Both the position numbers and the translations under genes were made by a program. Source: a virus (taxonomy: Duplodnaviria > Heunggongvirae > Uroviricota > Caudoviricetes). Taken from it: a DNA stretch of 32,076 bases. The stretch is from IMG/VR virus record IMGVR_UViG_2802429236_000001, positions 1-32,076 of that record, one strand, 5' to 3'. Positions 1-32,076 of the stretch are shown here, piece after piece; within the stretch, counting starts at the first letter, position 1; each line of letters starts with the position of its first letter. The notes beneath the pieces are model-generated. The model did not search any database. It was given only the letters and a program-made list of their open reading frames with translations, and had not been told where the DNA came from.

Positions 1-97
1 CCAGCACATTGATTCTGCCATTCCGGGACGTTACACTGTTCAGGCACCTTATAAAACGGGTGCCGGGCGTGGAAACCCGGAATTCACCAAAGCGCAC

Positions 98-120
98 AAC
101 CGCGCTCTTGCGGTTTTTTT
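98..120 (+). terminator. Putative intrinsic terminator upstream of rha
   Basis: Hairpin AACCGC-gctctt-GCGGTT followed by a run of 7 T. The track ORF 9..197 reads straight through it and is therefore doubted. Confidence 0.4.
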
Positions 121-190
121 GTGTCATGAGCAGCATTACGCCCAAATTATGGTGGGGCGTGCAGGGCCAACTTCGGTTGGGCCGGGTTCT

Positions 191-276
191 TTGGTGACCG
201 GTATTTCCACCCCTGTACGTCTCACCACCAATAAGGTCGTGGAAAGCCTTGGTGGTGAGTTATTAAAAATCACCAA
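191..276. promoter_or_regulatory. Nested inverted repeats (TTGGTGA / TCACCACCAA / TTGGTGGTGA / TCACCAA), operator-like element upstream of rha
   Basis: Seen directly: TTGGTGA at 191-197, TCACCACCAA at 222-231, its perfect reverse complement TTGGTGGTGA at 249-258, and TCACCAA at 270-276, about 15 bp before the rha RBS/ATG. Confidence 0.35.
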
Positions 277-289
277 AGAGGCTGCCATC

Positions 290-835
290 ATGGCTACGAT
301 CCCAACCCTCACTCAACCTGAAATTGCCATCGTTGATGGTCAGGCTGTTACTTCATCCCTGGCTGTTGCCAACTTCTTCTCCAAACGTCATGACGATGTA
401 CTGAAAAAGATCCGCACGCTTGAATGCTCAGCATCATTCACTGCCCGCAATTTTTCGGTGAGTGATTACACTGATTGCACAGGTCGCAAACTTCCTTGCT
501 ACCAAATAACCCGCGACGGCTTTGCGTTTCTTGCTATGGGTTTCACGGGTAAACGTGCTGCCCAGTTCAAAGAGGCATACATCAATGCCTTTAACCAGAT
601 GGAGAAACAGCTTTCAAATCCCTCTGTACTGAGCGACGTTGCACATAACGCCAGCGTTCTCTATTCCTACATTTCATCAATTCATCAGGTCTGGCTGCAG
701 CAGCTTTATCCTATGTTGGCAAAAGCCGAATCTCCGCTGGCTGTTAGCTTGTATGACTATATTAATGATGCTTCGGCACTGGCCTGCCTCATAAATTTGT
801 CGCTGAACCCTTCAGAGGTAAGGGGGCGCAAATGA
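290..835 (+). CDS. rha: Rha family phage regulatory protein (antirepressor-like)
   Basis: 181 aa from the ATG at 290, preceded by AAAGAGG. N-terminal pattern MATIPTL..IAIVDGQAVTSSL.VA..F.KRHDDVLKKI..L...NF......D..GRKLP.YQITRDGF.FLAMGFTGKRAAQFK is typical of the Rha domain. The track ORF begins upstream at 119, but the internal ATG has the RBS. Confidence 0.7.
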   Translation: MATIPTLTQPEIAIVDGQAVTSSLAVANFFSKRHDDVLKKIRTLECSASFTARNFSVSDYTDCTGRKLPCYQITRDGFAFLAMGFTGKRAAQFKEAYINAFNQMEKQLSNPSVLSDVAHNASVLYSYISSIHQVWLQQLYPMLAKAESPLAVSLYDYINDASALACLINLSLNPSEVRGRK

Positions 836-1056
836 TCCGGAATATTTTCAAACGGTTTACCAATCAGACTTTCCGTTGTCCTCGTCCGGGTCAGTGGTAC
901 ACCACACCTGCAGGGCATGTTCTACGTGTTAGCCTGGTTGACCGTGAATGTCAGAAGGTGATTTGTGAACCGCTGGGCCGTAGTTACCGCGTCAGTATGC
1001 CGCTTATAGCCTTTCGCTCCGGAAAAAACATGAAGCATCTCGGAGGTGCAGCATGA
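832..1056 (+). CDS. Hypothetical small phage protein (74 aa)
   Basis: ATGA start/stop overlap with rha upstream and with the replication gene downstream (translational coupling). No family recognised. Confidence 0.45.
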   Translation: MIRNIFKRFTNQTFRCPRPGQWYTTPAGHVLRVSLVDRECQKVICEPLGRSYRVSMPLIAFRSGKNMKHLGGAA

Positions 1057-1871
1057 GTATGGAGCTGATGGTTAAAGCGATGAAAATTCGAGTGGGTAAT
1101 CCATTGCGAAAACTGGTTCTGATCAAGCTGGCTGATAATGCCAGCGATCAGGGCGAGTGCTGGCCCAGCTATCAGCATATCGCTGATCAGTGCGAGATTA
1201 GCAAACGTTCTGTGATGAATCATATTGCGGCCCTCTGTGAGTCCGGGCTGGTAAAAAAAGTCACCCGGAAAGGTGAAAAAGGTAACTCAAGTAATATCTA
1301 TCTTCTTCATCTTGATGGTGCAGGAGATTCACTAGGGGGTAGTGCAAATAATTCACTATCTGGTGCAGCAAATTCACCAGGTAGTGCAGGAGTTGCACCA
1401 GGGGGTAGTGCAGGAGATTCACCCAGAACCAGTCACTCTTTTGAACCAGTCAAAGAACCAGTCAATGAACCAATAGCTGTTGGTGCATCTGCTGATGAGT
1501 CTGTGCGAGTTCGTTCAAACCGACCGGAATACTCTCCGGAGTTTGAGCAGGCATGGCTGGCATACCCCAAACGTGCTGGTGGCAATTCAAAATCAGCAGC
1601 CTTCAAAGCCTGGAAAGCCCGTTTGAATGAGGGGGTAAACCCCGAAACCATGCTGGAAGGTGTGAAACGCTACTCGTGCTGGGTATCTGCGATGGGTAAC
1701 AGCGGCACACAATTTGTGAAACAGGCTGTCACGTTCTTTGGTCCGGATCGTCATTTCGAAGAATCCTGGGAAGTTCCTGCGGTATCTGCAGCCAGACGCG
1801 AGGACCCGTACTTCAAAGCCAGTTACGACAACGTGGACTACAGCCAGATCCCGGCAGGATTCAGGGGGTGA
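1053..1871 (+). CDS. Phage replication initiation protein (N-terminal helix-turn-helix domain, Gly/Ser/Ala-rich linker, conserved C-terminal domain)
   Basis: N-terminus LRKLVLIKLADNASDQGECWPSYQHIADQCEISKRSVMNHIAALCESGLV resembles HTH replication initiator domains. The C-terminal EFEQAWLAYPKRAGGNSKSAAFKAWKARL block is common in prophage replication proteins. Iteron-like repeats lie inside the gene. Confidence 0.65.
   Translation: MSMELMVKAMKIRVGNPLRKLVLIKLADNASDQGECWPSYQHIADQCEISKRSVMNHIAALCESGLVKKVTRKGEKGNSSNIYLLHLDGAGDSLGGSANNSLSGAANSPGSAGVAPGGSAGDSPRTSHSFEPVKEPVNEPIAVGASADESVRVRSNRPEYSPEFEQAWLAYPKRAGGNSKSAAFKAWKARLNEGVNPETMLEGVKRYSCWVSAMGNSGTQFVKQAVTFFGPDRHFEESWEVPAVSAARREDPYFKASYDNVDYSQIPAGFRG
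1317..1476. repeat. Iteron-like tandem repeats (candidate ori) inside the replication gene
   Basis: Five imperfect copies of about 19-22 bp, consensus GGTRGTGCAGGAGATTCAC, starting near 1317, 1339, 1362, 1380 and 1405. They are followed by 2.5 tandem copies of GAACCAGTCAA at 1443-1476. This mirrors the lambda arrangement of ori iterons inside gene O. Confidence 0.5.
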
Positions 1872-1873
1872 TT

Positions 1874-2362
1874 ATGAGTCTTTTGAATGAAGTTCAGAAA
1901 TTCATTGAAGCCCATCCGGGGTGTACTTCCGGAGACATTGCGGATGCTTTTGCAGGTTACTCACGGCAGCGCGTTCTGCAGTCAGCAAGCAAGTTACGTC
2001 AGAGTGGGCGTGTGGATCACCGTTGTGAAGGAGATACACGCAGACATTTCCCGCGCCTGACTGAGAGAGCGCAGGAACCGGAACCACAACCAGTTCGTGA
2101 AACCAGACCTGTGCGCAATTCCTATGTCGGCACTAACGATCCCCGTGTGATTTTGTGCCTGACCCGCCAGGCTGAAGAACTGGAGTCCAGGGGCTTATAC
2201 CGTCGTGCTGCAACGGTGTGGATGGCGGCATTCCGTGAAAGCCACTCCCAGCCAGAACGAAACAATTTTCTGGCACGTCGTGAGCGGTGCTTACGGAAAA
2301 GCAGCAAGCGCGCTGCATCGGGTGAAGAGTGGTATCTGTCAGGGAATTTCGTGGGGGCTTAA
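1874..2362 (+). CDS. Putative PerC-like transcriptional regulator (winged-helix-like N-terminus plus PerC-like C-terminus)
   Basis: 162 aa from the ATG at 1874, with GGGGG RBS-like sequence upstream. C-terminal AEELESRGLYRRAATVWMAAF resembles the PerC/Pch family core, recalled from memory, no search run. Confidence 0.4.
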   Translation: MSLLNEVQKFIEAHPGCTSGDIADAFAGYSRQRVLQSASKLRQSGRVDHRCEGDTRRHFPRLTERAQEPEPQPVRETRPVRNSYVGTNDPRVILCLTRQAEELESRGLYRRAATVWMAAFRESHSQPERNNFLARRERCLRKSSKRAASGEEWYLSGNFVGA

Positions 2363-3015
2363 TGAGTAATAAATATTGCCAGGCGCTGGTGGAACTGCGG
2401 AACAAACCAGCCCATGAACTGAAGGAAGTGGGCGATCAGTGGCGCACGCCGGACAACATTTTCTGGGGAATTAACACCCTGTTTGGCCCGTTTGTTCTGG
2501 ATCTGTTCACTGACGGTGATAACGCCAAATGTGCTGCGTATTACACGGCGGAAGACAACGCGCTGGCGCATGACTGGTCAGAACGTCTTGCGGAGCTTAA
2601 AGGGGCTGCCTTTGGTAATCCCCCATACAGCCGCGCCAGTCAGCATGAGGGGCAATACATCACCGGCATGCGTTACATCATGAAACATGCCAGTGCCATG
2701 CGTGATAAGGGTGGGCGCTATGTTTTCCTGATCAAAGCTGCCACCAGCGAAGTGTGGTGGCCGGAAGATGCAGACCATATTGCTTTTATTCGCGGGCGTA
2801 TTGGTTTTGAACTGCCTGCCTGGTTTATCCCGAAGGATGAGAAGCAGGTGCCGACAGGCGCGTTCTTCGCTGGTGCTATTGCTGTTTTCGACAAGACCTG
2901 GAAGGGACCGGCAATCAGCTACATCGGGCGCGATGAACTTGAGGCATGTGGTGAGGCGTTTTTGGCGCAGGTTCGCCAGCAGGCAGAAAAACTTGTCAGG
3001 GAGATGGCGGCATGA
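2362..3015 (+). CDS. Phage N6-adenine DNA methyltransferase (Dam-like orphan MTase)
   Basis: 217 aa; catalytic motif GNPPYS (motif IV of amino-methyltransferases). Start ATG overlaps the upstream stop (TAATG). Matches the small phage N-6-adenine-methyltransferase family seen in lambdoid prophages. Confidence 0.7.
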   Translation: MSNKYCQALVELRNKPAHELKEVGDQWRTPDNIFWGINTLFGPFVLDLFTDGDNAKCAAYYTAEDNALAHDWSERLAELKGAAFGNPPYSRASQHEGQYITGMRYIMKHASAMRDKGGRYVFLIKAATSEVWWPEDADHIAFIRGRIGFELPAWFIPKDEKQVPTGAFFAGAIAVFDKTWKGPAISYIGRDELEACGEAFLAQVRQQAEKLVREMAA

Positions 3016-3338
3016 CGACGTTAACTCAATGCCAGCAGCAGGTGCTGGATATGCTGATTTCTTACCAGCAAGAGCGTGGCTTTCCGCCAACCAATCAGGA
3101 GGTGGCAACCATGCTGGGATACCGTTCAGTGAATGCAGCGGTGGAGCATCTTCGCGCACTGGAGAAAAAAGGCGTCATCACGATAAAGCGTGGCGTGGCC
3201 CGGGGCATCACGCTTCATACCACGGTGAAGGACGACGACAGCGAGGCGGTCGGGATTATCCGCTCACTGCTTGCCGGTGAGGAAAACGCAAGGCTGCGTG
3301 CAGCCCACTGGTTACATGAGAGGGGCCTGAAAGTATGA
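3012..3338 (+). CDS. LexA-like N-terminal DNA-binding domain protein, no peptidase domain
   Basis: 108 aa; LTQCQQQVLDMLISYQQERGFPPTNQEVATMLGYRSVNAAVEHLRALEKKGVITI closely parallels the LexA winged-HTH domain. The C-terminal S24 peptidase/dimerisation domain is absent. ATGA overlap with the upstream gene. Confidence 0.65.
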   Translation: MTTLTQCQQQVLDMLISYQQERGFPPTNQEVATMLGYRSVNAAVEHLRALEKKGVITIKRGVARGITLHTTVKDDDSEAVGIIRSLLAGEENARLRAAHWLHERGLKV

Positions 3339-3724
3339 AGCTGATCCTGCCTTTTCCGCCCAGCGTGAACACGTACTGGCGACACCCCAACAAAGGGGCG
3401 TTTGCAGGTAAGAGCCTGATAAGCGCGGCGGGGCGCAAATTCCAGGGCGCGGCGTGTGCCGCCATCATTGAGCAGTTACGTCGTCTGCCGAAACCAACGT
3501 CGGCACCTGCTTCAGTGGAGATCGTGTTGTTTCCACCGGATAACCGGATCCGCGATCTGGATAACTATAACAAGGCGCTGTTTGACGCCCTGACCCACGC
3601 GGGTGTGTGGGAAGACGACAGCCAGGTGAAAAGAATGCTGGTGGAGTGGGGACCGGTTATCCCGGAAGGGAAGGTCGAGATCACTATAAGTAAGTACGAG
3701 AAAACGGCGGGTGCAGCCGCCTGA
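3335..3724 (+). CDS. rusA: RusA family Holliday junction resolvase
   Basis: 129 aa; MKLILPFPPSVNTYW...DLDNYNKALFDALTHAGVWEDDSQV matches RusA signature regions including the acidic catalytic residues. Confidence 0.8.
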   Translation: MKLILPFPPSVNTYWRHPNKGAFAGKSLISAAGRKFQGAACAAIIEQLRRLPKPTSAPASVEIVLFPPDNRIRDLDNYNKALFDALTHAGVWEDDSQVKRMLVEWGPVIPEGKVEITISKYEKTAGAAA

Positions 3725-3743
3725 TTAAGAGGAGAAACGAAGT

Positions 3744-4553
3744 ATGAATAATCTGATGGTCATTGATGGTATTGAAGTTCGTCGTGATGCTTATGGTCGT
3801 TACAGCCTGAACGATCTGCATCGCGCAGCAGTAGCATCTGGTGCAAATGCCAGAACCAAGGAGCCAGGAAAGTTTCTTTCCAGCCAACAAACTGTTGAGC
3901 TTGTTCATGAATTGACCAACACCCAGAATTTGGGTGTTGACCCGGTGAGTGTGATTCATGGGGGAAATGAACGGGGAACGTATGTCTGTAAGGAACTGGT
4001 GTATGCCTATGCAATGTGGATCAGCCCGTCATTCCATCTGAAGGTGATCCGTACTTTCGATATGGTAACCAGCGCACCGGAAAAATTATCCGGGCAAGCT
4101 GCTGACAAGATGCAGGCTGGAGTGATTCTGCTGGACTTTATGCGCAGGGAGTTAAACCTGTCTAACTCTTCAGTGCTTGGGGCCTGTCAGAAACTCCAGG
4201 AGGCTGTTGGCTTACCGAATCTGGCACCGCGCTATGCCATTGATGCTCCTGCTGATGCACACGATGGCTCAAGTCGCCCGACACTGTCACTGAGTGCACT
4301 GCTGAAACAGTATGGTATCCGCCTGACGGCTAATCAGGCATATCACCAGATGGTGAAGCTGGGGATCGTCGAGCAGCGCGAACGATACAGCCGTACCGCG
4401 ATTAACAACATCAAAAAATTCTGGTCGCTGACAGCGAAAGGCTGCATGTTCGGCAAGAACATCACCAGTCCCGCAAATCCGCGCGAGACGCAGCCGCATT
4501 TCTTCGAATCCCGATTCCCTGAGCTGTTAAAGCTGCTCGATACCGTTCATTGA
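3744..4553 (+). CDS. KilA-N domain-containing protein
   Basis: 269 aa with RBS AAGAGGAG. N-terminal VIDGIEVRRDAYGRYSLNDLHRAA...KELVYAYAMWISPSFHLKVI is a typical KilA-N domain. Confidence 0.6.
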   Translation: MNNLMVIDGIEVRRDAYGRYSLNDLHRAAVASGANARTKEPGKFLSSQQTVELVHELTNTQNLGVDPVSVIHGGNERGTYVCKELVYAYAMWISPSFHLKVIRTFDMVTSAPEKLSGQAADKMQAGVILLDFMRRELNLSNSSVLGACQKLQEAVGLPNLAPRYAIDAPADAHDGSSRPTLSLSALLKQYGIRLTANQAYHQMVKLGIVEQRERYSRTAINNIKKFWSLTAKGCMFGKNITSPANPRETQPHFFESRFPELLKLLDTVH

Positions 4554-4554
4554 G

Positions 4555-5550
4555 GTGACCGTGAGAGCACTACTGACCCCTGAAATTGCCCCGCGTATGG
4601 GGATCGTATTGTTCAGGCCAGGTTCAGAGCTGATGCCCCTGTTTATGCAGGGGCGTGTCCTGCTGGAGCCTGAGCCGGAACGTTATTCATCTTTCGCCAG
4701 TGGTGCCGTTCCGGCGGCATCACAACCGCTGGCGGATGATCCTGCCGTTCGGGCCGTGTTCCGCAATGAGGCAGTGATCCGTCGTGCTGGTGGCGTGGAA
4801 TGTCTTGAAAGCTGGTTACTTCGTGAAAAAGGCTGCCAGTGGCCTCATTCCGACTGGCACAGCGAGAACATGACCACAATGCGACACGCGCCGGGCGCAA
4901 TCCGTCTGTGCTGGCACTGCGATAACCAGCTGCGCGATCAGTTCACGGAACGGCTGGAATCAATGGCAACGGATAACTGTGCCCGCTGGGTGTTGTCTGT
5001 TGTGCGTCGGGATCTCGGTTTTGATGACAGTCACGTTGTGACAATGCCGGAACTGTGCTGGTGGCTGATTCGTAATGACCTGGCGGATGCCTTACCGGAA
5101 AGTGCAGCCCGTAAGGCACTGAGATTACCAAAGCCTGTTGTGCCGTCTGTCACCCGGGAAAGTGACCTTGTGCCTTCGGTTCCTGCCACCAGCATCATCC
5201 AGGATAAAGCGAAAAAGGTGCTGGCGCTGAAAGTGGATCCGGAGTCGCCGGAGTCTTTTATGTTACGCCCAAAACGTCGCCGCTGGGTTAATGAAAAGTA
5301 CACGCGCTGGGTTAAGACACAGCCGTGTGCATGTTGTGGAAAGCCCGCTGATGATCCCCACCACCTGATAGGTCACGGTCAGGGTGGAATGGGAACAAAA
5401 GCGCATGACCTCTTTGTGTTGCCTTTGTGCAGAAAGCATCACGACGAGCTGCATGCGGATACCGTGGCATTTGAAGAGAAGTATGGCTCCCAGCTGGAGC
5501 TGATATTTCGTTTTATCGATCGTGCGCTGGCAATAGGCGTATTGGTGTAA
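4555..5550 (+). CDS. DUF968 family phage protein (YdfU-like)
   Basis: C-terminus PCACCGKPADDPHHLIGHGQGGMGTKAHDLFVLPLCRKHHDELHAD is characteristic of DUF968. Start is GTG at 4555, or the GTG at 4561 / ATG at 4597 as alternatives. Confidence 0.6.
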   Translation: MTVRALLTPEIAPRMGIVLFRPGSELMPLFMQGRVLLEPEPERYSSFASGAVPAASQPLADDPAVRAVFRNEAVIRRAGGVECLESWLLREKGCQWPHSDWHSENMTTMRHAPGAIRLCWHCDNQLRDQFTERLESMATDNCARWVLSVVRRDLGFDDSHVVTMPELCWWLIRNDLADALPESAARKALRLPKPVVPSVTRESDLVPSVPATSIIQDKAKKVLALKVDPESPESFMLRPKRRRWVNEKYTRWVKTQPCACCGKPADDPHHLIGHGQGGMGTKAHDLFVLPLCRKHHDELHADTVAFEEKYGSQLELIFRFIDRALAIGVLV

Positions 5551-5563
5551 GTGGAGAACGAGC

Positions 5564-6316
5564 ATGAACCTTGAAGCCTTACCAAAATATTACTCCCCAA
5601 AATCTCCAAAATTGAGCGATGACGCACCGGCGACAGGCTCGGGTGGTTTAACAATTACGGATGTGATGGCTGCGCAGGGGATGGTGCAGTCGAAAGCACC
5701 GCTTGGGTTTGCCTTATTCCTGGCAAAAGTTGGTGTTCAGGATCCTCAGTTTGCGATTGAAGGTCTGCTCAATTACGCGATGGCACTGGATAACCCGACA
5801 TTGAACAAATTGAGTGAAGAAACCCGGTTACAGATCATCCCTTACCTTGTGAGTTTTGCCTTTGCTGATTATTCCAGGTCTGCGGCAAGTAAGGCTCGCT
5901 GTGAGCATTGTGCTGGTACTGGATTTCATAATGTATTGCGCGAAGTGGTGAAACACTCCAGAAGCGGGGAGTCTGTTATCAAGGAAGAGTGGGTGAAGGA
6001 ACTATGTCAGCATTGTCATGGTAAGGGAGAAGTCAGCACAGCGTGCAGAGGGTGTAAGGGTAAAGGTATTGTCCTGGATGAAAAAAGAACCCGGCTTCAT
6101 GGTACGCCTGTTTATAAGATTTGTGGGCGTTGCAATGGTAACCGGTTTAGCCGTTTACCAACCACACTGGCGCGGCATCATGTCCAGAAGCTGGTACCTG
6201 CCCTGACGGATTATCAGTGGTACAAAGGATATGCAGATGTCATTGATAAACTGGTTACAAAGTGCTGGCAGGAAGAAGCATATGCAGAGACACAATTGAG
6301 AAAAGTGACAAGATAA
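5564..6316 (+). CDS. Late-gene antitermination protein Q (Cys-rich, zinc-binding type)
   Basis: 250 aa, good RBS (GGAGAACGAGC-ATG). Multiple CxxC/HC pairs (CEHCAG, CQHCHG, CRGCKG, CGRCNG). It sits immediately upstream of the lysis cassette with a promoter plus terminator pair right after it. Confidence 0.65.
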   Translation: MNLEALPKYYSPKSPKLSDDAPATGSGGLTITDVMAAQGMVQSKAPLGFALFLAKVGVQDPQFAIEGLLNYAMALDNPTLNKLSEETRLQIIPYLVSFAFADYSRSAASKARCEHCAGTGFHNVLREVVKHSRSGESVIKEEWVKELCQHCHGKGEVSTACRGCKGKGIVLDEKRTRLHGTPVYKICGRCNGNRFSRLPTTLARHHVQKLVPALTDYQWYKGYADVIDKLVTKCWQEEAYAETQLRKVTR

Positions 6317-6347
6317 ATGATTTTCGCCGAAGATGGCGACGTAATTC

Positions 6348-6376
6348 TTGCATTTTTCAAAAAATCTGGTTAGGAT
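6348..6376 (+). promoter_or_regulatory. Candidate late promoter pR' (TTGCAT-N17-TAGGAT)
   Basis: Sigma70-like hexamers with 17 bp spacing, about 30 bp after the Q stop and about 50 bp before an intrinsic terminator. This is the geometry expected for pR'/qut/tR'. Confidence 0.4.
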
Positions 6377-6426
6377 TCTCCTAACGATGGGCTTTGTATG
6401 TCTGCTGTTAACGAAATTATAACAAA

Positions 6427-6455
6427 CCTCGCTTCGGCGGGGTTTTTGCTTTTCT
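6427..6455 (+). terminator. Intrinsic terminator (candidate tR')
   Basis: CCTCGC-ttcg-GCGGGG hairpin (one G-U pair) followed by TTTTTGCTTTTC. Confidence 0.55.
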
Positions 6456-6507
6456 GGAGGTCAATAATGCAGGGCGAAAAGCAGCAGCCATATTTTTTAA
6501 CCCTGGT

Positions 6508-6678
6508 ATGACTGTTGAACAGCTTGAAGACTGGCTGGAGCAGCAAAAGCTTCATCTAAGCCGCTATAACCGTCTGGTAAAAGAAAAAGCCGAGCTTGAA
6601 GAACGGCTCAGTGATATTTCTGTGGAAATTGAACGGATGTCTGCTGGTGGTTTTAACGGAAAGTTGAGTTTCCCCTAG
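6508..6678 (+). CDS. Small coiled-coil ORF (56 aa), preceded by a 14-codon leader ORF (6467-6511)
   Basis: Not in the supplied track (shorter than 60 aa). Leader ATG at 6467 has a GGAGG RBS 6 nt upstream; its TGA overlaps the ATG of the 56-aa ORF (ATGA). Translation: MTVEQLEDWLEQQKLHLSRYNRLVKEKAELEERLSDISVEIERMSAGGFNGKLSFP. Confidence 0.3.
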   Translation: MTVEQLEDWLEQQKLHLSRYNRLVKEKAELEERLSDISVEIERMSAGGFNGKLSFP

Positions 6679-6801
6679 GAGTCAAGTTCGCTTCTGAGAA
6701 ATCATCAACAGGGTAGTGTTTGACTGAAATAATAAACAGACTGTCATTAAGATCCCTTCCCTCATATCTGAGAGGACCAACAGCAATTAAGAGGGGGCTA
6801 A

Positions 6802-7188
6802 ATGTCCGATCCGATTTCCGGTACTGGGCTGGCTGGTGGTGCCCTGACGGGGGCCAGTGTTTATGGACTGCTGACCGGAACTGATTACGGCGTTGTATTT
6901 GGCGCATTTGCAGGGGCTGTATTCTACATAGCAACAGCAGCAGATCTGAGTGCATCACGCCGACTGGCATATTTTATCGTGTCATATATTGCCGGGATCC
7001 TGTGCTCTGGGTTGGTTGGCTCCAAGCTGGCGAACTTGACCGGATACAGTGATAAACCTCTGGATGCTATTGGTGCCGTAATCGTCTCTGCTTTAGCCGT
7101 TAAAATCCTGACATTCCTGAATAATCAGGATATCGGCTCGCTGGTGGCGCTCATAACACGCCGGGGAGGTTCAGGTGGAGCTAAATGA
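6802..7188 (+). CDS. Putative holin (multi-TM membrane protein)
   Basis: 128 aa, strong RBS AAGAGGGGG. Gly/Ala-rich hydrophobic segments. First gene of a cluster ending in the endolysin. Confidence 0.5.
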   Translation: MSDPISGTGLAGGALTGASVYGLLTGTDYGVVFGAFAGAVFYIATAADLSASRRLAYFIVSYIAGILCSGLVGSKLANLTGYSDKPLDAIGAVIVSALAVKILTFLNNQDIGSLVALITRRGGSGGAK

Positions 7189-7456
7189 CCCGACAGCAAC
7201 TATAAATGCGCTGTTATGTGCTTGTGTTGTTATTACTCTGATGTTTTATCGTCGTGGTGATTCGCGGCATCGTCCTTGGGTTTCACGTTTAGCCTGGTTG
7301 ATTACTGTTACATACAGTGCTGTTCCGTTGGCCTATCTCTGTGGGATTTATCCTCATTCCTCATGGCCCATTATCGTGGCGAACACTATTTTTCTTTCCG
7401 TGCTGGTGGCCGTCAGAGGCAACGTTGCACGTCTGGTTGATCATCTGAGGCACTAA
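7175..7456 (+). CDS. Putative holin/antiholin-like membrane protein
   Basis: 93 aa, GTG start preceded by GGGGAGG. Two to three hydrophobic helices. Overlaps the upstream gene; its stop overlaps the endolysin ATG. Confidence 0.45.
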   Translation: MELNDPTATINALLCACVVITLMFYRRGDSRHRPWVSRLAWLITVTYSAVPLAYLCGIYPHSSWPIIVANTIFLSVLVAVRGNVARLVDHLRH

Positions 7457-8067
7457 TGAACCAACAATTATTTCAAAAGGCGGCTGGTATTAGCGCCGGG
7501 CTGGCTGCGCGCTGGTTTCCGCACATTGATGCGGCGATGAAGGAATTCGGCATTACAGCACCAGCGGATCAGGCAATGTTTATCGCTCAGGTAGGCCATG
7601 AGTCGATGGGGTTTAGCGCCGTAGTTGAAAATTTTAACTACACACCATCTGCGCTGGTGGCGACGTTCGGAAAGAGGATCACACAGCAGCAGGCTGATGC
7701 CCTTGGTAGAACATCCGGACATGCAGCTCGTCAGGATGCTATTGCCAATCTGGTGTATAGCAACCGACTGGGTAACAAAGCACCCGGTGATGGCTGGAAA
7801 TATCGTGGTAGAGGATTAATTCAAATCACTGGTCTCCGTAATTATTGCATCTGTGGCTACGCACTAAAACTCGACCTTGTTACCCAGCCTGAATTGCTGG
7901 AACAGGATGAATACGCCGCGCGCTCAGCTGCGTGGTTCTATGCTTCCCGCGGTTGCCTGCTTCATTCTGGCGACCTGGGACGCGTCACGCTGCTTATTAA
8001 TGGCGGTAGTAACGGTCTGGATAAACGCCGCGCGCTGTTTAACCTGGCGAAATCGGTGCTGGTGTGA
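7456..8067 (+). CDS. Endolysin, glycoside hydrolase family 19 (chitinase-like)
   Basis: 203 aa; QVGHESMGF...YRGRGLIQITGLRNY...INGG.NGLDKR resembles GH19 phage endolysins, recalled from memory. Confidence 0.75.
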   Translation: MNQQLFQKAAGISAGLAARWFPHIDAAMKEFGITAPADQAMFIAQVGHESMGFSAVVENFNYTPSALVATFGKRITQQQADALGRTSGHAARQDAIANLVYSNRLGNKAPGDGWKYRGRGLIQITGLRNYCICGYALKLDLVTQPELLEQDEYAARSAAWFYASRGCLLHSGDLGRVTLLINGGSNGLDKRRALFNLAKSVLV

Positions 8068-8182
8068 GGGACGGCGGCAAGTTATCCAAGCACCCATGTA
8101 ATTTAAAAAACTGGGTAGAAAGAGATGGACCGCAGGAAGAATGGCTGCTATTCTTCAGTTACTTTCGCTGGAGATGTATGGA

Positions 8183-9064
8183 ATGCTTAAAAAAGCGACA
8201 ATTAATATAAAAACTGATGAGATAAATCTCTATCAAGGAGACTGTCTTGAGTTGCTAACCATGATGGACGATTCTTCTGTAGATCTCATCGTTACTTCAC
8301 CACCGTATGCAGATCAACGAAAGAGGACTTATGGTGGCATTGCCCCTGACAAGTATGTTGACTGGTTTTCACCTATAGCGGAGCAACTGCTACGGGTTCT
8401 TAAGCCTTCAGGCTCCTTTGTGCTTAACATTAAAGAGAAGGTAGTGAATGGCGAAAGACATACATATGTTTTAGAGCTTATTCTTAAAATGCGAGAGCTG
8501 GGTTGGCTGTGGACAGAAGAATATATCTGGCATAAGAAGAATTCATTCCCTGGTAAATGGCCTAATAGATTCAGAGATTCTTGGGAACGCTGTCTGCACT
8601 TTACAAAAAACAGAAAGTTTGCAATGTACCAAGAAGCGGTTATGGTTCCTGTGGGGGACTGGAAGAATGAGAGGCTAAAAAAATTAAGCTCGCGGGACAT
8701 GATGAGGGATGAGTCGCGAGTTGGTAGTGGGTTCGGAAAGAACATTTCAAACTGGCAGGGAAGAGAAATGGCATACCCGACGAATGTGCTGCACATGGCA
8801 ACTGAATGTGGTAACAAAGGCCACAGTGCAGCATTCCCCGAAGTTCTTCCTGAATGGTTTATTCGTTTGTTTACAACAGAAGGCGATGTTGTTTTGGATC
8901 CGTTTGCAGGCTCAGGCACTACACTTGTGGCGGCATCTCGCCTGTCCAGAAAGTCAGTAGGTTTTGAATTGCTTGATGAACACTGCCAAGTAGCTAAAGA
9001 ACGACTTGGGCTGGAAAGAAAAAGGTTAACTAGCGTAGTAAGTTACAGCAAAAAAGCTGAATAG
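8183..9064 (+). CDS. Orphan beta-class DNA amino-methyltransferase (motif IV TSPPY, motif I DPFAGSGTT), possibly N4-cytosine type
   Basis: Motif order IV-then-I defines the beta class. SPPY rather than D/NPPY is more typical of N4C enzymes, which is an inference. Markedly AT-rich relative to flanking genes. Alternative starts at 8141 and 8174. Confidence 0.7.
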   Translation: MLKKATINIKTDEINLYQGDCLELLTMMDDSSVDLIVTSPPYADQRKRTYGGIAPDKYVDWFSPIAEQLLRVLKPSGSFVLNIKEKVVNGERHTYVLELILKMRELGWLWTEEYIWHKKNSFPGKWPNRFRDSWERCLHFTKNRKFAMYQEAVMVPVGDWKNERLKKLSSRDMMRDESRVGSGFGKNISNWQGREMAYPTNVLHMATECGNKGHSAAFPEVLPEWFIRLFTTEGDVVLDPFAGSGTTLVAASRLSRKSVGFELLDEHCQVAKERLGLERKRLTSVVSYSKKAE

Positions 9065-9116
9065 GTTTCTGGTTTATGGTAGTTTTCTCCTTGGTTAACC
9101 AAAGAAGGAAAATACA

Positions 9117-9398
9117 ATGTCAGGAACATGCATCATTGAAGGATGTGGTAGACATGCAGATAAAATTATCGGTGTGCGTCTGAGACGTGAACTGGATAAT
9201 TTATCTGCAATTTGGGCCCACAATACTAACGCTTATTTGTGTGATGAACATGCAGCTATGGGATTTGATGTAGAAGTAACATTTACCCCTCGGGATGACA
9301 AGACCATTAGAACAGTTGTAAGCAACGGTGATGGTGATCCAGTTGTTCGACTGAAAGCAATCACCAAACCTGTCAACCCAGATGGAACGGAAGACTGA
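9117..9398 (+). CDS. Small Cys/His-rich hypothetical protein (93 aa)
   Basis: RBS AAGGAAAA. Cys5, Cys10, His13, His35, Cys42, His45 could form a zinc site. Followed by a strong terminator. Co-located with the MTase. Confidence 0.5.
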   Translation: MSGTCIIEGCGRHADKIIGVRLRRELDNLSAIWAHNTNAYLCDEHAAMGFDVEVTFTPRDDKTIRTVVSNGDGDPVVRLKAITKPVNPDGTED

Positions 9399-9416
9399 GG
9401 TTAGTATATTTATTAT

Positions 9417-9441
9417 AAAACCGCCTTCGGGCGGTTTTTTT
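9417..9441 (+). terminator. Intrinsic terminator ending the MTase moron
   Basis: AAAACCGCC-ttcg-GGCGGTTTT followed by TTTTTA. Confidence 0.7.
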
Positions 9442-9467
9442 ATGCTTGCAAAAACTAAACTGCTGAG

Positions 9468-9745
9468 ATGGTAAAGATAATGGGAATCATAGAAATTATT
9501 GCTAGCGGTATTGTTGTGCTGGTTGCAGCCGCACTCAGCGTTTTTTACTGGCAATGTTCGTGGTTGTGGAAAAGTAGCAGAGAAAGCCAAACAGCAGCGC
9601 ACCGAAGAGAACGCAGTGGCGATCGTTGCAGCAATATCTGGGCTTCACTGCCGGGGCTGGTTATGGTCAGTTTGAGCATAAAGTTGACAGCCTGATTGCA
9701 AAATTCAAAGAAGCTGGCGGAACGGTCAGAGAGATTGAGGTATGA
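9468..9745 (+). pseudogene. Chimeric, frameshifted remnant: unknown TM-encoding 5' fragment joined to the 3' end of a lambda-type R endolysin gene
   Basis: From about 9621 the track frame reads DRCSNIWASLPG. After an apparent 1-nt deletion the next frame reads [27 protein letters not shown] and stops in the ATGA overlap with Rz. This matches the lambda R C-terminus as I recall it (...DRCSNIWASLPGAGYGQFEHKADSLIAKFKEAGGTVREIDV). The 5' part has no clear RBS. Confidence 0.5.
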
Positions 9746-10185
9746 GCAGAGTCACCGCGATTATCTCCGTTCTGGTTATCTGCATCATCGTCTGCCTGTC
9801 ATGGGCGGTTAATCATTACCGTGATAACGCCATCACCTACAAAAAGCAGCGCGATAAGGCCGCATCCATTATCGCTGACATGCAGAAACGTCAAAGTAAT
9901 GTAGCTGAACTCGATGCCAGATATACAAAGGAGCTTGCTGATGCTAACGCGACTATCGAAAGTCTTCGTGCTGATGTTTCTGCTGGTCGTAAGTGGCTGC
10001 ACGTCAAAGCAGTCTGTCCGGACATGCATAAAACCACCGCCGCCTCCGGCGTGGATGATGCTTCCAGCCCCAGACTTACTGACACCGCTCAACGGGATTA
10101 TTTCGTTCTCAGAGAGCGCATCGAAACCATAACTAACCAATTGAATGGCCTGCAAGAGTATGTGAGATCACAGTGTTCATATTAG
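9742..10185 (+). CDS. Rz: i-spanin Rz (lambda-type)
   Basis: 147 aa; [34 protein letters not shown]...[18 protein letters not shown] is near-identical to lambda Rz at both ends. Confidence 0.85.
9941..10132 (+). CDS. Rz1: o-spanin Rz1 (lipoprotein), embedded in the +1 frame of Rz
   Basis: Lipobox VVSGC, then TSKQSV...[10 protein letters not shown]...TPLNGIIS, matching lambda Rz1. Start chosen at the Met giving a 19-residue signal peptide; 9914 and 9974 are alternatives. Confidence 0.75.
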
Positions 10186-10223
10186 AAAAGTCTTATCATG
10201 AGATTTTTGTATATGGATGCATT

Positions 10224-10598
10224 ATGTCTCAATACGCGCGCGCCGCTTTAATCGCTTATCATTTGGTTGCTGATAGCTCAATGCCTCCTCGTGATGTATG
10301 GGATACAGCTGTCGCAGAGGTTACAGAAAGCGAATCGTCAAGAAAGAAGATATGCCCAAGGGCAACATTTCTCGCCCTAGCGGATAGCGGTTACCTCAAG
10401 AATGTAAAACCACTGCATGGGGAGAAAAAGGGCGGTAAGTTGTACCAAAGGGCAATTGAAGTTGCGAATCTGATTCTTGATTTACCCGGAATCAGTAAAG
10501 CTGAATTGGTTGATAAAACTGGTTACAAAGACAGGCAAGGGTCTTATGACCTGATTCTCGCTCTGTATCATCATGAGCAACTCCAGCGACCGGAATAA
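10224..10598 (+). CDS. Hypothetical protein (about 124 aa), accessory/moron candidate
   Basis: Open frame 10173..10598 in the track. No convincing RBS, so the start is uncertain. Lower GC than the core genes. No family recognised. Confidence 0.4.
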   Translation: MSQYARAALIAYHLVADSSMPPRDVWDTAVAEVTESESSRKKICPRATFLALADSGYLKNVKPLHGEKKGGKLYQRAIEVANLILDLPGISKAELVDKTGYKDRQGSYDLILALYHHEQLQRPE

Positions 10599-10715
10599 TT
10601 ATCCCGGCATCAGTGTCAAAAATAGGCAGTGATACGCTATTTTCCTGAAAATACTTTACTAACATTTTATGAGAATTATCCTAGTAAAGTGTTTATTTAA
10701 AAGGAGTTTGGGTTT

Positions 10716-10919
10716 ATGAAAATTCTCTGGGTCATCAGTCTTTTGTGTAGTGCTATTGGATTTATTGAAGGAATCCTCGGGGTTTTCGGTGCTCAGAGTG
10801 CTCCACAACAGGCTGCAGGTGCAGCAATGGGAGTAGCATGGGCAGTTATTCCATATTGTATTTGTCGTGCTATCCAACAATTGCGCCCTCGAGAAGTCAT
10901 TATTAAAAAGGAAGAATGA
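10716..10919 (+). CDS. Small two-helix membrane protein (67 aa), moron candidate
   Basis: Strong RBS AAAGGAG 8-9 nt upstream. Two hydrophobic helices. Flanked upstream by a 9-bp perfect inverted repeat (ACTTTACTA ... TAGTAAAGT, 10644-10681) and downstream by a hairpin plus T-run near 10951-10975. Confidence 0.5.
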   Translation: MKILWVISLLCSAIGFIEGILGVFGAQSAPQQAAGAAMGVAWAVIPYCICRAIQQLRPREVIIKKEE

Positions 10920-10984
10920 CCAGATCTTATCCGGTGTTTTTTCTGTCTAAGCCTCGCGTCGCGGGGCTTTTTATTGGAGCCAGC

Positions 10985-11335
10985 ATGCCACCACGAACCC
11001 CAAAAGCCTGCCGCGTTCGCGGCTGCCGCCAAACCACCACTGACCCGTCAGGCTACTGCGAAAGCCACAAAAGCGAAGGCTGGAAACAATACAAGCCAGG
11101 ACAATCCCGTCACCAGCGCGGCTACGGTTCGAAGTGGGATGTTATCCGCGCGCGCGTGCTGAAGCGTGACAAAGGCCTGTGTCAGTTGTGCCTGCGTGTC
11201 GGTGTGGTGCGTGAGGCGAAAACCGTTGACCACATCATCCCTAAAGCGCATGGCGGCACTGATGCAGACTGCAATCTGCAGAGCCTGTGCTGGCCGTGTC
11301 ATAAGACGAAGACGGCCCGTGAACGACTGAAGTGA
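10985..11335 (+). CDS. HNH endonuclease (packaging-associated, HK97 gp74-like position)
   Basis: 116 aa from the ATG with a GGAG RBS. CQLC...DHIIPKAHGGTDADCNLQSLCWPCHKTKT is an HNH motif. Sits directly upstream of the terminase genes. Confidence 0.75.
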   Translation: MPPRTPKACRVRGCRQTTTDPSGYCESHKSEGWKQYKPGQSRHQRGYGSKWDVIRARVLKRDKGLCQLCLRVGVVREAKTVDHIIPKAHGGTDADCNLQSLCWPCHKTKTARERLK

Positions 11336-11359
11336 TAATAACTCTCAACTATCTGCGGG

Positions 11360-11425
11360 GGAGGGGCGGGTCAAATCCCTGTGACCTGACGTCTTCCGGA
11401 CTGCCCGCCCCATCGTTTTTTTATA
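11360..11425. other. GC-rich dyad plus T-run between HNH and TerS; candidate cos region and/or terminator
   Basis: GGGGCGGG (11364-11371) and CCCGCCCC (11405-11412) are a perfect inverted repeat flanking 33 bp, followed by ATCGTTTTTTTA. The location matches where HK97-like phages carry cos. The exact cut site cannot be determined from sequence. Confidence 0.3.
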
Positions 11426-11461
11426 CCCGCGAAAAATGAAATTTAACCAGGAGTGCCGCAT

Positions 11462-11956
11462 ATGGCTGGAACGGCGGGGCGTTCCGGGCGTCGCCCCAAG
11501 CCAACGGCGCGCAAGGCGCTGGCCGGAAACCCCGGCAAGCGAGCCCTGAACAAAGATGAACCCGTTTTTACGCCCATCAAAGGTGTTGAGCCACCGGAGT
11601 GGTTCGCTGAAGAAGAGCTCCCTCTCGCCACGATCATGTGGCAACTGACAACCAAAGAACTCTGCGGTCAGGGCCTGCTGTGCGTGACTGACCTCGCAGT
11701 GCTTGAGCGGTGGTGCGTAGCCTATGAGTTCTGGCGACGTGCCGTGAAAAATATTGCCAGACAGGGCAACACCATCACCGGTGCAATGGGCGGCATGGTC
11801 AAAAATCCGGAGCTGACCGCCAAAAAAGAACAGGAGTCCGAGATGAGCAGTACGGGGGCAATGCTCGGACTCGACCCCAGCAGCCGCCAGCGTCTGATTG
11901 GCCTGGCGGGGCAGAAGAAAGCCACTAACCCGTTTCTGAAAATTATCGAATCATGA
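11462..11956 (+). CDS. Terminase small subunit (P27 family-like)
   Basis: 164 aa from the ATG after AGGAG. Basic N-terminus [22 protein letters not shown]. Overlaps the TerL start. Confidence 0.7.
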
Positions 11957-13686
11957 GCCGGAAATCTTACCCCAACGTAAATGCTGCAAATCAGTATGCC
12001 CGGGATGTCGTGCGCGGAAAGATTGTTGCCTGCCAGTTTGTGATTCAGGCCTGCCAGCGCCATCTTGATGACCTGATGGCGGAAAAAAGTAAGTCGTTTC
12101 GTTACCGCTTCGACAAGGACCTGGCTGAACGGGCCGCCAAATTTATTCAGCTGTTGCCGCACACCAAGGGTGAGTGGGCATTTAAACGGATGCCCATCAC
12201 GCTGGAGCCGTGGCAGCTATTTGTGATCTGCTGTGCGTTTGGCTGGGTCAATAAAGGCACCCGGTTGCGCCGCTTCCGGGAGGTGTATACCGAAATTCCC
12301 CGTAAGAACGGTAAATCGGCAATCTCTGCCGGTGTTGCCCTGTATTGTTTTGCCTGTGATAACGAGTTTGGCGCGGAAGTGTATTCCGGTGCCACGACAG
12401 AGAAACAGGCGTGGGAAGTCTTTCGTCCGGCGCGACTGATGTGTAAACGCACACCAATGCTGACGGAAGCGTTCGGGATTGAGGTTAACGCCTCAAACAT
12501 GAACCGTCCGGAGGATGGCGCGCGGTTTGAACCGCTGATCGGTAACCCCGGTGATGGTTCATCACCCCACTGTGCGGTGGTGGATGAATATCACGAGCAC
12601 GCCACCGATGCGCTTTACACCACGATGCTTACCGGGATGGGGGCGCGACGTCAGCCACTGATGTGGGCCATCACCACTGCCGGGTACAACATTGAGGGGC
12701 CGTGCTACGACAAGCGGCGGGAAGTCATCGAGATGCTCAACGGCTCGGTGCCCAACGATGAACTGTTCGGGATCATCTATACCGTTGATGAAGGTGACGA
12801 CTGGACCGACCCGCAGGTGCTGGAAAAAGCCAATCCAAATATTGGCGTGTCGGTTTATCGCGAATTTTTGTTAAGTCAGCAGCAGCGTGCGAAAAATAAC
12901 GCCCGTCTGGCAAACGTCTTTAAAACAAAACACCTCAATATCTGGGTGTCGGCGCGTTCGGCGTATTTCAACCTGGTGAGCTGGCAGAGCTGTGAGGATA
13001 AATCACTGACTCTTGAGCAATTCGAGGGGCAGCCGTGCATTCTGGCCTTTGACCTGGCGCGTAAACTGGATATGAACAGCATGGCGCGACTTTATACCCG
13101 CGAGATTGACGGTAAAACGCATTACTACAGTGTGGCCCCTCGTTTCTGGGTACCGTATGACACGGTGTACAGCGTCGAGAAAAATGAAGATCGCCGGACA
13201 GCCGAACGCTTTCAGAAATGGGTGGAAATGGGCGTCCTGACAGTTACCGATGGTGCAGAGGTGGATTATCGCTACATCCTCGAAGAGGCCAAAGCGGCGA
13301 ACAAAATCAGCCCGGTCAGCGAGTCACCCATCGACCCCTTCGGGGCGACCGGGCTGTCACATGACCTTGCTGATGAAGACCTGAACCCCATCACCATCAT
13401 TCAGAACTACACCAACATGTCCGATCCGATGAAAGAGCTGGAAGCGGCGATTGAATCGGGGCGCTTTCATCATGATGGCAATCCCATCATGACCTGGTGT
13501 ATCGGCAACGTGGTCGGCAAAACCATCCCGGGTAACGATGATGTGGTGAAGCCCGTCAAAGAGCAGGCGGAAAACAAAATCGATGGTGCAGTTGCGCTGA
13601 TTATGGCGGTTGGCAGAGCCATGTTGTACGAGAAAGAAGACACGCTGTCTGACCACATTGAGTCCTATGGGATCCGCTCGCTTTAA
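11953..13686 (+). CDS. Terminase large subunit
   Basis: 577 aa, ATGA coupling with TerS. Size, position and ATPase/nuclease-type layout are typical of HK97-like TerL. Confidence 0.85.
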
Positions 13687-13697
13687 CTGAGGTAATT

Positions 13698-13880
13698 ATG
13701 ATCATGCTGATTCTCGCGCCTCTGGTAGGCGTGCTGGGTGCGCTTTTGCTGGCATATGGTGCCTGGCTGATTTATCCCCCGGCGGGGTTTGTTGTTGCCG
13801 GGGCGCTGTGCCTGTTCTGGTCGTGGCTGGTGGCGCGATATCTCGACCGTACACAGCCATCTGTCGGCGGAGGTAAATAG
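13698..13880 (+). CDS. Small hydrophobic protein (60 aa) between TerL and portal
   Basis: GAGG RBS 7 nt upstream. Two predicted TM helices. Stop overlaps the portal GTG start. Confidence 0.4.
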
Positions 13881-15121
13881 TGTTCTTTTCGGGATTATTT
13901 CAACGAAAAAGTGACGCACCGGTGACCACGCCAGCAGAGCTGGCGGATGCTATCGGGCTGTCATATGACACCTATACCGGAAAGCAGATCAGCAGCCAGC
14001 GGGCCATGCGACTGACGGCGGTTTTTTCCTGCGTCAGGGTGCTGGCAGAGTCGGTCGGGATGTTGCCCTGCAATCTGTATCACCTGAACGGCAGCCTGAA
14101 ACAGAGAGCCACCGGCGAACGTCTGCATAAGCTGATCTCCACGCATCCCAATGGCTATATGACGCCGCAGGAGTTCTGGGAGCTGGTGGTCACCTGTCTG
14201 TGCCTGAGGGGAAACTTTTACGCCTACAAAGTGAAAGCATTTGGCGAAGTGGCTGAACTGCTGCCCGTCGATCCCGGCTGTGTGGTACCGAAGCTTAACA
14301 GTAGCTGGGAGCCGGTTTACCAGGTCACATTCCCGGACGGCTCCACGGATGTGCTGACCCAGGAGGATATCTGGCATGTGCGCACGCTGACGCTGGACGG
14401 ACTGGTGGGGCTGAATCCCGTCGCCTATGCCCGCGAGGCAATATCGCTGGCGGCAGCGACCGAAGAGCATGGGGCCAGACTGTTCAGCAATGGTGCGGTG
14501 ACGTCGGGTGTGTTGCGTACAGAGCAGACGCTGTCAGATCAGGCTTACGAGCGCCTGAAGAAAGATTTTGAGGAGCGTCACACCGGGCTTGGCAATGCTC
14601 ACCGCCCGATGATCCTTGAGATGGGGCTGGACTGGAAGTCGATGGCGCTGAACGCCGAGGACAGCCAGTTCCTGGAAACCCGCAAGTTTCAGCTTGAAGA
14701 AATCTGTCGTCTGTTCCGGGTACCGTTGCACATGGTACAGAACACCGATCGCGCCACCTTCAACAATATCGAAGAACTGGGGCTCGGATTTATCAACTAT
14801 TCACTGGTGCCGTATCTGACCCGCATCGAACAGCGGATCAACACCGGACTGGTACGAAAAAGTAAGCAGGGCGTTTATTACGCCAAATTTAACGCCGGGG
14901 CGTTACTGCGCGGGGATATGAAGTCCCGTTTTGAAGCCTACGCCACCGGGATTAACTGGGGAATTTACTCTCCCAATGACTGCCGCGACCTGGAAGATAT
15001 GAATCCGCGTCCCGGTGGGGATGTCTATCTCACACCGATGAACATGACCACGAAACCCTCCGATGGCAGTAAAGCCGGTAAGCAGAAGGATAACGCCAAT
15101 GCAGACGAAACAACGTCTTGA
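13880..15121 (+). CDS. Portal protein (HK97 family)
   Basis: 413 aa, GTG start 6 nt after GGAGG. Position between terminase and prohead protease; sequence typical of HK97-type portals. Confidence 0.8.
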   Translation: MFFSGLFQRKSDAPVTTPAELADAIGLSYDTYTGKQISSQRAMRLTAVFSCVRVLAESVGMLPCNLYHLNGSLKQRATGERLHKLISTHPNGYMTPQEFWELVVTCLCLRGNFYAYKVKAFGEVAELLPVDPGCVVPKLNSSWEPVYQVTFPDGSTDVLTQEDIWHVRTLTLDGLVGLNPVAYAREAISLAAATEEHGARLFSNGAVTSGVLRTEQTLSDQAYERLKKDFEERHTGLGNAHRPMILEMGLDWKSMALNAEDSQFLETRKFQLEEICRLFRVPLHMVQNTDRATFNNIEELGLGFINYSLVPYLTRIEQRINTGLVRKSKQGVYYAKFNAGALLRGDMKSRFEAYATGINWGIYSPNDCRDLEDMNPRPGGDVYLTPMNMTTKPSDGSKAGKQKDNANADETTS

Positions 15122-15749
15122 TGTACCGCTGAGTCTGAAATCTGTCAGTGACTCCGGTGAGTTTGAAGGGTATGGCTCCGTCTTTGGTGTAAAGGACAGC
15201 CACGATGATGTGGTGATGTCCGGGGCATTTGCTGCTTCCCTGCGGGCGTGGAGTGACAGAAAAGCGTTACCTGCGCTGCTCTGGCAGCACCGCATGGATG
15301 AGCCCATCGGTGTTTACACCGAAATGAAGGAAGACGATGTCGGGCTTTACGTCAGGGGGCGGTTGCTCATTGATGATGATCCCCTGGCAAAACGCGCACA
15401 TGCACACATGAAGGCCGGTTCGTTAACCGGCCTTTCTATTGGGTACGTCCTGAAGGACTGGGAATACGACCGGACGAAAGAAGCCTTTCTGCTGAAAGAA
15501 ATCGACCTCTGGGAAGTCAGTCTGGTGACATTCCCGTCTAACGACGAGGCGCGGATCAGCGACGTCAAGAACGCACTGGCCCGCGGGGAAATCCCCGAAC
15601 AGAAAAAAATCGAAAGAGTCCTGCGTGATGTCGGACTCTCCCGTACCCAGGCCAAAGCATTCATGGCCGGGGGCTATGGCGCACTGTCCCTGCGCGACGC
15701 TGAGGATGTGGGCTCTGCACTGAATGCACTGAAAAATCTGAACTTCTAA
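15099..15749 (+). CDS. Prohead maturation protease (HK97 family, S78-like)
   Basis: 216 aa from the internal ATG. Conserved regions GYGSVFGVKDSHDDVV and EVSLVTFPSNDEA. Overlaps the portal gene end. Confidence 0.75.
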   Translation: MQTKQRLDVPLSLKSVSDSGEFEGYGSVFGVKDSHDDVVMSGAFAASLRAWSDRKALPALLWQHRMDEPIGVYTEMKEDDVGLYVRGRLLIDDDPLAKRAHAHMKAGSLTGLSIGYVLKDWEYDRTKEAFLLKEIDLWEVSLVTFPSNDEARISDVKNALARGEIPEQKKIERVLRDVGLSRTQAKAFMAGGYGALSLRDAEDVGSALNALKNLNF

Positions 15750-15763
15750 TCAGGAGAAATACG

Positions 15764-16969
15764 ATGGCGGTTGATATTAAAGATGTCGAACAGGTCGCGC
15801 AGGAGCTGCAGCAGAAGTTTGACGACTTCAAAGCAAAGAACGACAAGCGCGTTGAGGCGATTGAGCAGGAAAAAGGCAAACTTGCCGGGCAGGTGGAAAC
15901 CCTGAACGGAAAACTCAGCGAGCTGGAAAATCTCAAAAGCGACCTTGAAAAAGAGCTGCTTGAGCTGAAACGTCCGGCAGGTGGTGCGCAAAATAAACTG
16001 GCCACCGAGCATAAAGAAGCGTTTGTGGGCTTTCTGCGTAAAGGCCGTGAAGACGGTCTGCGCGATCTGGAGCGCAAGGCATTACAGGTGGGCACCGATG
16101 AAGACGGTGGCTATGCCGTGCCGGAAGCACTGGATCGCAACATTCTCACCCTGCTGAAAGATGAAGTGGTGATGCGCCAGGAAGCCACGGTGATCACTGT
16201 TGGCGGTTCCGACTACAAAAAACTGGTGAATCTGGGCGGCACGGCTTCCGGATGGGTGGGCGAGACTGACGCGCGCTCCCTGACTGCCACCTCAAAACTG
16301 GGACTGATTGAACCTTTCATGGGGGAAATCTACGGTAACCCGCAGGCCACTCAGAAAATGCTGGATGATGCCTTCTTCAACGTGGAGGCCTGGATCAACA
16401 GCGAGCTGGCGACCGAATTTGCCGAACAGGAAGAAATTGCCTTTACCACCGGTGATGGCACCAAGAAGCCAAAAGGGTTCCTGGCGTATGAATCCACCGA
16501 TGAAACCGATAAGGTTCGTGCGTTCGGTAAACTTCAGCATATTGTATCCGGTGAAGCGACGACGGTGACCGCAGACGCCATTATCAAACTGATTTACACG
16601 CTGCGTAAGGCACACCGCACTGGCGCGAAGTTCATGATGAACAACAACAGCCTGTTTGCCATCCGTCTGTTGAAAGACACCGAGGGTAACTATCTGTGGC
16701 GTCCGGGGCTGGAGCTGGGGCAACCGTCCTCTCTGGCGGGTTACGGTATCGCTGAAAACGAACAGATGCCGGATATCGCCGCTGATGCGAAAGCTATTGC
16801 ATTTGGTAACTTCAAGCGGGGTTACACCATCGTTGACCGTATCGGTACCCGCATTCTGCGTGATCCGTACACCAATAAACCGTTTGTCGGTTTTTATACC
16901 ACCAAGCGCACCGGCGGCATGCTGGTCGATTCGCAGGCCATCAAACTGCTGAAGATTGCAGCGGCGTAA
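15764..16969 (+). CDS. Major capsid protein (HK97 fold) with N-terminal coiled-coil delta domain
   Basis: 401 aa. The N-terminal ~100 aa is Glu/Lys/Leu-rich coiled coil (scaffold-like delta domain), followed by a capsid domain. RBS AGGAGAAATACG-ATG. Confidence 0.85.
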   Translation: MAVDIKDVEQVAQELQQKFDDFKAKNDKRVEAIEQEKGKLAGQVETLNGKLSELENLKSDLEKELLELKRPAGGAQNKLATEHKEAFVGFLRKGREDGLRDLERKALQVGTDEDGGYAVPEALDRNILTLLKDEVVMRQEATVITVGGSDYKKLVNLGGTASGWVGETDARSLTATSKLGLIEPFMGEIYGNPQATQKMLDDAFFNVEAWINSELATEFAEQEEIAFTTGDGTKKPKGFLAYESTDETDKVRAFGKLQHIVSGEATTVTADAIIKLIYTLRKAHRTGAKFMMNNNSLFAIRLLKDTEGNYLWRPGLELGQPSSLAGYGIAENEQMPDIAADAKAIAFGNFKRGYTIVDRIGTRILRDPYTNKPFVGFYTTKRTGGMLVDSQAIKLLKIAAA

Positions 16970-16974
16970 TCACT

Positions 16975-16998
16975 CAGGGGCGCTGAATTGCGCCCCTG
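16975..16998 (+). terminator. Hairpin just after the major capsid gene (possible partial terminator/attenuator)
   Basis: CAGGGGCGC-tgaatt-GCGCCCCTG 9-bp stem, but only a weak T-run after it. Confidence 0.3.
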
Positions 16999-17018
16999 TT
17001 CTGACAGGTGAAAGAATC

Positions 17019-17207
17019 ATGATCCTGAAACAAGATCTGAAATGGTCACCGGACGGTATGCGCGTTGAGATCATTCGTGCTGGTGAGTATGAAGATAAAG
17101 AATTACCCGAACGGGTACGTGAAATTGCCACTGCAACAGGGATTGTTTCTGATAAGAGAACACCTGTTGCACGGGTATCTGATAAGGCTAAAAAACAGCA
17201 TTCATAG
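17019..17207 (+). CDS. Hypothetical small protein (62 aa)
   Basis: ATG preceded by AGGTGAAAGA. Lies between capsid and connector genes. Confidence 0.4.
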   Translation: MILKQDLKWSPDGMRVEIIRAGEYEDKELPERVREIATATGIVSDKRTPVARVSDKAKKQHS

Positions 17208-17218
17208 AGGTAGCCCAA

Positions 17219-17524
17219 ATGATGCCTACTCTGGAAGAGCTTCGTGTTCAGTGCCGGATTGATGATGACAATGAACAGGAGAATGCACTTCTTATGATGT
17301 ATCTGGCAGCAGCCAGAGAAGAGGCTGAAAAGTTTTTAAACCGGACACTTCACGATGAAACTGTTCCTGATCAGGATACGACCGGGCTTGTAATAACACC
17401 GCTGATAAAGCTGCGTCTTATGCAACTGGTTGGCTACTGGTACGAGAACAGGGAAATGCAGGATGCTGTACCTGATTTTTTCTATACCGGACTCCGAATG
17501 TATCGGTTTCATCCCGGAACATAG
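17219..17524 (+). CDS. Head-tail connector protein (gp6-like)
   Basis: 101 aa; position and size typical. LEELRVQCRIDDDNEQENALLMMYLAAAREEAE resembles gp6-like connector N-termini. Confidence 0.6.
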   Translation: MMPTLEELRVQCRIDDDNEQENALLMMYLAAAREEAEKFLNRTLHDETVPDQDTTGLVITPLIKLRLMQLVGYWYENREMQDAVPDFFYTGLRMYRFHPGT

Positions 17525-17533
17525 GAGGATTTC

Positions 17534-17872
17534 ATGCAGGCAGGAAGATTACGTGATCGCGTGGTTATTCTGAATATTACGACCTCCCGTACCCCTTCCG
17601 GTCACCCGGAGGAAACCCTGAAAGAGGGGGCTACGGTATGGGCAGAGGTTAAGGGGATCAGTGGGCGGGAACGTATATCGGGCGGTGCGGAAAACGCGCA
17701 GACAACAGTAAGAGTCTGGATGCGATTTCGGCGCGATGTGACGGCCGCCTCACGTCTGAAAGTGCTGACAGGGGCATTCAAGGGAGCCATTCTGAATATC
17801 GACGGGCCGCCGCTCCCGGACGCACGATCCTCCAGGCTTGAAATACTTTGCAGCCAGAGAGGTGGAATGTGA
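17534..17872 (+). CDS. Head closure / head-tail adaptor protein
   Basis: 112 aa, RBS AGGAGG; typical size and order. Confidence 0.6.
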   Translation: MQAGRLRDRVVILNITTSRTPSGHPEETLKEGATVWAEVKGISGRERISGGAENAQTTVRVWMRFRRDVTAASRLKVLTGAFKGAILNIDGPPLPDARSSRLEILCSQRGGM

Positions 17873-18318
17873 CGGATTTTAGTCTGGATTTTTCTGGCCT
17901 GGCGGATATTGCAAGAGATCTGGAACTTCTCAGCAGAGCAGAGAGTAATAAGGTGCTTCGCGATGCCTCCCGTGCCGGAGCAGAGGTTATCCGGGAGGCG
18001 GTTATTGACCATGCGCCAGAGCGAACCGGAAAACTGAAGAAAAACGTGGTTATTCTGACTCAGCGTTCACGGCGTCGTGGTGAAATTATCTCTGGTGTCC
18101 ACATTCGTGGGCGGAATCTGCGAACCGGAAACAGTGATAACAGCATGAAAGCCAGCGATCCGCGAAACGCGTTTTACTGGCGTTTCGTGGAGCTGGGGAC
18201 TATCAATATGCCTGCCCATCCGTTCATTCGCCCGGCCTTTGATACGACAGAGGAGCTGGCAGCACAGGTTGCCATGAAGCATATGAATCAGGCTATTGAT
18301 GGGGTGCTGAGTAAATGA
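17869..18318 (+). CDS. HK97 gp10-like tail/neck component
   Basis: GTG start after GAGAGGTGG, overlapping the upstream stop. 149 aa. Confidence 0.55.
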   Translation: MTDFSLDFSGLADIARDLELLSRAESNKVLRDASRAGAEVIREAVIDHAPERTGKLKKNVVILTQRSRRRGEIISGVHIRGRNLRTGNSDNSMKASDPRNAFYWRFVELGTINMPAHPFIRPAFDTTEELAAQVAMKHMNQAIDGVLSK

Positions 18319-18659
18319 GAGAAGCCACGCTGTATGCTCTTCTGTCCCAACTGGCCGGAGGGCAGGTTTATCCTTACGTGGTCCCGCTGACGGAGGGAAA
18401 GCCTGCGGTATCTCCACCATGGCTGGTGTTTTCAGTGGTGTCTGACATCGCGTCTGATGTGCTTGATGGTCAGGCTGAATCAAGAATCACAGTGCAGATT
18501 GATATCTGGGCAACGGCTCCTGATGACGCAGATGATATCCGTGAGCAGGCGCTTGATGCGGTAAGGGAACTGGCACCATCCGTTATTTCTAAAACTCAGG
18601 GTTATGATCCTGATTCCCGTCTGAGCAGAGCTACGCTTGAATTTCAGGTAATTGCCTGA
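18315..18659 (+). CDS. Tail completion/terminator-like protein (gp11-like)
   Basis: 114 aa, ATGA coupling. Positioned immediately before the major tail gene. Confidence 0.5.
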   Translation: MREATLYALLSQLAGGQVYPYVVPLTEGKPAVSPPWLVFSVVSDIASDVLDGQAESRITVQIDIWATAPDDADDIREQALDAVRELAPSVISKTQGYDPDSRLSRATLEFQVIA

Positions 18660-18678
18660 GGTCGTTAATGATTTTACC

Positions 18679-18705
18679 CACCCGCCGCTGGCGGGTTTTT
18701 TATTT
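18679..18705 (+). terminator. Intrinsic terminator-like hairpin before the major tail gene
   Basis: CCCGCC-gctg-GCGGG followed by TTTTTTATTTT. Confidence 0.5.
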
Positions 18706-18718
18706 TCAGGAGACGAGT

Positions 18719-19423
18719 ATGTCCTCTAATTTTGAACGTTCTCAGCAGACCAAAGTCATGATCTCGTCTGCACCGGTAACGGCAGAAACGCTGAGTTCTG
18801 CCAGTTTTCTTGAACTGAGCTGTACGATTAAAGAGGTTCAGTTTACCGCCGGGCAGAAACAGGATATTGATGTCACTACGCTGTGTTCTACCGAGCAGGA
18901 GAATATCAACGGTCTTGGGGCTGCTTCAGAGATTTCCATGTCAGGAAACTTTTATCTCAACGCTGCCCAGAACGCGTTGCGTAGTGCTTATGACAACGAC
19001 ACCACATACGGTTTCAAAGTTATTTTCCCGTCAGGAAATGGATTTACCTTTATGGCAGAAGTTCGCCAGCATACCTGGTCTGTGGGAACCAACGGTGTTG
19101 TTGCTGCCACATTTTCCCTGCGCCTGAAAGGAAAGCCCTCTCTGACCACTGAACCTTTGAAACTCCTCTCTGATTTGAAAAGTACACTACAGGTTTCTGC
19201 CAGTGAAACGCTGAATATGTCTGTTGAGGCATCAGGTGGTGTGCCTCCTTATTCATATGTCTGGAAGAAAGGCAGCTCTCCAGTTTCCGGGCAGACATCG
19301 GCAACTTTCAACAAGGCCTCCGTGACATCCGGAGATGCCGGTGCGTATACCTGTGAGGTTTCTGATTCAGCAAGCCCGATTAATAAGGTGACCTCCACTT
19401 CCTGCACCGTAACTGTCAGTTAA
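18719..19423 (+). CDS. Major tail (tube) protein with C-terminal Ig-like domain
   Basis: 234 aa from the ATG after AGGAG. The C-terminal ~85 aa (GGVPPYSYVWKKGSS...GDAGAYTCEVSDSASP...CTVTV) has the Tyr-x-Cys pattern of Ig-like domains. Confidence 0.7.
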   Translation: MSSNFERSQQTKVMISSAPVTAETLSSASFLELSCTIKEVQFTAGQKQDIDVTTLCSTEQENINGLGAASEISMSGNFYLNAAQNALRSAYDNDTTYGFKVIFPSGNGFTFMAEVRQHTWSVGTNGVVAATFSLRLKGKPSLTTEPLKLLSDLKSTLQVSASETLNMSVEASGGVPPYSYVWKKGSSPVSGQTSATFNKASVTSGDAGAYTCEVSDSASPINKVTSTSCTVTVS

Positions 19424-19437
19424 GGAGGATGAAATCT

Positions 19438-19809
19438 ATGTCTAAAAATATCCGCAATCTGGCACTGGCGACGATGTCTGGTTTTCGCCACAAAACAGTT
19501 GATGTTCCTGAGTGGGAAGGTACAACGGTTGTATTACGGGAACCCTCTGCAGAAGCCTGGTTACGTTGGCAGGAGATCGTTAAAACCGGAGATGATGATA
19601 CACCGTTATCAGTTGCGGAGCGTGCCCGCCGAAATCTGGAAGCGGATGTTGAACTGTTCATCGATGTTCTGTGTGATACCGGGATGCAACCCGTGTTTTC
19701 AGCGGATGATCGGGAGCAGGTACTTGCAGTATATGGTCCGGTACATGCGCGACTGCTTCGTCAGTCACTGGAACTGATCACTGATGCTGAAGTTATTAAA
19801 AAAAAGTAG
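19438..19809 (+). CDS. Tail assembly chaperone G
   Basis: 123 aa, RBS AAGGAGG. Ends ...EVIKKK* with a slippery A-rich 3' end. Positioned between major tail and tape measure genes. Confidence 0.7.
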   Translation: MSKNIRNLALATMSGFRHKTVDVPEWEGTTVVLREPSAEAWLRWQEIVKTGDDDTPLSVAERARRNLEADVELFIDVLCDTGMQPVFSADDREQVLAVYGPVHARLLRQSLELITDAEVIKKK

Positions 19810-20111
19810 CACTTCCGGGTATTCGTTTTCTGATGATGCTGGCGCTCAGGATGGGGCGCACATTGTCAGAGTTACGCCGGGAAATGTCTGCATCGGAAAT
19901 CATGATGTGGGCAGAATTTGACAGGATCAGCCCGCTGGGTGACGAGCGGGCTGATATCCGGGCTGCCCAGATAGTTTCTGCAGTTTACGGGGCGCAGGGT
20001 GTCAAAGTTCCACTGAATGAAGCGATTCTTCAGTGGGAGGTTGTTCCTGCAAATAATATTAAAGATCCGTTCACAGCGTTTGAAAATGCATTATTTGCAG
20101 CGACACAATGA
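19438..20111 (+). CDS. Tail assembly chaperone G-T fusion made by programmed -1 ribosomal frameshift
   Basis: Slippery heptamer A-AAA-AAG at 19800-19806 sits just before the G stop. The -1 frame is open from there to 20111 (the T-like segment matches track ORF 19833..20111). Confidence 0.6.
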
Positions 20112-20120
20112 TCTTCTTAC

Positions 20121-20151
20121 TTTACTGGATTATGATTCCGATTTTTATTAA
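20121..20151 (+). promoter_or_regulatory. Possible moron promoter (TTACTG-N18-TATTAA)
   Basis: AT-rich spacer with sigma70-like hexamers about 20 bp upstream of the moron RBS. Weak match, by eye only. Confidence 0.25.
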
Positions 20152-20169
20152 GTAAATAAGGAGATATTG

Positions 20170-20511
20170 ATGGAAGTTATTCTTATTGCGCTAGTCCTGG
20201 GGTTAATTCCGGCTATTATCGCGCAAAGTAAAGGGCGTTCATTTTGGGGATGGTGGATATACGGAGCCTTACTCTTTATCGTTGCCCTGGTTCATTCACT
20301 TGTAATCCAAAAAGATGAAAAAACGCATGAGCAACAAATGGTGAGCAATGGCATGAAAAAATGCCCTTACTGTGCGGAGTTGATCAAAGAAGAAGCCATT
20401 AAGTGTAAGCATTGCGGTAGTGATTTAACACATAACCCTGATAGTACCGTTTCGCAAAAAACGGATGATGAATATCTTGAAGAAGCAAGGCGTAAGGCTG
20501 GGCTTCTTTAA
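20170..20511 (+). CDS. Membrane-anchored zinc-ribbon protein (moron between G-T and tape measure)
   Basis: 113 aa from the ATG 7 nt after AAGGAG. N-terminal hydrophobic helices (VILIALVLGLIPAIIA, WIYGALLFIVALV). C-terminal CPYC...CKHCG zinc-ribbon pattern. AT-rich; own terminator. Confidence 0.6.
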   Translation: MEVILIALVLGLIPAIIAQSKGRSFWGWWIYGALLFIVALVHSLVIQKDEKTHEQQMVSNGMKKCPYCAELIKEEAIKCKHCGSDLTHNPDSTVSQKTDDEYLEEARRKAGLL

Positions 20512-20513
20512 AA

Positions 20514-20541
20514 GCAAAAACCGCTTCGGCGGTTTTTTTTT
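20514..20541 (+). terminator. Intrinsic terminator ending the moron
   Basis: AAAAACCGC-ttcg-GCGGTTTTT with a run of 9 T. Confidence 0.7.
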
Positions 20542-20556
20542 GCCTGGAGAACGAGA

Positions 20557-23500
20557 ATGGCGTCACTACGCGAACTGATTATAAAAATCTCGGCAAATTC
20601 GCAGTCATTCCAGTCAGAAATTGCGCGAGCTTCACGTATGGGACAGGAGTACTACCGTACCATGCAGAACGGAGGTCGACAGTCTGCAGCTGCATCCCGT
20701 GATATGCGGCGAGCACTGGCAGAAGTGACCGAGCAGATAAATACGGCGAAGTCTTCGGCAATGAATATGGCTGGCGCATTTGCCGGTGCTTTTGCCACTG
20801 GACATCTTATATCTCTTGCGGATGAATGGAGCTCAGTAAATGCCCGTTTGAAGCAGGCCACGCAGTCCAGCGATGATTTCCAGGCATCACAGCGCGAATT
20901 AATGGCGATCAGCCAGAGAACGGGTACTGCTTTTGCTGATAACGCCAGTCTTTTTGCACGTTCGGCTTCTTCTATGCGGGAATATGGTTACAGGTCTGAG
21001 GAAGTACTGAAAGTTACCGAGGCCATTTCTACAGGATTGAAATTGTCCGGAGCCAGTTCTGCGGAAGCCAGCTCGGTGATCACTCAGTTCAGCCAGGCAC
21101 TGGCGCAAGGGGTTCTGCGCGGTGAAGAGTTTAATTCAGTAAATGAAAGCGGTGATCGTGTTATTCGTGCTCTGGCTGCAGGAATGGGGGTTGCCCGTAA
21201 AGATCTGAAGGCAATGGCGGATGATGGAAAGCTGACCGCCGATAAGGTTGTTCCTGCACTGATTAGTCAGCTTGGTACGCTGCGGGATGAATATGCAGCC
21301 ATGCCTGATACTGTATCATCCTCTGCAACCAAAGTTGAAAACGCTTTTATGGCCTGGGTTGGTGGTGCGAATGATGCCAGCGGTGCAACAAAAACGCTTA
21401 CCGGAATAATGAATGGTGTTGCGAATAATATTGATACGGTTGCCACGGCGGCGGGAGCTCTGGTTGCAATTGGTGTAGCCCGATATTTTGGCAATATGGC
21501 GTCTTCTGCGGGCTCTGCAACTGCCGGGTTAATCACTGCTGCCAGAAACGAAGTGGCTCTTGCTGAGGCACAGCTCAGAGGGACACAGATAGCAACAGCC
21601 AGAGCGCGGGCGGCATTGTATCGTGCGCAGCAGGCGGTTATGGCTGCCCGTGGTACAGAAAAACAGGCTGCAGCAGAAGCGAAACTGGCAACCGCACAGG
21701 CTTCACTTACCCGTAATATTGCTGCCAGAACAGCGGCACAGGCAACGCTGAATAACGTTACGTCAGTTAGTAGTCGGTTGTTAAGCGGTGCTCTGGGGCT
21801 GGTTGGTGGTGTGCCTGGACTTGTCATGCTGGGGGCGGCGGCCTGGTACACAATGTATCAGAACCAGGAGCAGGCCAGAGAATCAGCGCGTCAGTATGCC
21901 GCAACAATCGACGAAATTCGCCAGAAAACGTCGGCAATGTCGCTTCCTGAAGCGTCAGATAATGAGGAAAAGACGCGGCAGGCACTTGATGAGCAAAACA
22001 GGTTAATTGACGAGCAGAAAAGTAAGATTAAATCCTTACAGGAAAAAATTGCTGGCTATCAGTATGTGCTGGCAAACCCGGGCTGGACAACCGATAACGG
22101 TTTTATGATTAACCACATGACGTCGGTAAAAACTGTCACAGAAGGGCTTGCAGAAGCAACAAATCAACTGGCAGTTGAACAGTCCCGTCTCACACAAATG
22201 CAGGGCAAAGCGCAATCCATTCAGGATGTGCTTGCCGGGCTGGAGGAGCGACGGGTGGCGTTGATCCGTCAACAGGCCGCGGAACAAAACAAAGCGTATC
22301 AGTCCCTGTTGATCATGAATGGGCAGCATACCGAGTTTAATCGCCTTCTCGGGCTCGGTAATGAATTACTTCAGCAGCGACAGGGGCTGGTGAATGTACC
22401 GTTACGGCTACCACAGGCAACCCTGGATGATAAACAGCAGACTGCACTGAATAACAGCGAGCGCGAACTGGCTCTGTCCCGCCTGAAGGGGGAGGCCCGT
22501 GAGCGTGCCCGCCTGGGTTATGCTGCGGATGATCTCGGCTTTGTGGGAGAGGCGTATCAGACAGCCAGACAGAATTATATCAATAACTCACTGGATGCCT
22601 GGCGAAATAACCAGGCAAATAAACCCAAAGCGCATAAAAAGACCGAAGCGGAAAAAACAGAAGATATTTATAACCGGCTGATTAAACAGCAAAAAGAACA
22701 AATAGCACTGGCAGGGCAGAATACTGAACTGGCTAAGATGAAATATCAGGTCAGTCAGGGCGAATTATCAACCCTGTCAGAAGCGCAGAAAAAAACGCTT
22801 TTGCAGAATGCAGCACTCATCGACCAGAAAAAGATTCGTGAGCAGCTTGCTGCGTATGAGAGCAGTCTGGCGGACAGTAATGCCAGTGCCAGGGCATCTG
22901 ACGAAGCGCAGTTGTTGGGATATGGTGAAGGCTCACGGATGCGTGAACGACTCCAGGAAATGTGGAGTATCCGGCAGGCGTTTGAGCAGAAAAATAACGA
23001 GCTGCTGAGACAGTATCAGGCCGGAGAAATTGAAGAAGCCCTGTGGAAACAGGAAAAATCGCTGAATGAAAAATATCTGGAAGAGCGTCTCAGCGATCAG
23101 CAGGATTATTATGCAAAGGCTGATGCTTTACGCAGTGACTGGAATGCCGGCCTCCAGGAGGGACTGACGAACTGGGCAGACAGTGCCACCGATTATGCTT
23201 CGCAGGCGGCAGATGCGGTCGTTTCCACTATGGACGGGCTGGTATCAAATATTTCCGATGCACTGGCCGGAAATGTTGTGGACTGGAGAAACTGGGGGAG
23301 TTCAATTCTCCAGGAAGTTTCAAAAATTCTGATGAACGCTGCCATCGTTAACGGGCTGAAGTCACTTTCCAAAAGCATGTCCGGTGCCGGAGGATGGCTT
23401 GGTACGGTCGGCGACTGGCTTTCCGGTGCAGTGGCAAACGCAAAAGGTGGTGTTTACACATCGGCAAATCTGAGTGCTTACAGTAACACTATTGTGGATA

Positions 23501-23796
23501 CACCGACGTATTTTGCTTTTGCGAAAGGTGCCGGGCTGATGGGCGAGGCCGGGCCTGAAGCTATCATGCCACTGACACGGGCAGCGGACGGCTCTCTTGG
23601 GGTCAGAGCCATTGGCAATGTGAATGGTGGCGGGGGATTTGTTTATTCTCCCGTGTATCACATCAGTATTCAGAATAAAGGGAGCAATGGCGAGATAGAT
23701 ACGCAGTCAGCCAGGGGGCTGGTGGATCTGATCGACAGCAGGGTTGTGTCAATTATGCAGTCATCACGTCGGGACGGAGGATTATGCAGTGCCTGA
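20557..23796 (+). CDS. Tail tape measure protein
   Basis: 1079 aa, largely alpha-helical Ala/Gln-rich low-complexity sequence, in the position between G-T and M. Antisense/alt-frame ORFs inside it are artefacts. Confidence 0.85.
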   Translation: MASLRELIIKISANSQSFQSEIARASRMGQEYYRTMQNGGRQSAAASRDMRRALAEVTEQINTAKSSAMNMAGAFAGAFATGHLISLADEWSSVNARLKQATQSSDDFQASQRELMAISQRTGTAFADNASLFARSASSMREYGYRSEEVLKVTEAISTGLKLSGASSAEASSVITQFSQALAQGVLRGEEFNSVNESGDRVIRALAAGMGVARKDLKAMADDGKLTADKVVPALISQLGTLRDEYAAMPDTVSSSATKVENAFMAWVGGANDASGATKTLTGIMNGVANNIDTVATAAGALVAIGVARYFGNMASSAGSATAGLITAARNEVALAEAQLRGTQIATARARAALYRAQQAVMAARGTEKQAAAEAKLATAQASLTRNIAARTAAQATLNNVTSVSSRLLSGALGLVGGVPGLVMLGAAAWYTMYQNQEQARESARQYAATIDEIRQKTSAMSLPEASDNEEKTRQALDEQNRLIDEQKSKIKSLQEKIAGYQYVLANPGWTTDNGFMINHMTSVKTVTEGLAEATNQLAVEQSRLTQMQGKAQSIQDVLAGLEERRVALIRQQAAEQNKAYQSLLIMNGQHTEFNRLLGLGNELLQQRQGLVNVPLRLPQATLDDKQQTALNNSERELALSRLKGEARERARLGYAADDLGFVGEAYQTARQNYINNSLDAWRNNQANKPKAHKKTEAEKTEDIYNRLIKQQKEQIALAGQNTELAKMKYQVSQGELSTLSEAQKKTLLQNAALIDQKKIREQLAAYESSLADSNASARASDEAQLLGYGEGSRMRERLQEMWSIRQAFEQKNNELLRQYQAGEIEEALWKQEKSLNEKYLEERLSDQQDYYAKADALRSDWNAGLQEGLTNWADSATDYASQAADAVVSTMDGLVSNISDALAGNVVDWRNWGSSILQEVSKILMNAAIVNGLKSLSKSMSGAGGWLGTVGDWLSGAVANAKGGVYTSANLSAYSNTIVDTPTYFAFAKGAGLMGEAGPEAIMPLTRAADGSLGVRAIGNVNGGGGFVYSPVYHISIQNKGSNGEIDTQSARGLVDLIDSRVVSIMQSSRRDGGLCSA

Positions 23797-24130
23797 GTAT
23801 GAAGTTTTTAACTGGATCCCCCGCGAGGGGATGGAGACGACACGAAAGCCATCTGTTATTACAGTAAAGTTCGGTGACGGATATGAACAGCGACGGGCTG
23901 GTGGTCTGAATGCGGATCTGAAAACCTTTAAACCGGTATTTCGTGTCACAGATGAATATTCCCGCGCCGCGCTGGACGGTTTTTTATCCCGTCATGCCGG
24001 GATGCGTGCTTTTTTGTGGCGCCCGCCAAAACACAACAGGACTGTCAGGGTTGTCTGCAGGGAGTGGAGTACTTCGGATAATGCCATGTATACCGATTTT
24101 AACTGTACCTTTGAAGAGGTCACTCACTGA
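23789..24130 (+). CDS. M: Minor tail protein M (lambda gpM-like)
   Basis: GTG start 8 nt after GGAGG. VKFGDGYEQRRAGGLNADLKT...FLWRPP parallels lambda M (VRFGDGYSQRAPAGLNANLKT...FLWTPP). Confidence 0.7.
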   Translation: MPEYEVFNWIPREGMETTRKPSVITVKFGDGYEQRRAGGLNADLKTFKPVFRVTDEYSRAALDGFLSRHAGMRAFLWRPPKHNRTVRVVCREWSTSDNAMYTDFNCTFEEVTH

Positions 24131-24828
24131 TGCAGGATATACAACAGGAAACACTGAATGAGTGTACAAAAGCGGAGCAATCCGCACTGGTCGTGCTCTG
24201 GGAAGTCGATCTGACCGAAGTCGGTGGCGAGCGTTATTTTTTCTGTAATGAGCAGAACGAAAAAGGTGAGTCAGTCACCTGGCAGGGGCGACAGTATCAG
24301 GCGTACCCTATTCAGGGAAGCGGCTTTGAGATGAACGGCAAAGGAGCCAGTGCAAGACCAACGCTGAAAGTCTCTAACCTGCACGGCATGGTCACCGGGA
24401 TGGCGGAAGACCTGCAAAGTCTGGTCGGCGGAACGGTGGTCAGGCGTAAGGTTTACGCCCGTTTTCTGGATGCGGTGAACTTCGTCAACGGAAACAGTGA
24501 CGCCGATCCGGAGCAGGAGGTGATCAGCCGCTGGCGCATCGAGCAGTGCAGCGAACTGAGCGCGGTCAGTGCCTCCTTTGTGTTGTCCACACCGACGGAA
24601 ACGGATGGTGCCGTTTTTCCGGGGCGCACCATGCTGGCCAACACCTGCACCTGGACCTATCGCGGTGATGAGTGCGGTTATCACGGTCCGGCTGTCGCGG
24701 ATGAATATGACCAGCCGACGTCCGATATCACGAAGGATAAATGTAGCAAATGCCTGAGTGGTTGTAAGTTTCGCAATAACGTCGGCAACTTTGGCGGCTT
24801 CCTTTCCATTAACAAACTTTCGCAGTAA
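24130..24828 (+). CDS. L: Minor tail protein L (lambda gpL-like)
   Basis: 232 aa, the same length as lambda L; ATGA coupling with M. Cys cluster near the C-terminus. Confidence 0.75.
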   Translation: MQDIQQETLNECTKAEQSALVVLWEVDLTEVGGERYFFCNEQNEKGESVTWQGRQYQAYPIQGSGFEMNGKGASARPTLKVSNLHGMVTGMAEDLQSLVGGTVVRRKVYARFLDAVNFVNGNSDADPEQEVISRWRIEQCSELSAVSASFVLSTPTETDGAVFPGRTMLANTCTWTYRGDECGYHGPAVADEYDQPTSDITKDKCSKCLSGCKFRNNVGNFGGFLSINKLSQ

Positions 24829-24832
24829 TCCC

Positions 24833-25576
24833 ATGACACAGACAGAATCAGCGATTCTGGCGCACGCCCGGCGATGTGCGCCAGCGGAGTCGTGCGGCTT
24901 CGTGGTGAGAACGCCGGAGGGGGAAAGATATTTTCCCTGCGTGAATATCTCCGGTGAGCCGGAGGCGTATTTCCGGATGTCGCCGGAGGACTGGCTGCGG
25001 GCAGAGATGCAGGGTGAGATTGTGGCGCTGGTCCACAGCCACCCCGGTGGTCTGCCCTGGCTGAGTGAGGCTGACAGGCGGCTGCAGGTGCAGAGCGATT
25101 TGCCTTGGTGGCTGGTCTGCCGGGGTGAGATTCATAAATTCCGCTGTGTGCCGCATCTTACCGGGCGGCGCTTTGAGCACGGGGTGACGGACTGTTACAC
25201 GCTGTTCCGGGATGCTTATCATCTGGCGGGGATTGAGATGCCGGATTTTCATCGCGGGGATGACTGGTGGCGTCACGGTCAGAATCTCTATCTGGATAAT
25301 CTGGAGGCCACAGGGCTGTATCAGGTGCCGTTGTCAGCGGCGCAGCCGGGCGATGTGCTGCTGTGCTGTTTTGGTTCATCGGTGCCGAATCATGCCGCCA
25401 TTTACTGTGGTGACGGCGAGCTGCTGCACCATATTCCTGAACAACTGAGCAAACGAGAGAGGTATACCGACAAATGGCAGCGACGCACACACTCCCTCTG
25501 GCGTCACCGGGCATGGCACGCATCTGCCTTTACGGGGATTTGCAACGATTTGGCCGCCGCATCGACCTTCGTGTGA
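24833..25576 (+). CDS. K: Tail tip assembly protein K (lambda gpK-like; MPN/JAMM plus NlpC/P60-like domains)
   Basis: HSHPGG...SEAD JAMM-like motif and a downstream Cys/His region. An internal start (Met 49, near 24977) is possible. The 3' end overlaps gene I by about 100 bp, as in lambda. Confidence 0.75.
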   Translation: MTQTESAILAHARRCAPAESCGFVVRTPEGERYFPCVNISGEPEAYFRMSPEDWLRAEMQGEIVALVHSHPGGLPWLSEADRRLQVQSDLPWWLVCRGEIHKFRCVPHLTGRRFEHGVTDCYTLFRDAYHLAGIEMPDFHRGDDWWRHGQNLYLDNLEATGLYQVPLSAAQPGDVLLCCFGSSVPNHAAIYCGDGELLHHIPEQLSKRERYTDKWQRRTHSLWRHRAWHASAFTGICNDLAAASTFV

Positions 25577-26121
25577 AAACGGGGGCCGAAGCCATCCGGG
25601 CGCTGGCCACACAGCTCCCGGCGTTTCGTCAGAAACTGAATGACGGCTGGTATCAGGTGCGCATTGCCGGGCGTGATGCAGGTGAAACCGAATTATCTGC
25701 CCGTCTTAATGAGCCGCTGGCAAATGGTGCCGTGATCCATATCGTGCCGCGTCTGGCGGGAGCTAAAAGTGGCGGTGTATTTCAGGTGGTGCTGGGGGCG
25801 GCGTTGATTGCGGTGGCATGGTGGAACCCTGTGGGCTGGCTGGGTGCCGCGGCTGTATCGGGCATGTATGCGGCAGGGGCCAGTATGATCCTGGGCGGTG
25901 TGGCGCAGATGCTGGCACCGAAAGCCAGGACGTCCACGGCAGCCAGTACAGATAACGGCAAACAGAACACCTATTTTTCCTCACTGGATAACATGGTTGC
26001 TCAGGGCAATGTTTTGCCTGTTCTGTACGGTGAAATGCGTGTGGGGTCGCGGGTGGTTTCTCAGGAGATCAGCACGGCAGACGAAGGGGATGGTGGTCAG
26101 GTTGTGGTGATTGGTCGCTGA
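25474..26121 (+). CDS. I: Tail tip assembly protein I (lambda gpI-like)
   Basis: 215 aa; both N-terminus (MAATHTLPLASPGMARICLYGDLQRFGRRIDLRVKTGAEAIRALATQLPAFRQKL) and C-terminus match lambda I as recalled. Confidence 0.8.
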   Translation: MAATHTLPLASPGMARICLYGDLQRFGRRIDLRVKTGAEAIRALATQLPAFRQKLNDGWYQVRIAGRDAGETELSARLNEPLANGAVIHIVPRLAGAKSGGVFQVVLGAALIAVAWWNPVGWLGAAAVSGMYAAGASMILGGVAQMLAPKARTSTAASTDNGKQNTYFSSLDNMVAQGNVLPVLYGEMRVGSRVVSQEISTADEGDGGQVVVIGR

Positions 26122-26139
26122 TGCAAAATGTTTTATGTG

Positions 26140-26165
26140 AAACCGCCTGCGGGCGGTTTTGTCGT
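26140..26165 (+). terminator. Terminator-like hairpin between I and J
   Basis: AAACCGCC-tgcg-GGCGGTTT followed by TGTCGTTTAT (imperfect T-run). Confidence 0.35.
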
Positions 26166-26181
26166 TTATGGAGCATGACGA

Positions 26182-29100
26182 ATGGGTAAAGGCAGCAGTA
26201 AGGGGCATACCCCGCGCGAAGCGAAGGACAACCTGAAATCCACGCAGTTGCTGAGTGTGATCGATGCCATCAGCGAAGGGCCGGTTGAAGGTCCGGTGGA
26301 TGGATTAAAAAGCGTGCTGCTGAACAGTACACCGGTGCTGGACAGTGAGGGGAATACCAACATCTCCGGTGTCACGGTGGTGTTCCGGGCAGGTGAGCAG
26401 GAACAGACACCGCCAGAGGGATTTGAATCATCAGGTTCTGAGACGGTACTGGGTACGGAAGTGAAATACGACACGCCGATCACCCGGACTATCACGTCTG
26501 CAAACATCGACCGTCTGCGCTTTACCTTCGGTGTGCAGGCACTGGTGGAAACCACCTCAAAGGGTGACAGGAATCCGTCGGAGGTCCGCCTGCTGGTTCA
26601 GATACAGCGTAACGGTGGCTGGGTGACAGAAAAAGACATCACCATTAAGGGCAAAACCACGTCGCAGTATCTGGCCTCGGTGGTGGTGGATAACCTGCCG
26701 CCGCGCCCGTTCAATATCCGGATGCGCAGGATGACACCGGACAGCACCACAGACCAGCTGCAGAACAAAACGCTCTGGTCGTCATACACCGAAATTATCG
26801 ATGTGAAACAGTGCTACCCGAACACGGCACTGGTCGGCGTGCAGGTGGACTCGGAGCAGTTCGGCAGCCAGCAGGTGAGCCGTAATTATCATCTGCGCGG
26901 GCGTATTCTGCAGGTGCCGTCGAATTATAACCCGCAGACGCGGCAATACAACGGTATCTGGGACGGGACGTTTAAACCGGCATACAGCAACAACATGGCC
27001 TGGTGTCTGTGGGATATGCTGACCCACCCGCGCTACGGCATGGGGAAACGTCTTGGTGCGGCGGATGTGGATAAATGGGCGCTGTATGTCATCGGCCAGA
27101 ATTGCGACCAGTCGGTGCCGGATGGCTTTGGTGGCACGGAGCCGCGTATTACCTGTAATGCGTACCTGACCACGCAGCGCAAGGCGTGGGATGTGCTCAG
27201 TGATTTCTGCTCGGCGATGCGCTGTATGCCGGTATGGAACGGGCAGACGCTGACGTTTGTGCAGGACCGGCCATCGGATAAGGTGTGGACCTATAACCGC
27301 AGTAATGTGGTGATGCCGGATGATGGCGCGCCGTTCCGCTACAGCTTCAGCGCCCTGAAAGACCGCCATAATGCCGTTGAGGTGAACTGGATTGACCCGA
27401 ACAACGGCTGGGAGACGGCGACAGAGCTTGTGGAGGATACGCAGGCCATTGCCCGTTACGGTCGTAACGTCACGAAGATGGATGCTTTTGGCTGTACCAG
27501 CCGGGGGCAGGCACACCGCGCCGGGCTGTGGCTGATTAAAACAGAACTGCTGGAAACGCAGACCGTGGACTTCAGCGTGGGCGCAGAAGGGCTTCGCCAT
27601 GTGCCGGGCGATGTCATTGAAATCTGTGATGATGACTATGCCGGTATCAGCACCGGCGGGCGCGTGCTGGCGGTAAACAGCCAGACCCGGACGCTGACGC
27701 TCGACCGTGAAATCACGCTGCCATCCTCCGGCACCACGCTGATAAGCCTGGTTGACGGAAGTGGCAATCCGGTCAGCGTGGAGGTTCAGTCCGTCACCGA
27801 CGGCGTGAAGGTAAAAGTGAGCCGGGTTCCTGACGGTGTTGCTGAATACAGCGTATGGGGGCTGAAGCTGCCGACGCTGCGCCAGCGACTGTTCCGCTGC
27901 GTGAGTATCCGTGAAAACGACGACGGCACGTATGCCATCACCGCCGTGCAGCATGTGCCGGAAAAAGAGGCCATCGTGGATAACGGGGCGCACTTTGACG
28001 GCGAACAGAGTGGCACGGTGAATGGTGTCACGCCGCCAGCGGTGCAGCACCTGACCGCAGAAGTCACTGCAGACAGCGGGGAATACCAGGTGCTGGCGCG
28101 CTGGGATACGCCGAAGGTGGTGAAGGGTGTGAGCTTTATGCTTCGCCTGACCGTGGCAGCGGATGACGGCAGTGAGCGGCTGGTCAGCACGGCCCGGACG
28201 ACGGAAACCACATACCGCTTCAGGCAGCTGGCGCTGGGAAGCTACAGGCTGACAGTCCGGGCGGCAAATGCCTGGGGGCAGCAGGGCGATCCTGCATCGG
28301 TATCGTTCCGGATTGCCGCACCGGCAGCGCCGTCGCGGATTGAGCTGACGCCGGGCTATTTTCAGATAACCGCCACGCCCCATCTTGCCGTTTATGATCC
28401 GACGGTACAGTTTGAGTTCTGGTTCTCGGAAAAGCGGATTGCGGATATCAGGCAGGTTGAAACTACAGCCCGCAATCTTGGCACGGCGCTGTACTGGATA
28501 GCTGCCAGTATCAATATCAAACCGGGCCATGATTATTATTTTTATATCCGCAGTGTGAATACTGTTGGCAAATCGGCATTCGTGGAGGCTGTCGGTCGGG
28601 CGAGCGATGATGCGGAAGGTTACCTGGATTTTTTCAAAGGCCAGATAACCGAATCCCATCTCGGCAAGGAGCTGCTGGAAAAAGTCGAGCTGACGGAGGA
28701 TAACGCCAGCAAACTGGAGGAGTTCTCGAAAGAGTGGAAGGACGCCAACGATAAATGGAATGCCATGTGGGGCGTCAAAATTGAGCAGACCGAAGACGGC
28801 AGGCATTATGTCGCGGGGCTTGGCCTCAGCATGGAGGATACGGAGGAAGGCAAACTGAGCCAGTTTCTGGTTGCCGCTAACCGTATCGCGTTTATTGACC
28901 CGGCAAACGGGAATGAAACTCCGATGTTTGTGGCGCAGGGCAACCAGATATTCATGAACGACGTGTTCCTGAAGCGCCTGACGGCCCCCACCATTACCAG
29001 TGGTGGCAGTCCTCCGGTATTTTCCCTGACATCAGACGGAAAGCTGACCGCTAAAAATGCGGATATCAGCGGTAACGTGAATGCGAACTCCGGGACGCTC

Positions 29101-29577
29101 AACAACGTCACGATTAACGAGAACTGCCGGGTTCTGGGAAAACTGTCCGCGAACCAGATTGAAGGCGATCTCGTTAAAACAGTGGGCAAAGCTTTCCCCC
29201 GGGACTCCCGTGCACCGGAACGGTGGCCATCAGGGACCATTACCGTCAGGATTTATGACGATCAGCCGTTTGACCGGCAGATTGTTATTCCGGCGGTGGC
29301 ATTCAGCGGCGCTAAACATGAGAGAGAGCATACTGATCTTTACTCCTCATGCCGTCTGATAGTGCGGAAAAACGGTGCTGAAATTTATAACCGTACCGCG
29401 CTGGATAATACGCTGATTTACAGTGGCGTTATTGATATGCCTGCCGGTCACGGTCACATGACGCTGGAGTTTTCGGTGTCAGCATGGCTGGTAAATGACT
29501 GGTATCCCACAGCAAGTATCAGCGATTTGCTGGTTGTGGTGATGAAGAAAGCCACTGCAGGCATCACGATTAGCTGA
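26182..29577 (+). CDS. J: Central tail fibre / host specificity protein J (lambda gpJ-like)
   Basis: 1131 aa; N-terminus [44 protein letters not shown] and overall length match lambda J. The long antisense ORF 26782..28806 is an artefact. Confidence 0.9.
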
Positions 29578-29595
29578 ATTTTATAACCCAGATAC

Positions 29596-29620
29596 GGGCG
29601 CCAGAAATGGCGCCTTTTTT
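29596..29620 (+). terminator. Intrinsic terminator after J
   Basis: GGCGCC-agaaat-GGCGCC palindromic stem followed by TTTTTT. Confidence 0.7.
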
Positions 29621-29635
29621 ATTTGTGGAGTGAAT

Positions 29636-31696
29636 ATGGCAGTACAGATTTCAGGTGTGCTGAAAGATGGTGCGGGAAAACCAATACAGAACTGCACTAT
29701 TCAACTGAAGGCAAAGCGTAACAGCACCACGGTACTGGTGAACACGGTGGCCTCTGAAAATCCGGATGAAGCCGGGCGTTACAGCATGGATGTTGAGCAT
29801 GGCCAGTACAGCGTCACCCTGCTGGTTGAAGGTTTTCCGCCTTCACATGCCGGAACCATTACCGTCTATGAAGGTTCCAGACCTGGTACGCTGAATGATT
29901 TTCTCGGTGCCATGACGGAAGATGATGTCATGCCGGAGGCATTGCGTCGTTTTGAGGCAATGGTGGAAGAAGTGGCACGCAACGCCGAAGCCGCCTCTCA
30001 GAGCGCAGCGGCGGCAAAAAAATCCGAAACGGCTGCGGCATCATCGAAGAACGCGGCGAAAACCTCAGAGACGAATTCAGCCAACAGCGAGAAAGCTGCT
30101 GCATCTTCTAAAACAGCATCAGAAAAAGCAGCAACAGCAGCATCACTTTCAGAGGCTAATGCCCGGGCGTCAGAGGAGAAATCTGCAGAAAATGCTGACG
30201 CAGCACATCGTGAAGCATTATCAGCGACAACTGCGGCTAAAACTGCCACCACAAAAGCGCAGGAGGCCGCAGCAGAGGCAACAAAGGCCGGGCAGAAAAA
30301 GGATGAAGCCGTCGCGGCGGCGACACGTTCGGAAGCGGCGGCAGACCGCGCAGAAGCTGCAGCGGAAGTGACTGTAAAACCATATGTGAATATAGTTCCG
30401 CCGCTGCCTGATGTCTGGATTCCGTTTAATGATTCACTGGATATGATTACGGGCTTTTCGCCGTCATATAAAAGGATTGTTATTGGCGACGATGAAATAA
30501 CAATGCCTGGCGACAAGATTGTAAAGTTTAAACGCGCATCAAAAGCAACCTATATTAATAAATCTGGTGTGCTGACAGAGGCTGCCATTGACGAGCCACG
30601 ATTTGAACGTGATGGCCTGCTTATTGAGGGGCAAAGAACGAACTTCTTCCCGAACAGTACAGACCCTTTGAAGTGGAATAAGTCAACTTCACTGGACGTT
30701 ACAGAAACAGGCACAGATAGTTTCGGTTTTAATTATGGCCGGTTTGTCGTACAGGATTCGATTGTTGGCACAAGTAAAGCGCATACCATTATAGGGCTGT
30801 ATTCAAGTACCGGAGGGGTTGATACTTCAGGTGACGAAAAGTATGTAACTATATCCTGTCGGGTAAAAAGTGAAGTTGATAATATCGCCGTTCGTATTTT
30901 ATTTGAACATTATGATGGGGAAGTAAGGACATCAATAGGAACAGCAAGCCTGAACCTTACCACCCGCATAATTAGCAAGACGGGTCAGACAAGCCGTGTT
31001 ACAGCAAGGTCTGTTAAGGATGATGCAACTGGCTGGATATTTTTTGAGGCTACATTAAAAGCAGATACAACAGAAAATACGGTTGGTGGTTTCGTCCAGT
31101 ATTCTCCGGATACAGGTCAGATGGTGGCATCAGGGGATTGTCTCGATGTAACCACTCCCCAGATTGAGGCTGGTACAGGCGCATCATCTTTTATTGTTAC
31201 GGGGGCTGCACCGGTAACACGGGCAAGCGATATAGTTACAGTCCCAATTAAGAATAATCTTTATAATCTTCCTTTTACGGTTCTTTGTGAGGTACATAAG
31301 AACTGGTATAAAACGCCAAATGCAGCACCGCGTGTTTTTGATACCGGCGGTCATCAAACCGGAGCGGCTATTATTCTTGGCTTCGGTTCTTCAGCAGATT
31401 ACGACGGATTTCCTTATTGCGATATTGGTGGGTCTAACAGACGGATAAACGAAAATGCATCACTTGAAAAAATGGTTATGGGGATGCGTGTAAAGTCTGA
31501 TCAGTCTACATGCGCAGTAAGTAACGGGCGTATATCCAGCGAAACAAAAACCACATGGTCCTATATTCAGAGCACCGCAATTATCCGTATTGGAGGCCAG
31601 ACTACAGCCGGGTTACGTCATTTATTTGGTCATGTCAGGAATTTCAGAATATGGCACAAGGCATTGACTGATGCTCAGGTGGGGGAGTCAATCTAA
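29636..31696 (+). CDS. stf: Side tail fibre protein (lambda Stf-like N-terminus, Ala-rich shaft, divergent AT-rich C-terminal domain)
   Basis: ATG 5 nt after GGAG. The first ~115 aa (MAVQISGVLKDGAGKPIQNCTIQLKAKRNSTTV...GFPPSHAGTITVYEGSRPGTLNDFL) match the lambda Stf N-terminus. Residues ~120-240 are a low-complexity Ala/Ser/Glu/Lys region. The C-terminal ~440 aa are unrelated to lambda Stf and visibly AT-richer. Confidence 0.8.
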   Translation: MAVQISGVLKDGAGKPIQNCTIQLKAKRNSTTVLVNTVASENPDEAGRYSMDVEHGQYSVTLLVEGFPPSHAGTITVYEGSRPGTLNDFLGAMTEDDVMPEALRRFEAMVEEVARNAEAASQSAAAAKKSETAAASSKNAAKTSETNSANSEKAAASSKTASEKAATAASLSEANARASEEKSAENADAAHREALSATTAAKTATTKAQEAAAEATKAGQKKDEAVAAATRSEAAADRAEAAAEVTVKPYVNIVPPLPDVWIPFNDSLDMITGFSPSYKRIVIGDDEITMPGDKIVKFKRASKATYINKSGVLTEAAIDEPRFERDGLLIEGQRTNFFPNSTDPLKWNKSTSLDVTETGTDSFGFNYGRFVVQDSIVGTSKAHTIIGLYSSTGGVDTSGDEKYVTISCRVKSEVDNIAVRILFEHYDGEVRTSIGTASLNLTTRIISKTGQTSRVTARSVKDDATGWIFFEATLKADTTENTVGGFVQYSPDTGQMVASGDCLDVTTPQIEAGTGASSFIVTGAAPVTRASDIVTVPIKNNLYNLPFTVLCEVHKNWYKTPNAAPRVFDTGGHQTGAAIILGFGSSADYDGFPYCDIGGSNRRINENASLEKMVMGMRVKSDQSTCAVSNGRISSETKTTWSYIQSTAIIRIGGQTTAGLRHLFGHVRNFRIWHKALTDAQVGESI

Positions 31697-31935
31697 TGAA
31701 AGATTTAACACTCAAATTTGCCGACAGGGCCGACTTTTCGGCCTTTATGAAGAGTATTGGCTATTATGATGACGAGTCGATGCAGGATGATATTCTTATT
31801 GACGTGATAGGTAACGTGTACAAAGAAACCGGAGAACTGACTGAAGATGGCGAACCGGTATGTGTTAAGGAAGACGGATATTTTGTAAACGTGCGCATCA
31901 TTAATGATGTGAAAACACCTAGACTGGCCCCCTGA
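31696..31935 (+). pseudogene. ORF downstream of stf truncated by IS2 insertion (possible tail fibre assembly/chaperone gene; identity unknown)
   Basis: ATG overlaps the stf stop. The native reading frame runs into the IS2 left end at about 31920, and the last 5 codons plus stop are encoded by IS2 sequence. Confidence 0.45.
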
Positions 31936-32076
31936 ATCTCCAGACAACCAATATCACTTAAATAAGTGATAGTCTTAATACTAGTTTTTAGACTAGTCAT
32001 TGGAGAGCAGATGATTGATGTCTTAGGACCGGAGAAACGCAGACGGCGTACTACACAGGAAAAGATCGCTATTGTT
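31920..32076 (+). mobile_element. IS2 (IS3 family), left end, partial; continues beyond the window
   Basis: Sequence from 31920 (TAGACTGGCCCCCTGAATCTCCAGACAACCAATATCACTTAAATAAGTGATAG...) matches the IS2 left terminus as I recall it, followed by the start of its first ORF. Confidence 0.75.
32011..32076 (+). CDS. insC: IS2 transposase OrfA (InsC), N-terminal 22 codons only
   Basis: [22 protein letters not shown] is the IS2 InsC N-terminus; RBS GGAGAG upstream. Truncated by the window edge. Confidence 0.75.

Follow-up and report, generated by a model that had tools for sequence, protein, structure and literature searches.

Why does a temperate phage carry a methyltransferase gene without an endonuclease gene between its endolysin and spanin genes, and what does the small protein encoded next to it do? 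The question was raised by a caudoviricete sequence of 32,076 nt (IMG/VR record IMGVR_UViG_2802429236_000001), which was analysed over its whole length and is referred to here as the window. The original prediction described a low-GC block in the lysis region with genes for an amino-methyltransferase and for a Cys/His-rich protein of 93 amino acids, followed by a terminator, and offered three explanations for the pair: a protective methyltransferase, an epigenetic regulator or half of an uncharacterised two-gene module. In the following, the methyltransferase is called M, the small protein S and the endonuclease that accompanies their relatives elsewhere R.

Results

A mobile cassette in the lysis region

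The block is flanked on its left by a gene for a GH19 endolysin (7456..8067, + strand; PF00182; phrog_181, 8e-86) and on its right by the Rz i-spanin gene (9742..10185, + strand; PF03245, 3.5e-39; phrog_13, 5e-70), inside which lies a candidate Rz1 (ORF 9914-10132). GC content is 0.40-0.45 over positions 8000-9500 and 0.50-0.54 in the flanks, so that composition and gene neighbourhood are both as predicted. Directly 5' of Rz lies a recombination scar, what remains, with a frameshift, of the 3' part of a lambda-type R endolysin gene (9617..9745, + strand), which was recognised by a megablast match to lambda-like R plus Rz from 9620 and is translated in two frames, with DRCSNIWASLPG in one and 29 residues in the other.

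The mobile cassette as a whole occupies 8119..9442 on the + strand, about 1.3 kb, and consists of a predicted promoter, the M gene, a spacer with a hairpin, the S gene and a terminator. Its edges are homology breakpoints: both positions limit the similarity to three cassettes in otherwise unrelated prophage contexts (L001, L036 and L037; blastn, 78-81% identity), and the left edge is also common to two others (L026 and L043). Eleven distinct versions of the cassette were found at differing late-region sites of Enterobacterales prophages. The flanking pairs were Q and holin, endolysin and spanin, or lysis genes and terminase, a further site lay 3' of P2 gpA, and the orientation was that of the late operon in every prophage. 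Megablast searches of 5,426 complete E. coli genomes found neither the cassette nor the related plasmid system described below, and in the INPHARED phage collection the cassette DNA had no megablast match and the S protein no tblastn match.

A moron, as defined by Hendrix and Juhala, consists of a promoter, a gene and a terminator placed between conserved genes. By its terminator, its atypical composition and its varying sites in different phages, the cassette is moron-like, and the original description as a moron proved appropriate. It resembles lambdoid morons in its distinct composition, its terminator and a conserved putative promoter, and in that related prophages differ in its presence and position. 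In contrast to the single host-fitness gene of lambdoid morons, the cassette contains a two-gene remnant of a restriction-modification (R-M) system, and its promoter is a predicted one.

An intact amino-methyltransferase

M is a β-class N4/N6 amino-methyltransferase of 293 amino acids (8183..9064, + strand) that matches PF01555 (N6_N4_Mtase) over profile positions 1-221 of 221 with 150.5 bits (cut-off 26.7; 8.8e-44) and phrog_67 with 7e-65. In the numbering of the 307-aa ORF, the catalytic motif IV, TSPPY, occupies residues 52-56 and is followed by the AdoMet motif I, DPFAGSGTT, at 253-261; this order is the β-class permutation and agrees with the initial assignment. Both motifs are intact and invariant in four homologues with 66-88% identity, so that the alignment speaks for an undisrupted enzyme. 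Translation almost certainly starts at the ATG at 8183 and not at 8141, because all homologues have 293 amino acids and 8141 lies upstream of the conserved promoter; a Shine-Dalgarno sequence, GGAG, is located at 8170-8173. M is 88% identical to the methyltransferase of a Citrobacter cassette, 74% to that of a plasmid M-R-S operon and 66% to that of a Bacteroidota M-R-S operon.

Among solved structures, the N4-cytosine methyltransferase M.PvuII comes closest (4e-34, residues 25-285), and other N4-cytosine methyltransferases match as well. The SPPY motif is associated with m4C, an association that is not absolute. Motif and nearest structure together indicate that M probably modifies N4 of cytosine.

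A second methyltransferase with an NPPY motif had been noticed in the early region; its gene at 2329-3015 indeed matches the Dam family PF05869 (1.1e-45). Orphan or protective phage methyltransferases of this Dam type resemble M in being solitary in a temperate phage and in being expected to pre-methylate progeny DNA against restriction. M differs from these m6A enzymes by its obligatory, conserved partner gene, its own (predicted) promoter and terminator, its traceable R-M parent and its probable m4C product.

Relationship to three-gene R-M operons

Relatives of M and S (66-74% and 44-53% identity, respectively) are genes 1 and 3 of M-R-S operons, in which the middle gene R encodes a PD-(D/E)XK endonuclease, carries the RefSeq name 'PmeII family type II restriction endonuclease' and matches PF14511 with 1e-87 to 3e-92. 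PDB searches with R, as a protein sequence or as a profile, detected no solved structure, EcoO109I included, so that the name of this Pfam family gives no basis for a specificity. The operons are carried by mobilizable ColE1-type plasmids of approximately 5.6 kb in Klebsiella, Salmonella, Citrobacter and Enterobacter (Enterobacterales) and by plasmids of Aeromonas and Acinetobacter, and they also occur in Bacteroidota and Acidobacteria. The available plasmid gene tables omit the S gene.

Dereplication of the S loci yielded 11 with the order M-S, 11 with M-R-S, one with S-M-R, two with S convergent on the methyltransferase gene and one truncated R-S. In these tallied loci, the S family adjoins the same methyltransferase subfamily throughout; S also has more distant relatives at loci with no methyltransferase nearby. 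The R-less M-S form was seen in prophages only, and no R homologue was present in the window, in accordance with the predicted lack of an endonuclease, or in the 11 distinct prophage cassettes.

Because M and S are genes 1 and 3 of M-R-S, the phage cassette corresponds to a PmeII-family system without R, and as two thirds of such an operon the pair is therefore a derivative of an R-M system. The earlier statement that it is not a classical R-M pair holds with respect to the missing R but overlooks this Type II affiliation, and among the three explanations offered, half of an uncharacterised module came closest, the half being two thirds. We are confident, as regards both origin and anatomy, that the cassette descends from a three-gene Type II operon M-R-S that lost R. 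The PmeII-family systems on plasmids such as pSTW0522-66-5 and pCS36-4CPA share with it the M subfamily (74%), the S family (51%), the promoter pattern TGGACC-N17-TAnnnT and a similar terminator. They differ in that they contain R, lack a spacer hairpin and reside on a plasmid, whereas the cassette lacks R, has a 52-nt spacer with a hairpin and lies in the late region of a prophage.

A GGWCC site in the conserved predicted promoter

Upstream of M, the −35-like hexamer TGGACC (8126..8131, + strand) is followed at exactly 17 nt by the extended −10 element TGcTATTCT (8146..8154, + strand), from which we infer a start of cassette transcription near 8161. A generic consensus promoter scan missed these elements, which score 8 of 12 matches at a cut-off of 9. 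All 11 distinct phage cassettes contain TGnTAnnnT at fixed spacing with a variable spacer, the plasmid systems keep TAnnnT at the identical spacing, and TGGACC-N17-TAnnnT is common to the phage cassettes and the Enterobacter, Aeromonas and Acinetobacter plasmids. The information content of the −35 is 1.6-2.0 bits per position, compared with about 0-1 bits in its flanks. An inverted repeat across the −10 (GAAGAAT...ATTCTTC, 8136-8156) was rejected as a conserved element, as it is not conserved in other cassettes.

No GGWCC site other than GGACC at 8127-8131 occurs from 7400 to 10300. Thirteen of 15 distinct proteobacterial promoter sequences have TGGACC, one has TGGTCC and one TCGACC, leaving GGWCC in 14 of the 15. 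TGGTCC, the single substitution in an intact system, keeps GGWCC, and TCGACC, the single loss, is found in a plasmid with a decayed R gene. PmeII cuts GGWCC and corresponds, in P. mendocina, to the methylation motif with this sequence (PMC8112702). Based on the PmeII family name of the partner R and on the conservation of the promoter, the balance tips slightly towards GGWCC as the recognition sequence of M. The conservation of TGGACC may also simply reflect a constrained −35. No GGWCC was found upstream of M in the Bacteroidota M-R-S loci, and an analysis of avoided palindromes, which covered R-carrying loci of 48 kb and the window, gave no clear recognition-site signal; within the window, GGWCC is mildly depleted (observed/expected 0.66). 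A shared operator upstream of M was not found in divergent M-R-S loci. Only two palindromes were conserved, GGWCC within the −35 and, between M and S, GGTTAACC in the spacer.

The presence of GGWCC in its own −35 suggests a feedback of self-methylation on the cassette. Control by promoter self-methylation has a precedent in CfrBI (bioRxiv 10.64898/2025.12.04.692298), where a single recognition site lies in the system's own promoter and the methyltransferase can feed back on transcription. The cassette has the same layout, but the CfrBI site is located in a shared divergent promoter, CfrBI has no third protein, and GGWCC is the presumed rather than the established site of M.

Spacer hairpin and terminator

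The M/S spacer of 52 nt is predicted to form an RNA hairpin (9083..9112, + strand; folding of individual cassettes and RNAalifold), whose stem is formed by the 5' arm UUUUCUCC... and the Shine-Dalgarno sequence of S, AAGGAAAA, and whose loop is the palindrome GGUUAACC. The Shine-Dalgarno sequence lies inside the stem in all eight cassettes that were folded individually, and RNAalifold predicted eight pairs for an alignment of 12 sequences, four of them with compensatory changes. In two cassettes (L024 and L052), the stem is entirely different and contains G-U pairs, and in one (L045) it is absent. In the R-containing plasmid operon, no hairpin occluding the Shine-Dalgarno sequence was detected (z = +0.28), so that the hairpin is specific for the R-less junction. 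Overlapping its 5' arm, TGgTAGTTT (9077..9085, + strand) is a possible internal extended −10 element, assigned with low confidence; TGnTA(G/C)TTT is conserved in the spacers of eight cassettes.

The cassette is closed, as predicted, by an intrinsic terminator, AAAACCGCC-TTCG-GGCGGTTTT followed by a T-run (9417..9445, + strand; −17.9 kcal/mol, z = −3.3), whose stem at 9417-9438 was the third-ranked terminator match in the region. A terminator-like GC stem with a T-run ends all examined cassettes except one from Pantoea (L011), with differing stem sequences. As the plasmid operon ends near-identically, the terminator was inherited from the parent operon and is not a phage-specific addition.

S is a conserved protein with a predicted zinc site

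The S gene (9117..9398, + strand) encodes a predicted beta-rich C2CH zinc-binding protein of 93 amino acids, an assignment based on conserved ligands and an AF2 model. The ORF is real: it is conserved in homologous cassettes and under purifying selection, with dN/dS = 0.095 for S and 0.038 for M, both computed at saturating dS. A profile search retrieved 125 clusters from 1.84 billion representatives. In 62 sequences with 23-90% identity, C5, C10 and C42 occur without exception and H45 in at least 90%; in an alignment of S homologues, these four residues are invariant together with R21, R23, R24 and W33. Of the six-residue zinc site in the original prediction, C5, C10, C42 and H45 can be retained, but H13 and H35 already differ between closely related proteins. 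By its four conserved Cys/His ligands, S can be classified as a putative zinc-binding protein.

The AF2 model (pLDDT 91.7) is almost entirely composed of beta-strands, with a single helix of four residues, and places the conserved R21, R23 and W33 on a beta-hairpin. It had no structural match in PDB or BFVD, sequence and profile searches of PDB with S returned noise only, and S belongs to no family in Pfam, PHROG, NCBIfam or PADLOC. Fusions of the S domain with XRE-type HTH domains and with sigma-70 region 4 proteins were also seen. In the phage clade, S is acidic (pI 4.9-6.3; family median about 8).

S shares with THAP C2CH domains and with the EsV-1-7 Cys-rich repeat the arrangement C-x4-C...C-x2-H and the local motifs CxxxGC and CxxH(A/F). 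The THAP C2CH signature is C-x2-4-C-x35-53-C-x2-H. S agrees with it in the type of ligands, but its spacing of C-x4-C-x31-C-x2-H lies outside this range and neither profile nor fold is similar to THAP domains, and we therefore rejected an identification as THAP zinc finger. An assignment to EsV_1_7_cys was likewise discarded, with weak matches only, in 7 of 62 family members. We found no experimental work on S in the literature; the sole mention is an in-silico note on pCS36-4CPA, in which the plasmid homologue was called a putative THAP DNA-binding domain after a CDD label (PMC5935869).

Among known proteins of Type II systems, the C proteins (C.PvuII, C.EcoO109I, C.Esp1396I) resemble S as products of a small third gene with variable position in the operon and low expression, and a role of S in timing or feedback of M and R is plausible. 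C proteins are HTH dimers that bind to C-boxes, whereas S is a predicted beta-rich C2CH zinc protein and no C-box-like operator was found. None of the 62 S family members matched an HTH family, and with a model that is nearly all beta, S was rejected as a C protein.

Discussion

Taken together, we consider it reasonably probable that the cassette is an R-less descendant of an M-R-S operon in which M is protective, its transcription is subject to feedback and S acts as a regulator. In the lysogen, the cassette would be transcribed from its own extended −10 promoter, and during lytic growth by Q-antiterminated read-through. M would methylate the GGWCC sites of both phage and host, probably at N4 of a cytosine, and the methylated progeny phage would be immune to plasmid-borne PmeII-family endonucleases that circulate in the same hosts. 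Protection against restriction is the most likely role of M, and slightly more probable than the mechanism as a whole. Because the −35 of the promoter is itself a GGWCC site, methylation may feed back on M transcription as in CfrBI. S may regulate the module as a zinc-dependent DNA- or RNA-binding protein, comparable in function to controller proteins but without HTH, and its translation would be throttled by the hairpin over its own ribosome-binding site. The occlusion of the Shine-Dalgarno sequence implies that the dosage of S is controlled.

Regulation is our leading guess for S and is meant as a tentative one. It is suggested by the small size of the protein and the variable order of its gene relative to M and R, by the conservation of R21, R23 and W33 on a beta-hairpin, and by the fusions of the S domain to XRE-type HTH and sigma-70 region 4 proteins. 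However, the acidic pI in the phage clade is unusual for a DNA binder, and the HTH fusions could equally point to a sensor or interaction domain.

Alternatively, S could be a subunit that assists the methyltransferase, so that M and S would form a two-protein enzyme; it might serve, for instance, as a DNA clamp, help in target recognition or promote activity or stability. The attachment of S to one methyltransferase subfamily irrespective of the further partner (PmeII-family R, an EVE-domain protein or none) fits this idea, as does its retention with M after the loss of R, with both genes under purifying selection. In addition, the cluster representative P0126 fuses the N-terminus of S to the C-terminal two thirds of the methyltransferase, but this fusion may be a deletion or an assembly artefact. 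M aligns over its full length with the single-chain M.PvuII, so nothing obvious is missing from it, an S ribosome-binding site covered by a hairpin points to a sub-stoichiometric amount of S, and the more distant S relatives are found away from any methyltransferase. We therefore regard a subunit function as unlikely.

A different view of the whole cassette is that it serves as an epigenetic module of lysogenic conversion, in which M expressed from its own promoter would reprogramme host gene expression and phage protection would be incidental. The conserved promoter and a terminator that insulates the cassette from the late genes correspond to a classical moron layout, and promoter silencing by methyltransferases has precedents (PMC8989522). 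However, the cassette is embedded in the late operon in the same orientation, so that read-through gives late expression, and its parent is a bona fide R-M system of the same host families; we consider this view less probable still than a subunit function of S.

S might also antagonise nucleases, either by inhibiting its cognate R and thus delaying restriction in a new cell, or by acting against modification-dependent nucleases that attack m4C, and the phage would then have kept both self-protection genes. Phages indeed retain exactly M and S and drop R, and the S of their clade is acidic. In some operons, S starts a few bases from the R stop codon or overlaps it, suggesting translational coupling to R, and in soil loci S lies beside an EVE-domain protein and a broken methyltransferase. 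On the other hand, S has no similarity to known anti-restriction proteins and no PADLOC or PHROG match, and, with a net charge of −1 to −6, it hardly resembles a DNA mimic in this respect. It is also found with unrelated partners and in the order S-M-R (L062), and its Arg/Trp beta-hairpin is more reminiscent of a nucleic-acid-binding surface. An antagonist function is thus improbable and ranks slightly behind the epigenetic module. That the M-S pair is a decaying, functionless R-M remnant caught by recombination is very improbable: R is lost, decayed versions exist elsewhere (L046, L071, a Photobacterium plasmid and the split methyltransferase of phage SE2) and a recombination scar adjoins the cassette, but 11 distinct cassettes have intact ORFs with invariant catalytic residues and zinc ligands, dN/dS is 0.04-0.10 at saturating dS, the promoter is conserved in all cassettes, and hairpin and terminator are conserved in most.

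Returning to S as a regulator, a more far-reaching version is that S represents a new class of non-HTH R-M regulators with a zinc-containing beta fold absent from the PDB, which would read the methylation of GGWCC in the −35 or bind to GGTTAACC. Together with self-methylation of the promoter, S would set the M:R balance in the parent operons, and the M-S half would be a self-regulating immunity cassette captured by phages against a plasmid endonuclease. As a complete picture this is speculative, and we would give it a lower chance than a regulatory function of S as such.

Three mechanisms account at present for the regulation of Type II R-M systems: HTH controller proteins, N-terminal HTH domains of methyltransferases and, in few cases, antisense RNA or methylation of the promoter. 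The conserved third gene of the widespread M-R-S operon family encodes a protein with a predicted fold unlike that of the HTH regulators. The phage cassette constitutes a natural experiment in which the toxic endonuclease is gone and S is still under strong purifying selection, and the function of S therefore does not solely serve R. The system is small, occurs in easily handled Enterobacterales and leads to the prediction of m4C at GGWCC, including the site in its own −35. In these hosts, it would directly link small mobilizable R-M plasmids and temperate phages in an arms race.

A mobile methyltransferase cassette in the lysis region

Between the GH19 endolysin gene (7456-8067) and the Rz spanin gene (9742-10185), the GC content is 0.40-0.45, compared to 0.50-0.54 on either side. 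An ORF starting with ATG 8183 and preceded by the Shine-Dalgarno sequence GGAG (8170-8173) encodes a methyltransferase of 293 aa (M), which matches PF01555 (N6_N4_Mtase) over the entire profile (8.8e-44) and has the beta-class motif order, TSPPY followed by DPFAGSGTT. Next come the gene for a 93-aa protein (S, 9117-9398), for which no family was found in Pfam, PHROG or NCBIfam, and a strong intrinsic terminator (9417-9438 plus T-run), confirming the low-GC block, methyltransferase, small ORF and terminator of the original prediction. M almost certainly starts at ATG 8183 and not at ATG 8141, because the conserved promoter is located 3' of 8141 and every homologue begins at the equivalent of 8183. 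Comparison with relatives also redefined the mobile unit as 8119-9442: in blastn comparisons of the window with loci recovered through S, homology begins at 8119 and stops at 9442, the cassette being 78-81% identical to Citrobacter-type cassettes and the flanking DNA unrelated. As had been proposed, the phage carries two methyltransferases; the second, in the early region (2329-3015), is a phage Dam-type N6-adenine methyltransferase (PF05869, 1.1e-45) with an NPPY motif and is unrelated to M.

Database records of the identical S protein are from E. marmotae and 'MULTISPECIES: Escherichia', and the window comes from an Escherichia prophage. Eleven distinct cassettes consisting of M and S (M-S) were found in Citrobacter, Yokenella, Pectobacterium, Pantoea, one Klebsiella phage-plasmid and IMG/VR contigs, and the 90% cluster of S also takes in Salmonella, Enterobacter, Edwardsiella and Serratia. 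The cassettes reside between Q and holin, in the endolysin-spanin interval like that of the window, with lysis genes on the 5' side and terminase on the 3' side, or 3' of gpA in a P2-like prophage, and are co-oriented with late transcription in all prophages compared. TGGACC-N17-(TGn)TAnnnT stands upstream of M in all M-S cassettes, with exact spacing and freely variable spacer sequence, and a terminator-like stem-loop closes all of them but Pantoea's, with differing stem sequences. Judged by these sequence features, the layout is that of a moron. The promoter is a predicted one, its activity being deduced from conservation; a generic promoter scan did not call it, its match to the consensus being limited to 8 of 12 positions. 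In lytic growth, polymerase modified by Q would read through the cassette and its terminator, and in the lysogen, expression would be restricted to M and S by the promoter and terminator of the cassette itself. The Q antiterminator (PF03589, 5564-6445 region) contains an embedded DnaJ-type CXXCXGXG zinc module, and terminator-like hairpins after Q (6324-6339 and 6424-6445) are candidates for tR'.

Directly 3' of the cassette, the 3' end of a lambda-type R endolysin gene persists in frameshifted form at 9617-9745 (…DRCSNIWASLPG) and abuts Rz. This remnant is a recombination scar, and the holin/holin/GH19 endolysin genes and the cassette have therefore recombined into the place of the front part of an S-R-type lysis cassette. 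An ORF of 75 aa (9468-9695) is a chimera over the scar, and its 5' part (9443-9616) gave no identification. Downstream of Rz lie genes for a DUF6979 protein (10173-10598), a 67-aa membrane protein (10716-10919, phrog_12304) and an HNH endonuclease (10916-11335), with a terminator-like hairpin (10949-10969) inside the start of the HNH ORF. The ORF after it (11453-11956) is, as a guess, the small terminase subunit, which would give the usual HNH-terminase pairing. In the prophage lineage of loci L024 and L025, another N6_N4 methyltransferase gene (351 aa) and an 85-aa acidic ORF without family lie directly upstream of the cassette (3454-4861), making two 'MTase plus small ORF' pairs that stand in tandem.

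Relation to three-gene operons with a PmeII-family endonuclease

Distant homologues of S (44-53% identity) are encoded in three-gene operons (M-R-S), in which a methyltransferase 66% identical to M of the window precedes a protein of 243-252 aa (R) and S. R scores 1e-87 to 3e-92 on PF14511, named 'RE_EcoO109I' (loci L006, L014, L016 and L062). Such operons occur in Bacteroidota, Acidobacteria and many metagenome contigs, on ColE1-type mobilizable plasmids of about 5.6 kb in Klebsiella, Salmonella, Citrobacter, Enterobacter and Raoultella, and on Aeromonas and Acinetobacter plasmids. The plasmid methyltransferase is 74% identical to M, and the RefSeq name of the middle gene is 'PmeII family type II restriction endonuclease'. 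S is without entry in the gene tables of the Enterobacter, Aeromonas and Acinetobacter RefSeq plasmids (unlisted ORFs at 1774-2025 in L074, about 1830-2090 in L077 and about 2992-3250 in L079), and the annotation as listed thus appears to lack a gene, the third, that is conserved in the operon. A plasmid of this kind, pCS36-4CPA, was described in 2016 with an 84-codon ORF assigned in silico a 'putative THAP DNA-binding domain', an ORF with an EcoO109I domain and a methylase, and its authors reported homology to Salmonella phage SE2 (PMC5935869). In the literature, no experiments on the M-R-S or M-S system were found.

Among dereplicated distinct loci, M-S and M-R-S were represented by 11 each, the reordered S-M-R by one, truncated R-S by one, and S convergent on an EVE-domain protein and a frameshifted methyltransferase by two. 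Identity to S of the window is at least 62% in all R-less loci and at most 53% in all R-containing loci, a split that makes the distribution consistent with a single loss of R and subsequent spread among prophages.

In two soil metagenome contigs (L060, 1341-3434; L066, 3995-5937), S faces, in convergent orientation, an ORF of 82-91 aa, an EVE-domain protein (PF01878, 1e-5) whose C-terminus is nuclease-like, and a frameshifted methyltransferase of the same subfamily, which may represent a conflict between a modification-dependent nuclease and a methyltransferase. The Photobacterium damselae plasmid L078 holds a decayed copy (363-1567), in which R is an annotated fragment of 189 nt, with IS elements nearby. 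In the virulent Jerseyvirus SE2 (L076, 3001-3844), a plasmid-type methyltransferase 70% identical to M aligns as two pieces, the gene annotation covers the 3' part only and there is no S gene; this looks like an independent capture that is apparently degenerating.

Predicted target site and regulation of the cassette

Among solved structures, the N4-cytosine enzyme M.PvuII comes closest to M (4e-34, over almost the full length), and the catalytic tetrapeptide of M is SPPY; on these grounds, m4C is favoured as the probable product. In P. mendocina, MFRE-Seq gave the motif GGWCC, stated to match the PmeII recognition site (PMC8112702). The -35-like TGGACC was noticed before the PmeII specificity entered the analysis. 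In an anchored alignment of 15 distinct promoters (11 phage cassettes and four plasmids, from Enterobacter, Aeromonas, Acinetobacter and Photobacterium), this hexamer (TGGTCC in Pantoea) carries 1.6-2.0 bits per position and its flanks about 0-1 bits, and conservation of the -10 is confined to the usual TAnnnT. The sole substitution in an intact system, TGGTCC, preserves the GGWCC palindrome, and the sole loss of GGWCC, TCGACC, belongs to L078, in which R has decayed. Within 7400-10300 of the window, the -35 site is the only GGWCC. In our reading, GGWCC would be the target of M, and its location in the -35 would place M transcription under methylation feedback, for which the CfrBI system is a precedent. 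Alternatively, the conservation of TGGACC could reflect a constrained -35. Bacteroidota operons have no GGWCC upstream of M, and two site-avoidance tests gave no informative signal on the recognition site. The link to GGWCC runs via the PmeII family name and the promoter conservation; in PDB searches, neither one R protein nor an eight-sequence R profile detected any chain, EcoO109I included, and the Pfam name RE_EcoO109I may be misleading about R specificity. Given the cognate endonuclease on mobilizable plasmids of Enterobacterales, the simplest role of M would be methylation of progeny DNA and the lysogen chromosome, allowing the phage to infect plasmid-bearing hosts.

A second level of control is suggested by the M/S spacer, which measures 52-67 nt in R-less cassettes. 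UUUCCUU pairs with the Shine-Dalgarno sequence of S, AAGGAAA, across the loop GGUUAACC; this fold was obtained for all eight spacers folded individually, and RNAalifold of 12 sequences gave eight pairs, four with compensatory changes. In L024 and L052, cassettes of one lineage, an entirely different stem still pairs, and its use of G-U pairs favours a structure acting as RNA on this strand. The stem is not present in the L045 cassette. From the presence of this hairpin in R-less cassettes and its absence from the plasmid operon, translation of S appears to be held down or conditional after the loss of R. Just 5' of the hairpin, the window has TGgTAGTTT (9077-9085), and TGnTA(G/C)TTT is conserved in eight cassettes. 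Speculatively, this motif may act as an internal extended -10, whose transcript, beginning within the 5' arm of the hairpin, would leave the Shine-Dalgarno sequence free for translation of S.

Conservation and possible function of S

A profile of 13 close S sequences, searched against 1.84 billion representatives, retrieved 125 clusters, almost all of them unfused proteins 70-130 aa long. The six-residue zinc site originally proposed was upheld in part by comparison with relatives, with C5, C10, C42 and H45 invariant and H13 and H35 not. In an alignment of 62 members (23-90% identity), C5, C10 and C42 never vary, and R21, R23, A31, A39, H45, A46 and G49 are at least 90% conserved. The AlphaFold model from this alignment is confident (pLDDT 91.7) and predicts a zinc knuckle at the N-terminus, a long beta-hairpin on which R21, R23, R24 and W33 lie, a helix of a single turn that provides C42 and H45, and another small sheet. 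Foldseek found no significant match among viral models; weak EsV_1_7_cys matches in 7 of the 62 members (best 9e-4) are a lead only. Members below about 43% identity adjoin other genes (ResIII helicase-like, YaaC-like, M48 peptidase). In pairwise comparisons among R-less cassettes, M has a median dN/dS of 0.038 and S one of 0.095, with dS high. S is therefore not a fragment of a gene, nor a remnant in decay, which answers the refuting conditions attached to the original prediction. The catalytic and cofactor motifs of M, whose integrity had been in question, are invariant over 66-88% identity. As far as sequence can say, M and S are functional without R.

We tentatively read S as a nucleic-acid-binding regulator, a functional analogue of controller proteins, because it is small, its gene order relative to M and R varies, it has a conserved Arg/Trp surface, it is fused to domains typical of transcription factors (in rare fusions it follows XRE-type HTH domains on their C-terminal side or closes large sigma-70 region 4 proteins), its dosage seems to be controlled, and M is without the N-terminal HTH extension through which some methyltransferases autoregulate. 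Against a regulator speak the acidic S of the phage clade (pI 4.9-6.3 vs a family median near 8), the failure to find an operator, and the HTH fusions, which equally fit a sensor or interaction domain. That S is an accessory subunit of the methyltransferase is less probable, if conceivable; in one cluster representative, the S domain is joined to a fragment of the same methyltransferase subfamily. It is rather unlikely that the cassette serves mainly as an epigenetic lysogenic-conversion module, a role not exclusive of the others, and we doubt still more that S antagonizes the cognate nuclease or modification-dependent nucleases. A functionless remnant is highly improbable in view of the selection data.

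Protective methyltransferases of phages are well known, and M belongs to a known family, in which it is not unusual. What is new is the recognition that the phage M-S pair descends, minus R, from a widespread PmeII-family operon of three genes, whose third gene encodes a conserved, uncharacterised putative zinc protein that has no detectable structural relatives and is kept under selection without R, and the location of the predicted site of the system in its own -35.

Follow-up and report, generated by a model that had tools for sequence, protein, structure and literature searches.

The segment at positions 9480-9745 of a virus sequence of 32,076 nucleotides (Caudoviricetes; IMG/VR record IMGVR_UViG_2802429236_000001, referred to here as the window) is very probably the non-functional product of a single illegitimate crossover, guided by microhomology, between two phage lysis cassettes. 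The 3' part of the segment is the end of a lambda-type R endolysin gene, while the 5' part is the beginning of an i-spanin gene that belonged to a GH19-type cassette. A first-pass annotation, made from the letters alone, had described the region as the scar of a module exchange, in which a frameshifted remnant of R was fused to a transmembrane (TM) fragment that did not come from R, and had named the GH19 set as the foreign partner and R as the resident. The scar, the R remnant and the non-R origin of the TM fragment were borne out by blastn, by alignment and by the gene context. Either cassette may have been the resident one, because a single crossover between two phages yields the same product either way. 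The present analysis extends that reading in that it identifies the TM fragment, adds a second frameshift and places the joint in a precisely mapped microhomology. The lysis genes, the moron, both remnants, the crossover site and the predicted ORF discussed below all lie on the + strand.

Lysis genes flanking the scar

The window is a lambdoid prophage, and in its late region the Q antiterminator gene (5564-6316) is followed by a GH19-type cassette. Its first gene encodes a holin of 128 aa (6802-7188; PF16931, E 1.2e-34; phrog_198, E 5.4e-43) with 96.9% nucleotide identity to E. coli prophage cassettes, the next a second holin of 93 aa (7175-7456; PF05449, E 7.3e-20; phrog_217, E 6.3e-32) and the third a GH19 endolysin of 203 aa (7456-8067; phrog_181, E 7.9e-86; PF00182, E 7e-8). 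On the far side of the scar there is an intact Rz i-spanin gene of the lambda/P22 type (9742-10185, 147 aa), whose full-length product has an N-terminal TM segment and a PF03245 match (E 3.5e-39) and covers positions 1-153 of the 154 in phrog_13 (E 4.8e-70). Embedded in Rz in the +1 frame is a gene for a lipoprotein of 63 aa (9941-10132) with a lipobox, VVSGC, that supplies the lipid-bearing Cys and with a proline-rich PPPPP stretch; we take this Rz1 o-spanin to be the counterpart of lambda Rz1. The upstream membrane proteins, the GH19 endolysin, the methyltransferase moron (PF01555) and the retained lambda-type Rz/Rz1 pair, all of which the earlier reading had listed, were thus recovered, and the predicted working lysis set consists of the two holins, the GH19 enzyme and lambda-type Rz/Rz1.

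The modules on either side of the lysis region were 92-98% identical to E. coli phages, for example mEp460 and vB_EcoM-720R4, which carry lysis cassettes of other kinds. The GH19 gene changes ancestry towards its 3' end. Positions 6701-7940 had 97% identity to cassettes that are common in E. coli prophages, such as locus L001, in which the GH19 gene is joined directly to an Rz-type gene, while the last ~127 nt (7941-8067) matched, at 85-90%, the type of GH19 gene that precedes a PHROG-1026 i-spanin.

Remnant of a lambda-type R gene

Pairwise alignment showed that 9620-9745 corresponds to codons 118-158 of lambda R, the last 41 codons of the gene, with 122 of 127 nucleotides identical to R of phage E212 and 120 of 127 to R of lambda. 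When 9440-9760 was used as a blastn query against 50,697 phage records, only the part from 9620 onward was matched; the hits, in lambda, HK and P22-like phages, were 95-96.5% identical (E 3e-58 to 2e-55) and ran from the 3' end of R into the beginning of Rz. The sole gap against E212 and lambda was a 1-nt deletion in a run of G at 9653-9656, where E212 has GGGGG and lambda GGGC. The remnant is accordingly read in two frames, DRCSNIWASLPG in one and a stretch of 29 residues in the other, and its stop codon overlaps the ATG of Rz in the sequence ATGA at 9742-9745. The earlier assignment of the last ~125 bp before Rz to the C-terminus of lambda R, with a change of frame by one nucleotide and an ATGA end, was therefore upheld, and the identity to lambda R on which it depended was highly significant.

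A lambda R-type endolysin (phrog_90, ~158 aa) has a catalytic N-terminus and an uninterrupted frame. The window holds only codons 118-158, and these are broken by the deletion in the G run. The only plausible role left to the R tail would be to provide the native upstream context for the start codon of Rz.

Identity of the transmembrane fragment

The hydrophobic segment MGIIEIIASGIVVLVAAALSVFYW is encoded within an ORF at 9468-9695, in which the start consistent with the family described below is the ATG at 9480. What pointed to this family was the 3' end of the GH19 gene, which is 85-90% identical to a subset of GH19 genes from E. coli prophages and viral contigs. The next gene in these relatives begins 5-7 nt on and encodes a protein of 89-93 aa with a TM segment and a helix, for example MGFETLIGIAAAVIAAIAGAFGLGHIRGSSKAEAKADQQRTEDNAVATVAAADRR, which matches PHROG 1026, 'Rz-like spanin' (E 3e-33). 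A lipoprotein ORF of PHROG 1275 comes next and overlaps it, in the architecture of overlapped two-component spanins (PMC6139136).

In the window, the 9480 frame encodes MGIIEIIASGIVVLVAAAL and the 9535 frame encodes SAFFTGNVRGCGKVAEKAKQQRTEENAVAIVAA, and taken together the two line up, in order, with residues 1-51 of the PHROG 1026 i-spanin family if one frameshift is allowed. A family HMM was built from 82 unique members (91 profile positions). The second stretch alone matched positions 19-51 of the 91 with E 2.4e-8, while the frame-repaired fragment matched positions 1-51 with E 1e-11 to 4e-10 and the phrog_1026 profile with E 5e-6. Once repaired, the fragment has the N-terminal TM segment and the helical periplasmic segment that fit the profile, and at the DNA level it was 79-83% identical to family members over 9571-9633. 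These matches identify 9480-9633 as the 5' remnant, ~51 codons long, of the i-spanin gene of the GH19 cassette itself, with the TM segment in the 9480 frame, the helix in the 9535 frame and the gene cut at the joint. The hydrophobic segment is indeed foreign to R, to which it had no blastn match, as had been proposed, but it is not the unrelated fragment that it was taken for.

A complete i-spanin of this family is 89-93 aa long in a single frame, while the fragment covers 51 of the 91 profile positions in two frames and ends at 9633. The cognate overlapped o-spanin gene (phrog_1275), which follows the i-spanin gene in loci L024 and L110, is absent directly downstream in the window, where the R tail and Rz/Rz1 are found instead.

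The +1 frameshift within the fragment lies between 9534 and 9547. The likely site is the T6 run at 9541-9546, since removal of one T gave an ungapped alignment from residue 1 of the family profile. The site is nevertheless given as the interval 9534-9547, because a repair at 'CTCA' scored higher (40.9 bits) than the repair of the T run (35.7 bits), yet it is the T-run repair alone that lets the alignment begin at HMM position 1.

The search for an intact allele from which the i-spanin fragment could derive gave none; the closest relatives were ~60% identical as proteins and, across the last 60 nt, ~80% identical as DNA. The best match among viral contigs was 60%, species-representative genomes gave none, and metagenome contigs yielded copies of the scar along with relatives at 53-56%. 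For want of such an allele, we infer precisely where the first frameshift lies and what the parental i-spanin gene read across the joint. Positions 9440-9619 had no match in the phage collection at the sensitivity of blastn, the single-frame peptide had no tblastn match in phages, and the frame-repaired peptide had none in a word-based search. Two other identities had been considered for the fragment: the signal anchor of a SAR endolysin, which was dropped when the i-spanin match emerged, and the gene that follows the moron in Citrobacter, Pectobacterium and Pantoea, where the genes in question proved unrelated.

Position of the joint

The homology to R begins at 9620 and the homology to the i-spanin family ends at 9633, so that both parents are matched over the 14 nt CGATCGTTGCAGCA (9620-9633). 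The corresponding sequence is CGACCGTTGCAGCA in R of lambda and E212, and CGAGCGTTGCGG and CAACGGTCGCAGCA in i-spanin relatives; the 14-mer is identical to lambda R at 13 of 14 positions. The crossover is accordingly placed, on the alignments, inside 9620-9633. The earlier estimate of 9615-9621 had the approximate place right, although the true overlap lies slightly to the right of it.

The minimal segment for efficient pairing is 23-27 nt for Red-beta and 31-34 nt for RecA (PMC3945230). Since 14 nt is below both values, the event is best described as illegitimate recombination guided by microhomology. The i-spanin identity of the TM fragment implies that one crossover, i-spanin with R, would account for the entire right-hand joint. 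Direct reading of the sequence showed that the i-spanin and R frames disagree at the joint, and the fusion was therefore out of frame from the outset.

A moron between the GH19 gene and the i-spanin start

The homology to the canonical cassette ends at 8069, 2 nt past the GH19 stop codon, and is seen again from 9480, the ATG of the i-spanin gene. The two genes are 5-7 nt apart in loci L024 and L025 and in viral loci, compared with 1,410 nt in the window, where the former spacer is filled by a moron (8070-9479). The term is said to come from Juhala and Hendrix, for extra genes inserted between adjacent phage genes, and the unit fits it in that a gene for an N4/N6 DNA methyltransferase (PF01555, 8141-9064), a gene for a Cys/His protein of 93 aa (9117-9398) and a strong intrinsic terminator of its own (9-bp GC-rich stem at 9417-9438 with a T tail) are placed exactly between genes that are neighbours in relatives. 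It may differ from other morons in its promoter, since a crude consensus scan of the + strand over 8000-10300 showed no sigma-70-like site.

The core of the moron, 8119-9442, is 81% identical to a unit in Citrobacter prophages, where it sits between a different endolysin gene (phrog_873) and a different i-spanin gene (phrog_214). Prophages of Pectobacterium and Pantoea have copies with 71-74% identity to it. The Citrobacter and Pectobacterium copies share the conserved terminator, and the homology among the copies stops right past it.

Distribution of the scar

Scar-bearing assemblies from Logan, ENA and IMG were compared. The T6 and G4 runs were the same in 11 independently assembled contigs, and the block from ~7400 to 9750, containing the GH19 gene, the moron and the scar, was nearly invariant among them, with 0-4 differences. 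The differences clustered on either side, over the holin genes (6760-7400) and past 9750 within Rz. The contigs carry differing Q genes upstream and three variants of Rz downstream, of 147, 145 and 155 aa. An invariant block with variable flanks argues that the joint is young and travels from prophage to prophage through homologous recombination in the flanking sequence. No DNA match to 9400-9625 or to the moron (8060-9625) was found in 5,426 complete E. coli genomes.

The occurrence of the same 2.3-kb block beside different Q and Rz genes suggests a unit that has spread recently. Rz itself is a mosaic: the scar-bearing locus L007 diverges from ~9770, with a break in homology at 10005, and L014 diverges from ~9835, their Rz products being 145 or 155 aa long, while the E. 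coli prophage L001 shares just 9871-10005 within Rz.

Proposed origin and alternative explanations

One parent would have carried the genes for two holins, the GH19 endolysin, the i-spanin and the o-spanin in that order, with the methyltransferase moron inserted ahead of the i-spanin gene either before or after the crossover. The other would have carried a lambda-type S-R-Rz/Rz1 cassette. The crossover would have taken place ~51 codons into the i-spanin gene of the first and 41 codons before the end of R in the second, at 14 nt that the two shared by chance. The recombinant would have lost the 3' end of the i-spanin gene and the o-spanin gene from one parent and the holin gene and the catalytic part of R from the other. 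It would have remained viable because it retained one complete set of two holins, GH19 endolysin and Rz/Rz1. The half-genes were joined out of frame, and each appears to have gained an indel in a homopolymer later, in the T6 and in the G4 run, as decay began.

The same joint may have been formed in two or more steps, for example by an earlier deletion in a phage that had both cassettes in tandem. The data do not separate such a course from a single crossover between phages, and lambdoid lysis regions are reshuffled repeatedly, as the three Rz variants behind the same scar illustrate. One event at the shared 14-mer suffices, however, and a relative with tandem cassettes was sought and none was found, so that a multi-step origin seems unlikely. 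Both frameshifts lie in homopolymer runs, T6 at 9541-9546 and G4 at 9653-9656, as might be expected if sequencing errors were hiding an intact fusion gene, but the runs were identical in independent Logan, ENA and IMG assemblies. Even with both indels repaired, the i-spanin and R frames still disagree at the joint and the product has neither the catalytic part of R nor the C-terminal half of the i-spanin; we give sequencing error hardly any credence. Programmed ribosomal frameshifting on the T6 run, by which a functional truncated i-spanin-like product would be made, could draw on the fact that the family frame would be recovered if the ribosome slipped by +1 on TTT-T at 9543-9546. The run is followed by neither a stimulatory element nor a slow codon, the product would end at 9675 without the C-terminal region, the cognate o-spanin gene is absent and no relative with such an arrangement was found, which leaves this explanation with a practically negligible probability.

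Gene finders called an ORF of 71 aa at 9480-9695 (75 aa when read from 9468). Its open frame, ATG start, good N-terminal TM helix and identity in 21 contigs could point to a real, newborn small membrane protein, for example a modulator of lysis timing that uses the TM segment of the i-spanin. The reading of the ORF runs in turn through the i-spanin TM segment, the i-spanin helix out of frame, 12 codons of R in frame and then R out of frame, so that it resolves into pieces of two known genes and is a three-frame chimera. When the 51 aa of the single frame were searched against 5.8 billion clusters, the ORF itself was the only protein returned, as an identical sequence in a cluster of one sequence from 21 contigs; an intact, conserved small protein in a single frame, the finding that would have spoken against a scar, did not appear. 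The Shine-Dalgarno sequence that formerly served the i-spanin gene (GAGG at 8066-8069) is now cut off from the ATG at 9480 by the moron. Since the entire 2.3-kb block is invariant, the identity of the ORF among contigs is uninformative on selection either way and is no evidence of constraint. A newborn protein is very unlikely on these grounds, and it is highly improbable that an inner-membrane peptide is expressed late and alters the timing of lysis, or the translation of Rz through its stop codon 47 nt upstream of the Rz start. Most likely the 71-aa ORF is not a gene, and the 'hypothetical protein' at 9480-9695 is better annotated as two pseudogene fragments.

Comparison with known systems

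The scar, read as the product of one microhomology-guided crossover, is a clean instance of the known and ordinary mosaicism of lambdoid phages. In the model of Hendrix and Juhala, the 'novel joints' of lambdoid mosaics are reportedly made by illegitimate recombination. The scar resembles such joints in the abrupt switch of ancestry between unrelated sequences, in a surviving set of genes that keeps its function and in the later spread by homologous exchange in the flanks. Most surviving novel joints sit at gene borders. The one in the window lies, in contrast, inside genes on both sides, which is why both remnants and the 14-nt microhomology are still visible. The debate on the origin of mosaic joints has been summarised (PMC3945230). 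Relaxed recombination by Rad52-like phage recombinases, described in the same paper, explains the exchanges on both sides of the scar, in the holin genes and in Rz. At the joint itself the shared 14 nt fall short of the quoted minimum of 23-27 nt.

Relative to the lambda S-R-Rz/Rz1 cassette, the window keeps the last 41 codons of R (95-96% identical), the ATGA overlap, Rz and the embedded Rz1, but lacks S and codons 1-117 of R, the catalytic part; the R tail is frameshifted and the endolysin function is predicted to come from the GH19 enzyme. The architecture of overlapped two-component spanins has been defined (PMC6139136). The window shares the holins, the GH19 gene and the start and position of the i-spanin gene with the enterobacterial holin-holin-GH19-i-spanin (phrog_1026)-o-spanin (phrog_1275) cassettes. 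It differs from them in that the i-spanin gene is cut after ~51 codons and frameshifted, the o-spanin gene is missing and the moron parts the GH19 gene from the i-spanin start.

The scar raises no new biological question, and its value is that it shows clearly, down to the single base, how lambdoid lysis cassettes can be rebuilt. Two unrelated genes were broken by recombination at 14 nt that match by chance, and this was tolerated because the product still had holins, endolysin and spanins as a complete set; the outcome indicates that a GH19 endolysin with its holins can pair with the lambda-type Rz/Rz1 of another cassette.

Downstream of Rz, the window encodes a DUF6979 (phrog_5039) protein with no assigned function (10173-10598), a hydrophobic ORF of 67 aa (10716-10919) and an HNH endonuclease (10916-11335), after which the terminase genes follow. 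Phage vB_EcoM-689R6 (ON470584.1) has a gene of 477 nt (7191-7667) between its holin and Rz genes whose 3' end matches the R remnant, with 84% identity over 9620-9720; its public annotation is 'terminase small subunit', and it is probably a mis-annotated R endolysin gene.

What the first reader, a model, noticed from the sequence alone, without database searches (positions are those of the whole stretch)
10186..10984. Accessory hotspot between Rz/Rz1 and HNH/terminase: unknown 124-aa protein plus a 67-aa two-helix membrane protein with palindrome and terminator
This is the classical moron site of lambdoid phages (where lambda carries bor). Here it holds two lower-GC genes of unknown family. The second is a small membrane protein with a strong RBS, preceded by a perfect 9-bp inverted repeat (ACTTTACTA/TAGTAAAGT) that could be an operator or RNA stem, and followed by a hairpin plus T-run. 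A small hydrophobic protein beside a soluble partner could be a toxin/antitoxin-like, abortive-infection or lysogenic-conversion module, but nothing in the sequence identifies the function.
Basis: partly seen in the sequence, partly recalled or inferred. Interest (0 to 1): 0.5.

Follow-up and report, generated by a model that had tools for sequence, protein, structure and literature searches.

The report
Two independent accessory genes; one self-contained moron
Between the lysis and DNA-packaging genes of this E. coli prophage sit two unrelated add-on genes of unknown function, and the second, a tiny membrane protein, travels between phages as a compact unit with its own predicted promoter and terminator, which is a typical rather than surprising prophage feature.

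Summary
The window is an SfI/SfV-like lambdoid prophage of E. coli. In phage SfV the Rz1-to-HNH slot is empty, so this 800 bp is accessory DNA.

The two genes are catalogued but uncharacterised. The 124-aa protein is Pfam DUF6979 / PHROG 5039. The 67-aa protein is PHROG 12304.

They are not a pair. DUF6979 follows this Rz allele at a fixed 38-nt gap in many E. coli and Salmonella prophages that lack the small gene. The small gene occurs in dozens of Enterobacterales phages without an adjacent DUF6979.

The main result concerns the 67-aa gene. It lies in a ~325-bp cassette (about 10648-10972) whose homology to unrelated loci starts at a conserved sigma-70-like promoter (TTTACT-16 nt-TATCCT). 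It ends at a conserved intrinsic terminator. That is textbook moron architecture.

The 9-bp palindrome is lineage-specific. Its left arm is simply the -35 box.

The protein is a confidently predicted helical hairpin under strong purifying selection. It belongs to a family of more than 900 clusters spanning several phyla, always on mobile elements.

Function was not identified. An envelope-level role in the lysogen, such as superinfection exclusion, is the best guess. This is an ordinary kind of feature and of modest interest.

The parts
10186..10223 (+). 38-nt spacer between Rz and the DUF6979 gene. No promoter-like site was found on the + strand.
   Evidence: The same 38-nt gap (Rz stop to DUF6979 ATG) occurs in Salmonella, E. 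albertii and other E. coli prophages. The promoter scan found nothing on the + strand.
10224..10598 (+). Gene for a 124-aa soluble all-alpha protein, Pfam DUF6979 / PHROG 5039, function unknown.
   Evidence: Family matches: PF22399 E = 2e-27, 96 bits; phrog_5039 E = 2.5e-68. AF2 model: pLDDT 89.9, pTM 0.86, seven helices. No transmembrane segment, GRAVY -0.39. pN/pS 0.10-0.18 / 0.29-0.60. Cys44 is invariant across 40 distant members.
10545..10555 (.). Approximate recombination breakpoint inside the 3' end of the DUF6979 gene.
   Evidence: Homology to lambdoid phages 4A7 and mEp460, and to about 196 E. coli genomes that lack the small gene, stops at window 10550. The last 16 codons are a different allele.
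10648..10972 (+). Self-contained moron cassette: promoter-like element, ribosome-binding site, 67-aa ORF and intrinsic terminator.
   Evidence: In a 15-locus alignment with unrelated flanks, column identity rises from 0.4-0.5 to at least 0.8 at about 10648. It falls again after about 10972. G+C is 0.41.
10655..10682 (+). Predicted sigma-70 promoter: -35 TTTACT (10655-10660), 16-nt spacer, -10 TATCCT (10677-10682). The inferred transcription start is near 10689.
   Evidence: Present with a spacer of exactly 16 nt in 45 of 64 distinct upstream flanks. Conservation: -35 0.99, -10 0.96, spacer 0.71, upstream 0.60. It scores 8/12 to consensus, just under the 9/12 threshold of the scan. Promoter activity is inferred, not shown.
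10653..10690 (.). Lineage-specific 9-bp inverted repeat (10653-10661 / 10682-10690). The left arm overlaps the -35 box.
   Evidence: It is perfect only in the E. coli lineage. SfI has 8/9, two further close relatives 7/9, other genera 6/9 or fewer.
10701..10706 (+). Shine-Dalgarno AAGGAG, 9 nt before the ATG.
   Evidence: Read from the sequence. Conserved in the cassette consensus.
10716..10919 (+). Gene for a 67-aa helical-hairpin membrane protein (PHROG 12304), predicted to have both termini in the cytoplasm.
   Evidence: Family: phrog_12304 E = 2e-44. AF2 model: pLDDT 89.9, helices 2-25 and 29-56. Kyte-Doolittle means are 2.1 (residues 3-25) and 1.54 (33-53). Basic residues sit at both ends. 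Invariant residues are P30 Q31 A33 A36 P46 Y47. pN/pS 0.11-0.16 / 0.63-1.0.
10949..10977 (+). Intrinsic terminator: AAGCCTCGC-GUC-GCGGGGCUU followed by UUUAUU.
   Evidence: The same stem with varying loops follows the stop codon in almost all enterobacterial cassettes. In Rahnella, Ewingella, Kluyvera and Pseudomonas homologs a hairpin of different sequence plus a T-run occupies the same place.

Best explanation
The 800 bp holds two independent accessory units that landed in the lysis/packaging junction of a lambdoid prophage.

**Unit 1: the DUF6979 gene (10224-10598).** It is a small soluble all-alpha protein gene. It travels linked to this Rz allele at a fixed 38-nt gap. It has no promoter or terminator of its own, so it is probably read as part of the late transcript (inferred).

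**Unit 2: a ~325-bp moron cassette (about 10648-10972).** It has a sigma-70-type promoter (TTTACT-16 nt-TATCCT), a strong ribosome-binding site, a 67-aa ORF and an intrinsic terminator.

- In the lysogen the cassette would be transcribed on its own and stop at its terminator.
- During lytic growth, Q-modified polymerase would read through it into HNH/terminase, by analogy with lambda late transcription (inferred).
- The product inserts into the inner membrane as a helical hairpin with both ends in the cytoplasm. An invariant S/A-P-Q-Q turn faces the periplasm, and helix 2 has an Ala/Gly-rich face suited to tight helix packing.
- Most likely it changes a property of the lysogen's envelope. The single most likely role is blocking genome entry of superinfecting phages, as the HK97 gp15 moron protein does.

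**Shown here:** gene reality, cassette boundaries, conservation of the promoter-like and terminator elements, independence of the two genes, and hairpin architecture.

**Inferred:** promoter activity, expression in the lysogen, topology, and the exclusion function. I put the exclusion function at about 0.3 on its own.
For: **The slot is accessory.** It is empty in SfV. Other cargo fills it elsewhere.

**Cassette boundaries are sharp** in 15 loci with unrelated flanks.

**The promoter-like element is conserved.**
- 45 of 64 distinct flanks keep TTTACT-N16-TAT(C/x)xT with an invariant spacer length.
- The hexamers are 0.96-0.99 conserved against 0.71 for the spacer.

**The terminator is conserved** in structure, including in cassettes where its sequence is replaced.

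**G+C** of the cassette is 0.41 against 0.59 for the downstream genes.

**The cassette sits next to at least two Pfam-confirmed terminase types, plus a third ORF size class**, and different lysis cassettes. In Edwardsiella phage Edno5 it sits in the tail module. Homologs also sit in primase/integrase/resolvase islands.

**The protein is real and constrained.** Purifying selection is strong, the hairpin model is confident, and the hydropathy and charge distribution fit a membrane hairpin.

**The two genes are independent**.

**Precedent.** The moron definition and HK97 gp15, a small inner-membrane superinfection-exclusion protein, are described in PMC3594210.

**Context of distant homologs.** Their neighbours hit PADLOC candidate defence models PDC-S52, PDC-M35A/LmuA and PDC-S48.
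Against: - No expression data were available. The promoter matches only 8 of 12 consensus positions and was not called by the consensus scan.
- There is no sequence or profile link to any known superinfection-exclusion, defence, holin or toxin family.
- The defence-island association rests on two loci only.
- The constant position right after lysis genes in lambdoid phages could reflect a lysis-related role rather than an insertion hotspot.
- Helix 2 is only moderately hydrophobic (mean 1.54), so the topology is not proven.
Confidence: 0.55

Rival explanations
1. The 67-aa protein is a late lysis accessory factor, such as a holin- or antiholin-like regulator or a membrane partner of the spanins. 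On this reading it is expressed with the late operon and tunes lysis timing.
For: - In dozens of lambdoid prophages it is the gene right after the spanin and before packaging.
- Its size, two-helix hairpin, small-residue helix face and charged C-terminal tail resemble class II holins and pinholins.
- One distant member gave a marginal Phage_holin_5_2 hit, E = 0.057.
Against: - It has its own conserved promoter-like element and terminator.
- Homologs occur away from lysis genes: in a tail module, in a primase island, and in integrase/resolvase islands of other phyla.
- SfV and most relatives lyse without it.
- There is no significant match to any holin family in Pfam or PHROGs.
Confidence: 0.12
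2. The cassette is a lysogenic-conversion moron, but with a non-phage-related benefit. Examples would be modulating a transporter, stress tolerance or membrane homeostasis, as many small enterobacterial membrane proteins do.
For: - The architectural evidence is the same as for the best explanation.
- The family is very broad, with at least 903 clusters across Proteobacteria, Bacteroidota and Acidobacteriota.
- In several non-lambdoid loci it is followed by a gene whose translated N-terminus reads, by eye, as a secretion signal or lipoprotein signal, which hints at an envelope function.
Against: Nothing specific argues against it. It is not distinguishable from exclusion with the data at hand. 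All contexts seen are mobile elements rather than core genome.
Confidence: 0.25
3. DUF6979 and the 67-aa protein form a two-gene toxin/antitoxin-like or abortive-infection module, with a membrane toxin and a soluble partner.
For: - The two genes are adjacent and co-oriented in the E. coli/Shigella SfI-like lineage: 17 of 80 viral loci and 52 E. coli genomes.
- A small hydrophobic protein sits next to a soluble one.
- The recombination patch starting at about 10550 carries the 3' end of another DUF6979 allele together with the cassette. The donor therefore probably also had them adjacent.
Against: - The genes occur separately far more often than together.
- They are separated by 117 nt containing the cassette's own promoter-like element.
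- Neither protein matches any PADLOC model.
- In other phages DUF6979 sits between Q and the holin or in a tail module, without the small gene.
Confidence: 0.04
4. One or both ORFs are decaying, non-functional remnants carried along by recombination.
For: The window does hold such a remnant nearby: a frameshifted 3' end of a GH24 endolysin at 9620-9745. In E. albertii, DUF6979 also persists inside a degraded prophage.
Against: - Both ORFs are intact and under purifying selection.
- Both are conserved to 52-65% protein identity across genera and much further by profile.
- Both give confident structure predictions.
Confidence: 0.03

Closest known systems
HK97 gene 15 moron (gp15, inner-membrane superinfection-exclusion protein; PMC3594210)
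   Same: A small inner-membrane protein gene inserted into a late operon of a lambdoid phage. It has its own promoter and terminator and deviant G+C, and it has homologs outside phages.
   Different: gp15 lies in the tail operon and is YebO-like with a different sequence. There is no sequence relation (PHROG and Pfam searches). Exclusion is not tested for the 67-aa protein.
Lambda bor / lom and other morons at the right end of lambdoid genomes
   Same: The same genome slot (after Rz, before cos/terminase) used for accessory, prophage-expressed envelope proteins.
   Different: By my recollection, bor is a lipoprotein gene on the opposite strand. The 67-aa protein shows no lipobox on reading the sequence, and is co-oriented with the late operon.
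Pinholin S21-68 and class II holins
   Same: About 67-70 aa, two transmembrane helices, a small-residue helix face, a charged C-terminal tail, and proximity to lysis genes.
   Different: No family match. The gene is a separate transcription unit downstream of the spanin. It also occurs away from lysis genes. The phage already has holin genes upstream.
Pfam PF22399 (DUF6979) / PHROG 5039
   Same: The 124-aa protein is a full-length member (96 bits against a cutoff of 27).
   Different: The family itself has no assigned function, no solved structure and no detectable fold relative.
Pfam PF18895 T4SS_pilin (VirB2-like two-helix pilins)
   Same: Sub-threshold profile similarity in 9 of 15 family members (best E = 3e-4). 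Both are two-helix hydrophobic hairpins with an Ala-rich region.
   Different: The window protein scores 13.9 bits against a cutoff of 26.6. There is no type IV secretion context in any locus examined. The similarity may be compositional.
Type I toxins / small membrane toxins of toxin-antitoxin systems
   Same: A small hydrophobic protein beside another small gene, with an inverted repeat in the leader.
   Different: Two helices rather than one. There is no conserved partner, and the inverted repeat is not conserved. No antisense RNA family was found.

Membership tests
Pfam DUF6979 (PF22399) | hmmscan score above the curated gathering cutoff over the whole domain | tested here: met
   96.1 bits against a cutoff of 27, covering residues 1-120 of 124 and model positions 1-126 of 127. 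RefSeq annotates the same gene as a DUF6979 family protein.
PHROG 12304 (67-aa protein) and PHROG 5039 (124-aa protein) | Full-length profile match | tested here: met
   phrog_12304 E = 2.1e-44 over positions 1-67 of 67. phrog_5039 E = 2.5e-68 over positions 1-124 of 124. Both are in the 'unknown function' category.
Moron (Juhala/Hendrix; as summarised in PMC3594210) | Extra DNA present in one phage and absent at the same position in close relatives | tested here: met
   SfV has 27 nt between Rz1 and HNH. The cassette is in only 52 of 5426 E. coli genomes. The cassette edges are sharp.
Moron (Juhala/Hendrix; as summarised in PMC3594210) | Own promoter upstream of the gene | tested here: inconclusive
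   TTTACT-16 nt-TATCCT is conserved in 45 of 64 distinct flanks, with hexamers far more conserved than the spacer. It matches only 8 of 12 consensus positions and there is no transcript evidence.
Moron (Juhala/Hendrix; as summarised in PMC3594210) | Own factor-independent terminator downstream | tested here: met
   The hairpin plus T-run at 10949-10977 is conserved or functionally replaced in homologous cassettes. This is computational evidence only.
Moron (Juhala/Hendrix; as summarised in PMC3594210) | Base composition different from the surrounding genes | tested here: met
   Cassette G+C 0.41 and intergenic 0.32, against HNH 0.59, TerS 0.59 and the whole window 0.52.
Moron (Juhala/Hendrix; as summarised in PMC3594210) | Expression from the repressed prophage | not testable with these tools
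   This needs RNA-seq, 5' RACE or a reporter fusion in a lysogen.
Toxin-antitoxin / two-gene abortive-infection module | The two genes co-occur as a conserved pair | tested here: not met
   DUF6979 occurs without the small gene in 196 E. coli genomes, in Salmonella and in E. albertii. The small gene occurs without an adjacent DUF6979 in 63 of 80 viral loci.
Toxin-antitoxin / two-gene abortive-infection module | Toxicity of one product, neutralised by the other | not testable with these tools
   This needs induced-expression experiments.
Holin / pinholin | Membership of a described holin family by profile | tested here: not met
   No holin family in Pfam or PHROGs matches the window protein. 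There is one marginal hit in one distant member, E = 0.057.
Holin / pinholin | Part of the lysis cassette transcription unit, next to the endolysin | tested here: not met
   The gene lies after the spanin and DUF6979, behind its own promoter-like element. Homologs also occur outside lysis cassettes.
T4SS pilin (PF18895) | Score above the gathering cutoff, and a type IV secretion gene context | tested here: not met
   13.9 bits against a cutoff of 26.6. No type IV secretion genes were seen in any locus examined.
Known anti-phage defence systems (PADLOC-DB 2.0) | Profile match to a defence-system component | tested here: not met
   DUF6979 has no match. The 67-aa protein has only PycC at E = 0.026, which is not significant.

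The most novel reading that the evidence does not exclude
The 67-aa protein would represent a large, phylum-spanning, so far unnamed family of two-helix membrane proteins. The family has at least 903 clusters, no Pfam model, and invariant APQ-AA...PY motifs. Some members carry an N-terminal zinc ribbon. On this reading mobile elements carry the family as a stand-alone envelope-level anti-phage (superinfection-exclusion or defence) factor. The enterobacterial version would move between prophages as a 325-bp promoter-gene-terminator cassette.
Probability: 0.3. Interest if true: 0.55.

Novelty: new member of a known kind. Interest (0 to 1): 0.3.

Why it matters
This is mainly a clean, well-delimited example of a moron. 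It is a 325-bp promoter-gene-terminator cassette with sharp edges, seen in at least 45 different flanking contexts.

It gives a concrete and cheap experiment. Express one 67-aa protein and test phage exclusion or envelope phenotypes. The protein belongs to a very widespread small-membrane-protein family that has no Pfam model and no known role.

It also corrects the tempting reading that two adjacent small genes form a toxin/antitoxin-like pair. For annotation, the small gene is missing from the SfI GenBank and RefSeq records.

Tried and rejected
**Function by profile.** Searches of Pfam, PHROGs, NCBIfam and PADLOC with both proteins, and with 15 diverse members of the small-protein family, gave only 'unknown function' families and sub-threshold hits (T4SS_pilin, Rv2732c family, PycC).

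**Function by solved structures.** Four PDB sequence/profile searches gave nothing significant.

**Function by fold, for DUF6979.**
- Foldseek against PDB: best E = 0.9.
- BFVD: best E = 0.65.
- The AlphaFold-database library was unavailable.
- No fold search was run on the 67-aa hairpin, because helical hairpins match non-specifically.

**Domain fusions of DUF6979.** Ten longer proteins showed no informative partner domain.

**Rfam.** The region 9000-11600 has no RNA family near threshold.

**Literature.** Nothing was found on DUF6979, PF22399, the two PHROGs or the RefSeq accessions. The SfI genome paper does not discuss these ORFs.

**Palindrome as operator or RNA stem.** Rejected because the right arm varies without compensation. 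The left arm would also lie upstream of the predicted transcription start.

**Other rejected readings.**
- The hairpin at the DUF6979 stop (10590-10607) is not a terminator: -5.1 kcal/mol, z = -0.6, no T-run.
- The antisense ORF 10659-10880 is an artefact, since conservation follows the + frame.

**Neighbourhoods of distant homologs.** They carry varied mobile-element cargo (HIRAN, DUF6988, DUF2513, resolvase, candidate defence models) but no constant partner.
Full report
**Observation**

- The 124-aa ORF starts at ATG 10224 and ends at 10598. It lies in frame inside a longer GTG ORF.
- The 67-aa ORF is 10716-10919, with AAGGAG nine nt upstream.
- The perfect 9-bp inverted repeat is 10653-10661 / 10682-10690, or 13 nt with one mismatch.
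- A 9-pair G+C-rich hairpin at 10949-10969 is followed by a T-run. It folds at -15 kcal/mol, z = -2.5.
- G+C drops to 0.46 / 0.32 / 0.44 across gene, spacer and gene, against 0.59 in HNH and TerS.

Both ORFs are real genes.
- pN/pS against diverged homologs is 0.11-0.16 / 0.63-1.0 for the small ORF and 0.10-0.18 / 0.29-0.60 for the larger one.
- Both give confident AlphaFold models with pLDDT 89.9 each.

**Where this is**

The window is an SfI/SfV-like lambdoid prophage of E. coli.
- 10100-11100 is 97.7% identical to Shigella phage SfI and 99.5% identical to many E. coli chromosomes.
- The order is Rz/Rz1, 124-aa gene, 67-aa gene, HNH, P27-type TerS, TerL.
- In SfV, which shares the packaging module, Rz1 and HNH are 27 nt apart. 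The 800 bp is therefore accessory.
- Related prophages fill the same slot with other small genes, a KilA-N gene or a glycosyltransferase-like gene.

The 'moron hotspot' reading is correct.

**The 124-aa gene**

It is a full-length member of Pfam DUF6979 (96 bits, cutoff 27) and PHROG 5039. 'Unknown family' is therefore not quite right; it is a known family of unknown function.
- The family has 517 representative clusters at E <= 0.001. Most are stand-alone proteins of 125-135 aa, with an invariant Cys-Pro in a KKGCPR-AFLGLC motif.
- The model is a seven-helix soluble protein.
- Fusion proteins were uninformative.

In E. coli, Salmonella and E. albertii it follows this type of Rz at exactly the same 38-nt gap. 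This holds whatever comes next.

In other phages it sits elsewhere: directly after a Q-like antiterminator and before the holin, or in a tail module.

I found no promoter-like or terminator-like element of its own. It is most simply a passenger of the late, or in those other phages the delayed-early, transcript.

**The 67-aa gene**

It is PHROG 12304. It is unannotated in SfI and is a 'hypothetical protein' in RefSeq.
- A profile search found at least 903 clusters, none with a Pfam domain or a functional name.
- Members occur in Enterobacterales, Pseudomonas, Xanthomonadales (some with an N-terminal zinc ribbon), Bacteroidota, Caulobacteraceae and Acidobacteriota.
- Invariant residues are P30, Q31, A33, A36, P46 and Y47.
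- The model is a helical hairpin with helices 2-25 and 29-56.
- Helix 1 is strongly hydrophobic and helix 2 is Ala/Gly-rich and moderately so.
- Basic residues sit at both termini. This suggests that both ends are cytoplasmic and that the conserved S/A-P-Q-Q turn is periplasmic (inference).

**The key result: a self-contained cassette**

I compared 64 distinct flanks of this gene, taken from prophages, viral contigs and genomes.
- Homology between otherwise unrelated loci begins about 62 nt before the ATG, at GCTTTACTAAA.
- It ends at the T-run of a hairpin about 25 nt after the stop codon.
- In a 15-locus alignment, column identity jumps from 0.4-0.5 to at least 0.8 at window ~10648. It falls again after ~10972.

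The 5' block is TTTACT, exactly 16 nt, then TATCCT.
- It is present in 45 of the 64 flanks, always with a 16-nt spacer.
- The hexamers are 0.99 and 0.96 conserved, against 0.71 for the spacer and 0.60 upstream.
- That is the pattern expected of a sigma-70 promoter rather than of generic sequence conservation.

The 3' block is the stem AGCCTCGC/GCGGGGCT with variable loops. In Rahnella, Ewingella, Kluyvera and Pseudomonas homologs a hairpin of different sequence plus a T-run occupies the same place.

Promoter, ribosome-binding site, ORF, terminator and deviant G+C are the defining layout of a moron (PMC3594210).

The cassette sits next to at least two Pfam-confirmed terminase types, plus a third ORF size class, and next to different lysis cassettes. 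In Edwardsiella phage Edno5 it follows the tape-measure/lytic tail protein. In Morganella it lies in a primase-bearing island.

**The palindrome**

- Its left arm is the -35 box plus flanking bases, which explains why that arm is conserved.
- The right arm is not conserved. It pairs 9/9 in 2 of 45 distinct flanks, 8/9 in SfI, 7/9 in two further close relatives and 6/9 or fewer in other genera, with no compensating changes.
- By chance such a repeat appears in about 3% of random 117-mers of this composition.
- If transcription starts near 10689, the left arm is not in the cassette's own mRNA.

I therefore do not regard it as a conserved operator or RNA stem. A lineage-specific regulatory site cannot be excluded.

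**Are the two genes a module?**

No.
- DUF6979 is in 248 of 5426 complete E. coli genomes. The cassette is in 52.
- In the other ~196 genomes, homology stops at window 10550 and different genes follow.
- Of 80 viral loci with the small gene, 17 (the E. coli/Shigella lineage) have DUF6979 next to it and 63 do not.
- Neither protein matches a PADLOC model.

The toxin/antitoxin-like or abortive-infection pair reading is disfavoured.

**Mechanism**

Best explanation: two independent accessory units.
- The small gene is an autonomous moron, transcribed from its own promoter in the lysogen and stopped by its own terminator.
- Q-modified polymerase would read through it during lytic growth (inferred from lambda biology).
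- Its product is an inner-membrane hairpin that most likely alters the lysogen's envelope. Superinfection exclusion of the HK97 gp15 type is the single most likely role. I put that role at about 0.3.
- Weak support comes from mobile-element-only contexts and from candidate defence genes next to two distant homologs.

Rivals:
- another lysogenic-conversion function at the membrane (0.25);
- a lysis accessory or holin-like role (0.12), argued against by the separate transcription unit and the non-lysis contexts;
- a two-gene module (0.04);
- a non-functional remnant (0.03), refuted by selection and conservation.

**Comparison and novelty**

This is a new, well-delimited member of a known kind, a moron in a known hotspot. 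It encodes proteins from catalogued but uncharacterised families. It is not a member of any holin, pilin, toxin or defence family tested. It would matter mainly as an easily testable entry point into a very widespread unnamed small-membrane-protein family.

Noticed in passing
window 9620-9745: A frameshifted 3' remnant of a lambda-R-type (GH24) endolysin gene lies directly upstream of Rz. It is 93% identical to the end of the intact 158-aa endolysin in related prophages (...[40 protein letters not shown]). The upstream part of the lysis cassette was evidently replaced.
   Followed up: yes
window 7456-9440: A GH19 (chitinase-like) endolysin at 7456-8067 is followed by three more elements. They are an N6/N4 DNA methyltransferase gene (8141-9064), a Cys-rich 93-aa ORF with no family match (9117-9398) and a strong terminator-like hairpin (9417-9438). 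The methyltransferase and the 93-aa ORF separate the endolysin from the spanin gene Rz, and this block abuts the endolysin remnant. The same arrangement is in IMG/VR contigs L047 and L053.
   Followed up: partly
L019 3797-6003 (Dokdonella fugitiva); also L028 (Tahibacter): Distant homologs of the 67-aa protein carry an N-terminal CxxC...CxxC zinc-ribbon extension. In L019 the gene is followed by a HIRAN-domain gene. After that come genes matching PADLOC candidate defence models PDC-S52 (E = 5e-19) and PDC-M35A/LmuA, with a P4-type-looking integrase (read from the ORF sequence, not annotated) nearby.
   Followed up: partly
L010 302-3035 versus L011 2379-3035: Two near-identical Enterobacter-lignolyticus-type prophages differ in the slot between Q and the holin. 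One has an S-type pyocin/colicin DNase plus its immunity gene. The other has a DUF6979 gene followed by the same immunity gene, which is then an orphan.
   Followed up: no
L004-L007 5001-5560 (Morganella); L017, L119 (Pantoea-like); L020, L021 (Buttiauxella): Outside lambdoid phages the small gene is immediately followed, or overlapped by 4 nt, by a gene for a signal-peptide protein or lipoprotein with no Pfam match. Two of these downstream proteins (L017, L119) are homologous to each other. This may be a two-gene envelope module.
   Followed up: partly
NC_027339.1 / JX509734.1 (phage SfI) 37695-37895: The 67-aa gene is 100% conserved at the protein level in phage SfI but is not annotated in either the GenBank or the RefSeq record.
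   Followed up: yes
L038-L041 4800-5387 (E. albertii, next to icd): An intact DUF6979 gene persists beside a 44-54-aa fragment of Rz in a heavily degraded prophage near icd, close to an NleG effector gene. The protein is listed in 224 blocks of the collection. This hints that the gene may be kept for the host's benefit.
   Followed up: no

Follow-up and report, generated by a model that had tools for sequence, protein, structure and literature searches.

A conserved membrane hairpin and zinc-ribbon protein encoded by a moron beside the tape measure gene of an HK97-like Escherichia coli prophage, a candidate for superinfection exclusion

The question raised by this locus is whether the small gene lying between the tail assembly gene T and the tape measure gene of a prophage is a functional moron, and whether its product might exclude superinfecting phages from the lysogen. 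The window analysed here is the whole stretch of 32,076 nucleotides of IMG/VR record IMGVR_UViG_2802429236_000001, and all the features described below lie on its plus strand. The host element is an HK97-like E. coli prophage located at dusA. The upstream neighbour of the gene is the T frame of the G-T frameshift product (tail assembly protein T, 19833-20111; Pfam Phage_tail_T, 2e-17), and the downstream neighbour is the gene of the 1079-aa tail tape measure protein (20557-23796; phrog_339 and PGAP annotation), preceded by the ribosome-binding site GGAG at 20546-20549.

The preliminary description had read the DNA between these two genes as an AT-rich insert that interrupts the tail operon, and comparison with related tail modules bears this out. 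Alignment with the moron-less phage Evi placed the edges of the insert at the stop codon of T (which ends at 20111) and at a hairpin starting at 20516, which gives a length of 404 nt (20112-20515). The GC content of this segment is 39.6% versus 51.7% for the whole window, a value so low that only 0.4% of the 404-nt windows reach it, and its 58-nt leader has a GC content of 25.9%. In Evi, phi467 and other relatives both flanks match at ~88% identity and 1601 bases of the query are reduced to ~1202, i.e. ~400 nt are missing at the slot. The insert is also absent from the vB_EcoS phages and from JJ1886, ETEC4090 and UMNK88; in these relatives the hairpin, and then the tape measure gene, come directly after T. 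It was found in 54 of 5426 complete E. coli genomes, versus 903 genomes with a related T gene. The prophages that carry the gene include some from E. coli lineages of clinical relevance. Two hallmarks of a moron, absence from the same place in close relatives and a deviant base composition (the lowest 0.4% of windows), are thus found in this segment. A search around the insert for flanking direct or inverted repeats, as a signature of insertion, returned none that was convincing, and no known RNA family came close to its gathering score in the region.

The insert contains one gene (20170-20511; ATG at 20170, stop codon at 20509-20511), taken from the ORF list, which encodes a protein of 113 aa. 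This protein corresponds to RefSeq WP_021543566.1, named "zinc ribbon domain-containing protein" in the PGAP annotation of a 99.9% identical prophage, and it matches phrog_8436, a family with unknown function, over its full length (3.2e-51; residues 1-111 on positions 1-108 of 110). Its homologues form at least 1761 clusters at 90% identity. Comparison with the TUM1881 allele gave a dN/dS of 0.08 and, as judged from this ratio, the gene is under strong purifying selection. In an alignment of 125 homologues 26 residues are nearly invariant, many of them inside the predicted membrane helices, and the four cysteines of the ribbon are invariant. These conservation data, together with the number of homologue clusters, a strong Shine-Dalgarno sequence and a conserved putative promoter (see below), bear on whether the frame could be a chance ORF or a decaying remnant without function. 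Nothing beyond the lack of a known function speaks for such a reading, which is extremely improbable and, on the conservation of the sequence, effectively refuted.

The protein had been described as carrying N-terminal hydrophobic helices and a C-terminal CxxC...CxxC ribbon, and the ORF, hydropathy, the AlphaFold2 model and Pfam agree on this architecture. Two transmembrane helices are predicted at residues 2-21 and 25-46 (20173-20307) from hydropathy, AlphaFold2 and the nearly invariant residues. The 19-residue Kyte-Doolittle means are 2.34 (residues 1-19) and 2.12 (residues 28-46), and AlphaFold2 modelled helices at 2-21 and 25-59 with a pLDDT of 81-89 for the hairpin. The hairpin module reads GLIPAxIAxSKGRSFxxWWxYGxLLFIVALxHS, and the turn between the helices, K21-G22-R23-S24, is basic and nearly invariant. 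It is followed by a C4 zinc ribbon at residues 62-86 (20353-20427), with the motif KCPYCAELIKEEAIKCKHCGSD and its CxxC pairs at residues 65-68 and 79-82 (C65, C68, C79 and C82). The match to Pfam Zn_ribbon_3 (PF13248; 1.1e-8) scores 34.6 bits, above the cut-off of 27, so that the protein is a member of this family. A charged helix (DDEYLEEARRK, residues 99-109, 20464-20496) was modelled by AlphaFold2 at the C-terminal end and is kept in the E. coli and Salmonella alleles. Topology prediction, which had been proposed as a check, supported the two membrane helices and left their orientation ambiguous by the positive-inside rule: the loop has 2.1 K+R and no acidic residues, and the N-terminus plus the C-terminal flank 3.2 K+R with 4.9 D+E. 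In some family members the ribbon is followed by a third transmembrane helix and an outer domain, which suggests, but does not prove, a cytoplasmic location of the ribbon. A fold search with the AlphaFold2 model against viral structures retrieved only unnamed "zinc-ribbon containing" metagenomic proteins.

Does the insert carry its own expression signals? The preliminary description held it to be self-contained, with its own ribosome-binding site, a plausible promoter and a strong terminator. The first of these is clear: a Shine-Dalgarno sequence, AAGGAG (20158-20163), can be read 6 nt before the ATG. For the promoter, a putative -10 hexamer, TATGAT (20131-20136; five of six matches), lies 33 nt before the start codon, and a putative -35 hexamer, ATGATC (20108-20113), overlaps the stop codon of T (TGA, 20109-20111) and is weak in this allele, with three of six matches. 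Of 57 distinct upstream regions of related loci, 49 have GTGACA, GTGACT or TTGATA at the -35 position, with a constant distance of 17 nt to the -10, and the -10 reads TAGGAT, TATGAT, TATTAT or TAAGAT, 27-34 nt before the ATG. Both hexamers were found at a spacing of exactly 17 nt in 56 of the 57 regions, and the sequence of the spacer varies. A generic promoter scan of the insert region gave nothing above chance and did not detect the -10 hexamer; the putative promoter is defined by the comparison of related loci only, and not by a consensus scan. This conserved footprint supports independent transcription of the moron. As for the terminator, a scan found an intrinsic-terminator-like hairpin, AAAAACCGC-UUCG-GCGGUUUUU, with perfect 9-nt arms (20516-20537) and a U-run, the whole element spanning 20516-20545. 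In related loci it is kept with compensatory variants of the stem (CCCCGC/GCGGGG). The same hairpin is present in the moron-less Evi, JJ1886 and UMNK88, as well as after HK97 gene 15, and because it occurs in relatives without the insert it is an element of the backbone rather than insert cargo. Hence, the terminator-like hairpin and its U-run are real but were not brought in by the insert, and the cassette is self-contained as regards its conserved promoter footprint, not as regards a terminator that insert-less relatives share.

The gene is embedded in the late operon and points the same way as the tail genes, which allows another reading, namely that it works for the phage itself as a late gene, with a role in the assembly of the tape measure or the tail, in genome ejection or in the timing of lysis. 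It would then be transcribed together with the tail genes rather than expressed from the prophage. An antiterminator gene is present in the prophage, and late transcription under antitermination would in any case pass through the cassette. Homologues are also kept in the slot across the clade, with tail genes that have diverged as much: across loci the zinc-ribbon protein is 64-71% identical, G 47-69% and the tape measure protein 38-73%. However, the insert is missing from isolated, viable phages with flanks ~88% identical (Evi, phi467 and the vB_EcoS series) and from most of the related E. coli prophages (903 genomes with the T gene against 54 with the insert). Its own conserved putative promoter and its foreign base composition also argue against this reading. 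A lysis role in particular was rejected: a complete lysis cassette with lambda-family holin, endolysin and spanin lies elsewhere in the prophage, and the protein matched no virion or holin family in Pfam or PHROG. A function in the phage's own cycle is therefore improbable.

The slot had been equated with the one that holds gp15 in HK97, as an analogy of position with no homology asserted, and both parts of that statement hold. In the HK97 annotation the order is gp13/14, Gp15 ("moron product"), terminator and tape measure protein; this annotation and the Evi alignment place both genes between T and the tape measure gene, with a terminator hairpin and then the tape-measure RBS behind them. HK97 gp15 is an inner-membrane exclusion protein, the specificity of which maps to the tail region, and it derives from the host gene yebO, captured by the phage; YebO itself has no phage phenotype (PMC3594210). 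The moron protein is likewise a small, predicted inner-membrane protein that is absent from close relatives and has an apparent origin in a chromosomal bacterial gene family. In contrast, gp15 has 62 aa and one N-terminal hydrophobic helix, whereas the protein described here has 113 aa, two helices and a C4 ribbon; and exclusion has been shown experimentally for gp15, whereas the moron protein is known from its sequence. Homology between them was rejected, since BLASTP found no similarity (E=5) and the Pfam YebO profile (PF13974), which matches gp15 at 1.2e-8, gave no match to the moron protein at E<=1.

One important question is whether the protein belongs with the tape measure gene or is a bacterial protein that phages have picked up. 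Homologues occupy the place after the chaperone genes and before the tape measure gene in 75 of 80 IMG/VR relatives, in which the tape measure proteins are 38-73% identical. Further homologues occupy the same slot in Salmonella phage FSL SP-016, Pseudomonas phages YMC11/02/R656 and PP9W2 and Klebsiella phages ST846 and ST11. Other members of the family are found elsewhere: longer homologues lie either between the tail genes K and I/J or at a prophage end, beside an O-antigen acyltransferase and a tailspike. With phmmer, the hairpin module (residues 1-58), which no Pfam model covers, gave hits in 2079 representative clusters (E<=1e-3), and relatives with 57-59% identity to the moron protein across residues 1-86 are encoded in Alphaproteobacteria, Desulfobacterota, Bacillota and Chloroflexota. 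Most of the distant hairpin-ribbon relatives reside in chromosomal neighbourhoods, in many phyla, that are not phage-like. From this wide chromosomal occurrence it follows that exclusion cannot be the general role of the hairpin-ribbon family. A strict functional tie between the gene and its tape measure neighbour, which was also considered, is weakened by the homologues at K-I/J, at prophage ends and in chromosomes, and by the identity of the zinc-ribbon protein, which does not track that of the tape measure protein across loci. No paper on the hairpin-ribbon family was found in the literature.

These distributions also bear on lysogenic conversion, in which a captured bacterial small membrane protein would modulate an envelope or stress function of the host, for example through binding to one of the host's membrane proteins or transporters, with a benefit other than the blocking of phages. 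The 2079 clusters and the relatives in these bacterial groups, mostly in non-phage neighbourhoods, favour this explanation, as do the homologues beside the O-antigen acyltransferase and the tailspike, which are classic conversion slots; the capture of yebO provides a precedent (PMC3594210), and the anatomy of the moron fits equally well. On the other side, no match points to a specific host function, and the recurrence of the gene beside tape measure genes in at least four unrelated tail modules, together with an Imm-type hairpin in one homologue (see below), points to phage entry. Lysogenic conversion appears somewhat unlikely.

The link with phage entry was pursued through T4 Imm. This protein reportedly binds gp29, the tape measure protein of T4, and blocks genome translocation (bioRxiv 10.64898/2026.03.06.709160), and it matches the Pfam family Imm_superinfect (PF14373) at 7e-16. 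Direct membership of the moron protein in PF14373 was rejected at the HMM level: the profile gave no hit to it at E<=1, and at E<=10 it did not appear among the families that most of the 125 relatives hit. When the hairpin alone was aligned with PF14373-type hairpins by hhalign, P values of 1.2e-3 and 8e-4 were obtained, at a probability of only 19-24%. The scores of 22.7 and 21.6 exceeded those of all 150 and all 120 column shuffles, respectively (means 10.9 and 11.8, maxima 21 and 20). Against T4 Imm itself the probability was 4.9%, and with hmmsearch real sequences were barely separated from decoys. By these profile comparisons the moron hairpin would resemble that of T4 Imm weakly, in the first helix and the turn. 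Both are small proteins of the inner membrane (predicted in the case of the moron protein) with a conserved helical hairpin and a P-x-x-I-A...basic-G turn, and PF14373 hairpins are also found fused to the same CPYCAE...KC.HCG ribbon as in the moron protein, to SHOCT or to GYF_2, so that Zn_ribbon_3, SHOCT and GYF_2 are partner domains common to hairpins of the moron type and of the PF14373 type. In the moron protein K21 and R23, and W28 and W29, may be counterparts of R33 and W50 of Imm. They differ in the loop between the helices, which is ~10 residues shorter in the moron protein, in the ribbon, which T4 Imm lacks, and in their genetic setting, as T4 Imm is encoded by an early gene of a lytic phage and not by a prophage moron.

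The two types of hairpin meet in gp065 of Pseudomonas phage YMC11/02/R656, a protein of 195 aa named "immunity to superinfection" in RefSeq, a name that derives from a Pfam match and not from an experiment. It is a direct homologue of the moron protein (tblastn 9e-8, residues 7-91), with a hairpin followed by the same CPYCAE ribbon, and its gene lies in the same slot, after the tail chaperones and before the tape measure gene. Unlike the moron protein, it has a bona fide PF14373 hairpin (1.6e-18) and ~80 additional residues at the C-terminal end, and its 80%-identical relatives occupy another place in the tail module, ahead of I/J-like genes. Imm-type hairpins in homologues with the same ribbon, one of them in the same slot, provide circumstantial support for exclusion, as does the reported binding of T4 Imm to a tape measure protein.

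Generic membrane-anchored Zn_ribbon_3 proteins, for example those of the TcaA type, also have this domain adjoining membrane helices, but in TcaA-type proteins the ribbon is followed by a transmembrane helix and an extracellular domain, the reverse of the moron protein, in which the hairpin comes first; the match of the moron protein to TcaA covers the ribbon only (E=3e-4, 19.7 bits versus a cut-off of 550). Searches with the moron protein of PADLOC-DB v2 yielded only weak hits driven by the ribbon (HEase, 5e-5, and LmuB, 3e-3, ~50 residues each), and those of NCBIfam only ribbon hits, far below threshold. Assignment to a known anti-phage defence system was rejected on the strength of these weak, ribbon-driven hits. 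They also weigh against an abortive-infection or toxic membrane effector that would sense an infection cue, such as the tape measure protein or DNA, and then permeabilise the membrane and kill the cell. Such a role would suit a small membrane protein of two helices that is highly conserved and has an interaction domain, and prophage morons often encode defences (PMC3594210; PMC10884400). However, the 404-nt insert holds no partner gene, antitoxin or enzymatic domain, and the family is widespread in chromosomes as a lone gene, which speaks against a protein that is toxic in itself. This explanation is quite improbable.

Taken together, we conclude with high confidence that the insert is a functional moron encoding a small membrane hairpin-ribbon protein, and a moron expressed in the lysogen is the best reading of the locus. 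In this best reading, the late (tail) operon of an HK97-like prophage carries an accessory cassette, and this cassette would be transcribed from the putative sigma-70-type promoter and translated from its strong RBS, with transcription ending at the hairpin before the tape measure gene, and we infer that this would take place in the lysogen. The product is predicted to be an inner-membrane protein of two helices joined by the basic KGRS turn, followed by the C4 ribbon, which is probably cytoplasmic and may serve as a module for interaction or oligomerisation, and by a short charged helix. The lysogen may then be protected from superinfecting siphoviruses at the step of DNA entry, the moron protein acting in or at the inner membrane to disturb the arriving tape measure protein or the channel formed by it. 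Exclusion is proposed because HK97 gp15, in the same slot, and T4 Imm, a two-helix protein that binds the tape measure protein, are reported to work in this way. Superinfection exclusion at DNA entry is plausible and is put forward tentatively, as a possibility that falls short of an even chance.

A moron in the slot between T and the tape measure gene is a textbook feature, with HK97 gp15 as its founding example, and for this reason the cassette itself is unsurprising. Its importance is in the cargo, a strongly conserved and widespread family of membrane proteins whose two-helix module has no Pfam model. A wider reading is that the hairpin-CPYCAE-ribbon proteins and their cousins with PF14373 and a ribbon constitute a large, unrecognised class of prophage genome-entry blockers that bind tape measure proteins. 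If so, selection to keep a blocker linked with the type of tape measure protein that it recognises would explain their frequent adjacency, and the two-helix module would be a second, Imm-like membrane fold that binds tape measure proteins; this reading as a whole is unlikely. The moron protein is a well-posed new candidate for superinfection exclusion, because adjacency to tape measure genes recurs in unrelated siphovirus tail modules, relatives have an Imm-like architecture and binding of Imm to the tape measure protein has been reported. If it should have no part in exclusion, this slot would also carry cargo that is not involved in it.

The region under study is 99.9% identical to prophages of E. 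coli FDAARGOS_497, ECONIH1, Ecol_881 and others. The FDAARGOS_497 element is an HK97-like lambdoid prophage adjoining dusA, with genes for a small terminase of the P27 family, a prohead protease and capsid of the HK97 family, an HK97 gp10-like protein, an Ig-domain major tail protein, the G and T chaperones, the tape measure protein and the M/L/K/I/J tail-tip proteins. ORF assignments in the window by Pfam and PHROG scans were consistent with this gene content and placed the tail chaperones G (Phage_TAC_1) at 19429-19809 and T (Phage_tail_T) at 19833-20111, and the tape measure protein at 20557-23796. The G-T programmed -1 frameshift site (A AAA AAG, 19800-19806) immediately precedes the stop codon of G (TAG, 19807-19809), and the ORF in the T frame spans 19833-20111. 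An immunoglobulin-like domain (Pfam Ig_2/Ig_3) lies at the C-terminus of the major tail protein (18668-19423), a feature shared with many tail tube proteins of lambdoid phages.

Between T and the tape measure gene, positions 20112-20515 have a GC content of 39.6% (25.9% in the 58-nt leader), compared with 51.7% in the window, where only 0.4% of 404-nt windows are equally AT-rich. Both flanks are ~88% identical in Evi, phi467, PhiR49_2 and several vB_EcoS phages, from which ~400 nt are missing, and by alignment the insert is bounded on one side by the T stop codon and on the other by the hairpin before the tape measure gene. E. coli JJ1886, ETEC4090 and UMNK88, likewise without the insert, pass from T to the tape measure gene within 46 nt. 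A related T gene was found in 903 of 5426 complete E. coli genomes and the insert in 54. This bears out the AT-rich insert of the preliminary description, as does the HK97 annotation its claim of a shared position, with gene 15 ("moron product") and a putative terminator exactly there. That claim was positional only, and the alignment proposed as its check indicated unrelated proteins: BLASTP against gp15 gave E=5, and Pfam YebO matches gp15, not the window protein. Among the closest IMG/VR relatives (57-100% identity), 75 of 80 occupy the slot between T and the tape measure gene; in these loci G is 47-69% and the tape measure protein 38-73% identical, so that divergence of the backbones equals or exceeds that of the moron gene itself. 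The sole other window stretch matching this AT-richness starts at ~10391; the region around it (about 10173-10919), flanked by an Rz-like lysis gene (9742-10185) and an HNH endonuclease (10916-11335), contains a DUF6979-type ORF (10173-10598) and, at 10716-10919, an ORF whose 67-aa product has two hydrophobic helices, and may be another accessory slot.

The small ORF with its own RBS was also corroborated: it starts at ATG 20170, with AAGGAG 6 nt upstream, stops at 20509-20511 and encodes 113 aa (MEVILIALVLGLIPAIIAQSKGRSFWGWWIYGALLFIVALVHSLVIQKDEKTHEQQMVSNGMKKCPYCAELIKEEAIKCKHCGSDLTHNPDSTVSQKTDDEYLEEARRKAGLL). The predicted N-terminal hydrophobic helices and C-terminal CxxC...CxxC ribbon agree with two hydrophobic stretches, a match to Pfam Zn_ribbon_3 above the cut-off and an AlphaFold2 model (mean pLDDT 77) in which helices at residues 2-21 and 25-59 precede a small ribbon (62-85), and a disordered linker leads on to a further helix (99-109). 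Charge counts were ambiguous as to topology; a cytoplasmic ribbon is favoured by those relatives that carry a third TM helix after it. The allele of E. coli TUM1881 shares 86% aa identity with that of the window, and dN/dS between the two was 0.08. Across 125 homologs the four cysteines were invariant and 26 further residues nearly so, including G11, I13, P14, A15, I17, A18, K21, G22, R23, S24, F25, W28, W29, Y31, G32, F36, I37, A39 and H42. Such sequence-specific conservation within the membrane helices exceeds the needs of a simple membrane anchor. The gene is very probably functional and long resident.

A generic promoter scan gave nothing above chance. When the upstream regions of 75 related loci were reduced to 57 distinct sequences, 56 of them contained a -35-like hexamer (GTGACA, GTGACT or TTGATA; ATGATC in the window's lineage), a variable spacer of exactly 17 nt and a -10-like hexamer (TAGGAT, TATGAT, TATTAT or TAAGAT), the last 27-34 nt upstream of the ATG. 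In the window, the putative -35 ATGATC (20108-20113) overlaps the T stop codon and the putative -10 TATGAT lies at 20131-20136. Since conserved hexamers flank a variable spacer of fixed length, we infer the pattern expected from a working sigma-70 promoter, so that the promoter proposed earlier gains support from comparison and not from the scan. The hairpin AAAAACCGC-UUCG-GCGGUUUUU with its U-run (20516-20545) has the canonical shape of an intrinsic terminator and is conserved in related loci with compensatory stem variants (CCGC/GCGG, CCCCGC/GCGGGG). Located just upstream of the tape-measure RBS, it occurs independently of the moron in HK97, moron-less Evi, JJ1886 (2815-2845 of the locus examined) and UMNK88. 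The terminator-like hairpin is therefore a backbone element used by the moron rather than the moron's own; it may be a regulatory element of this junction or a scar of moron loss.

The window protein, named "zinc ribbon domain-containing protein" in RefSeq, matches phrog_8436 (function unknown) end to end and has at least 1761 homologous clusters at 90% identity; PADLOC and NCBIfam searches with it gave no convincing match. Residues 1-58 alone retrieved 2079 representative clusters at E<=1e-3. The hairpin was followed by the CxxC...CxxC motif in 101 of 145 representatives, and others ended after it or continued into SHOCT, GYF_2, or a third TM helix plus outer domain. The two-helix module GLIPAxIAxSKGRSFxxWWxYGxLLFIVALxHS (residues 2-46, 20173-20307) lacks a Pfam model; its copies in enterobacterial prophages share 57-59% identity with those in genomes of Bacillota, Chloroflexota and Desulfobacterota. 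Relatives 57-59% identical over residues 1-86 were located in genomes of Parvibaculum, Desulfobacterium, Bacillota and Anaerolineales, in most cases with no phage-like genes nearby. The prophage gene thus represents one branch of a broad family of bacterial small membrane proteins, a case parallel to gp15 and chromosomal YebO (PMC3594210). Because the wider family is chromosomal, an envelope function other than exclusion is kept as an alternative, of somewhat lower probability than exclusion.

Homologs 31-36% identical were found by tblastn in Pseudomonas, Klebsiella, Microcystis and Marinomonas phages. In Pseudomonas YMC11/02/R656 the homolog (195 aa) is encoded between the genes for the tail chaperones (Phage_TAC_4, DUF1799) and for a tape measure protein of the lambda type, and its Imm_superinfect hairpin (PF14373, 1.6e-18) precedes the same ribbon as in the window protein. 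PF14373 with Zn_ribbon_3 is a common architecture, and T4 Imm itself belongs to PF14373. The PF14373 model did not recognize the window-family hairpin. In a hairpin-only profile-profile comparison, TM1 and the P-x-x-I-A...basic turn aligned (P about 1e-3, above every column shuffle), with a probability of just 19-24%, and 5% against T4 Imm alone; hmmsearch barely separated real sequences from decoys. For these reasons the protein was not filed under PF14373, and the two hairpins, possibly distantly related, are treated as interchangeable partners of one conserved ribbon (CPYCAE.IK.EAIKCKHCG). T4 Imm has been reported to bind the tape measure protein of T4, and its exclusion activity to be weakened by R33A and W50A (2026 preprint, bioRxiv 10.64898/2026.03.06.709160); as no more than a lead, R33 and W50 may have their counterparts in the nearly invariant K21/R23 and W28/W29.

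Outside the HK97-like clade, too, a homolog immediately precedes the tape measure gene, namely in Pseudomonas PP9W2 and in the ST846 and ST11 prophages of Klebsiella. Others occur between K and I/J-like tail genes (Serratia, Pseudomonas), within a myovirus-like baseplate region (Klebsiella) and at one end of an Enterobacter prophage, next to tailspike and O-antigen acyltransferase genes, all typical accessory-gene slots. Tape measure adjacency is thus recurrent, not obligatory. In IMG/VR Pseudomonas prophages (5977-6588 of the loci examined), proteins 80% identical to YMC11/02/R656 gp065 lie upstream of I-like 194-aa and J-like 1257-aa genes and not of a tape measure gene; one and the same cargo has thus changed slots within the tail module. 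In ST846-OXA48phi9.2 (2983-3414 of the locus examined) a single 143-aa protein comprises hairpin, ribbon and C-terminal TM helix; the two adjacent "zinc ribbon" CDS annotated in Klebsiella phage ST11-VIM1phi8.2 (3983-4539 of the locus examined) jointly correspond to this protein, so the ST11 copy is frameshifted or split.

The gene, which is under selection and predicted to encode a membrane protein with two helices and a C4 ribbon, thus occupies a composition-foreign insert, behind a conserved promoter-like element and before a terminator-like hairpin. The observation in the preliminary description holds, except that the terminator belongs to the backbone, and its interpretation is partly supported. 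The lysogen would express the gene, and the protein would exclude superinfecting phage at DNA entry. We hold this exclusion function tentatively, somewhat short of an even chance, on three grounds: the inner-membrane protein gp15, which occupies the same slot, excludes phages with a tail-dependent specificity (PMC3594210); T4 Imm, annotated as blocking DNA transfer, reportedly binds the T4 tape measure protein; and one homolog, with a genuine Imm hairpin joined to the same ribbon, is encoded next to a tape measure gene. A role in the phage's own cycle is improbable, since viable close relatives lack the gene, and an abortive or toxic effector is likewise given little weight. While this type of moron cassette is well known, its cargo belongs to an unstudied, widespread family, and the function of that cargo would be easy to test.
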